64,000 nt of DNA from Rhodobacteraceae bacterium UBA6141 (GCA_002423245.1 DIVD01000024.1:29718-93717), one strand, 5' to 3'. Positions 1 through 64,000 are shown, numbered from the stretch's first letter. A program made the numbers and translations. The notes: generated from the sequence alone by a model not told the origin.

Positions 1-2411
1 TGTTCGCCATCGAACAGCGGCTTGGCGAATTCCACATACCAGTCGCAGACCTTGCCCCAGACAAAGGCGTAAAGCGCGTTCGCGGCATCGTTGAAGCGGT
101 AGCTGGCCAGGGCATCGTCCACCGCCTCGCGCACGCGGGCCGTCTCGCCGATGATCCAGCGGTTGACGGTATGGCTCGGCGCGGGAATGCCGGTGCCGCG
201 CGGGCCGATGAAGACGCCGTTCATCTCGGCAAAGCGCGTGGCGTTCCAGATCTTCGTGGTAAAGTTCCGGTAGCCGGCGATGCGCGCGGTGGACAGCTTC
301 AGATCGCGCCCCATCGCCGCCATCGCCGTGAGGGTGAAGCGCACCGCATCGGCGCCGTATTCGTCGATCAGTTCCAGCGGGTCGAGCACGTTGCCCAGCG
401 ATTTCGACATCTTCTTGCCCTTCTCGTCGCGGACGAGGGCATGGACATAGACGGTGCGGAACGGCACCTCGTTCACCACGGCAAGCTGCATCATCATCAT
501 CCGGGCGACCCAGAAGAAGATGATGTCGAACCCGGTGATCAGGGTCGAGGTCGGGAAGTAGCGCGCCAGTTCCGGCGTGTCCTCCGGCCAGCCCAGTGTG
601 CCGATCGGCCAGAGCGCGGAAGAGAACCAGGTGTCCAGCACATCGGGATCGCGCCAGACCGGATAGACCAGATGCGTCGGATCCTGGCTGAGGTTGTAGT
701 CGGCAAGGCTGCTGGCCAGCGCCTCCACGGCGGCCTGCCGGTCCGCGACCTCGATCACCCGCGCGGCGTGAAGCGGGGCGGGCAGGGCGGCCAGATCGGC
801 GCGGAAGGCTTCGGAGACCGATGCCAGATCGGCGGCGCAGTGGGGGCGCGGCTCGCCGTGGTTGAAGCTGCCCTCGTTCAGCAGGCGGAAGATCTCCACC
901 TCGTCCAGCGCATTGTCGCCCTCGTCATCGGCAAAGCCGGTCTGGAAGATGTCGAGCCCGTACCAGACCGGGATCTGGTGCCCCCACCAGAGCTGGCGGC
1001 TGATGCACCAGGGCTCGATGGTCTCCAGCCAGTGGAAATAGACCTTCTCATGCTGCTGGGGCAGGATCGCGGTGCGCCCGTCCCGCACCGCGTCGATCGC
1101 CGGTTGCACGATCCTCGCGGTATCGACGAACCACTGGTCGGTCAGCATCGGCTCGATCACCACCTTCGAGCGGTCGCCGAAGGGCTGCATGATCGGCTTG
1201 GTCTCGACATGCGGCACCAGCTCGCCATCCTCGCCCGGCACCATGACCGCCAGCCCCTCGGCGGTGATGTCGGCCACGATGGCGCGGCGCGCCGCGAAGC
1301 GGTCCATGCCGCGATAGGCATCGGGGACGAGGTTGATCGCGTCGATCTCTGCCTCGGTGAAGCGCGCGCCCGCCAGGACGGCCCGCGCCTTGGCGACCTC
1401 CTCGGCATAGGGGGCGCCGTCCTCGCGCAGCCTCGCGCGGCTGTCCATCAGCCGGTAGCAGGGGATGCCGTGCCGCCGGGCGACGGCGTAGTCGTTGAAG
1501 TCATGCGCGCCGGTGATCTTCACCGCGCCGGAGCCAAAGGCGGGGTCGGGATATTCGTCGGCGATGATCGGGATCAGGCGGCGATGCTCTTTCGGGCCGA
1601 CCGGAATTTCGCACAGCTTGCCGACGATCGGCGCATAGCGCGCGTCCGAGGGATGCACCGCGACCGCGCCATCGCCCAGCATGGTTTCGGGCCGCGTGGT
1701 GGCGATGGAGATATAGTCGCGGATCTCGCGCAGCGTCACCGCGCCATCGGCATCGCGTTCGACATATTCATAGGTCTCGCCGCCCGCGAGCGGATACTTG
1801 AAGTGCCACATATGGCCCGCGACCTCGATATTCTCGACCTCGAGGTCGGAAATCGCGGTCTCGAAATGCGGATCCCAGTTCACCAGCCGCTTGCCGCGAT
1901 AGATCAGGCCCTTGTCGTAAAGCTCCACGAACACCTTGATGACCGCCCGCTGGAAATGCGCGTCCATCGTGAAGGCGTTGCGCTCCCAGTCGCAGGAGGC
2001 GCCAAGCCGCTTGAGCTGGTTGATGATGGTGCCGCCGGATTTCTCCTTCCACTCCCAGACCTTCTGCAGAAAGGCTTCGCGGCCCATCTCGCGGCGGCCG
2101 GGTTGCTGCGCTTGCGCCAGCTCGCGCTCGACCACCATCTGCGTGGCGATCCCGGCATGGTCCTGCCCCGGCTGCCAGAGCGTGTCGAACCCGCGCATCC
2201 GGTGCCAGCGCACCACGATGTCCTGCAGCGTGTTGTTGAAGGCATGCCCCATGTGCAGGCTGCCGGTCACGTTCGGCGGCGGGATCATGATGCAGAATGG
2301 CGCTGCCCCCGGCCTGGCATTGGCGCCGGCGCGGAAGGCGCGCACCCGTTCCCACTCGGCATAGAGCCGCGGCTCGGCCTCGGCGGCATTGAAGGTCTTT
2401 TCCATCGGCAT
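1..2411 (-). CDS. valS: valyl-tRNA synthetase, N-terminal ~800 codons (3' end lies beyond window start)
   Basis: My reverse-strand translation from ATG 2411 reads [29 protein letters not shown]...[51 protein letters not shown] (class-I HIGH motif, ValRS-type N-terminus). It is absent from the ORF track because it is open at the window edge. Track ORF 171..2729(+) is its antisense shadow. Confidence 0.9.
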
Positions 2412-2519
2412 CGGTTGCACCCCGTCTTGCATGCGAGGTGTTTAGCCGCCAGGCGCCGCAAGGGAAAGGCCGGAGCCGCGGGGCGCGTCACTGCGCCGGA
2501 TAGAGGTTCGCCCAGCGCG

Positions 2520-2846
2520 TCAGAACAGTTTCGCGATGAACCCCACCGCCAGCCTGACAATCCAGGCCCAGGCCAGCAAGCCGCCGATCACGACCGGAAC
2601 CAGCCACCAGCCCGAGGGCGCGTCGCCGCCCCTGTCGGCAGTTGCAAGCCGCACTGCCGGTCGTCGCTCTGCCCGGTTTCCACCAACCTGTTCCGCACCG
2701 GCCAAGCGGCGCGGTGCGGCGATCATTGACGCGGCGAGCGTTGACGCTGCCTGCGTTGACGCGGCCTGCGTTGACGCTGCCTGCGTTGACGCTGCATGTG
2801 GCGACCGACCGGATATGAAGGTCGGTTTCACCTCGATATTGCCCAT
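2520..2846 (-). CDS. hypothetical small tail-anchored membrane protein with (AASTQ)n repeat
   Basis: Track ORF 2520..2867(-). Internal ATG 2846 has GGGGGA 6 nt upstream. Sequence is MGNIEVKPT..., then AASTQ x4, then a C-terminal hydrophobic helix GWWLVPVVIGGLLAWAWIVRLAVGFIAKLF. No family recognised, and coding status is unproven. Confidence 0.4.
   Translation of the reverse strand: MGNIEVKPTFISGRSPHAASTQAASTQAASTQAASTLAASMIAAPRRLAGAEQVGGNRAERRPAVRLATADRGGDAPSGWWLVPVVIGGLLAWAWIVRLAVGFIAKLF
2726..2800. repeat. 5 x 15-bp tandem repeat (TTGACGCNGCNNGCG)
   Basis: Read directly: ttgacgcggcgagcg / ttgacgctgcctgcg / ttgacgcggcctgcg / ttgacgctgcctgcg / ttgacgctgcatgtg. The unit is a multiple of 3, so it is in frame with the small ORF on the minus strand. 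Confidence 0.9.
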
Positions 2847-2952
2847 GTTGAGTCCCCCGCGCAGCACGCTTGTCGGAAAACCGGGGCGGCGTCATCCTGT
2901 CTAAAAGGACAGGTCCGGCTTCATCGCGCCCGGGGTTTCAGGGGAACTGCGG

Positions 2953-3420
2953 TCACACGGCGCGATCCATCTTGGTGGACAGGTGGATCAGGCTTTCCGA
3001 CGATTTCACGCCCGTCATCTCGCCGATCTGGTCCAGCACCGCATCCAGCACCGCCGTCGAGGGCGCCGCGATCTGCAGCAGCAGATCGACCCGGCCCGAG
3101 GTGGTGTGCACCCGCTCGATCTCGGGGATCGCCTTCAGCCGCGTCAGGATCGCGGGCTGCGCGCGCGGCTCGATCGTCAGCAGCACGGTCGCGCGAATCC
3201 GGCCCTGCCGCGCCGCCTCGCCCAGCTTGACGGTGTAGCCGGCGATCACGCCGCCGGTCTCCAGCCGCTCCAGCCGGGCCTGGATGGTGGACCGTGCCAC
3301 CTTCAGCCGCCGCGCAAGCGTTGCCACGGAAATACGTGCATCGGCGCTGAGCAGCCCCAGCAGGGCGCGGTCGAGGTCATCCACGGGGCAGCCCTTCACT
3401 TTGAGCGGACGTTTCGTCAT
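2953..3420 (-). CDS. Lrp/AsnC-family transcriptional regulator
   Basis: MTKRPLKVKGCPVDDLDRALLGLLSADARISVATLARRLKVARSTIQARLERLETGGVIAGYTV... shows an HTH plus a C-terminal RAM-type domain. I chose ATG 3420 (155 aa, typical for the family) over the track start 3732. Divergent from the decarboxylase gene. Confidence 0.85.
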   Translation of the reverse strand: MTKRPLKVKGCPVDDLDRALLGLLSADARISVATLARRLKVARSTIQARLERLETGGVIAGYTVKLGEAARQGRIRATVLLTIEPRAQPAILTRLKAIPEIERVHTTSGRVDLLLQIAAPSTAVLDAVLDQIGEMTGVKSSESLIHLSTKMDRAV

Positions 3421-3613
3421 AATAACGACCTGGCGACGCAAATCTACTCTTTTGATCGGTGAAGTTGTGCCCCATATCGCGCAGACTTCGTTTTCAGGAA
3501 AAGGGCGGCTCATACGCACCTGGCCTGGTTTGGTTGAACGCGTAAGCGTCCCGAACTGGTATTCCAGGGCTGGGGAAGGCTGCGCTCTGTTGGCACATGA
3601 AGGGGACAGGCCG

Positions 3614-4756
3614 ATGGGGCTCTCGAAAACGATCTGGACGAATCCGTCCGAATTCCTCCGCGCGCAGAAGCCGGAAAATCCGGTGATGTTCTTTGCACCC
3701 ACGGTCCTGCAGGCGACCGCGCGGCGCTTCATCGCGGGCTTTCCGGGCCTCGTGACCTATGCGGTCAAGTCGAACCCGGACGAGATGGTGGTGCAGAACC
3801 TCGTCGCCGCCGGCATCCGCGGCTTCGATGTCGCCTCGCCGCATGAGATCGACATGATCCGCCGGCTCGCGCCGGGGGCGGCGCTGCACTACAACAACCC
3901 GGTGCGCGCGCGGGCCGAGATCGCCCATGCCGTCGCCGCCAATGTCCGGTCCTGGTCGGTGGACAGCCATTCCGAGCTGGCGAAGCTGATCGAGATGGTC
4001 CCGGCGGAGGGCTGCGAGATCTCGGTGCGCTACAAGCTGCCGGTGGCGGGCGCCGCCTACAACTTCGGCGCCAAGTTCGGCGCCACGGTCGAGCTTGCCG
4101 CCGAGCTGCTGGCAAGGGTCGCCGCGGCGGGCTTCGTGCCCTCGCTGACCTTCCACCCCGGCACCCAGTGCACCGACCCGATGGCATGGGACGCCTATAT
4201 CCGCGCGGGCGCAGGGATCTGCGCGATGGCGGGTGTCAGGGCGGCGCGGCTGAACGTCGGCGGCGGCTTCCCCTCGCACCGGCTGAACGAGGTGATGCCG
4301 CAGCTCGAGGCGACCTTCGCGCTGATCGACCGCGTGGCGACCGAGGCCTTCGGCGCCGACCGCCCGGCACTGGTGTGCGAGCCGGGCCGCGGCCTTGTCG
4401 CCGATGCCTTCACGCTGGCCGCCAAGGTGAAGGCGGTGCGCGACGACGCGCATGTGTTCATCAACGATGGCGTCTATGGCGCGCTGACCGAACTGCCGAT
4501 GATCGGCGTGATCGACCGGACCGAGGTGATCTCGCCCGAGGGGATCCGGCGCGACGGGCCGCGGCGCGAGCGCATCGTCTTCGGCCCCACCTGCGATTCG
4601 GTGGACCGGCTGCCGGGCGAGCTGTCGCTGCCGGGCGACCTGCAGGAGGGCGACTACCTCGTCTTCCACGGCATGGGCGCCTATTCGACCGCGACCAACA
4701 CCCGCTTCAACGGGTTCGGCGACGTGCTGCTGGCCACCGTGCTGTCGCTGCGCTGA
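3614..4756 (+). CDS. fold-type III PLP-dependent decarboxylase (ornithine/lysine/arginine decarboxylase family)
   Basis: Motifs YAVKSNP (PLP-Lys), NVGGGFP, CEPGRGLVADA, GPTCDSVD and GAYS. ATG 3614 is preceded by GAAGGGGA. Track ORF 3284..4756 has an implausible N-terminal extension. Confidence 0.85.
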   Translation: MGLSKTIWTNPSEFLRAQKPENPVMFFAPTVLQATARRFIAGFPGLVTYAVKSNPDEMVVQNLVAAGIRGFDVASPHEIDMIRRLAPGAALHYNNPVRARAEIAHAVAANVRSWSVDSHSELAKLIEMVPAEGCEISVRYKLPVAGAAYNFGAKFGATVELAAELLARVAAAGFVPSLTFHPGTQCTDPMAWDAYIRAGAGICAMAGVRAARLNVGGGFPSHRLNEVMPQLEATFALIDRVATEAFGADRPALVCEPGRGLVADAFTLAAKVKAVRDDAHVFINDGVYGALTELPMIGVIDRTEVISPEGIRRDGPRRERIVFGPTCDSVDRLPGELSLPGDLQEGDYLVFHGMGAYSTATNTRFNGFGDVLLATVLSLR

Positions 4757-4946
4757 GCTGCCGCACAGGGGCAAGGCATGCAGGCGGGCGAGCGCATCGC
4801 CCGCCTTTCGCCTGCCCGGCAGGCACCCGCGCCCTCTGTGCAGATCGGGCGGCGCTTTTGTGCGGGCGGGTACGGAACCTGCATCTTTCGTAGCGACTAT
4901 ATTCTTGAACGGGTGGGGCGGGACCGGCAGCATGACGGCCATGCCC

Positions 4947-4990
4947 GCACCGGCAGACGCACCGGCAGACTCACGGGCAGACGCACGGGC
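4947..4990. repeat. ~3.7 x 12-bp tandem repeat (GCACCGGCAGAC)
   Basis: gcaccggcagac / gcaccggcagac / tcacgggcagac / gcacgggc, read directly. Ends 7 nt before the ATG at 4997. Confidence 0.85.
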
Positions 4991-4996
4991 TTCGCA

Positions 4997-6139
4997 ATGG
5001 GCGGGTCCGGTCTTGGGGACAGGAGGCGAAGGGGCAAGGTGAGGCGGCTTCGGGACAGGCTTCTCAACCTCCTGGGCCTCGGCCCGCGCGTCGAAAGCAC
5101 GCAGCGGGCCGCGCCCGCCGGTCCGGTGCGCCCGCGTTATGATCATGTGATCCTGCTCGATGGCACGATGTCCTCGCTCGAGCCGGGCGAGGAAACCAAT
5201 GTCGGGCTGATCTGGAAGCTATTGCGCGACATGCCGCGCGATCCGGCCGCTGCCCATCAGCAGATGGTCCATTACGAGGCCGGCGTGCAATGGCAGACCT
5301 GGCGGCGCTTCGGCGATGTGGCGCTGGGGCGCGGCCTCGACCGGCAGATCCGCCGCGCCTATGGCTGGCTGGCCACGCGCTACCGCCCCGGTGACCGGAT
5401 TTTCCTGATCGGCTATTCGCGCGGCGCCTATGCGGTGCGCTCGCTGGCGGGGGTGATCGACGGCGTCGGCCTGCTGCGCCATGACGAGGCGACGGAGCGC
5501 AACATCCGCCAGGCCTTCCGCCACTATGAACTGTCGCCGGGCAGCCCTGCCGCCCGCACCTTCGCTGCGCTGACCTGCCACGCCTCGGCAGAGGTGGAGA
5601 TGGTCGGCGTCTTCGACACGGTGAAGGCGCTTGGCCTGCGGCTGCCGCTGCTGTGGATGCTGACCGAGCCGCGGCACGCATTCCACAGCCACCAGCTTGG
5701 CCCGGCGATCCGCCACGGCTTTCAGGCCCTCGCGCTGGATGAAACGCGGGCGGTGTTCACGCCGGTGATGTGGACCTGCCCCGAGGGCTGGACCGGGCGG
5801 GTGGAGCAGATGTGGTTCCGCGGTGCGCATGGCGATGTCGGTGGCCAGCTTGGCGGCTTTCACGCGGCGCGGGGCCTGTCGAACATCCCGCTGGTCTGGA
5901 TGCTGTCCGAGGCCGAGCGCTGCGGCCTGATGCTGCCCGAGGGCTGGCGCGCGCGCTTTCCGATGGACCCCGAGGCGCCCAGCGTCGGCTGCTGGCGCGG
6001 CATCGGCAAGCTGTTCATCCTGCGCAGCCCGCGCAGGGTGGGCGCGGACCCCTCTGAACGCCTGCACCCGACCGCGCAGCTTTCCCCCCGCGCGCGCCGC
6101 CTGCGCCTGCCCGGCGCCGTGAGCCACGCGGCGGAATAG
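4997..6139 (+). CDS. DUF2235 alpha/beta-hydrolase (Tle1-like phospholipase fold)
   Basis: Motifs HVILLDGT, IFLIGYSRGAYAVRSLAG (GxSxG nucleophile elbow), VGVFDTVKALG and FRGAHGDVGG are characteristic of DUF2235. The start is uncertain: ATG 4997, or GTG 5039 with GGAGG upstream. Confidence 0.75.
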   Translation: MGGSGLGDRRRRGKVRRLRDRLLNLLGLGPRVESTQRAAPAGPVRPRYDHVILLDGTMSSLEPGEETNVGLIWKLLRDMPRDPAAAHQQMVHYEAGVQWQTWRRFGDVALGRGLDRQIRRAYGWLATRYRPGDRIFLIGYSRGAYAVRSLAGVIDGVGLLRHDEATERNIRQAFRHYELSPGSPAARTFAALTCHASAEVEMVGVFDTVKALGLRLPLLWMLTEPRHAFHSHQLGPAIRHGFQALALDETRAVFTPVMWTCPEGWTGRVEQMWFRGAHGDVGGQLGGFHAARGLSNIPLVWMLSEAERCGLMLPEGWRARFPMDPEAPSVGCWRGIGKLFILRSPRRVGADPSERLHPTAQLSPRARRLRLPGAVSHAAE

Positions 6140-6231
6140 GGGCTGACGGGCCGCCCATCCTGATCTGTGTCACCGCAGGCGCGCCCAACGCCCGGCCGGC
6201 GCCCCCTCCGGGCTCGGCGGTGCAAAGGGGC

Positions 6232-7098
6232 TCAGGCCACTTTTTCAAGCCCGGCATCGGCGGTGATGCCAAGTGCGCGGCACACGTCGCGGGTCAGTTG
6301 CGGGCGGTTCAGGGTGTAGAAATGCAGATCCGCCACCCCCTCGCGCAGCAGCCTCTCGCAAAGCCCGGTGCAGATCTCGGTGGAGAGCAGCGCCTCGCGC
6401 CCCTCGCCGCGGGCGGCGGTGAACGCCTCGTCGAGCCATTGCGGAACCGTGGCGCCGCAGCGGGCGGCGAAGCGGCGGGTGCCCTCCCAGGACTCGATCG
6501 GCAGGATGCCGGGGATGATCGGCGCGGCGATTCCGGCGGCGGCGCAGGCATCGCGAAAGCGCAGGAAGGTGTCGGCCTCGAAGAAGAACTGGGTGATCGC
6601 GCTGCTGGCGCCCGCGTCGATCTTGCGCTTCAGCCAGGCCACGTCGGCGGCGCTGTCCGTCGCCTCGGGATGCGGCTCGGGATAGGCGCCGGCGCGCAGG
6701 GTGAAGCGGCCGGTGGCGGCCAGCGCCTCGATCAGCTCGACCGAGGAGGCAAAGCCTTCGGGATGCGGGGTGAAGCGCGTCTGCCCCTTGGGCGGATCGC
6801 CGCGCAGGGCCACGATCTCGGTCACGCCGGCATCGGCGTAGGCTTGCGCGATCTCCAGCGTCTCGGCGCGGGTCGCGTCCACGCAGGTCAGATGCGCCGC
6901 GACGTTCAGGCCATAGTTCTTGCCGATCGTCGTCACCGCCTCATGGGTCAGCTTGCGGGTGGTGCCGCCGGCGCCATAGGTGACCGACACGAAGGACGGC
7001 TTCAGCGGCGCGAGCGCCTGCACCGTCTCCCACAGCCGGAAGGAGGCGTCGAGCGTCTGCGGCGGGAAGAATTCGAACGAGATGCGCGGCGTGGTCAT
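6232..7098 (-). CDS. metF: 5,10-methylenetetrahydrofolate reductase
   Basis: MTTPRISFEFFPPQTLDASFRLWETVQALAPLKPSFVSVTYGAGGTTRKLTHE...AHLTCV...VALRGDPP, full-length MetF signature. Confidence 0.92.
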   Translation of the reverse strand: MTTPRISFEFFPPQTLDASFRLWETVQALAPLKPSFVSVTYGAGGTTRKLTHEAVTTIGKNYGLNVAAHLTCVDATRAETLEIAQAYADAGVTEIVALRGDPPKGQTRFTPHPEGFASSVELIEALAATGRFTLRAGAYPEPHPEATDSAADVAWLKRKIDAGASSAITQFFFEADTFLRFRDACAAAGIAAPIIPGILPIESWEGTRRFAARCGATVPQWLDEAFTAARGEGREALLSTEICTGLCERLLREGVADLHFYTLNRPQLTRDVCRALGITADAGLEKVA

Positions 7099-7143
7099 GG
7101 ATGAAATCCTCCTGTTGCTCCCCTTGTGCCACGATCTGCAAAG

Positions 7144-7156
7144 TGAGACAAATTCA
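7144..7156. promoter_or_regulatory. candidate MetR box in the metF-metR divergent region
   Basis: TGAGACAAATTCA matches the enterobacterial MetR consensus TGAA-N5-TTCA at 12 of the 13 positions (7 of 8 specified bases). It lies in the only AT-rich stretch (about 7141..7180) between the divergent metF and metR. Confidence 0.35.
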
Positions 7157-7190
7157 TAATCCTAATGATGAACATGAGCCGGGCCGCATT

Positions 7191-8096
7191 ATGCATCTGG
7201 AGCTTCGCCACCTGCGCACCCTGAAGGCGATCCATGAGACGGGCGGGCTGGCCCGCGCCGCCGAGAGGCTGAACATCACCCAGTCGGCGCTGAGCCATCA
7301 GGTGAAGGGCATCGAGGGTCAGGCGGGGGTAGAGCTGTTCGTGCGCCGGTCCCGGCCGCTGAAGCTGTCGGCGGCGGGGCTGCGGATGCTGCGCGCCGCC
7401 GAACGCATCCTGCCCGAGATCGAGGCGCTGGAGGAGGAGTTTCGCGGCCTGCGCTCGGGCCGCGCGGGGCGGCTGCACATCGCCATCGAGTGCCATGCGT
7501 GTTTCGACTGGCTGTTTCCGGTGCTGGAGGAGTTCCGCCGCGCCTGGCCCGAGGTGGACGTGGACATCCGCCCCGGCCTTGCCTTCGGCGCGCTGCCGGC
7601 GCTGATGCGCGAGGAGGTGGATCTGGTGATTTCCTCGGATCCCGAGGATCTGCCGGGGGCGGTGTTCCACCCGCTGTTCGACTATTCACCCACTTTCATA
7701 GCTTCGGCGCAGAACCCGTTGGCGCAGAAGGATTTCGTCATGGCGGACGATTTCCGCGACCAGACGCTGATCACCTATCCCGTGGACCGCGCCCGCCTTG
7801 ATGTCTTCGCGCAATTGCTGACGCCCGCGAAGGTGGAGCCGCGGGCGGTGCGGCAGGTGGAGCTGACCGCGGTGATCCTGATGCTGGTCGCCTCGAATCG
7901 CGGGGTGGCGGTGCTGCCGGACTGGGTGCTGCGCGAGGCGAGATATCAGCCCGACTATGTGACGCGGCCCGTGACCGCGGCGGGGCTGACGCGGCGGCTT
8001 TATGCGGCGACGCGGGCTGTGGATGCGGCGCAGCCGTTCATGGCGCATGTGCTGCGGCTGGCGCGCACCGGGCCGGTGAAGTTGCAGCGGACCTGA
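7191..8096 (+). CDS. metR: LysR-family transcriptional activator, MetR type
   Basis: MHLELRHLRTLKAIHETGGLARAAERLNITQSALSHQVKGIE...LHIAIECHACFDWLFPVLEEFRRAWPEVDVDI is MetR-like, and the gene is divergent from metF. ATG 7191. Confidence 0.85.
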   Translation: MHLELRHLRTLKAIHETGGLARAAERLNITQSALSHQVKGIEGQAGVELFVRRSRPLKLSAAGLRMLRAAERILPEIEALEEEFRGLRSGRAGRLHIAIECHACFDWLFPVLEEFRRAWPEVDVDIRPGLAFGALPALMREEVDLVISSDPEDLPGAVFHPLFDYSPTFIASAQNPLAQKDFVMADDFRDQTLITYPVDRARLDVFAQLLTPAKVEPRAVRQVELTAVILMLVASNRGVAVLPDWVLREARYQPDYVTRPVTAAGLTRRLYAATRAVDAAQPFMAHVLRLARTGPVKLQRT

Positions 8097-8109
8097 GGCG
8101 GCCGGAAAG

Positions 8110-8166
8110 CCGGGGGGCTGTCTGCCCCCCGGAACCCCCCGAGGATATTTCCGCCAGCAAGAAGCC
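8110..8166 (-). repeat. REP-like intergenic element, copy A (inverted relative to copies B/C)
   Basis: Perfect hairpin ccggggggc-tgtct-gccccccgg (8110..8132), followed by gaggatatttccgccagcaagaagcc. The reverse complement is near-identical to 44980..45034. Confidence 0.8.
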
Positions 8167-8271
8167 GGGAGTGGCGCCGTGGCGCTGGTCGCGATGGGTA
8201 CAATTGCGCTGATGACGGGGGCGGCGGGCAGGATTATGCCTTGGGGGCGCCGCGAACCGCGAGAAAGACCG

Positions 8272-9528
8272 ATGACTGCTTCCTCCCCGTCTGCCGGCCC
8301 GTCGGCACCCCCGTCTGGCACCGCCTCTGGCTCTTCGCTGCCGAAGCCCGGCGCGGCGGGGGATACCGTGTTCCCGATCCTGCTGGCGATCAGCCTGTGC
8401 CACATGCTCAACGATGTCATGCAGTCGTTGCTGGCGGCGCTCTATCCGATGCTGAAGACCGATTTCGCGCTGGATTACTGGCAGATCGGGCTGCTGACCA
8501 TGGCGTTCCAGTTCACCGCCTCGCTGCTGCAGCCGGCGATCGGGATCTTTACCGACAACCATCCGCAGCCCTGGTCGCTGCCGGTGGCGATGGGTTCGAC
8601 CTTTTGCGGGCTCTTGCTGCTGGCCTTCGCGCCCGGCTATCCGCTGCTGCTGGCCGGGGCGGCGCTGATCGGGATCGGCTCGGCGATCTTCCATCCCGAA
8701 TCCTCGCGCGTGGCGCGGATGGCCTCGGGCGGGCGGTTCGGGATGGCGCAATCGGTGTTCCAGGTCGGGGGCAATTTCGGCACCTCGCTGGGGCCGCTGC
8801 TGGCGGCGTTCATCGTGGTGCCGCTCGGGCGGCCGAGCGTGGCGCTGTTCTGCGTGCTGGCGCTGGCGGCGATGGTCATCCTCGGCCGGGTCGGGCGCTG
8901 GTACGGGCGCACGCTGGCGGCCGCCAGCAGGCGCAGGGCCGACCGCACCCTGCCGCTGCCGCGCCAAACGGTGATCCTGGCGCTGGTGGTGCTGGCCTTC
9001 CTGACCTTCACCAAGAACATCTACATGGCCAGCATCTCGAGCTATTACACCTTCTACCTGATCGAGACCTTCGGGATCGGAACCCAGCACTCGCAGCTGA
9101 TGCTGTTCCTGTTCCTGGGCGCCGTTGCCGCGGGCACGGTGCTGGGCGGGCCGGTGGCCGACCGGTTCGGACCGATGCCGGTGATCTGGGTGTCGATCCT
9201 GGGGGTGCTGCCCTTCACGCTGGCGCTGCCGCATGTCGGGCTGGTCGGCAGCGGCGTGCTGTCGGTCTGCATCGGGCTGATCCTCGCCTCGGCCTTCTCG
9301 GCGATCGTGGTCTTCGCGCAGGAACTGGTGCCGGGCCGGGTGGGGATGGTGGCGGGCATCTTCTTCGGCTTCTCCTTCGGCATGGGCGGCATCGCGGCCG
9401 CGGTGCTGGGGCTTCTGGCCGACAGCCACGGCATCCGCTTTGTCTATCTGATCTGCTCGGGCCTGCCGGCGCTTGGCATCCTGACGATCCTGCTGCCGCG
9501 GCGCAGCGCCTTCGTGCGGGCGGGCTAG
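8272..9528 (+). CDS. MFS transporter, Fsr (fosmidomycin-resistance) subfamily
   Basis: FPILLAISLCHMLNDVMQSLLAALYPMLK...GSAIFHPESSRVARMASGGRFGMAQSVFQVGGNFGTSLGP, with 12 hydrophobic segments. ATG 8272. Confidence 0.8.
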   Translation: MTASSPSAGPSAPPSGTASGSSLPKPGAAGDTVFPILLAISLCHMLNDVMQSLLAALYPMLKTDFALDYWQIGLLTMAFQFTASLLQPAIGIFTDNHPQPWSLPVAMGSTFCGLLLLAFAPGYPLLLAGAALIGIGSAIFHPESSRVARMASGGRFGMAQSVFQVGGNFGTSLGPLLAAFIVVPLGRPSVALFCVLALAAMVILGRVGRWYGRTLAAASRRRADRTLPLPRQTVILALVVLAFLTFTKNIYMASISSYYTFYLIETFGIGTQHSQLMLFLFLGAVAAGTVLGGPVADRFGPMPVIWVSILGVLPFTLALPHVGLVGSGVLSVCIGLILASAFSAIVVFAQELVPGRVGMVAGIFFGFSFGMGGIAAAVLGLLADSHGIRFVYLICSGLPALGILTILLPRRSAFVRAG

Positions 9529-9601
9529 CCTCGCGGCAGGGCCTTTCCTTTCGCCGCGCCCGCTTGTATAGCACCGCGCTTGAACAAGGGAGCCTTCCGG
9601 C

Positions 9602-10393
9602 ATGCAGGGCAGCGCAAACCTCAACCTGATGATCAAGGCCGCCCGCAAGGCCGGCCGCAGCCTGGTCAAGGACTTCCGCGAGGTCGAGAACCTGCAGGTC
9701 TCGGCCAAGGGGCCGGGCGACTTCGTGACCAGGGCCGACCGCGAGGCGGAGCGGATCATCAAGGAAGAGCTGCGCGGCGCGCGCCCCTCCTATGGCTGGG
9801 TGGGCGAGGAGACCGGCGAGGCGGCGGGCGAGGATCCGACCCGGCGCTGGCTGGTCGATCCGCTGGATGGCACCACCAACTTCCTGCACGGGTTGCCGCA
9901 CTGGTGCATCTCCATCGCGCTGGAGCACAAGGGCGAGATCGTCTCGGCCGTGGTGTTCGACCCGGCCAAGGACGAGATGTTCCGCGCCGAGAAGGGCCAG
10001 GGCGCCTGGATGAACGAAGGGCGGATCCGCGTCTCGGGGCGGCGGAGCATGATCGAGGCGATCTTCGCCACCGGCGTGCCCTTCGGCGGCCGGTCCACCC
10101 TGCCCGCCACGCTGCAGGATCTGGCGCGGCTGATGCCGGTCTGTGCCGGGGTGCGCCGCTGGGGCGCGGCGGCGCTCGACCTCGCCTATGTGGCGGCGGG
10201 GCGCTATGACGGCTATTGGGAGCGCGGGCTGCAGTCGTGGGACATCGCGGCGGGGCTGCTGCTGGTCAGGGAGGCGGGCGGCTTTGTCGGCCCGGTGCGC
10301 GAGGGGGCCGACATGCTGCGATCCGGGTCCATCATTGCCGGCAATGCCGCGCTTTTCGACCCGCTGTGCAGGATCCTGCGCGAGCCGGCCTGA
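9602..10393 (+). CDS. suhB: inositol monophosphatase family protein
   Basis: LNLMIKAARKAGRSLVKDF...VTRADREAERIIKEEL...WLVDPLDGTTNFLHGLPHWCISIALE, the IMPase motifs. Confidence 0.9.
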   Translation: MQGSANLNLMIKAARKAGRSLVKDFREVENLQVSAKGPGDFVTRADREAERIIKEELRGARPSYGWVGEETGEAAGEDPTRRWLVDPLDGTTNFLHGLPHWCISIALEHKGEIVSAVVFDPAKDEMFRAEKGQGAWMNEGRIRVSGRRSMIEAIFATGVPFGGRSTLPATLQDLARLMPVCAGVRRWGAAALDLAYVAAGRYDGYWERGLQSWDIAAGLLLVREAGGFVGPVREGADMLRSGSIIAGNAALFDPLCRILREPA

Positions 10394-10430
10394 TCGCCTG
10401 CCTCGCGGGCGCGAGGGCCGGGTGGCGCGC

Positions 10431-11327
10431 TCAGGCCGCCGATGCCTCGCCGGCTTTCTGATGCGGCAGAAGCGCCGCGTAGGCGCGCGCCCCGGCCTCG
10501 GTGATCACGCCGCGCTGCCAGAGGATCGACAGGCATTTCAGCGTCAGATCCTCGCTGCCGAACACGCTGTCGGCGCAGATGGCAAGATGCTTGAGCTGCT
10601 CGTCGGTATGGAGATCGGAATCGAGCAGGCTGCGTATCAGCACCGCATCGCCGTCGATCACCTGGCTCTGGTAGCGGCGCCAGTTCACGCCGGACATCAG
10701 CGCGGAGTTCACCGCCTTTGCCTTCAGGAACATGAACTTGTGCAGCAGGAAGCCGTAGCTTTCCAGCAGCGCGGCCTGTTGGTGGAAAAGCGGTTGCCCC
10801 TGATAGAGCGGAACGAAGGCCATCTCGGTGATGATCGCGACGGCCGAGGACAGCGTCTCGCGGCCATTTTCGAAGATCATCTTCTCGGCGCCCTGCACGT
10901 CGATCTTCACGAGATCGGGCCGTGGCAGATCGCCGAGGTCGTCAAGCCGCCGGGTGGTCAGGGGGACGGTGCGGTCCACGGCCATCGCCTTGTGCCAGCG
11001 GCCCAGATAGGCCAGCGTGGCCGGGTTCGGGGCCAGCAGCGAGGTGAAGCCGCTGCTTTTGCAGATGTGCAGTTCGGCGGGGGTGCCGTCGCCGATCGCG
11101 TAGGGAAGGTAGTTTTCACTCTCCGCCTTCCTCGCCTGCAACTGCTCGAAGGCATCTTGCTGTGGCTCGAACCCCCAGACCTCGCCGTGGCCCGAGCGCA
11201 GAAGCGCGTCATAGGGGCAGTCGTTGATCGGGTTGGCGCCGATGTCGAGGATGCGCGTGCGCCTCTCGGGCTTCAGCAGGGCCACCAGTCGGTCGAGCCG
11301 CAGGCTCGCAGCAGTCTCGGACGGCAT
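10431..11327 (-). CDS. FkbM-family SAM-dependent methyltransferase
   Basis: ILDIGANPINDCPY...PDLVKIDVQGAEKMIFENG is typical of the FkbM family. Substrate unknown. Confidence 0.7.
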   Translation of the reverse strand: MPSETAASLRLDRLVALLKPERRTRILDIGANPINDCPYDALLRSGHGEVWGFEPQQDAFEQLQARKAESENYLPYAIGDGTPAELHICKSSGFTSLLAPNPATLAYLGRWHKAMAVDRTVPLTTRRLDDLGDLPRPDLVKIDVQGAEKMIFENGRETLSSAVAIITEMAFVPLYQGQPLFHQQAALLESYGFLLHKFMFLKAKAVNSALMSGVNWRRYQSQVIDGDAVLIRSLLDSDLHTDEQLKHLAICADSVFGSEDLTLKCLSILWQRGVITEAGARAYAALLPHQKAGEASAA

Positions 11328-11417
11328 GGCTGGCCTCGTTCGTTGCCGGGTGCGGGCAGAGTATGGGGGCGAAGGCCGGGTCGGCGCAATCGGGGAACGG
11401 GGCCGGCCGGGTGCGGG

Positions 11418-11804
11418 CTACCTGTCCGACGGGTGATTGACCCCGTCGCTCCACTCCACCGCGCCGAGGTCGCGGGGGTTCAGCCCCTCGAGGCAGGCGG
11501 CATTCACCCCCAACTCGTTCGGGTTGGACCGGCGGCGATGGTGGGTGTAGATCCCGCAGACCGAACAGAACCAGTGCTCCGCGGTCCGGGTGCCGAACTG
11601 ATAGAGCGTCAGCCTGTCCGCCCCCTCGACGATCCTCACCCCGTCCAGCGGCGCGGTGACGGCGATGGCGCCCCGCCTGCGGCAGAACGAGCAATCGCAG
11701 CGGCGGGCGGTGCCGAGGCCCCCGGGCGCCAGCGTCACCTCGAAGCGCACGGCGCCGCAATGGCAACTGGCGGGGTGGTTCGGGCGGATCGGGGGCAGGG
11801 TCAT
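11418..11804 (-). CDS. GFA/CENP-V family Cys-rich zinc protein
   Basis: MTLPPIRPNHPASCHCGAVRFEV...CDCSFCRRRGA...WFCSVCGIYTHH carries the GFA-domain Cys pattern. ATG 11804 overlaps the rhomboid stop (ATGA). Confidence 0.8.
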   Translation of the reverse strand: MTLPPIRPNHPASCHCGAVRFEVTLAPGGLGTARRCDCSFCRRRGAIAVTAPLDGVRIVEGADRLTLYQFGTRTAEHWFCSVCGIYTHHRRRSNPNELGVNAACLEGLNPRDLGAVEWSDGVNHPSDR

Positions 11805-12541
11805 CGGCGGCGCCTCACGGTCGGGATGCGGGTCGGGGAATAGGTCAGGCCGGGATGCGGCGGCAGCCCGTGGGTGCGCGACCAGAAGCCGGGGCCCCCG
11901 CGCGCAAGCCACAGCGGCAGCGCCAGCACCAGCCCCGCCACGAAGCCGCCGGCATGAGCCCAGTAGGCGACGCCGCCCGTGGCGGCATCGACGGAGGTGC
12001 CGTTGAACACCTGCAGCACGAACCACAGGCCCAGCATCGCCCAGGCCGGCACGGGCAAGATCCGGAAGAAGATGATGAAGATCACCAGCACGTCGACCCG
12101 CGCGCGCGGGAACATCAGCAGATAGCCGCCCATCACCCCCGCGATGGCGCCCGACGCGCCGACCGTGGGGACGAGGCTGAAGGGATCGGCGATCAGATGC
12201 GCCCCCGCCGCCGCGACGCCGCAGGCAAGGTAGAAGCCGAGGAAGCGGGCATGGCCCATTTCGTCCTCCAGATTGTCGCCGAAGATCCACAGGAACAGCA
12301 TGTTGCCGACCAGATGCAGCAGCCCGCCATGCAGGAACATCGAGGTGACCACACCGTGCCACGCCTGCCCCCGGGTAACGAGGCCGGGGACGAGCGCCCA
12401 GTCGCCCCAGAAGGCCATCAGCGCGCGTTCATCCGCGAAAAGCGGCCAGGAATAGAGGAACACCGCCACATTCGCCGCAATCAGCGCCCATGTGGCATAG
12501 GCCGGATTGCGCGAGGGGTTGTGGTCGCGGATCGGGAACAT
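11801..12541 (-). CDS. rhomboid-family intramembrane serine protease
   Basis: SMFLHGGLLHLVGNMLFLWIFGDNLE...VGASGAIAGVMGGYLLMFP contains the rhomboid HxxxN and GASG catalytic motifs. Confidence 0.88.
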   Translation of the reverse strand: MFPIRDHNPSRNPAYATWALIAANVAVFLYSWPLFADERALMAFWGDWALVPGLVTRGQAWHGVVTSMFLHGGLLHLVGNMLFLWIFGDNLEDEMGHARFLGFYLACGVAAAGAHLIADPFSLVPTVGASGAIAGVMGGYLLMFPRARVDVLVIFIIFFRILPVPAWAMLGLWFVLQVFNGTSVDAATGGVAYWAHAGGFVAGLVLALPLWLARGGPGFWSRTHGLPPHPGLTYSPTRIPTVRRRR

Positions 12542-12710
12542 GCGGCAAGGGTGGCCGCGATGGCGGGCGGCGTCAAGGGTCGGGGACCCTCTGCCAGGTT
12601 CGGCTGACGAGCGTCTGGGCGGCCTGCCACTTCGGCATGATCTTCAAGGCTCCGTCAGCGGGCGCAGCAAGAACGGGCGGGCGCGGCGCGCCGGATGCCC
12701 CGCAGCCGGG

Positions 12711-13484
12711 TCACAGCACCGCCAGATCCGCCAGCAGGCGCGCCAGCCGGTCCGGGTCTGCCAGTTGCGGGAAATGGCCGGTGGGCAGCGGGAAGACCGG
12801 GTCGCAGGGGCTGGCCGCGATCATGTCGCGCTGCAGGGCGGGGGTGATGACGCGGTCCGCCTCGCACAGGATATAGGCGCGGGGGAGGCGGCCGAAATTG
12901 CCGGGCGTGAGGTGGATGCGGTCCGTCTGCGGGCGGTTCGGCTGCGGGCCGAGCGCGGCCGCCAGCGCTGCCTGCGCCTCGGGTGGCGCGTCCTGCGCAA
13001 GAAGGGGCAGGGCGGCTGCCGGATCCAGCGTCGTGGTGCCGGGCCCAGGACCGGGGCGCAGGGCGGGGCGGATCGTGTCCGACTGGCGCTTCATCAGGTC
13101 CAGCGGGCTCTCGCCGTCTTGCGGCAGGAAGGCCGCGACATAGACCAGCCGGGTGATGCGATCGGGCGCGAGTTCCGCCGCGGCCGAGATCGCCATGCCG
13201 CCCATCGAATGGCCGACAAGCAGGGCGGGCGGGCCGGCACGCAGCAGTTCGGCCAGCCGGGCGGCGTACTGCGCGAGGGTGACGGTGGCGGGATCGGCCG
13301 GGTCCGCGCCATGCCCCGGAAGGTCGGGCGCGATGACCTCGTGCCCCAGGGCGGCAAGCCGGGCAGGAACCTCGCCCCAGGTGCTGGCGCGGCCCCATGC
13401 GCCGTGGACGAGCACGATGCGCGCGGGATCGCGCGCGGGGTCAGGCAGGGGGTCAGGCAGGGGATCAGGCATGGGATCAGGCAT
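12711..13484 (-). CDS. alpha/beta hydrolase
   Basis: IVLVHGAWGRASTW...APDLPGHG...LVGHSMGGMAI (GxSxG). ATG 13484 is preceded by GAAGGGAG. The N-terminus MPDPMPDPLPDPLPDP is encoded by a 12-bp repeat. Confidence 0.8.
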   Translation of the reverse strand: MPDPMPDPLPDPLPDPARDPARIVLVHGAWGRASTWGEVPARLAALGHEVIAPDLPGHGADPADPATVTLAQYAARLAELLRAGPPALLVGHSMGGMAISAAAELAPDRITRLVYVAAFLPQDGESPLDLMKRQSDTIRPALRPGPGPGTTTLDPAAALPLLAQDAPPEAQAALAAALGPQPNRPQTDRIHLTPGNFGRLPRAYILCEADRVITPALQRDMIAASPCDPVFPLPTGHFPQLADPDRLARLLADLAVL

Positions 13485-13488
13485 GGGC
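13441..13488. repeat. 4 x 12-bp tandem repeat encoding (PDP[LM])4
   Basis: tcaggcaggggg / tcaggcagggga / tcaggcatggga / tcaggcatgggc. The last two units each contain an in-frame ATG on the minus strand. Confidence 0.9.
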
Positions 13489-13603
13489 GCTCCCTTCGGC
13501 GGCGGCAGGGCGGCTCCCATGCCGCTGAATGTTGCAAAATGGCAAGGCGGGAGCCTTTTGCAGGCGATTGTTCCTGCCGGAATGCAGCAAGAATCGCTTT
13601 TCG

Positions 13604-14587
13604 TCAATCACCGGTGCCGAACCTTTCCAGCGCGGTGCAGAAGACCGCGCCGTCCACATTGCCGCCCGAGGCCGTGCAGATCACCGCCTCGCCCTCGATC
13701 TCGTCGCCGCGGAACAGCACCGCCGCCAGCGCCACCGCGCCTCCCGGCTCCAGCACGATCTTCAGCCGCGTGAAGGCCACGGCCATCGCCCGCAGCGCCT
13801 CGTCATCGCTGACCACCAGACCGGGGCCGCAGAGCCGTTGCAGGATCGGGAAGGTCAGCGCGCCCGGCTCGGGCGTGATGATGGCGTCGCAGATCGAGCC
13901 GGAGAGCGCGGCATTGCGCCGGCGCTCTCCGGCGGCGAGCGAGCGGGCGGTGTCGTCGAAGCCCGCGGGCTCTGCCGGGCGCACCCTGAGCCCCGGCGCC
14001 CGCGCCTCCAGCGCCAGCGCGATGCCGGCGGTCAGCCCGCCGCCGCCGCAGCACGTCACCACATCGGCGCGGGTCACGCCCGCCTCCAGCGCCTGTCTGG
14101 CGATCTCCAGCCCGCAGGTGCCTTGCCCGGCGATCACCTCGGCGTCGTCGAAGGGACGCACCAGCGTCAGCCCCCGCTCTGCCGCGAGGGCCGCGGCGAC
14201 GGCGTCGCGGTCCCCGGTGGCGCGGTCATAAAGCACCACCTCGGCGCCAAGCGCGCGGGTGTTGTCGAGCTTCAGCCGCGGCGCGTCGGCGGGCATCACG
14301 ATCACCGCGGGCGCCCCGAAGGCGCGCGCGGCCGCCGCCACACCCTGCGCATGGTTGCCCGAGGAACAGGCGATCACCCCGCGCGCCCGCGCCTCGGCCG
14401 GCAGCGCCGACAGCGCCGCCCAGGCGCCGCGCGCCTTGAACGACCCGGTGTGTTGCAGGCATTCGGCCTTCACCAGCACCCGCCGCCCCGCCAGCGCATC
14501 GACGAAGGGCGAGGACAGCAGCGGCGTGCAGCGGACATGCCCCGCCATCCGCGCGGCGGCCGCCTCGATGCGGGCGATGTCGGTCAT
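13604..14587 (-). CDS. PLP-dependent threonine/serine dehydratase (serine racemase-like)
   Basis: VKAECLQHTGSFKARGAW (PLP-Lys), ACSSGNHAQGVAAAA and GGGGLTAGIA are fold-type II dehydratase motifs. No ACT regulatory domain. Confidence 0.85.
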   Translation of the reverse strand: MTDIARIEAAAARMAGHVRCTPLLSSPFVDALAGRRVLVKAECLQHTGSFKARGAWAALSALPAEARARGVIACSSGNHAQGVAAAARAFGAPAVIVMPADAPRLKLDNTRALGAEVVLYDRATGDRDAVAAALAAERGLTLVRPFDDAEVIAGQGTCGLEIARQALEAGVTRADVVTCCGGGGLTAGIALALEARAPGLRVRPAEPAGFDDTARSLAAGERRRNAALSGSICDAIITPEPGALTFPILQRLCGPGLVVSDDEALRAMAVAFTRLKIVLEPGGAVALAAVLFRGDEIEGEAVICTASGGNVDGAVFCTALERFGTGD

Positions 14588-14591
14588 GGGC

Positions 14592-15437
14592 CTAGCCTTC
14601 CAGCCGATCCAGGAACGCGCCGATCAGCGCCAGCGATTCGGGCTCGTCGAGGAACGGCACATGGCCGCGGTCCGGCACCTCGGCGACCAGCGCATCGGGG
14701 CGCCGGCGGCGCATCTCGGCCAGCGTTTCGGGCGACAGGATGTCGGAGTTCGCGCCGCGGATCACCGCCAGCGGCAGGCCGTCCAGCGCATCGAAGACCT
14801 GCCACATGTCGGGGGTCGCGCCGGCCGCGGGCTGCGCCAGCATCGCCGTGTGCAGCGCCGGGTCATAGCGCAGGCGCAGGCCGCCCTCGGGCCGCTCTTC
14901 GTACCAATGCGCGACCTGGCGGCGCCAGACCGCCAGCGGCACCCCCGGAAACTCGCGCGCCAGGTTCCGCTGCGTCGCCTCGGCCACCGCGTCCAGCGTC
15001 GGCTGCGGCGGCACCTTGCCGACATAGTCCATGATCCGCGCCATCCCCGCCGCGTCGACCACGGGCCCGATATCGTTGAGGATCACCCCCGACAGCCGCG
15101 CCCGGAACCCCGCCGCCATCACCATCGCGATCAGCCCCCCGCGCGAGGTGCCGAGGATCGCCACCCGCGCAAGCCCCAGATGGTCCAGCAGTTCCACCAC
15201 GTCCTGCGCCTCGCGCAGCAGGTTGTAGTTGTTGAAATCGGGGTCGTGATCCGAAAGCCCGCGCCCGCGATAGTCCATGCGGATCAACCGGCAGCGGCCC
15301 GCCAGCGGCTCCAGCAGCGTGTCGAAATCGTCCATGTTGCGGGTCAGCCCGGCAAGACACAGCAGCGGTGTGCCCGTGCCACGGTCGTCATAGGCAAGGC
15401 GAAGGCCGTCGGTGGTGGTGAACTTGGCAAGGGTCAT
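14592..15437 (-). CDS. alpha/beta hydrolase
   Basis: MTLAKFTTTDGLRLAYDDRGTGTPLLCLAGLTRN...ILGTSRGGLIAM...DRGHVPFLDEP. ATG 15437 chosen; the track ORF extends to 15662. Confidence 0.8.
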   Translation of the reverse strand: MTLAKFTTTDGLRLAYDDRGTGTPLLCLAGLTRNMDDFDTLLEPLAGRCRLIRMDYRGRGLSDHDPDFNNYNLLREAQDVVELLDHLGLARVAILGTSRGGLIAMVMAAGFRARLSGVILNDIGPVVDAAGMARIMDYVGKVPPQPTLDAVAEATQRNLAREFPGVPLAVWRRQVAHWYEERPEGGLRLRYDPALHTAMLAQPAAGATPDMWQVFDALDGLPLAVIRGANSDILSPETLAEMRRRRPDALVAEVPDRGHVPFLDEPESLALIGAFLDRLEG

Positions 15438-15627
15438 GGCGTCTCCAGCAAGGCGGGCGGGACGGCCCGGGCCAGTCCCCCGGGCGGCGAAGCTGCCCTC
15501 CGGCGCGCAGACTGGCACAGAGCCGCGCGCCGCGAAAGGGGCCGGGCGCGGCGAAAGGGGGCGGTTCGCGCTTGGCGCGGCGCGCGCGGCCCTAGCATCG
15601 GCGCATCCGCAACCGGGAGCCACGCCG

Positions 15628-16215
15628 ATGAACACCGATCCTGACCAGTTGCGCGCCCGCATCGCCGAATTGCGGCAGGCGCTGGAGGCCGGGGTCGAGG
15701 AGCGCCGGCAGATCTGGCGCTACCGGATCGACCGGGGACGCGCGGTGTTCGAGGCCGAGGCGCAGCAGCAGCACCGCGAACTGCGCGAGGGGCTGGCGAG
15801 CTACATCGCCCGCGCGCGGCTGTCGGTGGTGGTGACGGCGCCGTTCATCTATGCGCTGATCGTGCCCTTCGCCCTGCTGGACCTGTTCGTGACCGTCTAT
15901 CAGGCGGTGTGCTTTCCGGTCTATGGCATCGCCAGGGTGCGCCGCGCCGATCACATCATCATCGACCGGCACATGCTGGGCTACCTCAACGGGCTGCAGA
16001 AGCTGAACTGCGTCTATTGCGGCTATGCCAACGGGCTGATCTCCTATGTGCGGGAGATCGCGGGCCGGACCGAGGCCTACTGGTGCCCGATCAAGCATCT
16101 GCGCAGCGCGACCGAGCCGCATCCGCATTACGACGGGTTCTGCGATTTCGGCGATGCCGCGGGCTTTCGCGCGCGGGTTGACGGGCGCGACGCGCGGCCG
16201 CGCCGGGAGGTCTAG
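15628..16215 (+). CDS. hypothetical membrane protein with Cys-rich C-terminal domain
   Basis: ATG 15628 with GGGAG 8 nt upstream. N-terminal helical region, one hydrophobic hairpin (LSVVVTAPFIYALIVPFALLDLFVTVYQAVCFPVY), then NCVYCGYANG...YWCPIKH...DGFCDF. No family name recalled. Confidence 0.6.
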   Translation: MNTDPDQLRARIAELRQALEAGVEERRQIWRYRIDRGRAVFEAEAQQQHRELREGLASYIARARLSVVVTAPFIYALIVPFALLDLFVTVYQAVCFPVYGIARVRRADHIIIDRHMLGYLNGLQKLNCVYCGYANGLISYVREIAGRTEAYWCPIKHLRSATEPHPHYDGFCDFGDAAGFRARVDGRDARPRREV

Positions 16216-16224
16216 GCGCCCGGC

Positions 16225-17013
16225 CTACAGGTTCTCGGGCTGCGGCATCCCCAGCACATGAAAGCCGCAGTCCACGATCACGATCTCGCCCGTGGTGCAG
16301 GCGCCGTAGTCGGAGGCGAGGTAGACCGCCGTGCCGCCGATCGACTCCAGCGTCGCATTGGCGCGCAGCGGAGAGTTCGCCTCGGTATGGCGGAAGGTCT
16401 TGCGCGCGCCGCCGATGGCCGCGCCCGCCAGCGTCTTCATCGGGCCGGGGCTGATCGCGTTGACGCGGATGCCGTCGGGGCCAAGGTCGTTGGCAAGGTA
16501 GCGCACCGCGGATTCCAGTGCCGCCTTGGCCACGCCCATCACGTTGTAGAACGGCGTCACCCGGTTCGATCCCTGGTAGGTCAGCGTCAGCAGCGTACCG
16601 CCATCGGGCATGATCTGTGCCGCCCTGCGCGCCACGTCGATGAACGAAAAGCACGAGATCGACAGTGAATTGCGGAAATTCTCGCGCGTGGTGTTGATGA
16701 AGCGGCCGGCCAGTTCGGTCTTGTCGGAATAGGCGATGGCGTGGACGAGGAAGTCGATCTTGCCCCATTCCGCCTTCAGCCGGGCGAAGGCGGCGTCGAG
16801 ACTCTCGTCGTTCATCACATCGACATCGACCAGCAGCGAGGCGCCGAGCGAGGCCGCCAGCGGCTCCACCCGCTTGCCGAACGCCTCGCCCTGATACGCA
16901 AAGGCCAGTTCCGCGCCCTCGGCGGCCAGCGCCCGCGCGATGCCCCAGGCGATGGAACGGTCGTTGGCGACCCCCATCACCAGCCCGCGCTTGCCCGTCA
17001 TCAGATCGGCCAT
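16225..17013 (-). CDS. fabI: enoyl-ACP reductase (NADH)
   Basis: GKRGLVMGVANDRSIAWGIARAL...YNVMGVAKAALES...ISPGPMKTLAG are FabI signatures. Confidence 0.92.
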   Translation of the reverse strand: MADLMTGKRGLVMGVANDRSIAWGIARALAAEGAELAFAYQGEAFGKRVEPLAASLGASLLVDVDVMNDESLDAAFARLKAEWGKIDFLVHAIAYSDKTELAGRFINTTRENFRNSLSISCFSFIDVARRAAQIMPDGGTLLTLTYQGSNRVTPFYNVMGVAKAALESAVRYLANDLGPDGIRVNAISPGPMKTLAGAAIGGARKTFRHTEANSPLRANATLESIGGTAVYLASDYGACTTGEIVIVDCGFHVLGMPQPENL

Positions 17014-17019
17014 GTCAGT

Positions 17020-18249
17020 TCACCCCAGATACTTGGACAGCAGCATAGAGCCATTGGTGCCACCAAAGCCGAAGCTGTTGGTCATCACCGTATCCAGCCC
17101 CGCGCCGTCGATCCGGGTGGTGGCAATCTCGCCCGGATCGATCGCCGGATCGAGCCTGGCCACGTTGATCGAGGGTGCGATGAAGTCGTGTCGCAGCATC
17201 AAGATGCAGTAGATCGCCTCCTGCGCGCCGGTGGCACCCTGGCTGTGGCCGGTCATCGACTTGGTGGAACTGATCGGCGGCGTGCTGCCGCGCCCGAACA
17301 CCCGGCGCACGGCCTCCACCTCGCCGACATCGCCGACCGGGGTCGATGTGCCATGCGCGTTGATGTAGCCGACCTTGCGATCGGGGCCGAGCGATTGCAG
17401 CGCCAGCCGCATCGCCCGCTCGCCGCCCTCGCCCGAGGGGGCAACCATGTCATGCCCGTCCGAGGTGGCGGCATAGCCGGTGATCTCGGCATGGATCCGC
17501 GCGCCGCGCGCCTTCGCGTGTTCCAGTTCCTCGAGCACGAGGATGCCGCCGCCGCCGGCGATCACGAAGCCGTCGCGCCCCGCATCGAAGGCGCGCGAGG
17601 CCTCGGACGGGCGGTCGTTGTACTTGGACGACATCGCCCCCATCGCGTCAAAGAGGCAGGACAACGTCCAGTCCAGTTCCTCGGCGCCGCCGGCGAACAT
17701 CACGTCCTGCTTGCCCATCATGATCTGCTCGGCGGCGTTGCCGATGCAATGCAGCGAGGTGGTGCAGGCCGAGGTGATGGAATAGCTGATGCCCTTGATC
17801 CTGAACGCGGTCGAGAGATTGGCCGAGATCGTCGAGGACATGCATTTGGGCACGGCGAAGGGCCCGATCCGCTTGGGCGCGCCCTGGGTCAGCACGATCT
17901 GATGCGCGGCGAACATGGATGAGGTGGAGGGCCCGCCCGACCCGGCGACAAGGCCGGTGCGGGGGTTCGACACCTCCGCCTCGGTCAGGCCCGCATCGGC
18001 GATGGCCTGGCTCATCGCGATATGGGCATAGGCCGCGCCCGGCCCCATGAAGCGCAGCGCGCGCTTGTCGACATGGGCGGTGATGTCGATATCGACCGCG
18101 CCCGCGACCTGGCTGCGAAAGCCGCGCTCCGCCATGTCGGCATTGGTGGTAATGCCCGACCGGCCCGCCCTCAGCGAGGCCAGAACCTCATCCGTGCTGT
18201 TGCCGATGGATGAAACGATGCCGAGGCCAGTAACGACGACGCGGCGCAT
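17020..18249 (-). CDS. fabB: beta-ketoacyl-ACP synthase I
   Basis: MRRVVVTGLGIVSSIGN...SITSACTTSLHCIG...NAHGTSTPVGD...NSFGFGGTNGS. KAS I is assigned from its position downstream of fabA. Confidence 0.9.
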   Translation of the reverse strand: MRRVVVTGLGIVSSIGNSTDEVLASLRAGRSGITTNADMAERGFRSQVAGAVDIDITAHVDKRALRFMGPGAAYAHIAMSQAIADAGLTEAEVSNPRTGLVAGSGGPSTSSMFAAHQIVLTQGAPKRIGPFAVPKCMSSTISANLSTAFRIKGISYSITSACTTSLHCIGNAAEQIMMGKQDVMFAGGAEELDWTLSCLFDAMGAMSSKYNDRPSEASRAFDAGRDGFVIAGGGGILVLEELEHAKARGARIHAEITGYAATSDGHDMVAPSGEGGERAMRLALQSLGPDRKVGYINAHGTSTPVGDVGEVEAVRRVFGRGSTPPISSTKSMTGHSQGATGAQEAIYCILMLRHDFIAPSINVARLDPAIDPGEIATTRIDGAGLDTVMTNSFGFGGTNGSMLLSKYLG

Positions 18250-18275
18250 GGGCGGCTCTCCTGAAAAGCTGGGGA

Positions 18276-18788
18276 TCAGGCTGCCGGGGCAGCCAGACCG
18301 ACCCTCATGTCCTTGACCTGATAGATGACCTCGCCATCGGCCTCGACCCGGCCATCGGCGACGCCCATCTTCAGCCGCCGGTCGATGAGGCGGGTGAAAT
18401 CCACGTGATAGGTGATCATCGTGCGGGCGGGGGTGACCATGCCGGTCAGCTTCACCTCACCGGCGCCAAGCGCAAAGCCCTGGCCCTGCCAGCCGCGCCA
18501 GCCAAGGTTGAAGCCGGTCAGTTGCCACAGCCCGTCAAGGCCAAGACAGCCGGGCATCACCGGGTTGCCGGGGAAGTGGCACTTGAAGAACCACAGGTCG
18601 GGGGTGATGTCGAATTCGGCGACCACATGGCCCTTGCCATGCGCGCCGCCATCTGCGGAAATGTCGGTGATGCGGTCCATCATCAGCATCGGCGGTTCGG
18701 GCAGCTGCGCATTGCCGGGGCCGAAAAGTTCCCCCCGCGCGCATTTCAGCAGCGCCTCCCTGTCGAAGCTTGTCGGATAACCCGCCAT
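18276..18788 (-). CDS. fabA: 3-hydroxydecanoyl-ACP dehydratase/isomerase
   Basis: [16 protein letters not shown]...[25 protein letters not shown] is the FabA active-site region. ATG 18788. Confidence 0.9.
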
Positions 18789-18988
18789 GCCGGCCCGTCC
18801 CCCCGTGCAGAACACTCTCTCATACCGGCTTCCCTCTAGCATCCGCATCGGAGGGGGCGCAATAGCCGCGCGGGCCCCGGTTTTCGGGGCGCATCGGAGG
18901 CGCGCGGCGTGCGACTTTGGCGGATAGGGTTTGAAATCGCGGCGGCTCCGCCCTTATATGAAACTTCAGCAAAGGGGATGTTGCGCAG

Positions 18989-19405
18989 ATGACGGCCGAA
19001 CCCGAAACCACCGGGACCAGATGGCTGGCGAAGGCCGGTCTGCGCCCGACGCGGCAGCGTGTCGCGCTCGCCGCCCTGCTGGTCGGCGATGGCGAGAACC
19101 GGCACGTCACGGCCGAAAGCCTCTATGCCGCGGCGCGTGCCTCGGGCGAGGGCGTGTCTCTGGCGACGGTGTACAACACCCTGCGCGCCTTCTGCGAGGC
19201 GGGGCTGATGCAGGAAATCACCGTCGATGGCGCCCGGTCCTGTTTCGACACGCGGATGGACGATCACCCGCATTTCTTCTGGGAGGACAGCTCGGAACTG
19301 ACCGACGCCCCCGCGGAAGAGCTGGAAATCACCCGCCTGCCGGCCGCCCCCGCAGGCGCCGAGATCGTGCGTGTCGATGTGGTGATCCGCCTGCGCCGGG
19401 CCTGA
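18989..19405 (+). CDS. irr: Fur-family iron response regulator
   Basis: GLRPTRQRVALAALL...HVTAESLY...SLATVYNTLRAFCEAGL...HPHFF. The protein is Fur-like, and it sits divergent from fabA as irr does in many alphaproteobacteria. Confidence 0.8.
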   Translation: MTAEPETTGTRWLAKAGLRPTRQRVALAALLVGDGENRHVTAESLYAAARASGEGVSLATVYNTLRAFCEAGLMQEITVDGARSCFDTRMDDHPHFFWEDSSELTDAPAEELEITRLPAAPAGAEIVRVDVVIRLRRA

Positions 19406-19438
19406 CCCGGCGACCGGCCGGACCCCGCCGCCCGCTCC

Positions 19439-20305
19439 TCAGAACCACTGGCCCGGCTCCATCAGGCCCAGGTCCATCAGTTGCTGCGAGTGCCACTCGA
19501 ACGGGACCGAGTTGTGCCAGTTGAAGCTGGCGATGTCATAGGTGGAGCCCGGATTGGTCTTCAGCGCCTTGGCGGTGCGGAAGGAGGCAATGGCGGCGGT
19601 CAGGTTGTTGTGCCAGGGGCAGGCATAGGTGTTGTACTCGGGCATGTTGAAGGTGTGATCGGCCTGCAGTTGCAGCCCCGGCTGGGCGCGGAACAGCCCG
19701 ATGCGGTCGATGCGGCGGCGGTCTTTCGGGATATGCTCCTCGAACCGCCAGCGGATGCCGCCGAAGAAATCCAGTTGCCGCTCGCAGAAGTGTCCCGCCT
19801 CGTCCTTGCGGGCGAGCGCGTAGTAACCGGTGCGGTCCAGCAGCGCACCGGCCAGATCCACCGCATCGGGATGCGCCCACAGATCGGCGGCATAAAGATC
19901 GACGACATAGCACAGCATCGCGTCGCGCCGCTCCTCGGCGTGGAAGGCGATCAGTTCGCGCACGTTCCGCGTCTCGCAGAACGGATGGAACAGGTATTCG
20001 GCGTTGTAGCAGCAGTAAAGCCATGTGGTCGGCGGCGCGGCGGCGATGACCGGGTTGACCGCCTGCACCAGCGCGCCCTCGGCCCTGACCGGATGGGTGA
20101 TGCGATGGACCTGCGCCGCCAGATCCTCGGGCAATGCCAGTTCGGGCGGCGCGAACAGCAGCACCGCGCGAAATCCGGCCTTCAGGTGGTGGCGCAGGGT
20201 GCTGTCCACCTCGACCAGATCCTCGGCAAGGATGATCGCCACCGGCCCCCTCGCCAGCACGTCCCGGCCGCGCGCCAGGAAATCGTCGATCGAGCGGTAG
20301 TCCAT
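19439..20305 (-). CDS. conserved hypothetical protein (288 aa, Cys/Trp/His-rich, no signal peptide)
   Basis: [45 protein letters not shown]...[20 protein letters not shown]...[13 protein letters not shown]...ACPWHNNL...[23 protein letters not shown] 20305; the track ORF extension upstream is repeat-encoded. Codon bias is coding-like, but no family was recognised. Confidence 0.6.
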
Positions 20306-20342
20306 GTGCAAATCCGTCCGCAGCTGCAGCGGCAGGGTCGGG

Positions 20343-20476
20343 CAGGGCGGCGCGCAATGCAAGCCCCGCCGCGCCGCAGGGCGCGCGCAATGCAAGCCCC
20401 GCCGCGACGCAGGGCGCGCGCAATGCAAGCCCCGCCGCGACGCAGGGCGGCGCGCAATGCAAGCCGCGCCGCGCGG
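20343..20476. repeat. 4 x 33/34-bp tandem repeat in a divergent intergenic region
   Basis: Unit cagggcg(g)cgcgcaatgcaagccccgccgcgNcg at 20343-20376, 20377-20409, 20410-20442 and 20443-20476. Copies 2 and 3 are identical. Confidence 0.9.
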
Positions 20477-20603
20477 CCGGGCGGCGGGCATTGCACCGCG
20501 GCCCGCATTCGGGGTAGACCACCCCGGTCCGGCGCGCATCCGCGCGCGCGGAACTCGCGGAAAGGCCGGGGCCATGGATGGGGATGCGAAAGCCGGGGCA
20601 GGG

Positions 20604-21926
20604 ATGAAGAAGCTTTTCATCAAGACCTATGGCTGCCAGATGAACGTCTATGACAGCGAGCGCATGGCCGAGGCGATGGGCGCCGAGGGCTATGTGCTGA
20701 CCGAACAGGCGGACGAGGCCGACATGGTGCTGCTGAACACCTGCCACATCCGCGAGAAGGCGTCCGAGAAGCTCTATTCCGACCTCGGCCGCCTGCGGCC
20801 GCTGAAACTGGCGCGGCCGGGCCTGAAGATCGGCGTCGCCGGCTGCGTCGCGCAGGCCGAGGGGGCCGAGATCCTGCGCCGGATGCCGCTGGTCGATCTG
20901 GTGGTCGGCCCGCAAAGCTATCACCGGCTGCCGGCGATGGCGAAGGCCGCCGATGCCGGGGCGAAATCGGTCGATACCGACTTCCCCGCCGAGGACAAGT
21001 TCGATCACCTGCCGCCGCGCCAGCCGGCCAGCCGCGGGCCGACCGCCTTCCTGACGGTGCAGGAGGGCTGCGACAAGTTCTGCGCCTTCTGCGTCGTGCC
21101 CTATACCCGCGGGTCGGAAGTCAGCCGCCCGGTGACGCGCATCCTCGCCGAGGCGCAGGGGCTGGTCGAGAAGGGCGTGCGCGAGATCACCCTGCTGGGC
21201 CAGAACGTCAATGCGTATCACGGCGAGGGGCAGGACGGCACCTGGGGCCTGGCCCGGCTGGTGCGGGCGCTGGCGCGGATCGACGGGCTGGAGCGCATCC
21301 GCTACACCACCTCGCACCCGAACGACATGGGGGATGACCTGATCGCCGCGCATGGCGAGGAGGCCAAGCTGATGCCCTACCTGCACCTGCCGGTGCAATC
21401 GGGCAGCGACCGCATCCTGAAGGCGATGGCGCGCAGGCACACCGCCGGGCATTACCTGCGGCTGGTGGAGCGTATCCGCGCCGCGCGGCCCGACATGCTG
21501 CTGTCGGGCGATTTCATCGTCGGCTTCCCCGGCGAGACCGAGGCGGATTTCCAGGCGACGCTGGATCTGGTCGCGGCGGTGGACTACGGCATGGCCTATT
21601 CCTTCCGCTATTCGCCGCGCCCCGGCACGCCCGCCGCCGAGAAGCCGCCGGTGCCGGAGGCCGAGGCGGCGGACCGGCTGCAACGGCTGCAGGCGCTGCT
21701 GACGCGCCAGCAGCGCGCGGCGCAGCAGCGCATGGTCGGGCGCGAGGTGCAGGTGCTGTTCGAGAAGCCCGGCCGCGAGCCGGGGCAGATGGTCGGCAAG
21801 TCCGACTACCTTCATGCCGTGCATGTCACCGATGCCGCGGCGCGGCGCGGTGCCATCGCCAGGGTGAGAATCACCGACAGCGGCCCGAACTCGCTCGCCG
21901 GCACCGTGACCGGCGCGATGCGGTGA
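20604..21926 (+). CDS. miaB: tRNA-i6A37 methylthiotransferase
   Basis: [21 protein letters not shown]...[11 protein letters not shown]...[19 protein letters not shown] (radical-SAM CxxxCxxC), plus a TRAM C-terminus. ATG 20604. Confidence 0.92.
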
Positions 21927-22128
21927 CGCGATGTGGTGACAGGTGGCGACATCTCCAGCGGATCCATGGGGGCGATGTGGGGGGCGATGTGGCAATGGTG
22001 CCATGGCGCGCCGGGTCGATATGATTTTGACCTTTTCAGCCGTCACGGACGTGCTAGTACGACCCATGTGGAGCGCCCCGCTCGTGGCGACGGCGCGCCG
22101 CAGCGGGTGATCAGGACGGAGGCGAACA

Positions 22129-22677
22129 GTGGTGAGAGAGATCATGGGGGCGGCGGCGGCCGCGGTGATCGGGCTGGCGCTGGCGACAGGGCCGCTGCTG
22201 GCGCAGCAGGTCGTGCGCGGCGAAAGCTATGCGCCGGCAATCTGGGTCGATCCGGACGGCTGCGAGCACTGGGTCATGGACGACGGCTGGGAAGGCTACA
22301 TGGACGCGCGCCTCGACAGCCGCGGCCTGCCGGTCTGCAACCGCGGCGAGGCTTGCGGCGAGATGCCGGCGGACCAGCTTTTCGCCACGGACAGCGCCAC
22401 CCTCTCGCCCGCTGGCCGCCGCCAGCTCGAAGCGTTCTTCGCCGCGAACAAGGCGAAGGGCTACGTGATCGCGGGCCATACCGACAGCAGCGCCAGCGAC
22501 GCCTACAACATGAAGCTGTCGCAGCGCAGGGCCCAGTCGGTCGCCGCCGTCGCGAAAGCTGCCGGTGCGCGTGTCGTGGACGTGACCTGGTTCGGCGAGC
22601 GTCAGCCCAAGGCATCCAACGCCACCGCGACCGGGATGCAGCAGAACCGCCGCGTCGAAATCTTCTGCACCCGCTGA
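22129..22677 (+). CDS. OmpA-like peptidoglycan-binding protein with N-terminal Cys-motif domain
   Basis: Signal-like AAAAAVIGLALATGPLLAQQ, then IWVDPDGCEHWVMDDGWEGYM...GLPVC, then an OmpA_C-like part FATDSATLSP...GHTDSSASDAYNMKLSQRRAQSV...NRRVEI. GTG 22129 has GGAGG 7 nt upstream. Confidence 0.8.
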   Translation: MVREIMGAAAAAVIGLALATGPLLAQQVVRGESYAPAIWVDPDGCEHWVMDDGWEGYMDARLDSRGLPVCNRGEACGEMPADQLFATDSATLSPAGRRQLEAFFAANKAKGYVIAGHTDSSASDAYNMKLSQRRAQSVAAVAKAAGARVVDVTWFGERQPKASNATATGMQQNRRVEIFCTR

Positions 22678-22687
22678 GGAGCGTGAC

Positions 22688-22987
22688 ATGACCGCCTTTA
22701 AACTCATCGCCATCCTCGCGGCCGCCGGCACCCTCGCCGCCTGCGAGGCCAAGCAGGACAAGACGGTGGACCGCGCTGTTGATGCCAAGCAGCTCAGCCA
22801 GCTCAAGGCGGGGATCTGGATTGATCCCGAGGGCTGCGACCACTGGATCATCGACGATGGCGCCGAAGGCTACATGAGCGCCCGGCGCCGCCCCGATGGC
22901 CGCCCCGTCTGCTCGGGCAAGTCGGGCACCCCGGGCTATGCCACGGGGCCGTTCCATTCCGGTTCGGAGGTCCGCGACCCGATCTGA
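22688..22987 (+). CDS. small lipoprotein sharing the Cys-motif domain of the upstream gene
   Basis: Lipobox LAAC (MTAFKLIAILAAAGTLAAC). IWIDPEGCDHWIIDDGAEGYM...GRPVC parallels the N-domain of 22129..22677. Confidence 0.7.
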   Translation: MTAFKLIAILAAAGTLAACEAKQDKTVDRAVDAKQLSQLKAGIWIDPEGCDHWIIDDGAEGYMSARRRPDGRPVCSGKSGTPGYATGPFHSGSEVRDPI

Positions 22988-23232
22988 GCCGAAGGCTCCG
23001 GGCCTGAGGCGAAGCCCCTGCACTGGCCCGTGGTCAGCGCCTCTGCCTTTCCCATCACGATCTAGCGGTCGCGGAACCATCCTGCGGCCGATTTTGTTGT
23101 GCCTGCGCGAATCTTGATCTGCGCGCTTGCCATGCCGGCCCGCACTTGGCACCATTGACTCACGGAACCCGGCCGACACCACTGCCGCCGACACCACTGC
23201 CAAAGCCAACCCTCTGCCGAAGGGAGACCTTG

Positions 23233-24249
23233 TTGGGCATCAGCGCGCTGACCCCCCCGCCCCGTCCCGAAGACGTTCACGAAACGCTTCTGGAATTTCC
23301 CGACAACCGGCTGCTGCGCGATCTGTGCGGGCAGTTCGACCGGAACCTCGCCCAGATCGAGCACAAGGTCGGCGTCCACATCCTGCGCCGCGGCAACCAG
23401 CTTGCGGTGGTGGGCGCCCCGGCCCTGCGCGACCAGGCGGCGGCGCTGCTGCACCAGCTTTACGCGCGGCTTGAAACCGGGCGCCCGGTCGAGGCGGGCG
23501 ACATCGACGCCATGATCCGCATGGGCGATTTTGGCGCCGCGCCTGCCCCCGACCCCGACGATCAACTGGAAATGTTCAGCGGCCGGATGGAGATCCGCAC
23601 CCGCAAGAAATCGGTGGAGCCGCGGACCGAGGCGCAGAAGGCCTATGTGCGCAACCTCTTCCAGCACGAGCTTGCCTTCGGGATCGGGCCCGCCGGCACC
23701 GGCAAGACCTATCTTGCGGTGGCGGTCGGCGTGACGATGCTGATCGGCGGGCATGTGGACAAGATCATCCTCAGCCGCCCGGCGGTGGAGGCGGGCGAGC
23801 GGCTCGGCTTCCTGCCCGGCGACATGAAGGAGAAGGTCGATCCCTACATGCAGCCGCTCTATGACGCGCTGAACGATTTCCTGCCGCCCAAGCAGATGGA
23901 AAAGCTGATGCTGGAGCGGCGGATCGAGATCGCGCCGCTGGCCTTCATGCGCGGGCGCACGCTGTCGAACGCCTTCGTGGTGCTGGACGAGGCGCAGAAC
24001 GCGACCTCCATGCAGATGAAGATGTTCCTCACCCGTCTGGGCGAGGGCAGCCGCATGGTCGTTACCGGCGACCGCAGCCAGATCGACCTGCCGCGCGGCG
24101 TGCCCTCGGGCCTGAAGGATGCCGAACGGATCATCGCAGGCGTGAAGGGGGTCAGCTTCAACTATTTCACGGCCAAGGACGTGGTGCGCCATCCCCTTGT
24201 CGCGCGCATCATCGATGCCTATGACCGCGACGATGGACAGACTGGTTGA
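23233..24249 (+). CDS. phoH: PhoH-like ATPase
   Basis: FGIGPAGTGKTYLAVAVGV (Walker A), ILSRPAVEAGERLGFLPGD and VVLDEAQN. The start is uncertain: TTG 23230/23233 after GAAGGGAG, while the track ORF begins at TTG 23146. Confidence 0.88.
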   Translation: MGISALTPPPRPEDVHETLLEFPDNRLLRDLCGQFDRNLAQIEHKVGVHILRRGNQLAVVGAPALRDQAAALLHQLYARLETGRPVEAGDIDAMIRMGDFGAAPAPDPDDQLEMFSGRMEIRTRKKSVEPRTEAQKAYVRNLFQHELAFGIGPAGTGKTYLAVAVGVTMLIGGHVDKIILSRPAVEAGERLGFLPGDMKEKVDPYMQPLYDALNDFLPPKQMEKLMLERRIEIAPLAFMRGRTLSNAFVVLDEAQNATSMQMKMFLTRLGEGSRMVVTGDRSQIDLPRGVPSGLKDAERIIAGVKGVSFNYFTAKDVVRHPLVARIIDAYDRDDGQTG

Positions 24250-24736
24250 CACGATGCTCGAGGATGAGCGGTGGGAGTCCTTCGGGCTCGCACCGCTCGC
24301 CGAACGGGCCGCTGCCGCGACACTGGCGCATCTGGACCTGGACCCCGAGGCGTTCGAGATCAGCCTTCTGGGCTGCGACGATGCGCGCATCTCGCTGCTG
24401 AACGCCGATTTCCGCGGCAAGCCCGCGCCGACCAACGTGCTGTCCTGGCCCTCGGAGGAACGCGGCGCCGGGGTCGAGGGCGCGGAGCCGGACCTGCCCG
24501 AGGGCGAGGCGGAGATGCCCGTGGAACTGGGCGACATCGCCATCGCCTGGGAGACCTGCGCGCGCGAGGCCGAAGAGGCCGGCAAGTCGATGCGCGATCA
24601 CGTGACGCATCTGGTCGTCCACGCGGTGCTGCATCTGCTCGGCTACGATCATCAGCGCGACGGCGATGCCCTGCTGATGGAAGGCACCGAGATCGAGATT
24701 CTGGCGGGGCTTGGCCTTGCAAATCCCTACGACTGA
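24221..24736 (+). CDS. ybeY: rRNA maturation endoribonuclease YbeY
   Basis: HLVVHAVLHLLGYDH is the zinc HxxxHxxxxxH motif. Overlaps the phoH 3' end. The start is ATG 24221 or 24233. Confidence 0.88.
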   Translation: MTATMDRLVDTMLEDERWESFGLAPLAERAAAATLAHLDLDPEAFEISLLGCDDARISLLNADFRGKPAPTNVLSWPSEERGAGVEGAEPDLPEGEAEMPVELGDIAIAWETCAREAEEAGKSMRDHVTHLVVHAVLHLLGYDHQRDGDALLMEGTEIEILAGLGLANPYD

Positions 24737-24809
24737 CCGCAAGTGAACCTTGGGCAGCGCCGCGGCGCGATGCGACACGGCGACGGGCCCGGCGATTTGG
24801 AAAGGACCG

Positions 24810-25685
24810 ATGGGCGAAAGTGCAGACGGGTCTACGGCAGCGCAGGGCGCGCCAGACCAGGGGGACAGTCCCGAGAGCAATGGCGCTCGCGGCTTTTTCG
24901 GACGGATCCTGAATGCCTTCAGCGGTGCCGAGCATGAGGGCGAGGGCGCCCAGGGCGAGGGGCGCAACCCCCATCACGCCGGGCTTGGCGCGTTGCGGCG
25001 CCTGCGCGTCGGCGACATCGCCATCCCGAAGCCCGAGATCGTGGCCGTGCCGGTGACGATATCGCTCACCGATCTGGTCGAGGTGTTCCGCGAACACGGC
25101 TTCTCGCGGATGCCGGTCTTCAAGGGCACGCTCGATTCGCCGCTGGGTCTGATCCACCTCAAGGACCTTGCCCTGCAATACGGCTTCGACGCGCAGGCGC
25201 CCCGCTTCGGCCTGCGCAAGATGCTGCGCCCGCTGCTCTTCGCGCCGCCCTCGATGCCGATCGGCGTGCTGCTGCAGAAGATGCAGACCGACCGCATCCA
25301 CATGGCGCTGGTCATCGACGAATATGGCGGCGTGGACGGTCTGGTGACGATCGAGGACCTGATCGAACAGGTGATCGGCGATATCGACGACGAACATGAC
25401 GAACAGGAAGGCGGCTTGTGGACGCAGGAGAAGCCCGGCCAGTGGCTGGTGCAGGCCCGCGCCCCGCTGGAGGAGTTCGAGGCCGCCATCGGGCGCCGCC
25501 TTGCCGATGAGGAAGAGGGCGAGGAGGTCGATACGATGGGCGGGCTCGTCTTCATGCTGCTGGGCCGGGTGCCGGCGCGCGGCGAGGTGGTGAAGGCCGA
25601 AAGCGGGGTCGAATTCGAGGTGGTGGATGCCGACCCGCGCCGGATCAAGCGGCTGCGCGTGCGGCTGCCGGGCGCCGGGAGCTGA
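24810..25685 (+). CDS. corC: CBS-pair/CorC_HlyC domain protein (YbeX/CorC family)
   Basis: Two CBS-like segments (IAIPKPEIVAVPVTISL..., MALVIDEYGGVDGLVTIEDLIEQVIGDIDDEHD) plus a CorC_HlyC C-terminus. ATG 24810 follows GGAAAGGA. Confidence 0.85.
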   Translation: MGESADGSTAAQGAPDQGDSPESNGARGFFGRILNAFSGAEHEGEGAQGEGRNPHHAGLGALRRLRVGDIAIPKPEIVAVPVTISLTDLVEVFREHGFSRMPVFKGTLDSPLGLIHLKDLALQYGFDAQAPRFGLRKMLRPLLFAPPSMPIGVLLQKMQTDRIHMALVIDEYGGVDGLVTIEDLIEQVIGDIDDEHDEQEGGLWTQEKPGQWLVQARAPLEEFEAAIGRRLADEEEGEEVDTMGGLVFMLLGRVPARGEVVKAESGVEFEVVDADPRRIKRLRVRLPGAGS

Positions 25686-25687
25686 CC

Positions 25688-27217
25688 CTGGCGCGCGCGT
25701 CCCTGCCGGTCGGCGCGCCCGCGCTCTGGTCCCGGCTGCGCCCGTCCTGGCGGGACCGGGGCGCGCTCGCGCTGCTGGGGGCGCTGGTCGCGGCCGGGCA
25801 GGCGCCGCTGGGCGCGTGGTGGCTGGCGCTGCCGGCGCTGGCGGTGCTGATCCGCTGGCTCGCCCGCCAGCCGCATCCGGGCCGCGCCGCGCTGATGGCG
25901 CTGTTCGCCGGGGCCGGGCATTTCGCCGCGGCGCTGTTCTGGATCGTGGAGCCGTTCCTGGTGGACGCCCCGCGCGACGGCTGGATGGCACCCTTCGCGC
26001 TGATCCTCATCTCCTTCGGCCTTGCGCTGTTCTGGGCGGGCGCCGCGGCGCTGGCGGCATGGCTGGGCCGCAGCCCTGCCCGGCGGGCGCTGGCGCTCGC
26101 CGTCGCGCTTGCCGGCGCCGACGCGCTGCGTAGCTATGCGCTGACCGGCTTTCCCTGGGCGCTGCTTGGCCATGTCTGGATCGGGACGCCCGTCGCGCAG
26201 GCGGCGGCGCTGACCGGGCCGCTGGGGCTTTCGCTGCTGACCACCGGCGCGGCGGCGATCGCGGCAACCGCCCCCCGCCGCGGATCGGCGCTTGCCGCGG
26301 CGCTGCTGGCGGCGGTCTGGGCCGCGGGGGGCTGGCGGCTGGCGCAGCCCGGGCCGCAGCCCGCTACCCTGGCGCGGATCCGCCTCGTGCAGCCCAATGC
26401 CGCCCAGCACCTGAAATGGCTGCCGGGTATGCAGCAGATGTTCCTTGAACGGATGCTGGCGCAGACCGCCGCCCCCCCCGCGCCCGGCGCCGCTGCGCCC
26501 GACCTGATCATCTGGCCCGAAACCTCGGTGCCGTGGCTGCTGAACGATCCCGGCCCGGTGCTGCGGATGATCTCGGACGCGGCGGGGGGGCGGCCCGTCG
26601 CGCTCGGCATCCAGCGGTCCGAGGGGATGCGCTACTACAACAGCCTTGCGGTGATCGGCCCCGGCGGCGCGGTGGGCGACATCTACGACAAGCACCATCT
26701 GGTGCCCTTCGGCGAATATGTCCCCGCGGGCGACCTGCTGGCGCGCGCCGGGATCACCGCCTTCGCCGCGCGGGCGGGCAACGGCTATTCCGCCGGCCCC
26801 GGCCCGGCGCTGCTGGATCTTGGCCCGCTGGGGCAGGCGCTGCCGCTGATCTGCTACGAGGCGGTGTTCCCGCAGGACATCGCCGGCGCGCCCGGCCGCG
26901 CGGACTGGATCGTGCAGGTCACCAACGATGCCTGGTTCGGCGCCCTCTCGGGGCCCTACCAGCACCTCGCCCAGGCGCGGCTGCGCGCGATCGAGCAGGG
27001 CCTGCCGCTGGTGCGCGCGGCCAATACCGGCGTCTCGGCGGTGATCGACGCGCGGGGCCGCGTGCTCGCCTCGCTGCCGCTGAACGCCGAGGGCTTTCTC
27101 GATGCGCCGCTGCCCGCGGCCTGGCCGCCCACACCTTACGCGCGCAGCGGCGACCGGCCGGTGCTGGCGCTGCTTTCGCTGCTGGTGCTCGGGTTGGCCG
27201 CGATCCGGCGCAGATAG
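25688..27217 (+). CDS. lnt: apolipoprotein N-acyltransferase (start codon unresolved)
   Basis: LTGFPWALLGH, RLVQPN, IIWPETS, ICYEAVFP and TNDAWFG are Lnt/nitrilase-fold motifs. The first in-frame ATG/GTG/TTG is GTG 25844, but the frame is open and Lnt-like (GALALLGALVAAGQAPLGAWWLALPALAVL) back to the corC stop. CTG 25688 lies 6 nt after GGGAG. Confidence 0.8.
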   Translation: MARASLPVGAPALWSRLRPSWRDRGALALLGALVAAGQAPLGAWWLALPALAVLIRWLARQPHPGRAALMALFAGAGHFAAALFWIVEPFLVDAPRDGWMAPFALILISFGLALFWAGAAALAAWLGRSPARRALALAVALAGADALRSYALTGFPWALLGHVWIGTPVAQAAALTGPLGLSLLTTGAAAIAATAPRRGSALAAALLAAVWAAGGWRLAQPGPQPATLARIRLVQPNAAQHLKWLPGMQQMFLERMLAQTAAPPAPGAAAPDLIIWPETSVPWLLNDPGPVLRMISDAAGGRPVALGIQRSEGMRYYNSLAVIGPGGAVGDIYDKHHLVPFGEYVPAGDLLARAGITAFAARAGNGYSAGPGPALLDLGPLGQALPLICYEAVFPQDIAGAPGRADWIVQVTNDAWFGALSGPYQHLAQARLRAIEQGLPLVRAANTGVSAVIDARGRVLASLPLNAEGFLDAPLPAAWPPTPYARSGDRPVLALLSLLVLGLAAIRRR

Positions 27218-27221
27218 CAGA

Positions 27222-27250
27222 TTGACGCTGCAGGGCCGGGGGGTTACGCA
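27222..27250 (+). promoter_or_regulatory. putative sigma-70 promoter of metK
   Basis: TTGACG (27222-27227), a 17-nt spacer, then TACGCA (27245-27250). This would place the TSS a few nt before the riboswitch stem. The -10 is weak. Confidence 0.35.
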
Positions 27251-27261
27251 CGTCCATTCCA

Positions 27262-27313
27262 CCGTCACAACGGCTTCCTGGCGTGACGGGCATTCACCAA
27301 TGGAGCGCTTCCC
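27262..27313 (+). promoter_or_regulatory. SAM/SAH-type riboswitch (metK leader, Rhodobacterales class)
   Basis: ccgtcac-aacggcttcctggc-gtgacgg forms a 7-bp stem (27262-27268 with 27283-27289). The loop CUUCC can pair with the GGAG of the SD (27302-27305), giving an H-type pseudoknot that occludes the RBS 9 nt before ATG 27314. The ...CACAACGGCUUCCUG.CGUG... core matches my memory of the published SAM/SAH motif. Confidence 0.75.
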
Positions 27314-28480
27314 ATGTCCCGGCAGAACTATGTCTTCACCTCCGAGAGCGTCTCGGAGGGGCACCCCGACAAGGTGTGCGACCGCATTTCCGATGCGGTG
27401 CTCGACGCCTTCCTCGGCGAGGAGCCCAACGCCCGCGTCGCCTGCGAGACCTTCGCCACCACCAACCAGGTCGTCGTCGGCGGCGAGGTCGGGCTGTCCG
27501 ACAAGGCCAGGCTTGCCGAATACATGGACCGGGTCGATACCATCGTGCGCGACTGCGTGCGCGACATCGGCTATGAACAGGACGCATTCCACTGGCAGAC
27601 GCTCCGCATCGCCAATTTCCTGCACGCGCAATCGGCCCATATCAGCCAGGGCGTGGACCGGGACGGCGCCGGCGACCAGGGCATCATGTTCGGCTATGCC
27701 ACAAACGAGACGCCGGAACTGATGCCCGCGCCGATCCAGTACGCCCATGCGATCCTGCGGCGGCTGTCCGAGGCGCGCAAGTCCGGCGCCGAACCGACGC
27801 TGCGCCCCGATGCCAAGTCGCAGCTGTCGCTGCGCTACGAGGACGGCAAGCCGGTCGAGGTGACGCAGCTGGTGCTGTCCACCCAGCACGCGCTGGAGAG
27901 CCAGAGCTCGGACGACATCCGCGCGCTGGTGGAGCCCTACATCCGCGAGGTGATCCCCGCGGGCTGGCTGACCGAACGGACCGAATGGCACGTCAACCCG
28001 ACCGGCACCTTCGTGATCGGCGGCCCCGATGGCGATGCCGGCCTGACCGGGCGCAAGATCATCGTCGATACCTATGGCGGCGCGGCCCCGCATGGCGGCG
28101 GCGCGTTCTCGGGCAAGGATCCGACCAAGGTCGACCGCTCGGCCGCCTATGCCGCGCGCTACCTCGCCAAGAACGTCGTCGCCGCGGGCCTGGCCACCCG
28201 CTGCGTGATCCAGCTCGCCTACGCGATCGGCGTGGCGCGCCCGCTGGCGATCTATGCCGATACCTACGGCACGGGGCAGGTGCCCGAGGCGGAAATCGAA
28301 CGCGCCGTGGCCGAGATCATGGACCTGACCCCGCGCGGCATCCGCGAGCATCTGCAACTGAACCGGCCGATCTACCAGCGCACCGCCGCCTATGGCCATT
28401 TCGGGCGCGAGCCCGATGCCGATGGCGGCTTCAGCTGGGAAAGGCTGGATCTGGTCGAGGCGCTGAAGAAGGCGCTGTAG
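27314..28480 (+). CDS. metK: S-adenosylmethionine synthetase
   Basis: [34 protein letters not shown]...[12 protein letters not shown]...[16 protein letters not shown]. Confidence 0.95.
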
Positions 28481-28664
28481 GCTCCGGCTGAAAAGGCGCA
28501 GGCATCTTCCAGGGCGCGGCCCGCGACGGCCCCGCCCCCGCGCCCCTTGCCGTTTCTTCGCCCGGCGCCCCCGGAGCCTTCCGGCCGCGATGCCGCCATA
28601 TCCCGCCGGGGCTTGCGGCGGGGGCCGCAAGCCGCCAATCTCGGCGCGACAGAGGAGCCCCGAG

Positions 28665-29111
28665 ATGCCCGACGCCCTGCGCTATGCGATGATCATGCTT
28701 GCCGCCGGCATCGGCATCCCGATCCTTGCGGCCCTGAACGCGCAGCTTGGCGTGCGCATCGGCTCACCCCCTGTCGCGGCGGTGGTGCTGTTTTGCGTGG
28801 CGCTTGCGGGCGCGGTGCTGGTGATGCTGCTGACCCACGGCCCTGCCGGGTTTGCCAGACTGCCCGGCCAGCCGCGCCACCTGTTCCTTGCCGGGCTGTT
28901 CGTCGCCTTCTACGTGCTGTCCATCACCTTCGTCGCCCCGCATTTCGGGGTCGGCAACGCGGTGTTCTTCGTGCTGCTCGGCCAGATGATCTCGGCCGCC
29001 GCCATCGACCAGTTCGGGCTTTTCGGCGCGGCGCTGCGGCCGGTCACCCTGATGCGGGGCGCGGGCATCGGCTTCATGGGGCTGGGGCTTTTCCTGATCC
29101 AGCGCGGCTGA
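28665..29111 (+). CDS. DMT-superfamily membrane protein (DUF606/YdcZ-like)
   Basis: 148 aa with 5 hydrophobic segments, including LGQMISAAAIDQFGLFG. ATG 28665 follows AGAGGAG. Confidence 0.7.
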   Translation: MPDALRYAMIMLAAGIGIPILAALNAQLGVRIGSPPVAAVVLFCVALAGAVLVMLLTHGPAGFARLPGQPRHLFLAGLFVAFYVLSITFVAPHFGVGNAVFFVLLGQMISAAAIDQFGLFGAALRPVTLMRGAGIGFMGLGLFLIQRG

Positions 29112-29152
29112 GGTCTTGACCGCAGGGCGCGCGGGCGGCATGACCCCGGCCC

Positions 29153-29908
29153 ATGACCGACCACACCCCCCATGACGATCCCGAGCGCCATGACGATCCC
29201 GAGGGCCATGACGATCCCGGCGGCGCCGCGCCCGGATGGCGCAACTTCTATGGCCGGCGCGCGGGCAAGACCATGCGCCCGGCGCAGAAGTCCTACCTGT
29301 CCGAGGATCTGCAAGCCCTGCGCCCCTTCGGCGTGACGGCCGAGGAAAACCCCGGCCGCGCGCCGCTGGACCTTGCGGCGATCTTCGGCGATGCGCGGCC
29401 GGTCTGGCTCGAGATCGGCTTCGGCGGCGGCGAGCACATGGTCCACATGGCCGCATGCCACCCCGAGGTGGGCATCATCGGCTGCGAGCCCTTCATCAAC
29501 GGGGTCGCCATGCTTCTGGGCAAGATCCGCGCCGCGGGGGTGGGCAACCTCGCGGTGCATCCCGGCGATGTGCGCGAGCTGTTCGACGTGCTGCCCGAAG
29601 ACTCCATCGCGAAGGCCTTCCTGAACTACCCCGACCCCTGGCCCAAACGCCGCCACCATCGCCGCCGCTTCGTCACCCCGGACTACCTCGTGCCCCTGCA
29701 CCGCGCGCTTGCCCCGGGGGCAGAGTTCCGCGTGGCCACCGACATCCCCGACTACATGCGCCAGACGCTGGAAGAGGTGCCGAAGGCGGGATTCGCACTT
29801 GAAGATCACGGGCCAACCCCCTGGGAGGACTGGATCTCCACGCGCTACGAGCAGAAGGCGCTGCGCGAGGGACGCCGGCCCGACTATGCAACCTTCCGCC
29901 GCCTCTGA
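29153..29908 (+). CDS. trmB: tRNA (guanine46-N7)-methyltransferase
   Basis: WLEIGFGGGEHMVHMA...IGCEPFINGV...FLNYPDPWPKRRHHRRRF. The N-terminus carries a (HDDPEx)3 repeat. Confidence 0.88.
   Translation: MTDHTPHDDPERHDDPEGHDDPGGAAPGWRNFYGRRAGKTMRPAQKSYLSEDLQALRPFGVTAEENPGRAPLDLAAIFGDARPVWLEIGFGGGEHMVHMAACHPEVGIIGCEPFINGVAMLLGKIRAAGVGNLAVHPGDVRELFDVLPEDSIAKAFLNYPDPWPKRRHHRRRFVTPDYLVPLHRALAPGAEFRVATDIPDYMRQTLEEVPKAGFALEDHGPTPWEDWISTRYEQKALREGRRPDYATFRRL
29171..29224. repeat. 3 x 18-bp tandem repeat encoding HDDPER/HDDPEG/HDDPGG
   Basis: catgacgatcccgagcgc / catgacgatcccgagggc / catgacgatcccggcggc, in frame within the trmB 5' end. Confidence 0.9.
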
Positions 29909-29925
29909 CCCGCGCCTCCTTCGTG

Positions 29926-29990
29926 CTTCTTGCTGGCGGAAATATCCCGGGGGAGTCGCGGCCCCGCCGCGACGGGGGCAGCGCCCCCTC
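29926..29990 (+). repeat. REP-like intergenic element, copy B
   Basis: cttcttgctggcggaaatatcc is shared with copies A and C. It is followed by hairpins gtcgcgg-ccccg-ccgcgac and gggggc-agc-gccccc. Sits between the convergent trmB and ychF. Confidence 0.75.
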
Positions 29991-29994
29991 TCGT

Positions 29995-31092
29995 TCAGGC
30001 GTTGAACAGGAAGTGCAGCACGTCGCCGTCCTTCACCTCGTAGGTCTTGCCCTCCACCCGGAGCTTGCCCGCCTCGCGCGCGCCGGCCTCGCCCTTGCCG
30101 GCGACGTAATCCTCATAGGCGATGGTCTCGGCCCGGATGAAGCCGCGCTCGAAATCGCCGTGGATCACGCCGGCGGCCTGCGGCGCGAGCGTGCCCTTCG
30201 GGATCGTCCAGGCGCGGGCCTCCTTCGGGCCGACGGTGAAATAGGTCTGAAGGTCCAGCAATTCGTATCCGGCGCGGATCAGCCGGTCGAGCCCTGCCTC
30301 CTCCAGCCCCATCTCGGCCAGGAACATCCGGGCTTCCTCGGGGTCGAGCTGGCTGATCTCCTCCTCGATCCTGGCGGAGATCACCACCGACGCCGCGCCC
30401 TGTTCCGCCGCCATCCTCGCCACGCGCGCGGACTGGCTGTTGCCGGTCGCGGCGGCGGCTTCCTCGACATTGCACACATAAAGCACGGGCTTTGCGGTCA
30501 GCAGTTGCAGCATGTCCCAGGCGCGGCGGTCCTCTGCCGCGACCGTCACGCTGCGGGCCGGGCGGCCGGCCTCCAGCGCGGCCATCGCGGCGCGCAGCAG
30601 CCGGTCCTGATCCAGCGCCTCCTTGTCGCCGCCCTTGATCTTGCGCGCGAGGTTCGCGAGCCGCCGCTCGATGCTTTCGATATCCGCGATCATCAGCTCG
30701 GTCTCGATGGTCTCGGCATCCGCGACCGGGTCGATGCGGCCCTCGACATGGGTCACGTCGCCATCCTCGAAACAGCGCAGCACATGGGCGATGGCGTCCG
30801 TCTCGCGGATATTGGCCAGGAACTGGTTGCCCAGGCCCTCGCCCTTGCTGGCGCCCCGCACGAGCCCCGCGATATCCACGAAGGTCATCCGCGTCGGGAT
30901 GATCTGCCGCGACCCGGCGATCGCGGCCAGCGTTTCCAGCCGCTTGTCCGGGACCGCGACCTCGCCGATATTCGGCTCGATGGTGCAGAACGGGAAGTTG
31001 GCGGCCTGCGCGGCGGCGGTGCGCGTCAGCGCGTTGAAAAGCGTGGACTTGCCGACATTCGGCAGCCCGACGATACCCATCCTGAAGCCCAT
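29995..31092 (-). CDS. ychF: ribosome-binding ATPase YchF
   Basis: [23 protein letters not shown]...FCTIEPN...[22 protein letters not shown]...[13 protein letters not shown] 31092, 365 aa. Confidence 0.93.
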
Positions 31093-31263
31093 GCCATCCC
31101 CCTGTTCCAGCGGTGGTTCCGCGCCGCTTCTAGGCAGAGCGCCGCGCAGACGCAAGGGAGGGCTCCCGCACGCCCCGCGCCCCCCGACCCCGCCGCCCGC
31201 GGGCCATTGATTTTCGGCACGGATTTCTGCACACCGGGCGCGACCTGAGGAAAAGGACGCCCG

Positions 31264-32055
31264 ATGACCCGGATCGACCAGAAGTTCGCCCAGCTCCGCG
31301 CCGAGGGCCGCAAGGGCTTTGCCGCCTATGTGATGGCGGGCGATCCCGACGCCGCCACCTCGCTTGCGCTGGTGAAGGGACTTCCGGGCGCCGGGGTGGA
31401 TTTCATCGAGCTGGGGATGCCCTTCACCGACCCGATGGCGGACGGCCCCGTCATCCAGCTTGCCGGGCAGCGCGCGCTGGCGGGCGGGCAGACCCTGCAG
31501 CGCACACTGGACATGGTGGCAGAGTTCCGCAAGGGCGACGATACCACCCCGATCGTGATGATGGGCTATTACAACCCGATCTACAGCCGCGGCGTCGACC
31601 GCTTTGTTGCCGATGCGCTGGCAGCGGGCATCGACGGGCTGATCGTGGTCGACCTGCCGCCCGAGGAGGATGCCGAACTGTGCATCCCCGCGCAGGCGGC
31701 GGGGCTGAACTTCATCCGCCTCGCGACGCCCACGACCGACGATGCGCGGCTGCCCAAGGTGCTGCGCAACAGCTCGGGCTTTGTCTATTCCGTGTCGATC
31801 ACCGGCATCACCGGCGCCGCCGCGCCGCAGGCGGCGGACATCGCCCCCGATGTGGCGCGGATCAAGGCCGCGACCGACCTGCCGGTGATGGTCGGCTTCG
31901 GCATCACCACGCCCGAGTCGGCCCAGGCGATCGCCGGCATCGCCGATGGCTGCATCGTCGGCTCGGCCATCGTCAGGCTGATCGGCGAGGGCCGGCCCGT
32001 GGCCGAGGTGCTGGCGCGGGTCGCCGATCTTGCGGCGGGCGCGCACCGGGCCTGA
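31264..32055 (+). CDS. trpA: tryptophan synthase alpha chain
   Basis: [12 protein letters not shown]...[21 protein letters not shown]...[13 protein letters not shown]. Not adjacent to trpB. Confidence 0.92.
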
Positions 32056-32092
32056 CCGCCCGCCCCCCGCCCGCCCCCTGCGTCAGCCCGGT

Positions 32093-32866
32093 TCACCCCA
32101 GCGCCACATCCAGGAACATCATCAGCACCAGCCCGCCGATCAGCCCCGCCGTCGCCGCGTTCTGGTGGCCGTGGCGGTGGGTCTCGGGGATGATCTCGTG
32201 GCTGATGACATAGAGCATGGCCCCCGCCGCGAAGGTCAGCCCCCAGGGCAGCAGCGGCGCCGCCAGCGTGACCGCGGCAACCCCGACCAGCCCGCCGAGC
32301 GGTTCCACCAGCCCGGTCAGCAGCGCGATCCCGACGGCTCGGCCGCGGCCATAACCCAGCCCGCGCAGCGCCACCGCGACCGCCAGCCCCTCCGGCGCGT
32401 TCTGCAACCCGATGCCCATGGCCAGCGACAACCCCAGTGCCACGTCACCGCCGCCGAAACCGATGCCGACGGCCATGCCTTCCGGCACGTTGTGGATGGT
32501 GATGGCGATGACGAACAGCCAGATCCGGCCAAGCGCGCCGGGGTCGGCGCCCTCTCGCCCCTCGATGAAATGTTCATGCGGCAGCGATTCGTTCAGAAGG
32601 GCGATGGCTCCGGCGCCAAGCAGGATGCCGCCCGCCGCGATCAACGCCGCGATGGCCTCGCTGCCCGTGCGCGCCGCCGCCGACTCGATCCCCGGCAGGA
32701 TCAGCGAGAAGAACGAGGCCGACAGCATCACCCCCGCCGCGAAACCCAGCAGCACGTCGTTCCAATAGCGCGAGATGTTGCGCCCGAACAGCACCGGCAG
32801 CGCGCCCACCGCGGTCATCATCCCGGCAGCAAGGCTGCCCAGGAACCCCATCATCACGATCGACAT
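32093..32866 (-). CDS. ZIP-family divalent metal transporter (ZupT-like)
   Basis: IAITIHNVPEGMAVGIGF...GIGLQNAPEGLAVAVAL with 8 hydrophobic segments. ATG 32866 follows GAAGGGG. Confidence 0.82.
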   Translation of the reverse strand: MSIVMMGFLGSLAAGMMTAVGALPVLFGRNISRYWNDVLLGFAAGVMLSASFFSLILPGIESAAARTGSEAIAALIAAGGILLGAGAIALLNESLPHEHFIEGREGADPGALGRIWLFVIAITIHNVPEGMAVGIGFGGGDVALGLSLAMGIGLQNAPEGLAVAVALRGLGYGRGRAVGIALLTGLVEPLGGLVGVAAVTLAAPLLPWGLTFAAGAMLYVISHEIIPETHRHGHQNAATAGLIGGLVLMMFLDVALG

Positions 32867-33014
32867 CGACACCCCTTCGCGTTCAGTCGCGGCAGAGTTT
32901 CCTGCGCCGCGGCGGAAGGCAAGGCCCCGCTTGCGCCGCAGGGCGATTGCAGTGGGCGCCATAGATCGCTAACCCCATCTTGCCAATCCGAAGGGAATGC
33001 CGCCATGCCCGTCA

Positions 33015-34168
33015 TCACCAGTATCGAGGATCTGAGGCGCATCCACCGCCGCCGCGTGCCGCGCATGTTCTACGATTACGCGGAATCGGGCAGCTATACC
33101 GAGCAGACCTTCCGCGACAATACCGCCGATTTCGCGCAGATCCGGCTGCGGCAGAAGGTGGCGGTGGACATGTCGAACCGCAGCACCGCCGGCACCATGC
33201 TGGGCGAGGCGGTGACGATGCCCGTCGCGCTGGCGCCCGTGGGGATGACGGGGATGCAATGCGCGGACGGCGAGATCAAGGCCGCCCGCGCCGCCGAGGC
33301 GTTCGGCGTGCCCTTCACGCTCTCGACCATGTCGATCTGCTCGATCGAGGATGTGGCAGCGCAGACGCGAAAGCCGTTCTGGTTCCAGCTTTACGTGATG
33401 CGCGACCAGGATTTCCTGCGCGCGATCATCGAGCGGGCGCGCGCGGCGGGCTGTTCGGCGCTGGTGCTGACGCTGGATCTGCAAATCCTCGGCCAGCGGC
33501 ACAAGGATCTGAAGAACGGCCTGTCGGCGCCGCCGAAGCTGACGCCCGCCACCTTGCTGAACCTTGCAACCAAATGGGGCTGGGGCCGCGAGATGCTGGG
33601 CACGAAGCGGCGGTTCTTCGGCAATATCGTCGGCCATGCCAGGGGCGTCGGCGATGCCTCCTCGCTGATGAACTGGACGGCCGAGCAGTTCGACCCGCAG
33701 CTTGACTGGGGCAAGGTGGCCGCGATCCGCGACATGTGGGGCGGCAAGCTGATCCTGAAGGGCATTCTGGACGCGGACGATGCGCGGCGGGCGGCCGAGT
33801 TCGGGGCCGATGCCATCGTGGTGTCGAACCATGGCGGGCGGCAGCTTGACGGGGCGCTCTCCACCATCCGGATGCTGCCGAAGATGATCGAGGCGGTGGA
33901 CGGGCGCAGCGAGGTCTGGCTCGACAGCGGCATCCGCTCGGGGCAGGACGTGCTGAAGGCGCTGGCGCTTGGCGCGACGGGCACGATGATCGGCCGCGCC
34001 TGGCTCTACGGGCTCGGCGCGATGGGGCAGGCGGGCGTCACCACGGCGCTGGAGGTGATCCGCAAGGAGCTGGACATCTCGATGGCGCTGTGCGGCGAGC
34101 GCGACGTGGCCCGGTTGCGGCGCGAGAACCTGCTGGTGCCCAGGGGATTTTTCGACGCCTACGAGTGA
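33015..34168 (+). CDS. FMN-dependent alpha-hydroxy-acid dehydrogenase (L-lactate dehydrogenase-like)
   Basis: SIEDLRRIHRRRVPRMFYDYAESGSYTE...PFWFQLYVMRD...VVSNHGGRQLDG...DSGIRSGQDV. ATG 33015. Confidence 0.88.
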
Positions 34169-34337
34169 GGGGATCCGCTTTGCGGTTTTCCCGGCGAAAC
34201 ATGGCGCCTGCGATTCGGGCCGCGCCAGCCTTCACGGGCGAAAATCGCTTCCCTTCCCGGCCGGTCCCGTCTATAGGGGCCACCTTGCGGGCATGCACCC
34301 TTGGAGGATGTCCGCGTCATAACCTATGGAGAGACCA

Positions 34338-34943
34338 ATGGCACGTGAGATCCCCGATCTTGTAGCCGAGGTACGGACGGGGACAGGCAAGGGGGCCGCT
34401 CGTCAAGCTCGTCGTGAGGGCTACGTACCCGGTGTTGTTTATGGCGACGGCAAGGAGCCGCTGTCCCTGAACATCAAGTACTACACGCTTCTGAAGAAGC
34501 TCAAGGCAGGGCGCTTCCTGTCAACGCTGTTCAACCTCAAGGTCGAGGGCCAGGACGATGTCCGCGTCATCTGCCGGGGCGTTCAGCGCGATGTCGTGCG
34601 CGACCTTCCGACCCATGTGGACCTGATGCGCCTGCACCGCAATTCGCGCATCAACCTGTTCATCCACGTCAATTTCGAAAATCACGATGCGGCTCCGGGC
34701 CTGAAGCGCGGCGGCACCCTGACCGTCGTGCGCTCCGAGGTCGAGCTGGAAGTAACCGCGGGCGATATCCCCGATCACATCACGGTGGATCTGACCGGCA
34801 GGCAGATCGGCGATGTCATCCACATCGACGACATCGAACTGCCGGCCGGCGCCGCCCCCACGATCAAGCGCAACTTCGTCGTCGCCAATGTGACCGCGCC
34901 CTCGGGCCTGATCGCGGCCGAAGCTGCCGAAGCCGAGGCGTGA
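34338..34943 (+). CDS. rplY: 50S ribosomal protein L25/general stress protein Ctc
   Basis: [26 protein letters not shown]...HVDLMRL. ATG 34338 follows GGAGAG. Confidence 0.88.
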
Positions 34944-34984
34944 CCGCCTGATCAATGCGCTCCGCGCCTCGCGGAGCAACCGGC

Positions 34985-35013
34985 GGGGGCCTTCCGGGGC
35001 CCCCGTTCGCGTT
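34985..35013 (+). terminator. possible terminator after rplY
   Basis: gggggcc-ttccgg-ggccccc followed by gttcgcgtttc. An 8-bp hairpin gctccgcg-cct-cgcggagc lies just upstream (34959-34977). The U-tract is poor. Confidence 0.35.
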
Positions 35014-35162
35014 TCGGGCCGCGGGCGGAGACGCTCGGCAGCGGCTCGGCCAGCGTCAGCCCGGGCGGGCCCGTTTCGAAGTTTCCTCATCTCCGGGCTT
35101 GATGCGGAGGCGGTTCAGGGTCAGATACAGGGGCAGGCGCGGGCGGCCGCGCGCGCCTGGGC

Positions 35163-35193
35163 GGCAGCGAGGGGCAGCGAGGGGCAGGGCAGG
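35163..35193. repeat. 3 x 10-bp tandem repeat (GGCAGCGAGG) abutting the pth start
   Basis: ggcagcgagg / ggcagcgagg / ggcagggcagg, ending 2 nt before ATG 35196. Purine-rich, so it doubles as the RBS region. Confidence 0.8.
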
Positions 35194-35195
35194 AC

Positions 35196-35924
35196 ATGCG
35201 GCTTTTCGTCGGGCTGGGAAATCCGGGCGCGAAATACGCGCAGAACCGGCACAATATCGGCTTCATGGCGCTGGACCGGATCGCGGCGGATCACGGCTTC
35301 GGCCCTTGGCGCGCCCGCTTTCAGGGGCAGGCGGCCGAGGGGATGCTGGGCGGCGAGAAGGTGGTGCTGCTCAAGCCCGGCACCTTCATGAACCTCTCGG
35401 GCCAGTCGGTGGGCGAGGCGATGCGCTTCTACAAGCTCGCGCCCTCCGACGTGACCGTGCTGCATGACGAGTTGGACCTCGCCCCCGGCAAATGCCGCTG
35501 CAAGACCGGCGGCGGCCATGCCGGGCATAACGGGCTGCGATCCATCCACGCGCATATCGGCGAGGCCTATCACCGGGTGCGGCTTGGCATCGGCCATCCG
35601 GGGCACAAGGACCGGGTGACGGGCCATGTGCTGTCCGATTTCGCCAAGGCCGACCAGCAATGGCTGGACGACCTGCTGCGCGGCCTGTCCGATGGCGCGC
35701 CAGCACTGGCCGCCGGGGACAGCGCGCGCTTCCTCAACGCGGTGGCGCTGCGCACGGCGCCGTCCCGTTCCGGCGCGGGGACGGGCATGGGCACGGGCAT
35801 GGGCGCGGGCGCGGGCGCGGGGAGCGAGCCTGCGACGCCCGCCAGACCCGCCGAGCCGGAGCACCTGCCCGAGCCGGACCCGCCCCGCAGCGCGCTGCGG
35901 CGGCTCGCCGACCGTTTTCGCTGA
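35196..35924 (+). CDS. pth: peptidyl-tRNA hydrolase
   Basis: [27 protein letters not shown]...[12 protein letters not shown]. The C-terminal tail ([15 protein letters not shown]) is encoded by 6/12-bp repeats around 35786..35825. Confidence 0.92.
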
Positions 35925-35935
35925 AAGGACAGCCG

Positions 35936-36307
35936 ATGATCCCGGAACCTTCGATCAACGTGCTTGGCGGCCCGCTGGAGCCCTGCTCCACCGCGCCGAT
36001 GACCGGCTTCTTCCGGGATGGCCGCTGCAACACCTGCGCCGCCGATACCGGCAGCCATAGCGTCTGCGTCATCGTGACGGCCGAGTTTCTGGCCTGGTCC
36101 AAATATGTCGGCAATGACCTGACCACCCCGCGCCCCGAATACCGCTTCGCGGGGCTGAGGCCGGGGGACAGCTGGTGCCTTTGTGCCAGCCGCTTCGTGC
36201 AGGCGCATGACGAGGGCTGCGCGCCGCTGGTGCGGCTGAGCGCCACGCATCTGCGTGCGCTGGACCTGGTGCCGCTCGAGGTGCTGGAGGTTTACGCCGA
36301 CAGCTAG
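35936..36307 (+). CDS. DUF2237 family protein
   Basis: NVLGGPLEPCSTAPMTGFFRDGRCNT...GSHSVCVIVTAEFLAWSKYVGNDLTTP...GDSWCLCASRF. ATG 35936 follows AAAGGA. Confidence 0.75.
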   Translation: MIPEPSINVLGGPLEPCSTAPMTGFFRDGRCNTCAADTGSHSVCVIVTAEFLAWSKYVGNDLTTPRPEYRFAGLRPGDSWCLCASRFVQAHDEGCAPLVRLSATHLRALDLVPLEVLEVYADS

Positions 36308-36353
36308 CCGGCGCCCGGCGGCTCGCGAAATCCGGTCCGGCGCGGGCACGCCG

Positions 36354-37586
<1,233 letters not shown>

Positions 37587-37672
37587 GGCTCGTCCTTCCG
37601 TTGGCATCTGCTGATCTAGCGCCCCGGCCGCGCGGGGTAAAGGCGCAGGCGCCGGTCGGGCCGGCACCCCGG

Positions 37673-38320
37673 TCATCCGGCCGCCGCGATGAAGGCGGCG
37701 ATGGCGGCGGGGTCCTTGATGCCCGGCGCGGACTCGACGCCCGAGGACACATCGACCTGCCGCGCGCCGGTCAGCCGCACCGCCTCTGCCACGTTCTGCG
37801 GCGTCAGCCCGCCCGCCAGCATCCAGGGCCGCTGCCACGCGCGCCCCGCGATCAGCCGCCAGTCGAAGGCAAGGCCATTGCCGCCGGGCAGCGCGGTGCC
37901 TTTGGGGGGCTTGGCGTCGATCAGGATCTGGTCGGCCACCCCGGCATGGTCGGCGATCGCGGCAAGGTCGGCCGCGTCCGCGACCCCCACCGCCTTCATC
38001 ACCGGCAGGCCGAAGCGGGCGCGCAGCTCTGCCACGCGCGCCGGGCTCTCGTGGCCATGAAGCTGCAGCATGTCCAGCGGCACCTCCCGCAGGATCGCCT
38101 CCAGCGTCGCGTCGTCGGCATCGACGACCAGACCGACCCTGGCCACGCCCACCGGCACCCGCAGCGCCAGCGCAGCCGCCTGCGGCAGCGTCAGGTGGCG
38201 CGGAGAGCGCGGGAAGAACACGAAGCCCATATAGGCCGCGCCCGCCCGTGCGGCGGCATCGACATGGGCGGCCTCGGTCAGGCCGCAGATCTTGACGCGG
38301 GTGTTGGCGGCGGCATCCAT
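37673..38320 (-). CDS. trpF: N-(5'-phosphoribosyl)anthranilate isomerase
   Basis: [35 protein letters not shown]...LQLHG...[10 protein letters not shown]. Confidence 0.9.
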
Positions 38321-38329
38321 GCCCGGGTT

Positions 38330-38692
38330 CTACCGCGTGCGGGCGCCGTCCTCAAGCAGCGCAAGCACCTCGTCCCGGGGGCCGGTCTTGCCGTCCTGCA
38401 GCCGGTTCACCTCGGATTTCAGCCGCGCCGCCTCGCGCCGGTGCCGGGTGGCGGCGTTGCGATGCCTGGCCTCGCGCGCCCATTCCCAGACGAAGCCGAT
38501 CGCGAGCCCCGCGAGGATCCCGGCAAGGATCACCAGAAACAGCGGCAACTGGATCGCCCAGTCGAGGCCCAGGAACCGCCCCGCCTCCTCGGGCAGCAGC
38601 CGCAGCGTCACCGGCGCGCGGTTCGCCAGTGCCACCGTCAGCAGCACGACGGCCAGAAGCCCCAGAAGCGCCAGTCGCAGCAGCCTGATCAT
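38330..38692 (-). CDS. LapA-domain (DUF1049) inner-membrane protein
   Basis: [28 protein letters not shown]...[20 protein letters not shown], then a basic coiled tail. Sits directly downstream of ihfB, as lapA does in many proteobacteria. ATG 38692. Confidence 0.7.
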
Positions 38693-38696
38693 CGCT

Positions 38697-38981
38697 CTAT
38701 TCCTCGCCGTTGAGCCGGTCCCGCAGCAGCTTGCCGGTCTTGAAGAAGGGCACATGCTTCTTCTCTACCGCAACGGCCTCGCCGGTGCGCGGGTTCCGTC
38801 CGGTGCGCGCGTCGCGGCTCTTGACGGAAAATGCGCCGAAGCCGCGCAGTTCGACCCGGTCGCCCCGCGCCATCGCCTCGGTGATCTCTTCGAAGATCGT
38901 GTTCACGATCCGCTCCACATCCCGCTGAAACAGATGCGGGTTCTCTTCGGCAATCATCTGGATCAGTTCGGACCGGATCAT
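38697..38981 (-). CDS. ihfB: integration host factor beta subunit
   Basis: [70 protein letters not shown]. Confidence 0.93.
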
Positions 38982-39196
38982 GTGAATCCCTCTGCAGTCG
39001 CGGCAGCCCCCGCCGTGTGCGCGACTATAGGGGCAAACCTCGCGGGCTCAAACAGGAAAGCCATTGGAAAAGCGCGGGTTTCCCCGTGATCCGCAGAGAG
39101 TCGCCCACGGCCGGGCTGCGGCCTGCCATGCTGCGGCGCGGAACGGGTGCCGCGCGGTCGCGCAGGGGCCCCGATTCGGCGGGCAGAACGCAAGAC

Positions 39197-39221
39197 GGCC
39201 CCACCCGGCAAGGGTGGGGCC
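39197..39221 (-). terminator. rho-independent-type terminator after rpsA
   Basis: ggccccaccc-ggcaa-gggtggggcc is a perfect 10-bp stem 25 nt downstream of the rpsA stop. On the minus strand it is followed by gtcttgcgttctg. Confidence 0.55.
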
Positions 39222-39245
39222 GCCCGCGTCCCCCTGCAGCCGGGG

Positions 39246-40931
39246 TTACTTGTCGCCCGAGCCCTTCAGCGCCGCACCCAGGATGTCGCCCAGCGAGGCG
39301 CCCGAATCCGACGAGCCGTATTGTTCGACGGCTTCCTTCTCTTCCGCGATCTCGCGCGCCTTGATCGACAGGCCCAGACGGCGGGTCTTCGAATCGACGT
39401 TGGTCACGCGCGCATCCACATGATCCCCGATCTGGAACCGCTCGGGGCGCTGTTCGGCCCGGTCCCGCGACAGATCCGACCGGCGGATGAAGGACTTCAT
39501 CTGGTTGTATTCGACCTCGATGCCGCCGTCCTCGATCGCCGTCACGGTGACGGTGATGATCGAGCCGCGCTTCACCCCGTCAACCGCGTCCGAGAAGGTG
39601 TCGGCGTCCAGCGCCTTGATCGACAGCGAGATGCGCTCCTTGTCCACGTCCACCTCGGTGACGGCGGCTTTCACCACATCGCCCTTGCGGTAGTTCTGGA
39701 TCGCGTCCTCGCCGCGCTGTTCCCAGCTGAGGTCGGACAGGTGCACCATGCCGTCGATGTCGTTCTCGAGCCCGATGAACAGACCGAATTCGGTGATGTT
39801 CTTGACCTCGCCCTCGATGACGGTGCCGACGGGGTGGGTTTCGGCAAACACCTCCCACGGGTTGCGCATGGTCTGCTTGAGCCCCAGCGAGACGCGGCGC
39901 TTGGCGGTGTCGATCTCCAGCACCATGACATCCACTTCCTGCGAGGTGGAGACGATCTTGCCGGGATGGACGTTCTTCTTGGTCCAGGACATCTCCGAAA
40001 CGTGCACCAGCCCCTCGACACCGGGCTCCAACTCGACGAAGGCGCCGTAATCGGTGATGTTGGTCACGCGGCCCTTGTGCACCGAGTTGACCGGGTAGGC
40101 CTTTTCCACGGCATCCCACGGATCGGCCTGAAGCTGCTTCATGCCGAGGCTGATGCGGTGGGTTTCCTTGTTGATCTTGATCACCTGGACCTTGACGGTC
40201 TCGCCGATGTTCAGGATCTCGTTCGGGTGGTTGACGCGGCGCCAGGCCATGTCGGTCACGTGCAGCAGGCCATCGACGCCGCCGAGGTCCACGAAGGCCC
40301 CGTATTCGGTGATGTTCTTGACCACACCGTCCACGACTTCGCCCTCGGCCAGCTTGCTGATCACCTCGGCACGCTGTTCGGCACGCGATTCTTCAAGGAT
40401 CGCCCGGCGCGAGACAACGATGTTGCCGCGGCGACGGTCCATCTTCAGGATCTGGAACGGCTGCTTGAGGCCCATCAGCGGGCCGGCATCGCGCACCGGG
40501 CGCACATCGACCTGCGACCCCGGCAGGAACGCGACAGCGCCGCCCAGATCGACCGTGAAGCCGCCCTTGACGCGGCCGAAGATGGCCCCCTCGACGCGCT
40601 CTTCCTTCTCGTAGGCTTTCTCCAGCCGGTCCCAGGCCTCTTCGCGGCGGGCTTTCTCGCGGCTGATGACGGCCTCGCCGCGCGCGTTCTCGACGCGGTC
40701 CAGATAGACCTCGACGGTGTCACCCACGGCGATGTCCGGGTTTTCGCCCGGATTCGCGAATTCCTTCAGATCGATGCGGCCTTCCATCTTGTAGCCGACA
40801 TCGATGATGGCCTGGCCCGCCTCGATGGCGATGACCTTGCCCTTGACGACCGAACCCTCGTCGGGGGTGTCGATCTCGAAGCTCTCCTGCAGAAGGGCTT
40901 CGAATTCTTCCATAGTCGCTTTGGCGCACAT
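39246..40931 (-). CDS. rpsA: 30S ribosomal protein S1
   Basis: Six S1 repeats (e.g. GSVVKGKVIAIE, GAIFGRVKGGFTVDLGG, GEVVDGVVKNITEYGAFVDLGG). ATG 40931 follows AAAGGAAA. Confidence 0.94.
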   Translation of the reverse strand: MCAKATMEEFEALLQESFEIDTPDEGSVVKGKVIAIEAGQAIIDVGYKMEGRIDLKEFANPGENPDIAVGDTVEVYLDRVENARGEAVISREKARREEAWDRLEKAYEKEERVEGAIFGRVKGGFTVDLGGAVAFLPGSQVDVRPVRDAGPLMGLKQPFQILKMDRRRGNIVVSRRAILEESRAEQRAEVISKLAEGEVVDGVVKNITEYGAFVDLGGVDGLLHVTDMAWRRVNHPNEILNIGETVKVQVIKINKETHRISLGMKQLQADPWDAVEKAYPVNSVHKGRVTNITDYGAFVELEPGVEGLVHVSEMSWTKKNVHPGKIVSTSQEVDVMVLEIDTAKRRVSLGLKQTMRNPWEVFAETHPVGTVIEGEVKNITEFGLFIGLENDIDGMVHLSDLSWEQRGEDAIQNYRKGDVVKAAVTEVDVDKERISLSIKALDADTFSDAVDGVKRGSIITVTVTAIEDGGIEVEYNQMKSFIRRSDLSRDRAEQRPERFQIGDHVDARVTNVDSKTRRLGLSIKAREIAEEKEAVEQYGSSDSGASLGDILGAALKGSGDK

Positions 40932-41101
40932 GCGGTTCAGTTTCCTTTGTAAGCGATTTTCCGGCCATGCGGTTGTCTCCGCCGGTCTTTGGTTGCTGCC
41001 CGTCCGGCGCCCTGCCCGCCAAGGACCGCGAGGGCCTCGGATCGCTCCGGGCCCTTCATGCGGTCCGCTGTCGGGGCGCTGCCGCCTTCCGGACTGGCCG
41101 C

Positions 41102-41130
41102 GATATAGTCGCTCTGCCCGCGCCGGGCAA
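41102..41130 (-). promoter_or_regulatory. putative sigma-70 promoter of rpsA
   Basis: Minus strand reads TTGCCC, 17 nt, then TATATC. This would give a leader of about 165 nt before the rpsA ATG. Confidence 0.4.
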
Positions 41131-41180
41131 GGAAATAACCGCCCTTCCGCGCCCGCCTGCCCGGGGCCCCCGCCCCGGCA

Positions 41181-41801
41181 TCAGTCGCAGGGGCGCGAGA
41201 TGACATCATATTCCGGGGTCGGAAACCGCTCCTCGCCGCTCAGCAGTTTCTCCGCCCGCTTGCCCGGTTCCGGCGCGTCCTCGCCCAGCCATCCCCAGGG
41301 CTGGCCGAGCGTCTCCGGATCCAGTCGCAGCCTCTGGCAGATGCCCTGGCTCGTGACCTCCACCTCATCGGTGCCGCCGCGCAGGTCGATCCGGTAGCCC
41401 GCCTTGCGCCCCGCGCCGGTCACCTCGAACGTCAGCGGCTCGGGGAGTTCGAAGCCGCGCTGCTCCGGCCCCGCATCGCCCTCCACCCGCTCGCCCTCCA
41501 CCCGCTCGCCCTCCGCCCACATGTCTCCACTGGCGAGCCGCACCCGGTAGCGCCCCGGCGGCACCAGCACGCGAAAGAACCGCCCGCCCTCGATGAAGGC
41601 CGCCAGCACCGGCTCGCCCGTCTGCGCGTCGATCAGCAGCAAGGACCGGTCCTCGCCCGGCGCGGTCTGCACCTGCAACGGGAACACGGCCGGCAGCCCG
41701 CTGCGGTTCCACAGCAGGCCGTGCGGACTTTGCGCCGCGGCCGGACTGCCCGCCAGCAGCGCAACAACGAAAAGCCAGCGCAGGAGCTTCGATCTTGCCA
41801 T
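41181..41801 (-). CDS. hypothetical secreted protein with (GERVE) repeat
   Basis: Signal peptide MARSKLLRWLFVVALLAGSPAAAQ, beta-rich middle (GRFFRVLVPPGRYRVRLASGDMW), one Cys pair (ICQ...RPCD). ATG 41801, with ATG 41813 as an alternative. No family recognised. Confidence 0.6.
   Translation of the reverse strand: MARSKLLRWLFVVALLAGSPAAAQSPHGLLWNRSGLPAVFPLQVQTAPGEDRSLLLIDAQTGEPVLAAFIEGGRFFRVLVPPGRYRVRLASGDMWAEGERVEGERVEGDAGPEQRGFELPEPLTFEVTGAGRKAGYRIDLRGGTDEVEVTSQGICQRLRLDPETLGQPWGWLGEDAPEPGKRAEKLLSGEERFPTPEYDVISRPCD
41477..41521. repeat. 3 x 15-bp tandem repeat encoding GERVE-GERVE-G
   Basis: tcgccctccacccgc / tcgccctccacccgc / tcgccctccgcccac, in frame in the secreted hypothetical gene. Confidence 0.9.
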
Positions 41802-41839
41802 GCCCAGCAACATGGGGCGGCCGGGCGCAAAGGCCAAGG

Positions 41840-42469
41840 TCAGCGACGTTTCGCCGCCACCGCCGCGACCGCCCGCGCCACCGCTTCCTCCACGCTCAGC
41901 GAGGAGGTGTCCAGCACCAGCGCATCCGGGGCCGGCCTCAGGGGCGCCGCCGCCCGCTCGCTGTCGCGCCGGTCGCGCTCGATCACCTCGGCGAGCACGG
42001 CGGCATAGGGCAGGGGCGCGGCCTCGCCGCCAAGCTCCTGCCAGCGCCGCCGCGCCCGCACCTCGGGGCTGGCGGTGACAAAGAGCTTCACCTCCGCCTC
42101 GGGGCAGATCACCGTGCCGATATCGCGCCCGTCCAGCACCGCGCCGCCCTCCCGCCGGGCAAAGCGGCGCTGGAACTCCAGCAGCGCCGCCCGCACCTCG
42201 GGCAGAACGGCGATCCGGCTCGCGGCCTGCCCCGCCTCGGCGCTGCGCAGATCTCCGCGCGCCAGATCGGCGGGGGTCAGCGCGCAGGCCGCGACCGGCT
42301 CCGCGCCCTCGGCGACCTTGGCGCCCACCGCACGATACAGCAGCCCGGTATCCAGATGCGCAAGGCCGAACCGCTCCGCCACGGCACGGCCGATGGTGCC
42401 CTTGCCCGCCGCTGCCGGCCCGTCGATTGCCACGGTGAAGGGCGCGGCACCACGAAAGCGGCCGGTCAT
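41840..42469 (-). CDS. cmk: cytidylate kinase
   Basis: [38 protein letters not shown]...[13 protein letters not shown]...[12 protein letters not shown] 42469. Confidence 0.9.
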
Positions 42470-42483
42470 GCAGCTTCTTCCGT

Positions 42484-43440
42484 TCAAAGCGCAAGGATCC
42501 CGCCAAGCCAGCGATCCGCCTCGCCGCTGCGATCGGGCCACGCGGGGTTGCGCCAGCATGCGCCAAGCCAGTCGGACATCTGTGGCGGACTGGGCTTCGA
42601 GAAGCCCGAGACGCGGTACAGCGTCAACTCGTTCAGCACCAGTCGGTCCGCCGCGCGCAGGAAGTCGACGCGCAGATAATCCATCCCCGCCGCGATCCTT
42701 TCGGCGATCCCGATCATTCGGGGAAGTTCGGCGGGGCAGGGCATGTCTGCAAGGCTGATGCGGGGGTTGTCTGGGATGGGCAGGCAGGTCCAGTCCGGCA
42801 GGAAACGCCCCAGCATCCTGCCGCCGTTGGTGCGCTCGATCTGGATGCAGCGGACCTTGCCGTCGAACGTCTCGAACTTGAAATCCAGCGGAAAGGCGCC
42901 ATCCGCCCCACAGAGCAGCTCCTCCACCAGGACGCGGCGCGGGATGGACCAATAGGCCCATTCCTGCTTTCTAAGCCCATAGCGGCGGCGCATCCAGTGG
43001 CGCGCCAAGCGTGCGATCAGCTCCCAGTCGGGCTCCTCGCCCTTCTGCACGAACGCGTTCCAGCCCGAAGCATGATTGGCCTTGATCGCGATCCCGTCGC
43101 CAAGCCGGGCCAGCCACTGCGCCGTCGGCCGGGCGGTGTCGCCCAGCAGGCGGGAAAACAGATCATCGTTCGCGCCGATGCCCAGCCGCTCGCGGACGAA
43201 GCCGCGCATCCGCAGCTTGTCCGACAGGATCGGGTAGAGCGGGTCGCGCACGTTCAGCTTGCGCCACTGAACCTTTTCGTCGATCGTCGCGGGGTCTTGC
43301 AAATTCAACTCTCGCCCGGTGCGGCGCAGGAACTCGGCGCGCAGCCAAGGCACCCCGCGGCGGCGGTCCCGGCTTGCCCGCAAGCCGTGGACGACATCCC
43401 TGAGCCGGTCACGCAGCGCCTCGCGCCATTCGTCGGTCAT
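42484..43440 (-). CDS. TupA-like ATP-grasp family protein
   Basis: [34 protein letters not shown]...[10 protein letters not shown]...[19 protein letters not shown]...YLRVDFL...LVLNELT resembles the ATPgrasp_TupA (teichuronopeptide-type amidoligase) family, from memory. Confidence 0.65.
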
Positions 43441-43529
43441 CGCCAGCCTGCCAGGTTTCGCCGGCCAGCAAATTCGCGGTGGTCATGCTGCGGCACGAAG
43501 GCGTTCATACCGATGCCGCGCCGGGTTCG

Positions 43530-44888
43530 TCAACCCGGCGCCGAGGCTCCGGCCGAGATCTCGGCGCCAAGCGCGGCCATCAGCCCCTCGAATGCCGGGA
43601 AGGAGGTGGCGATGGGCGAGCCGTCATCGACCGTGACAGGCTTCTGGCTCGCCAGCCCCAGCACCAGAAAGCTCATCGCGATGCGGTGGTCGATATGGGT
43701 CGCGCAGGTCGCCCCGCCCGGCACGCCGCCAGCCCCCATGCCATGCACGATCAGCGTGTCCTCGTCCTCCTCGACGCGCACCCCGCACGCCTCCAGCCCG
43801 CGCGCCATCGCGTCGATGCGGTCGCTCTCCTTGACCCGCAACTCCCGGACACCGCGCATGATCGTCCTGCCCTCGGCAAAGGCGGCAACGACCGACAGCA
43901 CCGGAAACTCGTCGATCATGCTCGCAGCCCGCGAGGCGGGAGTCTCGACGCCCCTCAGATCCGAGAAGCGCACGCGCAGATCGGCCACCGGCTCGCCACC
44001 CTCCTCGCGCGGGTTGCCGAAGTCGATCCGGGCGCCCATCTCCAGCAATGTTGTAAATAGACCATTCCGGGTCGGGTTCTGACTGACACCAGGCACCGAA
44101 ATGTCGGAACTCTCCACGATCAGCGCCGCGCAGACCGGAAAGGCGGCCGAGGACGGATCGCGCGGCACCGCCACGCCCTGCGCCCGCAACTCCGGCTGGC
44201 CGACAAGGGTGATCACCCGGCCCGCGCCGCTCTCCTCCACATGAAGATCGGCGCCGAAGCCCTTGAGCATCCTCTCGGAATGGTCGCGCGTCGGTTCCGC
44301 CTCGATCACCACCGTCTCGCCCGGCGCGTTCAGCCCGGCCAGCAGCACCGCCGACTTCACCTGCGCGGAGGGGACCGGCGTTGCATAGCGCACCGGCACC
44401 GGATCGGCCGCGCCCACCACCGTCATCGGCAGCCGTCCGCCCGCCCGCCCGAAGGCCCGCGCGCCGAAGAGCGCCAGCGGGTCCGTCACCCGCGCCATCG
44501 GCCGCTTGCGCAACGAGGCATCGCCGGTGAAGGTGGCGGTGATCGGCGAGGTCGCCATGCAGCCCATGATCAGCCGCACCCCGGTGCCGGAGTTGCCGCA
44601 ATCGATGACATCCGCGGGTTCCGCGAAACCGCCGACCCCGACGCCATGCACCGTCCAGCGCCCCGCGCCCTGCCGCGTGACATCTGCCCCGAAGGCCCGC
44701 ATCGCGGCGGCGGTGTCGAGCACGTCCTGCCCCTCCAGAAGGCCGGTCACCACCGTCTCGCCCACCGACAAGGCCCCCAGGATCAGCGCCCTGTGGCTGA
44801 TCGACTTGTCGCCCGGCACCTCTGCCGTCCCGGTCAGCGGACCGGATCTGCGGGCGGTCATCGGGATCGGGACGGCATGGGAGGACAT
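43530..44888 (-). CDS. aroA: 3-phosphoshikimate 1-carboxyvinyltransferase
   Basis: [17 protein letters not shown]...[12 protein letters not shown]...[13 protein letters not shown]. Confidence 0.93.
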
Positions 44889-44979
44889 CGGCGGGGGCTC
44901 CGTGGCAGGTCTGCGCCGGGGTCATAGCGCAAGCCGCCAGATCCGTCCACTCGGCATCTGTAACGCCCCGCGCCCCGCC

Positions 44980-45094
44980 CTTCTTGCTGGCCGAAATATC
45001 CTCGGGGGGCGCGGGGGGGCAGACAGCCCCCCGCTTCTTCAGCCACGGGGCAGAGAGCCCCCCGCTTCTTCAGTCACGGGGCAGGCAGCCCCCA
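44980..45094 (+). repeat. REP-like intergenic element, copy C, plus 2 x 31-bp tandem hairpin units
   Basis: cttcttgctggccgaaatatcctcgggggg, then hairpin gggggggc-agaca-gcccccc (about 90 percent identical to the reverse complement of copy A). Followed by cttcttcagccacggggcagagagccccccg and cttcttcagtcacggggcaggcagcccccac. Confidence 0.8.
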
Positions 45095-45136
45095 CCGCCC
45101 GGGGCGGCCGTCGGCGCTCCCGCCGGCCGGGCGGGC

Positions 45137-47116
45137 CTACTCTGCCGCGGCCGGTGCGGGTTCGGCCAGCGCCACGATGTCCAGCATGATCCGGTTCAGC
45201 TCGAAGTCCTTGGGCGTGTAGACCCGCGCCACGCCCTGCGCGCGCAGCGTCGCCGCGTCCTCCTCGGGGATGATGCCGCCGACGACGACCGGCACATGGC
45301 CAAGCCCCGCCTCCCGCATCCGCTGCATCACCTCGGCGATCAGCGGCAGGTGGCTGCCGGACAGGATCGACAGGCCCAGCACATGCACCTCGCGCTCGCG
45401 CGCGGCCTCGACGATCTGCCTCGGCGTCAGGCGGATGCCGTCATAGCAGATCTCCATGCCGCAATCGCGGGCGCGGAAGGCGATCTGCTCGGCGCCGTTG
45501 GAATGGCCGTCAAGCCCGGGCTTGCCCATCAGGAAGGTCAGGCGGCGCCCCAGCTTCGTCGATACCGCATCCACCGCCTCGCGGATCGGCTCCAGCCCCT
45601 CGGTCCGGTTCGAGGGGCTGCGCGACACGCCGGTCGGGCCGCGATATTCGCCATGCACCTCGCGCATCACCCCCGCCCATTCGCCGGTGGTCACGCCGGC
45701 CTTCGCCGCCGCGACCGAGGCCGGCATCACGTTCCGCCCCGTGCTTGCGGCCGCGCGCAGCTCGGCCAGCGCCGCCGCCACCGCCGCGGGGTCGCGCGCC
45801 GCGCGCCAGGCCTGAAGCCGCGCGATCTGGTCGGCCTCCACCGCCGGGTCCACCGTCATGATCCCGCCTTCGCTGTCCACCAGCGGCGAGGGCTCGGCCT
45901 CGGTCCAGCGGTTGACGCCGACCACCACCGTCTCGCCGGTTTCCACCCGCCCCAGTCGCGCGGCGTTGGAGGAGACGAGTTGCGCCTTCATGTAGTCGAT
46001 CGCGGCGATGGCGCCGCCCATCGCGTCGAGCGTCGCAAGCTCTGCCCGCGCGCCCTCCTTCAGCTCCTCGACCCGCGCCGCGATCACCGGGTTGCCGTCG
46101 AAGAGGTCGCCATATTCCAGAAGGTCGGTTTCATAGGCCAGGATCTGCTGCATCCGCAGCGACCATTGCTGATCCCAGGGGCGCGGGAGGCCAAGCGCCT
46201 CGTTCCAGGCCGGAAGCTGCACCGCGCGGGCGCGGGCGTTCCGCGACAGCGTGACCGCGAGCATTTCCAGCAAGATGCGATAGACGTTGTTCTCGGGCTG
46301 CTGCTCGGTCAGGCCAAGGCTGTTGACCTGCACGCCATAGCGGAAGCGACGGAACTTCTCCTCCGCGATGCCATAGCGATCGCGGCAGATCTCGTCCCAA
46401 AGCTCGGTGAAGGCGCGCATCTTGCACAGCTCGGTCACGAAGCGGATGCCCGCGTTCACGAAAAAGCTGATGCGGCCGACCATCGCGGGAAACTCCGCCT
46501 CGGGCACCTTGCCCTTCAGGTCGTCCAGCACCGCGACCGCCGTTGCCAGCGCGAAGGCAAGCTCCTGCTCGGGTGTCGCCCCCGCCTCCTGCAGGTGGTA
46601 GGAACACACGTTCATCGGGTTCCATTTCGGCAGATGCACCGCGGTATAGGCGGCGACATCGGTGATCATCGCAAGGCTGGGCCGCGGCGGGCAGATATAG
46701 GTGCCGCGGCTGAGATATTCCTTCACCAGATCGTTCTGCACCGTGCCTTGCAGCGCCGACACCTCGGCCCCCTGCTCCTCGGCCACGGCGATGTAGAGCG
46801 ACAGCAGCCAGGGCGCGGTCGCGTTGATCGTCATCGAGGTGTTCATCTGATCGAGCGGGATGCCGTCGAACAGCGCCCGCATGTCGCCCAGATGCGCCAC
46901 CGGCACGCCGACCTTGCCGACCTCGCCCCGCGCCAGTTCGTGATCGCTGTCATAGCCGGTCTGGGTGGGCAGGTCGAAGGCGATCGAGAGCCCGGTCTGC
47001 CCGCGCGCGAGGTTGGCGCGATAGAGCGCGTTCGACTTCACCGCGGTGGAATGGCCGGCATAGGTGCGGAACAGCCAGGGCTTGTCCCGGGGCGTGACGT
47101 TCTGAACCTCGGTCAT
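45137..47116 (-). CDS. ecm: ethylmalonyl-CoA mutase (B12-dependent acyl-CoA mutase, MeaA type)
   Basis: PWLFRTYAGHSTAVKSNALYRANLARGQTGLSIAFDLPTQTGYD..., with a C-terminal B12-binding domain (DGHSNGAEQIA...GGIIP). Divergent from ccr. ATG 47116. Confidence 0.88.
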   Translation of the reverse strand: MTEVQNVTPRDKPWLFRTYAGHSTAVKSNALYRANLARGQTGLSIAFDLPTQTGYDSDHELARGEVGKVGVPVAHLGDMRALFDGIPLDQMNTSMTINATAPWLLSLYIAVAEEQGAEVSALQGTVQNDLVKEYLSRGTYICPPRPSLAMITDVAAYTAVHLPKWNPMNVCSYHLQEAGATPEQELAFALATAVAVLDDLKGKVPEAEFPAMVGRISFFVNAGIRFVTELCKMRAFTELWDEICRDRYGIAEEKFRRFRYGVQVNSLGLTEQQPENNVYRILLEMLAVTLSRNARARAVQLPAWNEALGLPRPWDQQWSLRMQQILAYETDLLEYGDLFDGNPVIAARVEELKEGARAELATLDAMGGAIAAIDYMKAQLVSSNAARLGRVETGETVVVGVNRWTEAEPSPLVDSEGGIMTVDPAVEADQIARLQAWRAARDPAAVAAALAELRAAASTGRNVMPASVAAAKAGVTTGEWAGVMREVHGEYRGPTGVSRSPSNRTEGLEPIREAVDAVSTKLGRRLTFLMGKPGLDGHSNGAEQIAFRARDCGMEICYDGIRLTPRQIVEAAREREVHVLGLSILSGSHLPLIAEVMQRMREAGLGHVPVVVGGIIPEEDAATLRAQGVARVYTPKDFELNRIMLDIVALAEPAPAAAE

Positions 47117-47442
47117 GCGGGTCTCTCCGAATCCGGGGCCGGCGCGCGCCGGCAAGATAGTTGCGTCTCGAAAGCTGATAGGCGAAACAAACTGTCCCTG
47201 TCAATTCGCCGCGCCGCGGCGCCCCTGCGGCAGCAGGATCCGCCGGGCGGCGGCGGAGCGCGCGGTCTGCGCCCGCGGAAGTGCAAACCCGGCGGAAGCG
47301 GGGGGCGCGCCTGACCGAGTGGTCATAAAATTTCAAGATCACACTGACATGTATTGCAATGTTGCGCGGCCAATCGTATTTCCTAACGGCATGAGCCGCG
47401 TGATTCTGCGCTGCGGCATCCATTTCGGCCAAGGAGACTGTC

Positions 47443-48735
47443 ATGGCTCTTGATATCCAGACCGAGATTGCGCCCTATGACGCGCCCGAGAAGGACCTGT
47501 ACGAGATCGGCGAGATGCCCCCCCTCGGCTACGTCCCCAAACAGATGTATGCTTGGGCGATCCGGCGCGAGCGGCACGGTGAACCCGACAAGTCGATGCT
47601 GGTCGAGGTGGTGGACACCCCCGCGATCGACAGCCACGAGGTGCTGGTGCTGGTGATGGCCGCGGGCGTCAACTACAACGGCATCTGGGCCGGGCTCGGC
47701 GTGCCGATCAGCCCGTTCGACGGCCACAAGGCGCCCTATCACATCGCCGGATCGGACGCTTCGGGCATCATCTGGAAGGTCGGCGACAAGGTGAAGCGCT
47801 GGAAGGTGGGCGACGAGGTCGTGATCCATTGCAACCAGGACGACGGCGACGATGAAGAGTGCAACGGCGGCGATCCGATGTTCTCGCCCAGCCAGCGGAT
47901 CTGGGGCTATGAAACCCCCGATGGCAGCTTCGCGCAGTTCACGCGCGTGCAGGCGCAGCAGCTCATGCACCGGCCCAGGCACCTGACATGGGAGGAGAGC
48001 GCCTGCTACACGCTGACGCTGGCCACCGCCTACCGGATGCTGTTCGGCCACCGCCCGCATGTCCTCAAGCCCGGCGACAACGTGCTGGTCTGGGGCGCCT
48101 CGGGTGGGCTGGGCAGCTATGCGATCCAGCTGATCAACGCGGCGGGGGCGAATGCCATCGGCGTGATCAGCGACGAGGACAAGCGCGCCTTCGTCATGGA
48201 TATCGGCGCCAAGGGCGTGATCAACCGCAAGGATTTCAGCTGCTGGGGCCAGATGCCGAAGGTCGGCACGCCCGAATACGCCGCCTGGTTCAAGGAGGCG
48301 CGCAGGTTCGGCGCCGCGATCTGGGAGATCACCGGCAAGGGCAACAATGTCGACATGGTGTTCGAGCATCCGGGCGAGGCGACCTTCCCGGTCTCGGTCT
48401 TCGTGGTCAAGCGCGGCGGCATGGTGGTGATCTGTGCCGGCACCAGCGGCTTCAACCTGACCTTCGACGTGCGCTATCTGTGGATGCACCAGAAGCGGGT
48501 GCAGGGCAGCCATTTCGCCAACCTCAAGCAGGCCTCGGCGGCGAACAGGCTGATGCTGGAGCGGCGGCTGGACCCGTGCATGTCCGAAGTGTTCCCCTGG
48601 GAGGAGATCCCCCGCGCGCACATGAAGATGCTGCGCAACGAGCACAAGCCGGGCAACATGGCGGTGCTGGTGCAAAGCCCGCGCCCCGGGCTGCGCACCT
48701 TCGAGGACGCGCTGGAGGCGGGGCGGCAGGGCTGA
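47443..48735 (+). CDS. ccr: crotonyl-CoA carboxylase/reductase
   Basis: MALDIQTEIAPYDAPEKDLYEIGEMPPLGYVPKQMYAWAIRRERHGEPDKSM...VLVMAAGVNYNGIWA...VWGASGGLGSYAIQL is a Ccr-type N-terminus in the MDR fold. Confidence 0.9.
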   Translation: MALDIQTEIAPYDAPEKDLYEIGEMPPLGYVPKQMYAWAIRRERHGEPDKSMLVEVVDTPAIDSHEVLVLVMAAGVNYNGIWAGLGVPISPFDGHKAPYHIAGSDASGIIWKVGDKVKRWKVGDEVVIHCNQDDGDDEECNGGDPMFSPSQRIWGYETPDGSFAQFTRVQAQQLMHRPRHLTWEESACYTLTLATAYRMLFGHRPHVLKPGDNVLVWGASGGLGSYAIQLINAAGANAIGVISDEDKRAFVMDIGAKGVINRKDFSCWGQMPKVGTPEYAAWFKEARRFGAAIWEITGKGNNVDMVFEHPGEATFPVSVFVVKRGGMVVICAGTSGFNLTFDVRYLWMHQKRVQGSHFANLKQASAANRLMLERRLDPCMSEVFPWEEIPRAHMKMLRNEHKPGNMAVLVQSPRPGLRTFEDALEAGRQG

Positions 48736-48807
48736 GGCCGGATCCCGGCTGCGAGAAGGCGCGGGGGGCTCTGGCGCGCGCCCGCGCCCTTCGCTAGGTT
48801 TGCGCCG

Positions 48808-50337
48808 ATGACCGGGACTGCGCTGACCTTTTCCGCCGATCAGGCCGAAGCCTGGGACCGTCTGGCCGAGGCGCTGGAGGGGGCGGGCGTCGATATCGTC
48901 AATGGCAGTTCGGAGCGGCCCGGAGAGGACGGCGCGCGCACCATCATGGCGGTGGTGGGCAAGGCGGGGTCGGGCAAGACCATGCTGCTGGCCGAGCTGA
49001 CCCGAGCGCTGGAGGGGGCGGGCGTCGACATCATCTCGGGCGATTACGAGGGCAAGCGCCGCAAGGACCGGCGCCGGCTGGCGATCCTCGCGCCGACCAA
49101 CAAGGCGGCGAGCGTGCTGCGCAGCCGCGGGGTGCCGGCGACGACGATCCACCGCATCCTCTATACCCCCGTCTATGACCCGCAATATGAACGCATCGCC
49201 GAGTGGCTGGCGAATGGCGGCGAGCGGCCGGGGATCGAGGGGCTGACCGAGGCGGCGCTGGACCGGGCGAAGGCCTTCTACGAGCTGGTGAAATCGGTGC
49301 CGGGGGCGCTGGCGAGCGCCGGGCTGCGCGGCTCGGACTTCATCCTTGGCTGGAAGCGGCGCGAGGATCCCCTCGACATCGGGCTGATCGACGAATGCTC
49401 GATGCTCGACGACCGGCAGTTCGATGACCTCAAGCAGATCTTCCCGACGCTGGTGATGTTCGGCGATCCGGCGCAGCTTGCCCCGGTCAACCAGTCGGGC
49501 GCGATGGCCTTCGACCGCCTGCCCGAGGGCCAGCGGCTGGAGTTGCACCGCATCCACCGGCAGGAGGGCGACAACCCGATCCTCGACCTTGCCCATGCGC
49601 TGGCCGACGAGGATCTGACCTTCGAGCGGTTCGAGCGGATGGTGGAGGAGGCGGCGCGGCGCGACCCGCGCGTGGTCTGGGCCGAGCGGGTGGAGAGCGA
49701 CCTGATGGCGCGCTCGCCGGTGCTGGTCTGGCGCAACCAGACGCGGATCCGGCTGATCCAGGCGTTCCGGGGCGCGTTCGGCGCGCCGATGGATGCGCTG
49801 CTGCCGGGCGAGCCGCTGATCTGCGACGGGATCGAACTGCCGCTGAAGCACCGCAAGAAGCGCATCGACCTCGAGGCGCGGGGGCTGATCAAGGGGGCGC
49901 AGGTGATCTATCTCGGCCCCGGCAGGAAGCCCGGTTTCAGCCGCATCCATGTGATCGGCGCCGAGGAGCCGCAGGTCTCTGCCGCCTCGATCATCAAGAT
50001 CGAATTGCCGGATGCGGAGGAGCCCTTCATCCCCTATGCCGCGCGGATGGGCGCCGCCTTCCTGCACGGGGCTGCGGTGACGATCCACAAGGCGCAGGGC
50101 TCGCAATGGGAGAACGTGCAGGTGTTCGCGCCCGACCTCTATGCCGCCTCGCGCGCCGGGCGGACCGAGGCGGGCATTCCGCTGTGGAAGCGGCTGGCCT
50201 ATGTGGCGATCACCCGGGCGGAAACGCGGCTGCTCTGGGTGGTGCGCAACCGGCTGTCGCGGCCGGTGGCGCCGCTGACGGTGGAGGATTTGCCGCAGAA
50301 CGCCGCCCCGCTGGCACTGCTGCGCGAGGAGGAGTAG
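48808..50337 (+). CDS. SF1 RecD/Pif1-like ATP-dependent DNA helicase
   Basis: VVGKAGSGKTML (Walker A), LAILAPTNKAASVL, LIDECSMLD (Walker B), FGDPAQLAPV, TIHKAQGSQWENV and YVAITRAETRL. Confidence 0.8.
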   Translation: MTGTALTFSADQAEAWDRLAEALEGAGVDIVNGSSERPGEDGARTIMAVVGKAGSGKTMLLAELTRALEGAGVDIISGDYEGKRRKDRRRLAILAPTNKAASVLRSRGVPATTIHRILYTPVYDPQYERIAEWLANGGERPGIEGLTEAALDRAKAFYELVKSVPGALASAGLRGSDFILGWKRREDPLDIGLIDECSMLDDRQFDDLKQIFPTLVMFGDPAQLAPVNQSGAMAFDRLPEGQRLELHRIHRQEGDNPILDLAHALADEDLTFERFERMVEEAARRDPRVVWAERVESDLMARSPVLVWRNQTRIRLIQAFRGAFGAPMDALLPGEPLICDGIELPLKHRKKRIDLEARGLIKGAQVIYLGPGRKPGFSRIHVIGAEEPQVSAASIIKIELPDAEEPFIPYAARMGAAFLHGAAVTIHKAQGSQWENVQVFAPDLYAASRAGRTEAGIPLWKRLAYVAITRAETRLLWVVRNRLSRPVAPLTVEDLPQNAAPLALLREEE

Positions 50338-50455
50338 GCGCGGCGCGGACCCGCAGGAGCGCAAATGCGCCGGCGCCCGACCTTCTGCGGGGACTTGATG
50401 CCCCTTCCCGGCGCCGTCTCCAGCCTCTAGTCTGGCCGCAAGAAGGAGGCCCCCG

Positions 50456-50692
50456 ATGCGCTGCGTTTTCGTCCAGTTCCGCTGTCAGCCCGGCAAGACC
50501 TATGAGGTCGCCGATGCCATCTATGACCGCGAGGTGGTGAGCGAGCTTTACTCCACCTCGGGCGAGTATGACCTGATCGCCAAGGTCTACATCCCCGACG
50601 AGGCCGATGTCGGCCACTGGCTGACGGAGAAGCTGTTCGACATTCCGGGGATCAGCCGCACCCTGACCACGATGACGTTCAAGGCGTTCTGA
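50456..50692 (+). CDS. stand-alone Lrp/AsnC ligand-binding (RAM) domain protein
   Basis: 78 aa: [71 protein letters not shown]. Perfect SD AAGGAGG 7 nt upstream. Confidence 0.75.
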
Positions 50693-50746
50693 GACGTTCA
50701 AGGCGTTCTGAGCGGCAAGGCATTCGCCCTGCCTTGCGCGCCGCCA

Positions 50747-50774
50747 TTGACTCCGCGCGCCGCGCCTGTATAAG
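50747..50774 (+). promoter_or_regulatory. putative sigma-70 promoter of rpsD
   Basis: TTGACT (50747-50752), a 16-nt spacer, then TATAAG (50769-50774). This leaves a ~165-nt leader containing hairpin ccggac-ccgttt-gtccgg before GTG 50944. Confidence 0.5.
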
Positions 50775-50943
50775 CCCGCCGTCCCGGACCCGTTTGTCCG
50801 GGGCTTTTCATTGGTGTTGGTGGCCCTCGCAAGGGGATGCCTGTCGGTCGGGGGCGCGCAAGCCCGCGGCAAAGGACAACGCCCTTCGCTACAGGACGCG
50901 GGCCCTCGGGCCGGCACAAGAACAACAACGAAGGAGATCAGCG

Positions 50944-51564
50944 GTGACCAAACGCACCTCTGCCAAGTACAAGCTCGACCGCCGCATGGGCGAGAACATC
51001 TGGGGCCGTGCCAAATCCCCGGTGAACAGGCGCGAATACGGCCCCGGCCAGCACGGCCAGCGCCGCAAGAACAAGCTGTCGGACTTCGGCACCCAGCTGC
51101 GCGCCAAGCAGAAGCTGAAGGGCTATTACGGCGACCTGACCGAAAAGCAGTTCCGCAAGATCTTTGGCGAGGCCGAGCGCGTCAAGGGTGACACCGGCGA
51201 GAACCTGATCGGCCTGCTTGAGCGGCGCCTCGACGCGGTGATCTACCGCGCCAAGTTCGTGCCGACCATCTTTGCCGCCCGCCAGTTCGTGAACCACGGC
51301 CATGTCACCGTGAACGGCCAGCGCGTCAACATCGCCTCCTACCGGGTGAACGAGGGCGACGTGATCGGCCTGCGCGACCGCTCGCGCCAACTGGCGATCG
51401 TGCTGGAATCGGTCGGCCTGAGCGAGCGCGACGTGCCGGACTATCTGGACGCCGACCATTCCCGGATGACCGCCACCTTCGTGCGCACCCCCTCGCTGGC
51501 CGATGTGCCCTATGCGGTGGTGATGGAGCCGAACCTCGTGGTCGAATACTACGCCAAGAACTGA
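50944..51564 (+). CDS. rpsD: 30S ribosomal protein S4
   Basis: GTG start after [32 protein letters not shown]...[45 protein letters not shown]. Confidence 0.93.
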
Positions 51565-51612
51565 TCGGGACGCAGCGTCGCCGGGTGCCTGCCCGGCCAG
51601 CGCCATTCTGCA

Positions 51613-51643
51613 AAGGGCCGCGGCGCAAGCCGGCGGCCCTTTT
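51613..51643 (+). terminator. rho-independent terminator after rpsD
   Basis: aagggccgc-ggcgcaagccg-gcggccctt followed by TT to complete a TTTT run (ttttgccatt). Confidence 0.6.
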
Positions 51644-51740
51644 GCCATTCCGGGCGGCCCTGCCAGCGCCGGGGGGCAACATGCTGCTGGCATTGCCGGG
51701 AGCGGGCCGCTAGAAAGCCGGAAGTTTCGGAGTGTTCATC

Positions 51741-52949
51741 ATGTCAGACCAGATCCGCCCGCAGCCCGGCATACTCGACATCGCGCTTTACGAGGCGGGG
51801 GCGGGGCATGTCGCGGGCCTCTCGGACGCGATCAAGCTGTCGTCGAACGAAAACCCGTTCGGCGCCTCGGAAAGGGTCAAGGACGCGTTCCTGCGGTCGG
51901 TCCACAAGCTGCACCGCTATCCCAATACCGACCATGCCAGCCTGCGCCAGGCCATCGGCGAGGTGCACGGGCTGGATGCGGCGCGGATCATCTGCGGGGT
52001 GGGCAGCGACGAGATCATCCATTTCCTGTGCCAGGCCTATGCCGGGCCGGGGGATGAGGTGGTGTTCACCGAGCATGGCTTCCTGATGTACCGCATCTCC
52101 GCCATGGCGGCGGGCGCCACCCCGGTCGAGGCGCGCGAGCGCGAGCGGGTGACCGATGTGGACGCGGTCCTTGCCGCCTGCGGGCCGCGCACCCGGCTGG
52201 TGTTCATCGCCAACCCCAACAACCCCACCGGAACGATGATCGGCCTGTCCGAGATCGAGCGGCTGGCCGACGGGCTGCCGCCGCAGGCCATTCTGGTGCT
52301 GGACGGGGCCTATGCCGAATATGTGGCGGGCTACGATGGCGGGGCGTGGCTGGCGACGACGCGGCCGAACGTGGTGATGACGCGCACCTTCTCCAAGATC
52401 TACGGGCTGGGCGGGCTGCGCATCGGCTGGGGCTATGGCCCGAAGCCGATCATCGACGTGCTGAACCGCATCCGCGCGCCCTTCAACCTGTCCACCACGC
52501 AGCTTGAGGCGGCAGAGGCCGCGGTGCGCGATCAGGACTGGGTGGACCGCTGCCGGGCGGACAACACGCGGCTGCGAGGCTGGCTGGCGGAGGCTCTGGC
52601 GGAAAAGGGCGTCCCGTCAGACACTTCCACGGCGAACTTCATCCTCGCGCGCTTTGCCGACGAGGCCGAGGCCGCCGCCTGCGACACATGGCTGCAAAGC
52701 CAGGGCCTGATCGTGCGGCGGGTGTCGGGCTACAAGCTGCCGAACTGTTTGCGCATCACCGTGGGGGACGAGGCCAGCTGCCGCCGCATCGCCCATGCCA
52801 TCGGCCAGTTCAAGGCGCTGGTAAGGCCGCGCACGGACCCCGAGACGGCACTGCCAGAGGGCGGGTTGCCAGAGGGCGGGTTGCCAGAGGGCGGGATTCC
52901 CGAGGGCGGCGTTCTGGAAGGCGGCCGCGTTGAAGGCGGCACGGCATGA
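51741..52949 (+). CDS. hisC: histidinol-phosphate aminotransferase with C-terminal (PEGGx)n extension
   Basis: [11 protein letters not shown]...LHRYPN...[10 protein letters not shown]...[18 protein letters not shown]. The last ~40 aa are repeat-encoded. The stop overlaps the tyrC ATG (ATGA). Confidence 0.9.
52854..52943. repeat. 6 x 15-bp tandem repeat encoding [30 protein letters not shown]
   Basis: ccagagggcgggttg x2, ccagagggcgggatt, cccgagggcggcgtt, ctggaaggcggccgc, gttgaaggcggcacg. In frame at the hisC 3' end. Confidence 0.9.
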
Positions 52950-53860
52950 TCTATGACCGCGTGGCGCTGATCGGGCTGGGGCTGATCGCGTCCTCGATGG
53001 CACATGCCATGCGGGAGCAGGGGCTGGCGGGGCGGATCGTCGGCCATGCCCGCAGCGAGGAGACGCGCGCGGCGGCGCTGGAGATCGGCTTCGTGGACGA
53101 GGTGTTTGCCACGGCGGCCGAGGCTGTGGAGGGCGCCGATCTGGTGGTGCTTGCCGTGCCGGTGGGCGCGATGGGCGAGATCGCGGCCGAGATCGGCCCG
53201 CATCTGAAGCCGGGCGCGACGGTCACGGATGTCGGCTCGGTCAAGCAGGCGGTGATTGCGGCGGTGGCGCCGCATCTGCCCGCAGGCGTGCATTTCGTGC
53301 CGGGCCACCCGATCGCGGGCACCGAGCATTCGGGGCCCCATTCCGGCTTTGCCGGCCTCTTTCGCAACCGCTGGTGGCTGCTGACGCCGCTGCCGGGAGC
53401 CGACGCGGCGGCGACGGCACGGCTGCGCGCGCTGTGCGAGGGCATGGGCGCCAAGGTGGACGAGATGGAGCCCGAGCATCACGATCTGGTGCTGGCCGTC
53501 ACCAGCCACACGCCGCACCTCATCGCCTACACGATGGTGGGCGTGGCCGACGACCTTGCCCGCGTCACCGACAGCGAGGTGGTGCAGTATTCCGCCGCGG
53601 GGTTCCGCGACTTCACCCGCATCGCGGCCAGCGACCCGACGATGTGGCGCGACGTCTTCCTGACCAACAAGGACGCCACGCTGGAGATTCTCGGCCGCTT
53701 CACCGAGGAGCTGTTCGCGCTGCAACGCGCAATCCGCACCGGCGATGGCGAGATGCTGTTCGACTATTTCACCCGCACCCGCGCGATCCGCCGCGGCATC
53801 ATCGAGGCGGGGCAGGACACCGCCGCGCCCGACTTTGGCCGCAGCAAGGCCGGCGCATGA
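52946..53860 (+). CDS. tyrC: prephenate/arogenate (cyclohexadienyl) dehydrogenase
   Basis: [18 protein letters not shown]...VDVGSVK...[15 protein letters not shown]...[17 protein letters not shown]. Follows hisC as in other alphaproteobacteria. Confidence 0.88.
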
Positions 53861-54792
53861 CGGCGCGGGCTGCCCTGGCGCTGATGGCGGGGCTGCTGAT
53901 GGCGGGGTGGGCGGGCGCCGGGCTGGCGCAGGAGCTGCGGGCCGTGCCGCGGCCCCTGCCGCGGCCCGAACTGGCCCGGGCAATGGCGAATCCGGCGGAT
54001 CCGGCGGTGCGGCGGCCGAAGCCGCGGCCCGGTTCGACCGCGCTTGCGGTTGCGGCGCCCCTGGGCGCGGCGCTGCCGGGGCTGAGGCCGCGGCCGCGCC
54101 CGGTTGCCGCGCTGCGCGTCGAGGTGGTGCAGGTCTCCTCTGCCACCATCGCCTTCGCGCCGATGACGCCAAGGCCCGCGCCCCGGCCCGACAACCTGCC
54201 GCGCCGGGCGGCGGTTGCGGCGGCGGGATTTCGCACCCAGCCGGTGCCCGAGGCGCTGACCGGGCGCAAGGGCTCGGTCTGCGGCAACGCGGCGATCCGC
54301 GGCACCACGATCCCGCCGATCCGCGCGCAGGTGCAGGGCTGCGGGTTGCAGGACGGGGTGATGGTCACCTCGGTCTCGGGGGTGAGGCTGTCGCAGCCCG
54401 CGACCATCGACTGCGCCACCGCCACCGCGCTGAACACCTGGGTGGAGCGGGGGGTGAAACCGGCCGTGGGGCGGCTGGGAGGCGGCGTCGCGGCATTGCA
54501 GGTGGCGGGGCATTACACCTGCCGGCCGCGCAACAACCAGCGCGGCGCCAAGGTTTCAGAACATGGCCGCGGCAAGGCGATCGACATTTCGGCGATCACC
54601 CTGGCAAACGGCGTGTCGATCAGCGTGCTGAAGGGCTGGAACGAGCGCCAGCACGGCCAGATCCTGAAGGGGGTGCACAAGGCGGCCTGCGGGCCGTTCG
54701 GCACGGTGCTGGGGCCGAACGCGGACGGATTTCACCGCGACCACCTGCATCTGGATACGGCGGCCGCGCGCAACGGCGCGTATTGCCGCTAG
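53857..54792 (+). CDS. extensin-like C-terminal domain family protein (secreted, Pro-rich linker)
   Basis: Signal [25 protein letters not shown], then a PRP-rich region, then CGNAAIRG...IDCATATALNTWV...HYTCRPRNNQRGAKVSEHGRGKAIDI...FHRDHLHLD. ATG 53857 overlaps the tyrC stop. Confidence 0.7.
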   Translation: MTARAALALMAGLLMAGWAGAGLAQELRAVPRPLPRPELARAMANPADPAVRRPKPRPGSTALAVAAPLGAALPGLRPRPRPVAALRVEVVQVSSATIAFAPMTPRPAPRPDNLPRRAAVAAAGFRTQPVPEALTGRKGSVCGNAAIRGTTIPPIRAQVQGCGLQDGVMVTSVSGVRLSQPATIDCATATALNTWVERGVKPAVGRLGGGVAALQVAGHYTCRPRNNQRGAKVSEHGRGKAIDISAITLANGVSISVLKGWNERQHGQILKGVHKAACGPFGTVLGPNADGFHRDHLHLDTAAARNGAYCR

Positions 54793-55778
54793 ATCCGGGG
54801 CGCGCGGCCGATGGGCAGGGCGCCAAGCGTGATCCAGCCGCCCGACAGCACCAGCGGCACCCGCAGGTCGCCCTCGGCGCTGCCCGAGGCCTCGGCGATC
54901 TTTTCCAGCGCGGCGGCATAGGTCGGCGCAAGCTCCGGCGGCACGAGGCCCGCGGCCACCGCCAGCGCCAGAACCTTGCGCCACTGCCGGGCGTCGATCT
55001 CGACGCGGCCCTGCAGGCGCCCGTCCGCGCCGCGCTCCAGCAGGCCGCCGGCGCGCAGGCTCGCCTCGCCCCACCGCAGCGAAACCTCTTGCAGGTCAAG
55101 CGCCTGCGGGACCGGCGGCGCGGCGCCCGCGTGGCGGTCCAGCGGCCGGTCCAGCGTCAGCCTGCCATCGAGCCGCAGCCAGTCGAGCCGGTCCGGCTGC
55201 GTGGCCTCGGGGTCTGCCACCGCGCGCAGCGCGGGCGAGAGGGTCAGCCCCAGCAGTTCCGCGCCGATATGGTGGACGCGGCGGGCGGCATCCGTCGCCG
55301 CGCTTGCCAGCCGCGCCTCTGTCAGCGCGATGCTGCGGCCCGCCCCGGCGTCGAGCGCCAGATCCCGCGCGACGAACACCGCGCGGTCCAGCGGCAGGGC
55401 GCCGCTGGCGCCCAGCACGGCAGAGGCGCGCATGTCGGCGCTGGTGATCGCCAGCGGCAGGCCCGCCAGCGTCAGCCGCTGGTCATGCGGCCAGACCGCG
55501 ATCACGTGGCCGGGGCGGTAGGCGAGCATGAACAGTTGCACGAAGGGCGCAGTCCAGCGCAGCGTGCCATCGGCGCTTTGCAGCGCCACGGGTTCCACCG
55601 TCAGGTCGAACCGGCTGGGAAAGCCGCGCAGGGTGATCGCCGCCGGGCCGGCCAGCCCCTGCGCCTGAAGGTCCGCCAGCGCGGCCTCGGCCCCGCGCCG
55701 CATCGCCATGGACCCGGCCACCCAGTAGCCGCCGTAGAGCACGGCCGCCGCCGTCGTGATCCAGAGAAGCGCGCGCAT
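54789..55778 (-). CDS. DUF2125 family periplasmic protein
   Basis: N-terminal anchor MRALLWITTAAAVLYGGYWVAG, then an Ala/Leu/Arg-rich soluble part. The family assignment is from memory of similar alphaproteobacterial proteins. The stop overlaps the convergent stop in CTAG. Confidence 0.6.
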   Translation of the reverse strand: MRALLWITTAAAVLYGGYWVAGSMAMRRGAEAALADLQAQGLAGPAAITLRGFPSRFDLTVEPVALQSADGTLRWTAPFVQLFMLAYRPGHVIAVWPHDQRLTLAGLPLAITSADMRASAVLGASGALPLDRAVFVARDLALDAGAGRSIALTEARLASAATDAARRVHHIGAELLGLTLSPALRAVADPEATQPDRLDWLRLDGRLTLDRPLDRHAGAAPPVPQALDLQEVSLRWGEASLRAGGLLERGADGRLQGRVEIDARQWRKVLALAVAAGLVPPELAPTYAAALEKIAEASGSAEGDLRVPLVLSGGWITLGALPIGRAPRI

Positions 55779-55855
55779 GCCGTGGGGGCCTTTCCCGAGC
55801 CGTTCCGCCGGTGTTTACAGAAGGCACGGCGCGACGGCCAGAGCGGAGGCATCAC

Positions 55856-56383
55856 ATGTGGGTATTTGGCTATGGCTCGCTGATCTGGCAGCCGGATTTC
55901 CCGGTCGCCGAGGCGGTGCCCGCGCTGCTGGAGGGCTGGCACCGCAGCTTCTGCATGCGCTCGATCCACCATCGCGGCAGCGAGGCGGAACCGGGGCTGG
56001 TGCTGGCGCTGGATGCGGCGGCGGGGGCCGCGTGCCTTGGCGTCGCCTTCCGGGTGGCGCCGGGGGCCGAGGCGGCGACGCTGGCCGCGCTGCGCGAGCG
56101 CGAGCTGATCAGCTCGGCCTATCTCGAGCGCGTGCTGGAGGTGGCGCTGACCGACGGGCGCCGCGTCGAGGCGCTGGCCTATGTGATCGACCCCGGGCAT
56201 GTGCAGTATTGCGGCGGCCTGCCGCTGGAGGAACAGGCGCAGGTCATCGCGCGCGCCGTCGGCGGGCGCGGGCCGAACCGCGACTATCTGTGGAACACCG
56301 CCGCGCATCTGGACGGGCTTGGCCTTGGCGATCCGGATCTCGACTGGCTGGCGGCGCGGGTGCGGGCGCTTGCGCAACGCTGA
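55856..56383 (+). CDS. chaC: gamma-glutamylcyclotransferase, ChaC family
   Basis: MWVFGYGSLIWQPDFP...GWHRSFC...PGLVLALD...RELISSAY. ATG 55856 follows GGAGG. Confidence 0.85.
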   Translation: MWVFGYGSLIWQPDFPVAEAVPALLEGWHRSFCMRSIHHRGSEAEPGLVLALDAAAGAACLGVAFRVAPGAEAATLAALRERELISSAYLERVLEVALTDGRRVEALAYVIDPGHVQYCGGLPLEEQAQVIARAVGGRGPNRDYLWNTAAHLDGLGLGDPDLDWLAARVRALAQR

Positions 56384-56440
56384 CGGCTGCGGCAATGCTG
56401 CACTGCCGATAACGGTTGGCAGGGGCAGCGCCGGACCCTA

Positions 56441-56479
56441 TTGTCGGGGCAAGGCAGACAGTTGTCGGGCCAGGGCAGA
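56441..56479 (+). promoter_or_regulatory. two 18-bp direct repeats (21-bp period) upstream of the stator-like operon
   Basis: TTGTCGGGGCAAGGCAGA (56441-56458) and TTGTCGGGCCAGGGCAGA (56462-56479), 16/18 identical. They end 15 nt before ATG 56495. Function unknown. Confidence 0.45.
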
Positions 56480-56494
56480 GTGGCGGGAGACCTC

Positions 56495-57739
56495 ATGCAA
56501 GAGCCCCAGATCGAACGGGCCCCGCAGGGCAGGGGCCCGAAGGACCGGATCCTGAAACAGCCAGAGCCGTCCTTCTCGCAGCCGGTGCGGCAGGCGGTGC
56601 TGATGCTGATCGTGACCGGGCTGGTCTGCGCCGGCGCCTATCTTGCCTATTCCTCGATCGCCTCGATCTTCCTGTCGAACCCCTGGCTGAACGGGCTGAT
56701 CATCGGGGTATTCGTGCTGGGGATCCTCACCTGTTTCTGGCAGGTCTGGGTGCTGGCGCAATCGGTCAGCTGGATCGAGGGCTTCGCCGCCGGCAATCCG
56801 GGGCATGACCTTGCCGCGCCGCCGCGGCTGCTGGCCCCGCTCGCGGCGCTGCTGCGGGCGCGGGGCATCCGGGGGCAGATTTCCGACTCTTCGGCCCGCT
56901 CGATGCTGGACTCGGTCGAGGCGCGGATCGAGGAGGCGCGGGACATCACCCGCTATCTTGGCAACCTGTTGATCTTCCTTGGCCTTCTGGGCACGTTCTA
57001 TGGCCTCGCGATCACCGTTCCGGCGGTGGTGGACACCATCCGCTCGCTGGCGCCGCAGGCGGGCGAAAGCAGCATGGCGGTGTTCGACAAGCTGATGAGC
57101 GGGCTGGAATCGCAGCTTGGCGGCATGGGCACGGCGTTCTCGTCCTCGCTGCTGGGGCTGGCGGGCTCGCTGGTCATCGGCCTTCTGGAGCTGTTCGCCG
57201 GGCACGGGCAGAACCGGTTCTACCGCGAACTGGAGGAATGGCTGTCCTCGATCACCCGGCTGAGCTTTGCGGGCGGCGAGGGCGAGGGGGCCACGGATCA
57301 GGCCTCGATTGCCGCGATGATGGACCATATGGCCGGGCAGATGGAAGTTCTGCAGACGCTGGTCGCGCAATCCGAAGGCGAGCGCAGCGCGGTGGATGAA
57401 CGGCTGTCGATGCTGGCCGGGTCCGTCGAGCGGCTGGTGCGGCACATGGAAGGCGGGGTGGGCACGGCGGCCGCGCTGGACCGGATCGCCGAGGCGCAGG
57501 AGCGGATCATCGCGGCGCTGGAGGCGAAGGCGGCCGACGGCCTTGCCCCCGATGCCGAAAGCCGGATGCGGCTGCGCTCGATCGACGTGCAGATGCTGCG
57601 GCTGCTGGAGGAAGTCTCGGCGGGGCGGCAGGAATCCATCGGCGAGTTGCGCGGCGATCTTGCGGCGCTGACCCGTGCGGTGCGCGGGCTGGCGGACCCG
57701 GCGCGTGTCATCGGCCCCTCGCCTGGACGGAGGGGCTGA
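56495..57739 (+). CDS. MotA/TolQ/ExbB-family proton-channel protein with ~165-aa helical C-terminal tail
   Basis: Four hydrophobic helices. TM3/TM4 carry the family signature (YLGNLLIFLGLLGTFYGLAITV; GGMGTAFSSSLLGLAGSLVIGLLELF). The tail is rich in A/E/L/R/Q. ATG 56495 follows GGGAGA; the track ORF starts at TTG 56441. Confidence 0.8.
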   Translation: MQEPQIERAPQGRGPKDRILKQPEPSFSQPVRQAVLMLIVTGLVCAGAYLAYSSIASIFLSNPWLNGLIIGVFVLGILTCFWQVWVLAQSVSWIEGFAAGNPGHDLAAPPRLLAPLAALLRARGIRGQISDSSARSMLDSVEARIEEARDITRYLGNLLIFLGLLGTFYGLAITVPAVVDTIRSLAPQAGESSMAVFDKLMSGLESQLGGMGTAFSSSLLGLAGSLVIGLLELFAGHGQNRFYRELEEWLSSITRLSFAGGEGEGATDQASIAAMMDHMAGQMEVLQTLVAQSEGERSAVDERLSMLAGSVERLVRHMEGGVGTAAALDRIAEAQERIIAALEAKAADGLAPDAESRMRLRSIDVQMLRLLEEVSAGRQESIGELRGDLAALTRAVRGLADPARVIGPSPGRRG

Positions 57740-57740
57740 G

Positions 57741-59348
57741 ATGGCCCTGTCGCGCCGCAGCGCACGGGGGCCGTCGAACATCTGGCCCGGCTTCGTCGAT
57801 GCGGTGACGACGCTGCTGATGGTGCTGATGTTCATCCTGACGATCTTTACCGTCGTGCAATCGGTGCTGCGCGAGCAGATCAGCAGCCAGACAACGGAAC
57901 TCGATGAACTGTCGGCGCAGGTTGCCGGGCTGGCCGACGCGCTGGGGCTGGAGCGCGGCCGGGTCGCGGAACTGGAGGCGGGGCTGGCGGCGGCGGGGGC
58001 GGCGGCGGCGGCGCAGGAACGCCTGATCGCCACGCTGCGCGGGCAAGTGGCGGAGCGCACGGCAGAGCTTGGCGCGGCGGAGACGCGGATCACCAGTTTC
58101 GAGGCGCAGGTGGCGGCGCTGATCGCGGACCGGGACCGCGCGGCGGCGCAGGTGGCGGAGCTGGGCGCCGAGCAGCAGCGGCTGCTGTCGGAGCAGGAGG
58201 CGCTGAACCTGGCGCTGGCGAATGCGCGCGCGGAAACCGACGCGCAGGCCGAAGCGGCGCGCCTCGCCGCCGCCCGGCGCGAGGCGCTGGAGGCGCTGAT
58301 CGCCGACCTGCGCCTGCGCAACGCCAATGCCGAGGCCGCCGCCGCCGAAGCACAGGTGAAGCTGTCCGAGGCCGAGGCCGCGCGACTGGCCGATGCCGCC
58401 GCCGCCGAGGCGCTGCGCGAGCGGCTGCAGGGCGCGCAGGCGGAACTGACCGCGATGACGCTGGCGCTGGAGGAACAGCGGCAGCGCGCCGAGGAGACGC
58501 TGACCCTGCTGGCGGCGGCAGAGGCCGCGAAGCGCGACCTCGATCTGCAACTGGGCGAGGTGGCGGAGGCCGCCACCGAGGCGGAACGCCAGGCGGCCCT
58601 GCTGGCGGTCGCGCGCGAGGAACTGGCCCGGGAGCGCGAGGTTTCGGCGGATGGCCAGCGGCAGATCGCGCTGCTGAACGAACAGCTTGCGGCGATGCGC
58701 GGCCAGCTTGGCGCGCTGCAGGAGCTGCTCGACGCCTCGGCCGCGCGCGACAGCGAGGCGCAGGTGCAGATCGAGGCGCTTGGCGGGCAACTGAACTCTG
58801 CCCTCGCGCAGGTGGCCGCCGAACAGCGCCGCCGGGCCGAACTGGAGGAGGCGGAGCGCAAGCGGCTGGAGGCCGAGACGAAGGAGCTGGAACGCTATCG
58901 CTCGGAGTTCTTCGGGCGCCTGTCGCAACTGCTGGAAGGGCGCGAGGGGGTCCGGGTCGTCGGCGACCGGTTCGTGTTCTCCTCCGAGGTGCTGTTCCAG
59001 CCCGGCTCTGCCGATCTGGCGCCGGAAGGGCGGGCGCAGATCGCCGGCGTGGTGAAGATCCTCAACGAGGTGGCCGGGGACATCCCGCCCGAGCTGGACT
59101 GGATCATCCGGGTGGACGGGCACACCGACAATGTGCCGCTGTCGGGCCAGGGCGAGTTCCGCGACAACTGGGAGCTGAGCCAGGCGCGGGCGCTGTCGGT
59201 GGTGCGCTACATGATCGACGGGCTGGGCTTTCCGCCGGCGCGGCTGGCGGCGACCGGCTTTGGCGAATGGCGCCCGGTGATGGAGGGCGACACGCCCGAG
59301 GCGCGGGCGGCCAACCGGCGGATCGAACTGAAGCTGACGGAACGGTGA
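57741..59348 (+). CDS. MotB/OmpA-family protein with ~340-residue coiled-coil spacer
   Basis: The start is coupled (TGAgATG, GGAGGGG upstream). The N-terminus [22 protein letters not shown] has the invariant TM Asp. The C-terminus is OmpA-like ([10 protein letters not shown]...[13 protein letters not shown]...NRRIELKL). The region between is continuous A/E/L/R/Q heptad-like sequence. Confidence 0.8.
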
Positions 59349-59426
59349 GGGGCTGCCGGGGGGGGGGGCGGTTCCCGCCTGCGCGTCTTCGCGTGGTGCC
59401 GCCCCTCTACCCCGTCCGCCGAAACC

Positions 59427-59453
59427 AAACCCCCGCCAGTGCGGCGGGGGTTT
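59427..59453. terminator. bidirectional terminator hairpin between the convergent stator-like operon and clpA
   Basis: aaacccccgcc-agtgc-ggcgggggttt is a perfect 11-bp stem flanked by A-run/T-run, so both strands read stem plus U-tract. Confidence 0.65.
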
Positions 59454-59471
59454 GATGTTGTCACTCTGCGG

Positions 59472-59507
59472 TCACTTGTCAGTCCGCAGTCACTTGTCAC
59501 TCTGCGG
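59472..59507. repeat. 2 (plus 1 partial) x 18-bp tandem repeat overlapping the clpA stop codon
   Basis: tcacttgtcagtccgcag / tcacttgtcactctgcgg, preceded by partial tgtcactctgcgg. The clpA TGA (complement of 59497-59499) lies inside the last unit. Confidence 0.8.
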
Positions 59508-61836
59508 TCAGCAGCGGCGGCTTCTGGCCGGTGAGGCGCGGTTTCAGCGGCTCGCCCACGTCAAGGACGAGGGCATCGTCCTTGACCGTGATCCGCACCA
59601 CGCCGCCCTTGGTCAGCTTGCCGAACAGCAGCTCTTCCGCCAGCGGCTTCTTGATGTGCTCCTGGATCACGCGGCCAAGCGGGCGGGCGCCCATCTTGTC
59701 GTCATAGCCCTTCTCGGCCAGCCAGCCGGCGGCTTCGGGGCTCAACTCGATATGCACGTGCCGGTCGATCAGCTGCGCCTCGAGCTGCAGGACGAACTTG
59801 TCCACGACCTGCATGATGATCTCGCGCGAGAGCGGCGCGAAGCTGATCACCGCATCGAGGCGGTTGCGGAATTCGGGCGTGAAGGTGCGCTCGATCGCGG
59901 CGGTATCCTCGCCGGTGCGCCGCTCGCGGCCGAAGCCGATGGCGGCCTTCGCCATGTCCGAGGCGCCGGCGTTCGAGGTCATGATCAGGATCACGTTGCG
60001 GAAATCCACCGTCCGGCCGTTATGGTCGGTCAGCTTGCCGTGGTCCATCACCTGCAGCAGGATGTTGTAGACATCCGGGTGCGCCTTTTCCATTTCGTCC
60101 AGCAGCAGCACGCAATGCGGATGCTGGTCCACACCGTCGGTCAGCATCCCGCCCTGATCGAAGCCGACATAGCCCGGAGGCGCGCCGATCAGCCGCGAGA
60201 CCGCATGTTTCTCCATGTATTCCGACATGTCGAAGCGCAGCAGTTCCACGCCGAGGCTGTCCGCCAGCTGCTTGGCGACCTCGGTCTTGCCGACGCCGGT
60301 CGGGCCGGCAAAGAGGTAGTTGCCGATCGGCTTTTCCGGCTCGCGCAGGCCGGCGCGGGCCAGCTTGATCGCCGAGGCCAGCGCCTCGATCGCCTTGTCC
60401 TGGCCGAAGACGACGCGCTTGAGCGTCTTTTCCAGATCGCGCAGCACCTCGGCATCGTCCTTGGACACCGTCTTGGGCGGGATGCGGGCGATCTTGGCCA
60501 CCACGGCCTCGATCTCCTTGGCACCGATGGTCTTGCGCCGCTTGCTGTCGGCCAGCAGATGCTGGGCCGCGCCCGCCTCGTCGATCACGTCGATGGCCTT
60601 GTCGGGCAGCTTGCGGTCGTGGATGTAGCGCGCCGCCAGTTCCACCGCCGACTTGATCGCGTCCTGGGTGTAGCGGATGTCGTGGTGCTGTTCGAAATAG
60701 GGCTTGAGGCCCATCAGGATCTTGACGGTGTCATCGACCGAAGGCTCGTTCACGTCGATCTTCTGGAACCGGCGGCTGAGCGCGCGGTCCTTTTCGAAGT
60801 GCTGGCGGAACTCCTTGTAGGTGGTGGAGCCCATGCAGCGCAGCTTGCCGCCCTGAAGCGCGGGCTTCAGCAGGTTGGAGGCATCCATCGCGCCGCCCGA
60901 GGTGGCCCCGGCGCCGATCACGGTGTGGATCTCGTCGATGAACAGGATCGCGTCGGGGTGATCCTCGAGTTCCTTGACGACCGCCTTCAGCCGTTCCTCG
61001 AAATCGCCGCGATAGCGGGTGCCGGCCAGCAGCGCGCCCATGTCGAGCGAGTAGATCGTGGCGCCGGCAAGGATGTCGGGCGTCTGGCCGCGGGTGATCT
61101 TCAGCGCGAGGCCCTCGGCGATGGCGGTCTTGCCGACGCCGGGATCGCCCACCAGCAGCGGGTTGTTCTTGCGGCGGCGGCACAGCACCTGGATGCAGCG
61201 CTCCACCTCCTGTTCGCGGCCGATCAGCGGATCGACCTCGCCCTTGCGGGACTTGGCGTTGAGGTCGACGCAGTATTTCGCCAGCGCCGATTCCTTGCCC
61301 TCGCCGCTGCCCGAAGGCGCGGCGCTGCCGCTGCTGCCGGTTTCGGCCTCCTCCTCGGTCGCGCCGGTGATGGGACGGCTTTCGCCGAAGGAGGGATTCT
61401 TGGCGACGCCGTGGGCGATGAAGTTCACCGCGTCATAGCGCGTCATGTCCTGTTCCTGCAGGAAATAGGCGGCGTTGGATTCGCGTTCGGCAAAGATCGC
61501 GACCAGCACGTTGGCGCCGGTCACCTCGGTGCGGCCCGAGGATTGCACATGGATCGCCGCGCGCTGGATCACGCGCTGGAACGCGGCGGTCGGCACGGCC
61601 TCGGACCCTTCGACATCGGTGACGAGGGTGGAAAGGTCATCGTCGATGAACTCCACCAGCGTGCGGCGCAGATCGTCGAGATCGACGTTGCAGGCCCGCA
61701 TCACCTTGCCGGCATCGGGCTCGTCGATCAGCGACAGGAGGAGGTGTTCAAGCGTCGCAAGCTCGTGCCGGCGTGCATTGGCAAGCGCCAGGGCGGCATG
61801 GATGGCCTGTTCGAGTGTGTTCGAAAACGACGGCAC
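59497..61836 (-). CDS. clpA: ATP-dependent Clp protease ATP-binding subunit ClpA
   Basis: GTG start after [42 protein letters not shown], two AAA+ modules ([20 protein letters not shown]). The short middle region is ClpA-type rather than ClpB. Confidence 0.93.
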
Positions 61837-62049
61837 GTGTGTGCTCCTTTCCTCAGGGCCGGAAGGGGGCAGAGCCCCGCGGGCCTTCTCCCCGCCGACC
61901 GTGGCCTCATGGTCTTAAAGTTCGGTGGAAATCGCCGCGCTTCAAGTGGTATTTCGCCGATTCCGCCCGCCGGCCTGCGCCAGAGGCAAAATGTGAACTC
62001 TTTGCCACGGTCCGGGTCCGGCTTGTTTGCCAGGGCGGCGACAAAAGCG

Positions 62050-62814
62050 TCAGAAGCGGTCCTTGGCGGCGCGGATGGCGCCGAAAACCGCGGCATCTTC
62101 TGCATCGTCCATCCCGAGCGCCGATTTCACGCCGGCATGGCCCGCACGCAGGAAGGGATTGGTTTCAAGTTCCTCGCCCAGCATCGAGGGCACGGTGGGC
62201 CGGCCTTCGGCCCGTGCCGCCTCCACAGCAGCGATGCGAGATATAAGCGCGGGATTGTCCGGTTCAATGGTGCGGGCGAAGCGGGCGTTGCCGGCGGTGT
62301 ATTCGTGGCCCGAGCAGACGGCGGTTTCCGGCGGCAGCGCCGCAAGCCGGCCGAGGCTCTCCCACATCATCGGGGCGGTGCCCTCGAACAGCCGCCCGCA
62401 GCCAAGCGCCATCAGGCTGTCGCCGGTGAAGACCATCGCGGCGGCGGGCAGGTGGTAGGCGACATGGCCGACGGTATGGCCCGATACGTCGATCACCGCG
62501 GCCTCGGTGCCGCACAGGGGGACGCGCTCGCCGGGGGTGACGGCGCGGTCCAGCGGCGGCAGGCGGTGCGCGTCGGCGGCGGCGCCGGTGACGCGGGCGC
62601 CGGTCGCGGCCACCAGCTCGGGCACGCCCTGGATGTGATCGGCATGGTGATGGGTCAGCAGGATGTCGGTCAGGCGCCAGCCGCGCGCGTTCAGCGCGGC
62701 AAGGATCGGTGCCGCCTCGGGCACGTCGAAGCAGGCGGTCTCGCCGGTGCCCGCGTTGTGCACGAGGAAGGCGTAATTGTCCGAAAGGCAGGGGATGGTG
62801 ACAAGCTGCAGCAT
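62050..62814 (-). CDS. gloB: hydroxyacylglutathione hydrolase (glyoxalase II)
   Basis: [12 protein letters not shown]...[12 protein letters not shown]...GHTVGHVAY...[17 protein letters not shown]...[10 protein letters not shown] 62814. Confidence 0.9.
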
Positions 62815-62877
62815 GGCATTCCTGTGGGATCGGGCTATGGTGAGGGCCGACTTTGCCCAACGGAGCCGGCAGGCGCA

Positions 62878-63645
62878 ATGCATCTCGACGTTCTGGATCT
62901 GCGCAACTTCTATTACCGCACGCCGCTGGGGCGGGTGGCGCAGAAGGCGATCCGCGACCAGATGATCGCGCTGTGGCCCGAGGCGCAGGGGCAGACCGTG
63001 GCCGGCTTCGGCTTTGCGGTGCCGCTGCTGCGCCCCTATCTGGCCTCGGCGCGGCGGGTGATCGGGCTGATGCCGGCGCCGCAGGGGGTGATGCCCTGGC
63101 CCGCGGGCATGGCGAACGTGTCGGTGCTGTGCGAGGAGGTGCAGTGGCCGCTCGATACCGGCAGCGTGGACAAGCTGGTGCTGATGCACGGGCTGGAGAC
63201 GTCCGAGAATCCGACCGCGGTGCTGGAGGAGTGCCGCCGCGTGCTGGGGCCGGGGGGGCGGGCGATCTTCATCGTGCCCAGCCGGGCGGGATTGTGGGCG
63301 CGGCGCGACGTGACGCCCTTCGGCTTCGGGCGGCCCTACACGCTGGGGCAGCTCGACGCGCAATTGCGGCGGGCGGGGTTCGCGCCGGAGCGGCATCTGG
63401 CGGCGCTGTATATCCCCCCGACCAGCCGGCGGTTCTGGCTGCGCTCCGCCCCGATGTGGGAGCGGATGGGCACGCGGATCAGCTCGATCTATGCCGGGGG
63501 GGTGCTGATGGTCGAGGCGTCGAGGCAGGTCTATGCGCCGACCAGTCCGGGGCTTGCGGCGGCGGTGCGGCGGCCGCTTAAGGTGCTGGAGGGCGCGGTG
63601 CAGCCGGCGGGCGGCTCTGCCGCGGGCGCGTTGCCGGGCGGCTGA
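62878..63645 (+). CDS. class I SAM-dependent methyltransferase
   Basis: [40 protein letters not shown] is post-I/II methyltransferase-like. Divergent from gloB. ATG 62878; the upstream 3.4 kb of track ORF 59452..63645 is clpA antisense. Confidence 0.7.
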
Positions 63646-64000
63646 GCCTCCCGGAGTTCGGGCCGGATTTCGGCCGGATTTCGGGGCGGGTTCCGGGCGG
63701 CTTGGGGCGCTCGGCGGCTTTCCCGCGCTGCGGCCGCAAGGTGAATCGCCGCGCCGCGGCCGGGGCGGGCGCTGGCGGGCTGCGGGGGAATTGTTACCCC
63801 GGGCGGGATGTTAGCGCCCAAAGCCAGGCCAAATATTTGCCCCTTTTTGCCTGCCCGCCGCCAAGCCCCCGGGAATTCGGCATTTTCCGGCCATGGCCCG
63901 GCACTCTTGGCGGTTGCGACACCCGCATTGCTCTGCTAAACCCGCGCCGAATTTGGCTCTGTGCGGACAGCCGCGCATTGCCACGGCTCGCCCTCTGCCT

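Follow-up and report, generated by a model that had tools for sequence, protein, structure and literature searches.

A conserved MotA/MotB-type gene pair of Alphaproteobacteria with a long, length-variable predicted periplasmic coiled coil

Introduction

The closest named sequence relative of the A subunit described here belongs to Zorya, whose ZorAB complexes (E. coli type I, PDB 8QYD; Shewanella, 8VVN) are encoded in defence islands with ZorC, D, E, F or G. ZorA has three transmembrane (TM) helices. Its C-terminal tail is helical and cytoplasmic, and the single deletions within it that abolish defence span 234–295 residues; in ZorB an OmpA-like peptidoglycan (PG)-binding domain is fused to an Asp-bearing TM helix without a linker (PMC11946911). 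Flagellar stators (MotAB, PomAB and MotPS) are encoded by adjacent, coupled genes, A before B, and combine a four-TM A subunit, which in MotA and PomA has a large torque-generating cytoplasmic domain, with a B subunit built from an N-terminal Asp-bearing TM helix, a plug helix and a C-terminal OmpA-like domain. TolQ and ExbB are three-TM A subunits that work with a TolA or TonB partner. In the Tol system, a motor driven by proton motive force (PMF) is combined with a long helical periplasmic arm, domain II of TolA, and a PG-associated OmpA-like domain, these functions being split over TolR, TolA and Pal. A further point of comparison comes from Komagataeibacter hansenii, a member of a genus without flagella, which carries a ‘motA/motB’ pair encoding a 348-aa MotA with four TM helices and a 321-aa MotB (Jacek et al. 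2019, PMC6570709).

Here we analyse a pair of genes, A and B, within a 64,000-nt stretch of DNA (the window) from Rhodobacteraceae bacterium UBA6141. A first-pass annotation of the window had described the pair as a conserved but uncharacterised envelope motor rather than a mobile defence island, with a function that was entirely open. Database records name members of this family ‘flagellar motor protein MotA’ and ‘chemotaxis protein MotB’, and some name A ‘biopolymer transporter ExbB’.

The A subunit

Gene A (56495..57739, + strand; ATG at 56495, stop codon TGA at 57737–57739 included) encodes a 414-aa channel subunit of the MotA/ExbB/TolQ/ZorA superfamily, and gene B (57741..59348, + strand; ATG at 57741) encodes a 535-aa MotB-type subunit. 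Both ORFs, for which the first-pass annotation had given these same lengths, have a GC3 of 0.87–0.90, as real genes do in a window of 70% GC, and the public contig gene call for A (P0001, 414 aa) is identical to ours. Hydropathy and AlphaFold agree with that annotation on the layout of A, with four TM helices (aa ~33–56, 65–89, 155–179 and 213–237) followed by a helical tail of about 165 aa. The TM1–TM2 hairpin (56591..56761, +; AlphaFold helices 30–59 and 63–98) is preceded by an N-terminus whose richness in Arg and Lys predicts a cytoplasmic location, and the cytoplasmic loop between TM2 and TM3 is just ~65 aa long. TM3 (LIFLGLLGTFYGL) and TM4 (GMGTAFSSSLLGLAGSL), which together span 56957..57205 (+), are the putative ion-path helices: G163, L165, G166, T167, G170, L171, F215, G221, L222 and G229 are invariant among 31 diverse family members, the stretch is the one matched by the ZorA and MotA_ExbB HMMs, and its Gly/Thr channel motifs are kept down to 30% identity.

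The AlphaFold model of the A monomer (pLDDT 78.9 overall, >90 in the TM core) has the fold of this motor class. When it was compared with the PDB using Foldseek, ranks 1–47 were all TolQ, ExbB or ZorA chains, with a probability of 0.85–1.0, target TM-scores mostly of 0.45–0.6 and E-values of only ~1e-2; the best matches of the core were TolQ 9DDM and ExbB 5SV0, and flagellar MotA or PomA chains were absent from the top 50. In profile searches, PADLOC ZorA1 matched all 31 diverse members (best E = 1.6e-16) and A itself at E = 1e-11, covering only TM3–TM4 and the start of the tail, while Pfam MotA_ExbB (PF01618) gave weak matches in 23 of the 31 (best E = 2.2e-5). The only named NCBIfam relatives of these 31 members were ZorA models (ZorA_4 and ZorA_2), with A scoring 24.6 against a cut-off of 500 bits for ZorA_4 and 14.5 against 250 bits for ZorA_3; no NCBIfam TolQ/ExbB model matched the 31 members at E ≤ 0.01, and no NCBIfam MotA model matched them. 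The MotA/ExbB/TolQ channel signature that the first-pass annotation had read in A is real, in that the motifs LIFLGLLGTF(W/Y)GL and GMGTAFSSSL.GLAGSL are near-invariant across the family, but weak, in that A scores 12.8 bits against a Pfam gathering cut-off of 22.9. A lies below every curated family threshold, and it is assigned to the superfamily by its fold, its motifs and the pairing of its gene with B.

The cytoplasmic tail (aa 250–414; 57242..57736, +) is predicted to form three helices separated by breaks (269–319, 324–347 and 354–400; AlphaFold, pLDDT 55–75). Residues 269–400 show heptad periodicity (z = 7.8), and the length and motifs of the tail are kept down to 33% identity. A long coiled-coil tail had been singled out as a hallmark of ZorA; the helical character of the A tail holds up, but the hallmark is only faintly present, as a broken 165-aa tail is far shorter than one in which inactivating deletions alone cover 234–295 residues.

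The tail, the fact that ZorA models are the sole named relatives of A by sequence, and the presence of ZorA chains among its structural matches nevertheless raise the question of whether A and B form a minimal or ancestral Zorya-like sensor, in which the PG-anchored complex would sense a disturbance of the envelope, such as an attack by phage, and the A tail would relay the signal to effectors whose genes lie elsewhere. B adds to the likeness with its Asp-bearing TM helix and OmpA-like domain, and its best PADLOC match is ZorB3 (E = 1.4e-21). Against this, the scores of A fall far under the ZorA thresholds, its four TM helices differ from the three of ZorA, and where ZorB has no linker, B and its orthologues place a coil of ~358 to ~945 residues between the TM helix and the OmpA-like domain.

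The B subunit and its coiled coil

B passes the whole-protein cut-off of NCBIfam NF006542 (PRK09039.1-1, ‘peptidoglycan-binding protein’) with 798.9 against 388 bits; the PRK09039 group to which this model belongs (NF006542–NF006546) has a name alone, without an attached function. The single TM helix of B (aa ~15–40 by hydropathy; 57783..57860, +) contains Asp20 (codon at 57798–57800), which is invariant in 54 of 54 homologues gathered without regard to this residue and is also present in S. meliloti and Rhodospirillales orthologues. The C-terminal OmpA-like domain (aa ~405–535; 58953..59345, +), predicted to bind peptidoglycan, matches Pfam OmpA over aa 418–526 (E = 3e-18), has PDB sequence matches to MotB and PomB, and in Foldseek retrieves MotS, PomB, DVU_2228 and H. 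pylori MotB (E ~1e-10, TM-score 0.7–0.75). Both the MotB-type helix with its Asp and the OmpA-like C-terminus had been recognized in the first reading of the sequence.

The structural proximity of this domain to MotS, PomB and MotB, the N-terminal Asp helix, the MotA-like four-TM topology of A and the arrangement of the two genes would fit a true flagellar stator with an auxiliary role, in line with the names that the pair bears in many database records. Yet B has no match to Pfam MotB_plug (PF13677) at E ≤ 1, its linker is 10–30 times longer than that of flagellar stators, and it scores far under the MotB-type NCBIfam equivalogs (at best 97.7 against 283 bits for MotD; 76.3 against 300 bits for MotB). 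A, with its short TM2–TM3 loop, has no counterpart of the large torque-generating domain of MotA and PomA, in keeping with the absence of flagellar MotA from its top structural matches.

Between its two ends B is a predicted periplasmic coiled coil (aa 41–398, ~358 residues; 57861..58934, +; AlphaFold helices 18–271 and 281–398), which would measure ~53 nm as a straight helix. The AlphaFold predictions are of monomers, with a pLDDT of 55–80 in the A tail and the B coil. There is no proline in the 358 residues, nor in the 945 residues of the longest orthologue, and hydrophobic residues recur with a 3.5-residue periodicity (z = 20 against shuffles). The first-pass annotation had called this stretch an ‘uninterrupted’ coil of ~340 residues, which is only slightly overstated given the strong heptad periodicity and a single predicted helix break at aa 272–280 (58554..58580, +). 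This break is the main hot spot of length variation, with a mean of 78 residues inserted there among orthologues. The length of B in a set of 75 orthologues runs from 342 to 1126 aa, with the variation concentrated at two hot spots; the central coil segment varies from 9 to 578 aa and the coil as a whole from ~160 to ~945 residues, a range put at about seven-fold. The arms on either side show indels that are multiples of seven in 67 of 72 sequences (N-arm) and 72 of 72 (C-arm), and their mean column identity within Rhodobacterales is 66–69%. The B coil is thus composed of two conserved arms and a freely expandable middle. Because its length ranges so widely among orthologues, a role in envelope spacing, one of the functions suggested at first pass, is disfavoured; a coil of unfixed length would instead act as a tether or reach element, or fold back upon itself.

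Such a coil could also be the functional part of a largely passive tether or periplasmic scaffold, with A as a mere membrane anchor or assembly factor and no ion-driven movement. Most of B is coil, with well-conserved arms and a length that evolves freely, as it does in tethering proteins. However, the invariant TM Asp of B and the conserved Gly/Thr channel motifs of A are not what would be expected of a mere anchor, and the strict gene coupling and the conservation of the A tail also weigh against a passive role, which we consider very unlikely.

Helical reach combined with a PG-binding end also brings to mind a Tol/Ton-like energizer, in which TolR, a TolA-like helical arm and a Pal-like PG anchor would be fused in B, and the PMF would be used at sites of division to pull on or remodel the wall or the outer membrane. 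The structures that A matches best, TolQ and ExbB, and the resemblance of the B coil to TolA domain II suit this reading, as does the ExbB name given to A in some records. It is opposed by the extra N-terminal TM helix of A, which makes four rather than three, by the missing TolQ/ExbB profile matches, and by B itself, whose TM helix, Asp and OmpA-like domain are of MotB type; Pfam and NCBIfam profile searches found no ExbD/TolR-type match in B.

Genome context and distribution

Throughout Rhodobacterales the pair occupies a chaC-A-B-clpA gene order, with chaC upstream of A in 81 of ~83 loci, whereas S. meliloti and Rhodospirillales metagenome-assembled genomes have in common the order suhB-A-B-ABC-rpmE. 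The neighbours in the window are hisC-like, tyrC, extensin-like, DUF2125, chaC and clpA genes, and the base composition of A and B is the same as that of their surroundings. We found no phage copies of the pair and no true plasmid copies, the ‘plasmid’ matches being records of 3.5–4.6 Mb only, one of which was examined and contains chromosomal housekeeping genes. The pair is therefore a vertically inherited component of the core genome across Alphaproteobacteria, consistent with the first-pass view that it does not belong to a mobile defence island.

That annotation had also reported no flagellar, tol-pal, tonB/exbD or zorC/zorD genes anywhere in the window, and this is borne out: among the window's 39 largest ORFs of high GC3 there are no flagellar, tol, exb, tonB or zor genes, a scan outside which fell the stretches at ~25.7–27.3, 36–37.6 and 50.3–51.7 kb, where no ORF passed the filter. 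Flagellar genes are likewise missing from the syntenic loci of relatives, which leaves the pair without the context expected of a flagellar stator. No TonB- or TolA-like gene adjoins A and B in the window, a further point against a Tol/Ton-like energizer.

For a Zorya-like sensor, the context is no more favourable. No zorC–G-like or other defence gene adjoins the pair, PADLOC returning generic ATPase/helicase matches only, and zorC/zorD, zorE and zorF/zorG effectors are also absent at the related loci examined. One relative (L001) has a weakly matching HNH_5 gene beside B, and ZorE is an HNH nuclease; the position is variable, however, being taken by a Peptidase_M23 gene in a second relative (L002) and by nothing in the window. 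With core-genome synteny across orders added to the divergence of both subunits, we regard the sensor reading as distinctly unlikely.

Probable orthologues with published data

The K. hansenii ‘motAB’ pair very probably belongs to the same family as A and B, judging from protein sizes and from termini of 6–7 residues. The published primers encode termini (MTRPTTY... for MotA; MARRSR...EFRLTDR and stop for MotB) that match the A–B family, as do the size class and the architecture of a four-TM subunit next to a subunit with one TM helix and an OmpA-like domain. The K. hansenii MotB is a short form, and the coil in Rhodobacterales is two to six times longer. The family is thus not wholly unstudied. 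In K. hansenii, GFP fusions are polar or bipolar, overexpression gives elongated, chained cells with septa as well as faster spreading on soft agar, and disruption mutants are viable (PMC6570709). These phenotypes, obtained mainly by overexpression, could be due to non-specific membrane stress.

In Phaeobacter inhibens DSM 17395 the syntenic gene PGA1_c25180, a probable B orthologue assigned by synteny alone, bears two transposon insertions and does not figure among the mutants listed as impaired in motility, whereas the true flagellar motA and motB lie inside the flagellar cluster and are required for motility. Although faster spreading of K. hansenii overexpressors could be taken as a stator effect, a probable orthologue that is dispensable for swimming, and a family that very probably occurs in flagellum-less Komagataeibacter, make a flagellar function extremely improbable. 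The chained K. hansenii cells resemble tol phenotypes and would fit the Tol/Ton-like energizer, which we nonetheless judge unlikely; it overlaps mechanistically with the motor that we favour and differs from it mainly in output.

A proposed model for a probable A–B motor

We think it probable that A and B make up an ion-driven 5:2 motor of the MotAB/ExbBD/TolQR/ZorAB type, which is inherited vertically and belongs to the housekeeping equipment of the envelope in Alphaproteobacteria. The outcomes that the first-pass annotation had named as contrary to such a motor did not occur: the pair does not fall into a characterised subfamily, the spacer is predicted to be helical rather than disordered, and the Asp is conserved. 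In our model, the TM helices of two B chains, with their Asp20 residues, would insert into a ring of five A subunits and, with no plug in between, run on into a long parallel coiled coil, and the C-terminal OmpA-like domains would bind peptidoglycan. If these domains hold the wall, B would be the fixed element, and proton flow along the path formed by TM3/TM4 and the Asp would turn or ratchet the A ring around it. The conserved 165-aa cytoplasmic tails of A could then serve as an output or partner-binding element, and the B coil as a tether or reach element, unless it folds back upon itself. A rotary motor would be poorly served by a torsionally soft coil of 50–140 nm as its reaction arm, and simple ‘stator anchoring’ may therefore misdescribe the arrangement.

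The most likely cellular role of this motor is in organization of the envelope or cell pole and in separation of daughter cells, and not in swimming, in energy transfer of the TonB or Tol type, or in defence against phages. The polar location and the link to cell separation are suggested, tentatively, by analogy with the work on probable orthologues. More speculatively, the pair may constitute a functional class of its own among ion-driven 5:2 motors, beside the flagellar, Ton/Tol, gliding/T9SS and Zorya classes: a pole-associated housekeeping motor that would be ancestral in Alphaproteobacteria and may have been the source from which the ZorAB of Zorya was recruited, with the B coil as its working element, whether a torsion spring or ‘twisted-rope’ actuator or a long-reach tether. 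We hold this broader proposal to be doubtful at present, but if true, the long, heptad-exact and length-evolvable B coil could convert proton flow into cell-wall work or sensing.

Expression signals of the locus

The intergenic region between chaC and A contains a promoter-like site, TTGGCA-17 nt-TATTGT (56416..56444, +), which is a match to the sigma-70-like consensus only and is the sole such match in the 4 kb from 55700 to 59700, where 0.1 would be expected. A Shine-Dalgarno-like GGGAG lies at 56485–56489, upstream of the ATG of A. An alternative TTG start at 56441 was rejected; it overlaps the −10 element and has no backing from the N-termini of orthologues. At the junction of the two genes (57729..57743, +), which reads GGAGGGG-C-TGA-G-ATG, a Shine-Dalgarno-like GGAGGGG precedes the stop codon of A, and a single base separates this codon from the ATG of B, exactly the coupling described at first pass; the A–B gap is 0–3 nt in 72 of the 81 related loci that have a complete downstream B. 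Beyond the end of B, a GC-rich hairpin, CCCCCGCC-agtgc-GGCGGGGG (59430..59459, no strand assigned), with A-rich and T-rich flanks, was read directly from the sequence, the element scan having missed it, and on this reading it is likely to terminate transcription in both directions between B and clpA, which converge here.

A coupled pair of motor-type genes

Genes A and B are two plus-strand open reading frames between 56.4 and 59.3 kb of the window, with GC3 values of 0.87 and 0.90, and their composition is unremarkable against surroundings that have a GC content of ~70% throughout. The preferred start of A is ATG 56495 (+), which gives a protein of 414 aa; the public gene call for the same contig, P0001, is a 414-aa protein identical to A from this ATG, the N-terminus is covered by close orthologues, and GGGAG lies 5 nt upstream. 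An alternative TTG start at 56441 is overlapped by a sigma-70-like match, TTGGCA-17-TATTGT (56416-56444, +), the sole such match within 4 kb. The 535-aa B protein is read from ATG 57741 (+), and the junction between the genes reads GGAGGGG-C-TGA-G-ATG, which bears out the coupling claimed in the first-pass annotation. Past the 3′ end of B, the stretch towards the convergent clpA gene includes a GC-rich hairpin and then a T-run. The 15-mer GTCACTCTGCGGTCA is directly repeated across the clpA stop codon, at 59460-59474 and 59496-59510, with GTCACTTGTCA-related motifs between the two copies.

Subunit A as a member of the MotA/ExbB/TolQ/ZorA superfamily

The layout of A is the same by hydropathy and in an AlphaFold model based on 56 homologues (mean pLDDT 78.9, membrane core >90): an Arg- and Lys-rich N-terminus precedes a TM1-TM2 hairpin (aa ~33-56 and ~65-89), a cytoplasmic loop of ~65 aa leads from TM2 to TM3 (aa ~155-179), and TM4 (aa ~213-237) is followed by a C-terminal tail that AlphaFold models as helices 269-319, 324-347 and 354-400 with pLDDT of 55-75. 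The TM3 motif LIFLGLLGTF(W/Y)GL and the TM4 motif GMGTAFSSSL.GLAGSL are near-invariant in homologues down to 30% identity, across which the tail also keeps its length and several motifs.

A passes the cut-off of no curated family in Pfam or NCBIfam. The channel signature that had been read from the sequence is real but weak: the Pfam MotA_ExbB score of A is 12.8 bits, below the gathering score of 22.9, and weak matches to the same model recur in 23 of 31 family members. All 31 of these diverse members match the PADLOC ZorA1 model (best E = 1.6e-16), and ZorA models are the only named relatives of A in NCBIfam, every score being far below cut-off; none of the NCBIfam TolQ, ExbB and MotA models is matched by A or these 31 members. 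PDB sequence searches were uninformative, as A alone drew chance FtsY matches only and the coiled-coil tail in the A-family profile drew designed helical bundles that masked the TM core, and we therefore judged kinship by fold search. With the A model as query, TolQ, ExbB or ZorA chains fill Foldseek ranks 1-47 (probability 0.85-1.0, target TM-score mostly 0.45-0.6, E only ~1e-2), and flagellar MotA is absent from the top 50. By fold, motifs and gene pairing, A is thus a member of the MotA/ExbB/TolQ/ZorA superfamily, and ZorA is its nearest relative as judged from sequence comparison.

Subunit B carries an invariant membrane Asp and an OmpA domain

B begins with 13 cytoplasmic residues followed by a single TM helix, whose Asp20 is present in 54/54 B homologues gathered without reference to this residue, as the earlier reading of an invariant TM Asp had anticipated; it is present too in the Sinorhizobium and Rhodospirillales orthologues. 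Pfam MotB_plug finds no match in B. In the AlphaFold prediction, helices at 18-271 and 281-398, separated by a break at 272-280, precede an OmpA fold. This C-terminal domain matches Pfam OmpA (E = 3e-18), is matched by MotB and PomB chains in sequence, and by structure resembles MotS, PomB, DVU_2228 and H. pylori MotB (E ~1e-10, TM-score 0.7-0.75). Over its full length, B reaches 798.9 bits with NCBIfam NF006542 (PRK09039.1-1, ‘peptidoglycan-binding protein’; cut-off 388), an entry that carries a name and no function.

The coiled coil of B varies in length in steps of seven residues

Residues 41-398 of B are proline-free, consist of 27% Ala, 15% Glu, 15% Leu and 10% Arg, and show an L/I/V/M/F periodicity of 3.5 residues (z = 20 vs shuffles), upholding the proposed coiled-coil spacer; a single heptad register runs continuously from the TM helix to residue ~140. 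Among 75 complete orthologues taken from the retrieved loci, B ranges from 342 aa in S. meliloti to 1126 aa in a Rhodobacteraceae MAG, in contrast to A, which measures ~364-433 aa among the matches listed. Length changes concentrate at two hot spots, one after residue ~272 of the window protein, at the predicted helix break (central segment 9-578 aa, mean insertion 78 aa), and the other after residue ~203 (segment 0-298 aa). Length differences of the conserved arms are exact multiples of seven in 67/72 sequences for the N-arm and 72/72 for the C-arm, and even the longest coil, of 945 residues, contains no proline. The longest B gene is free of DNA tandem repeats by TRF. The central insert of the 1126-aa protein (locus L066) contains degenerate ~36-aa protein repeats, L..RY..ER..AS.TI..L..DL.A....NA.Q...L.AL, and such repeats without a tandem repeat in the DNA point to coil growth through old segmental duplications.

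At 0.15 nm per residue, a straight coil would span ~24 nm in S. meliloti, ~53 nm in the window and ~140 nm at the extreme, and the distance from inner membrane to peptidoglycan in E. coli is ~9 nm (quoted in PMC11946911), so the claim that an extended coil would outreach this gap holds. Together with the length variation, which is ~seven-fold for the coil, these spans make a spacer or ruler of fixed length, standing at right angles to the membrane, very unlikely, and envelope spacing of this kind, one of the options in the first-pass annotation, is disfavoured. The coil must instead double back on itself, run within the periplasmic plane or serve as a slack tether. In an antiparallel hairpin the two arms might be expected to vary together in length, but N-arm and C-arm are uncorrelated in this respect (r = 0.08), which leaves a simple arm-on-arm hairpin unsupported. 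The main insertion site falls on the only predicted helix break, a placement that would fit growth at a hairpin tip and growth of a linear rod equally well.

The pair is a core-genome operon in several alphaproteobacterial orders

The source organism is a member of the Paracoccaceae near Defluviimonas and Frigidibacter. The A family comprises 2351 clusters (50% identity level) at E <= 1e-3 and 429 at E <= 1e-30; the best 80 loci of our contig scan are all from Rhodobacterales, and the breadth of the family beyond that order comes from the profile search, cluster names and Sinorhizobium/Shinella records filed as plasmids. Rhodobacterales share the order hisC-like / tyrC / extensin-like / DUF2125 / chaC / A / B / (variable) / clpA, with chaC immediately upstream of A in 81 of ~83 loci and B immediately downstream of A (gap 0-3 nt in 72/81 loci). 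What lies between B and clpA differs among loci: a weak HNH_5 gene in L001, a Peptidase_M23 gene in L002 and no gene in the window. In Frigidibacter albus, B appears split into a 164-aa N-terminal ORF and a 470-aa OmpA gene call, which is a frameshift or assembly error (regions concerned here and in the slot before clpA: L001:11234-13812 and L002:13015-13977).

A deeper A clade, mostly labelled ‘flagellar motor protein MotA’, includes Rhodospirillales MAGs, Hyphomicrobiaceae, Aureimonas and a Sphingomonadales MAG. The S. meliloti order is suhB-like / A (368 aa) / B (342 aa) / ABC transporter / rpmE / DUF1465, and the Rhodospirillales loci share this frame, with the addition of a proline-rich OmpA-domain gene directly upstream of A. 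The run from the suhB-like inositol monophosphatase through A, B and the ABC transporter to rpmE is thus common to S. meliloti (locus L090) and Rhodospirillales. The upstream gene (L084:6707-7939, also in L085, L086 and L088) encodes a proline-rich protein of 230-410 aa, in which a hydrophobic segment is N-terminal and the C-terminal domain is OmpA-like, and forms an OmpA-A-B trio in Rhodospirillales-type loci; this extra gene is missing from that position in Rhodobacterales and S. meliloti. Locus L088 also has a rhomboid gene near the pair. The window carries inositol monophosphatase and rhomboid genes at 9584-10390 and 11804-12643, ~45 kb from A and B, suggesting that the link of the pair with both was broken up in Rhodobacterales.

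Rhizobia and roseobacters are among the groups that share the core-genome synteny of the pair, which is conserved in at least three orders of Alphaproteobacteria. No homologues of the pair occur among 50,697 phage records, and the ‘plasmid’ matches are confined to records of 3.5-4.6 Mb. The S. meliloti record examined (L090, CP090106.1; PLSDB label ‘S. meliloti plasmid pSymB’) has chromosomal housekeeping genes, and its size of 3.7 Mb together with rpmE, ykgO, purE and thiE identifies it as a mislabelled chromosome; four further matching records of 3.5-4.6 Mb, three from Sinorhizobium and one from Shinella, are probably mislabelled as well. PADLOC detected no defence-specific genes near the pair, and the 39 window ORFs scanned with Pfam are all of the housekeeping kind, in agreement with the surroundings first described. 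Synteny, coupling, and the lack of phage copies, true plasmid copies and defence genes together mark an old core-genome operon passed on by vertical inheritance, which stands in neither a flagellar nor a defence context.

Probable orthologues in cultured species

We found no mechanistic study of the family in the literature searched. A 2025 survey of MotAB relatives put non-flagellar homologues into one group, ‘generic ion transporters’ with no known function, and left ZorAB out of its phylogenetic analyses. The papers on the S. meliloti Rgs polar-growth proteins and the R. sphaeroides CenKR regulon were considered as sources of named homologues and set aside, as neither mentions a pair of this kind.

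Komagataeibacter hansenii has no flagella, yet carries a ‘motA’ of 348 aa (4 TM) and a ‘motB’ of 321 aa (1 TM + OmpA) (Jacek et al. 2019, PMC6570709). The motA primers encode (V/M)TRPTTY, the first seven residues of the A-family proteins P0301 and P0405, and the motB primers encode MARRSR...EFRLTDR*, consistent with B-family termini; going by these short termini, the two genes are probable orthologues of A and B. When either gene was overexpressed, cells were longer and formed septate chains, colonies spread three-fold wider and the cellulose was looser. GFP fusions showed a polar location in short cells and a bipolar one in long cells, and disruption mutants were viable and made denser cellulose (PMC6570709).

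In Phaeobacter inhibens DSM 17395, chaC (PGA1_c25200), the extensin-like gene (PGA1_c25220) and gloB (PGA1_c25140) place the pair at PGA1_c2518x-2519x, and synteny makes PGA1_c25180 the probable B orthologue. This gene has two independent transposon insertions and is missing from the table of motility-impaired mutants, which includes the flagellar-cluster motA and motB. The OmpA-domain protein PGA1_c02930, with two motility-impaired transposon mutants (PMC12363192), was rejected as the B orthologue, since it lies at a different locus. An ‘orphan second motA’ (motA2) is up 12-fold in ctrA and cckA mutants along with siderophore clusters (PMC12363192), a co-regulation that makes it probably an ExbB. 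We established no tie of either PGA1_c02930 or motA2 to the pair.

A probable 5:2-type motor outside the known jobs

To our knowledge, 5:2 ion-driven motors have a handful of jobs: flagellar rotation, TonB/Tol energy transfer, gliding/type IX secretion and Zorya defence. The best-supported reading of A and B is a peptidoglycan-anchored, proton-driven motor of the 5:2 type, distinct from the flagellar, Tol/Ton and Zorya kinds; its stoichiometry, ion coupling, peptidoglycan binding and moving partner we infer. It probably works in the envelope, at the pole or septum, and might be linked to cell separation. A is ZorA-like in sequence but sits in a housekeeping setting, and combines a MotA-like 4-TM topology with a short ZorA-like tail; the hallmark of B is its heptad-exact periplasmic coiled coil of ~seven-fold varying length.

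The novelty first seen in the pair is partly a product of annotation. Its distinctive features are real, but the family is on record under the name PRK09039 and several wrong names, often flagellar motor protein or ExbB. Given these entries and the motAB phenotypes from one genus, it is not a new kind of machine but an uncharacterised variant of the 5:2 motor theme. A two-stranded coil of 50-140 nm would make a soft reaction arm, a difficulty for a simple ‘stator’ picture. The coil itself may do the work, acting like a torsion spring or a tether; alternatively, it could be folded in the resting state. The range of coil lengths with heptad phase kept offers a natural series on the role of the stator anchor arm, and since probable orthologues in two culturable species tolerate disruption, the driven process is directly testable. 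The pair may also bear on the origin of the Zorya motor.

Other genes in the window

An SF1 helicase-like gene (AAA_30, UvrD_C_2) at 48736-50334 (+), ~6 kb upstream of the pair and after a zinc-dependent dehydrogenase gene, matches the PADLOC candidate-defence model PDC-M16A (E = 6.9e-24). At 4757-6136 (+), directly downstream of an ornithine/DAP decarboxylase-like gene, lies a T6SS Tle1-like phospholipase catalytic domain (E = 1.4e-60), with no T6SS genes among the scanned window ORFs. A 188-aa OmpA-family protein encoded at 22111-22674 (+), between a MiaB-like radical-SAM gene and phoH, shares only its domain type with the A-B pair.
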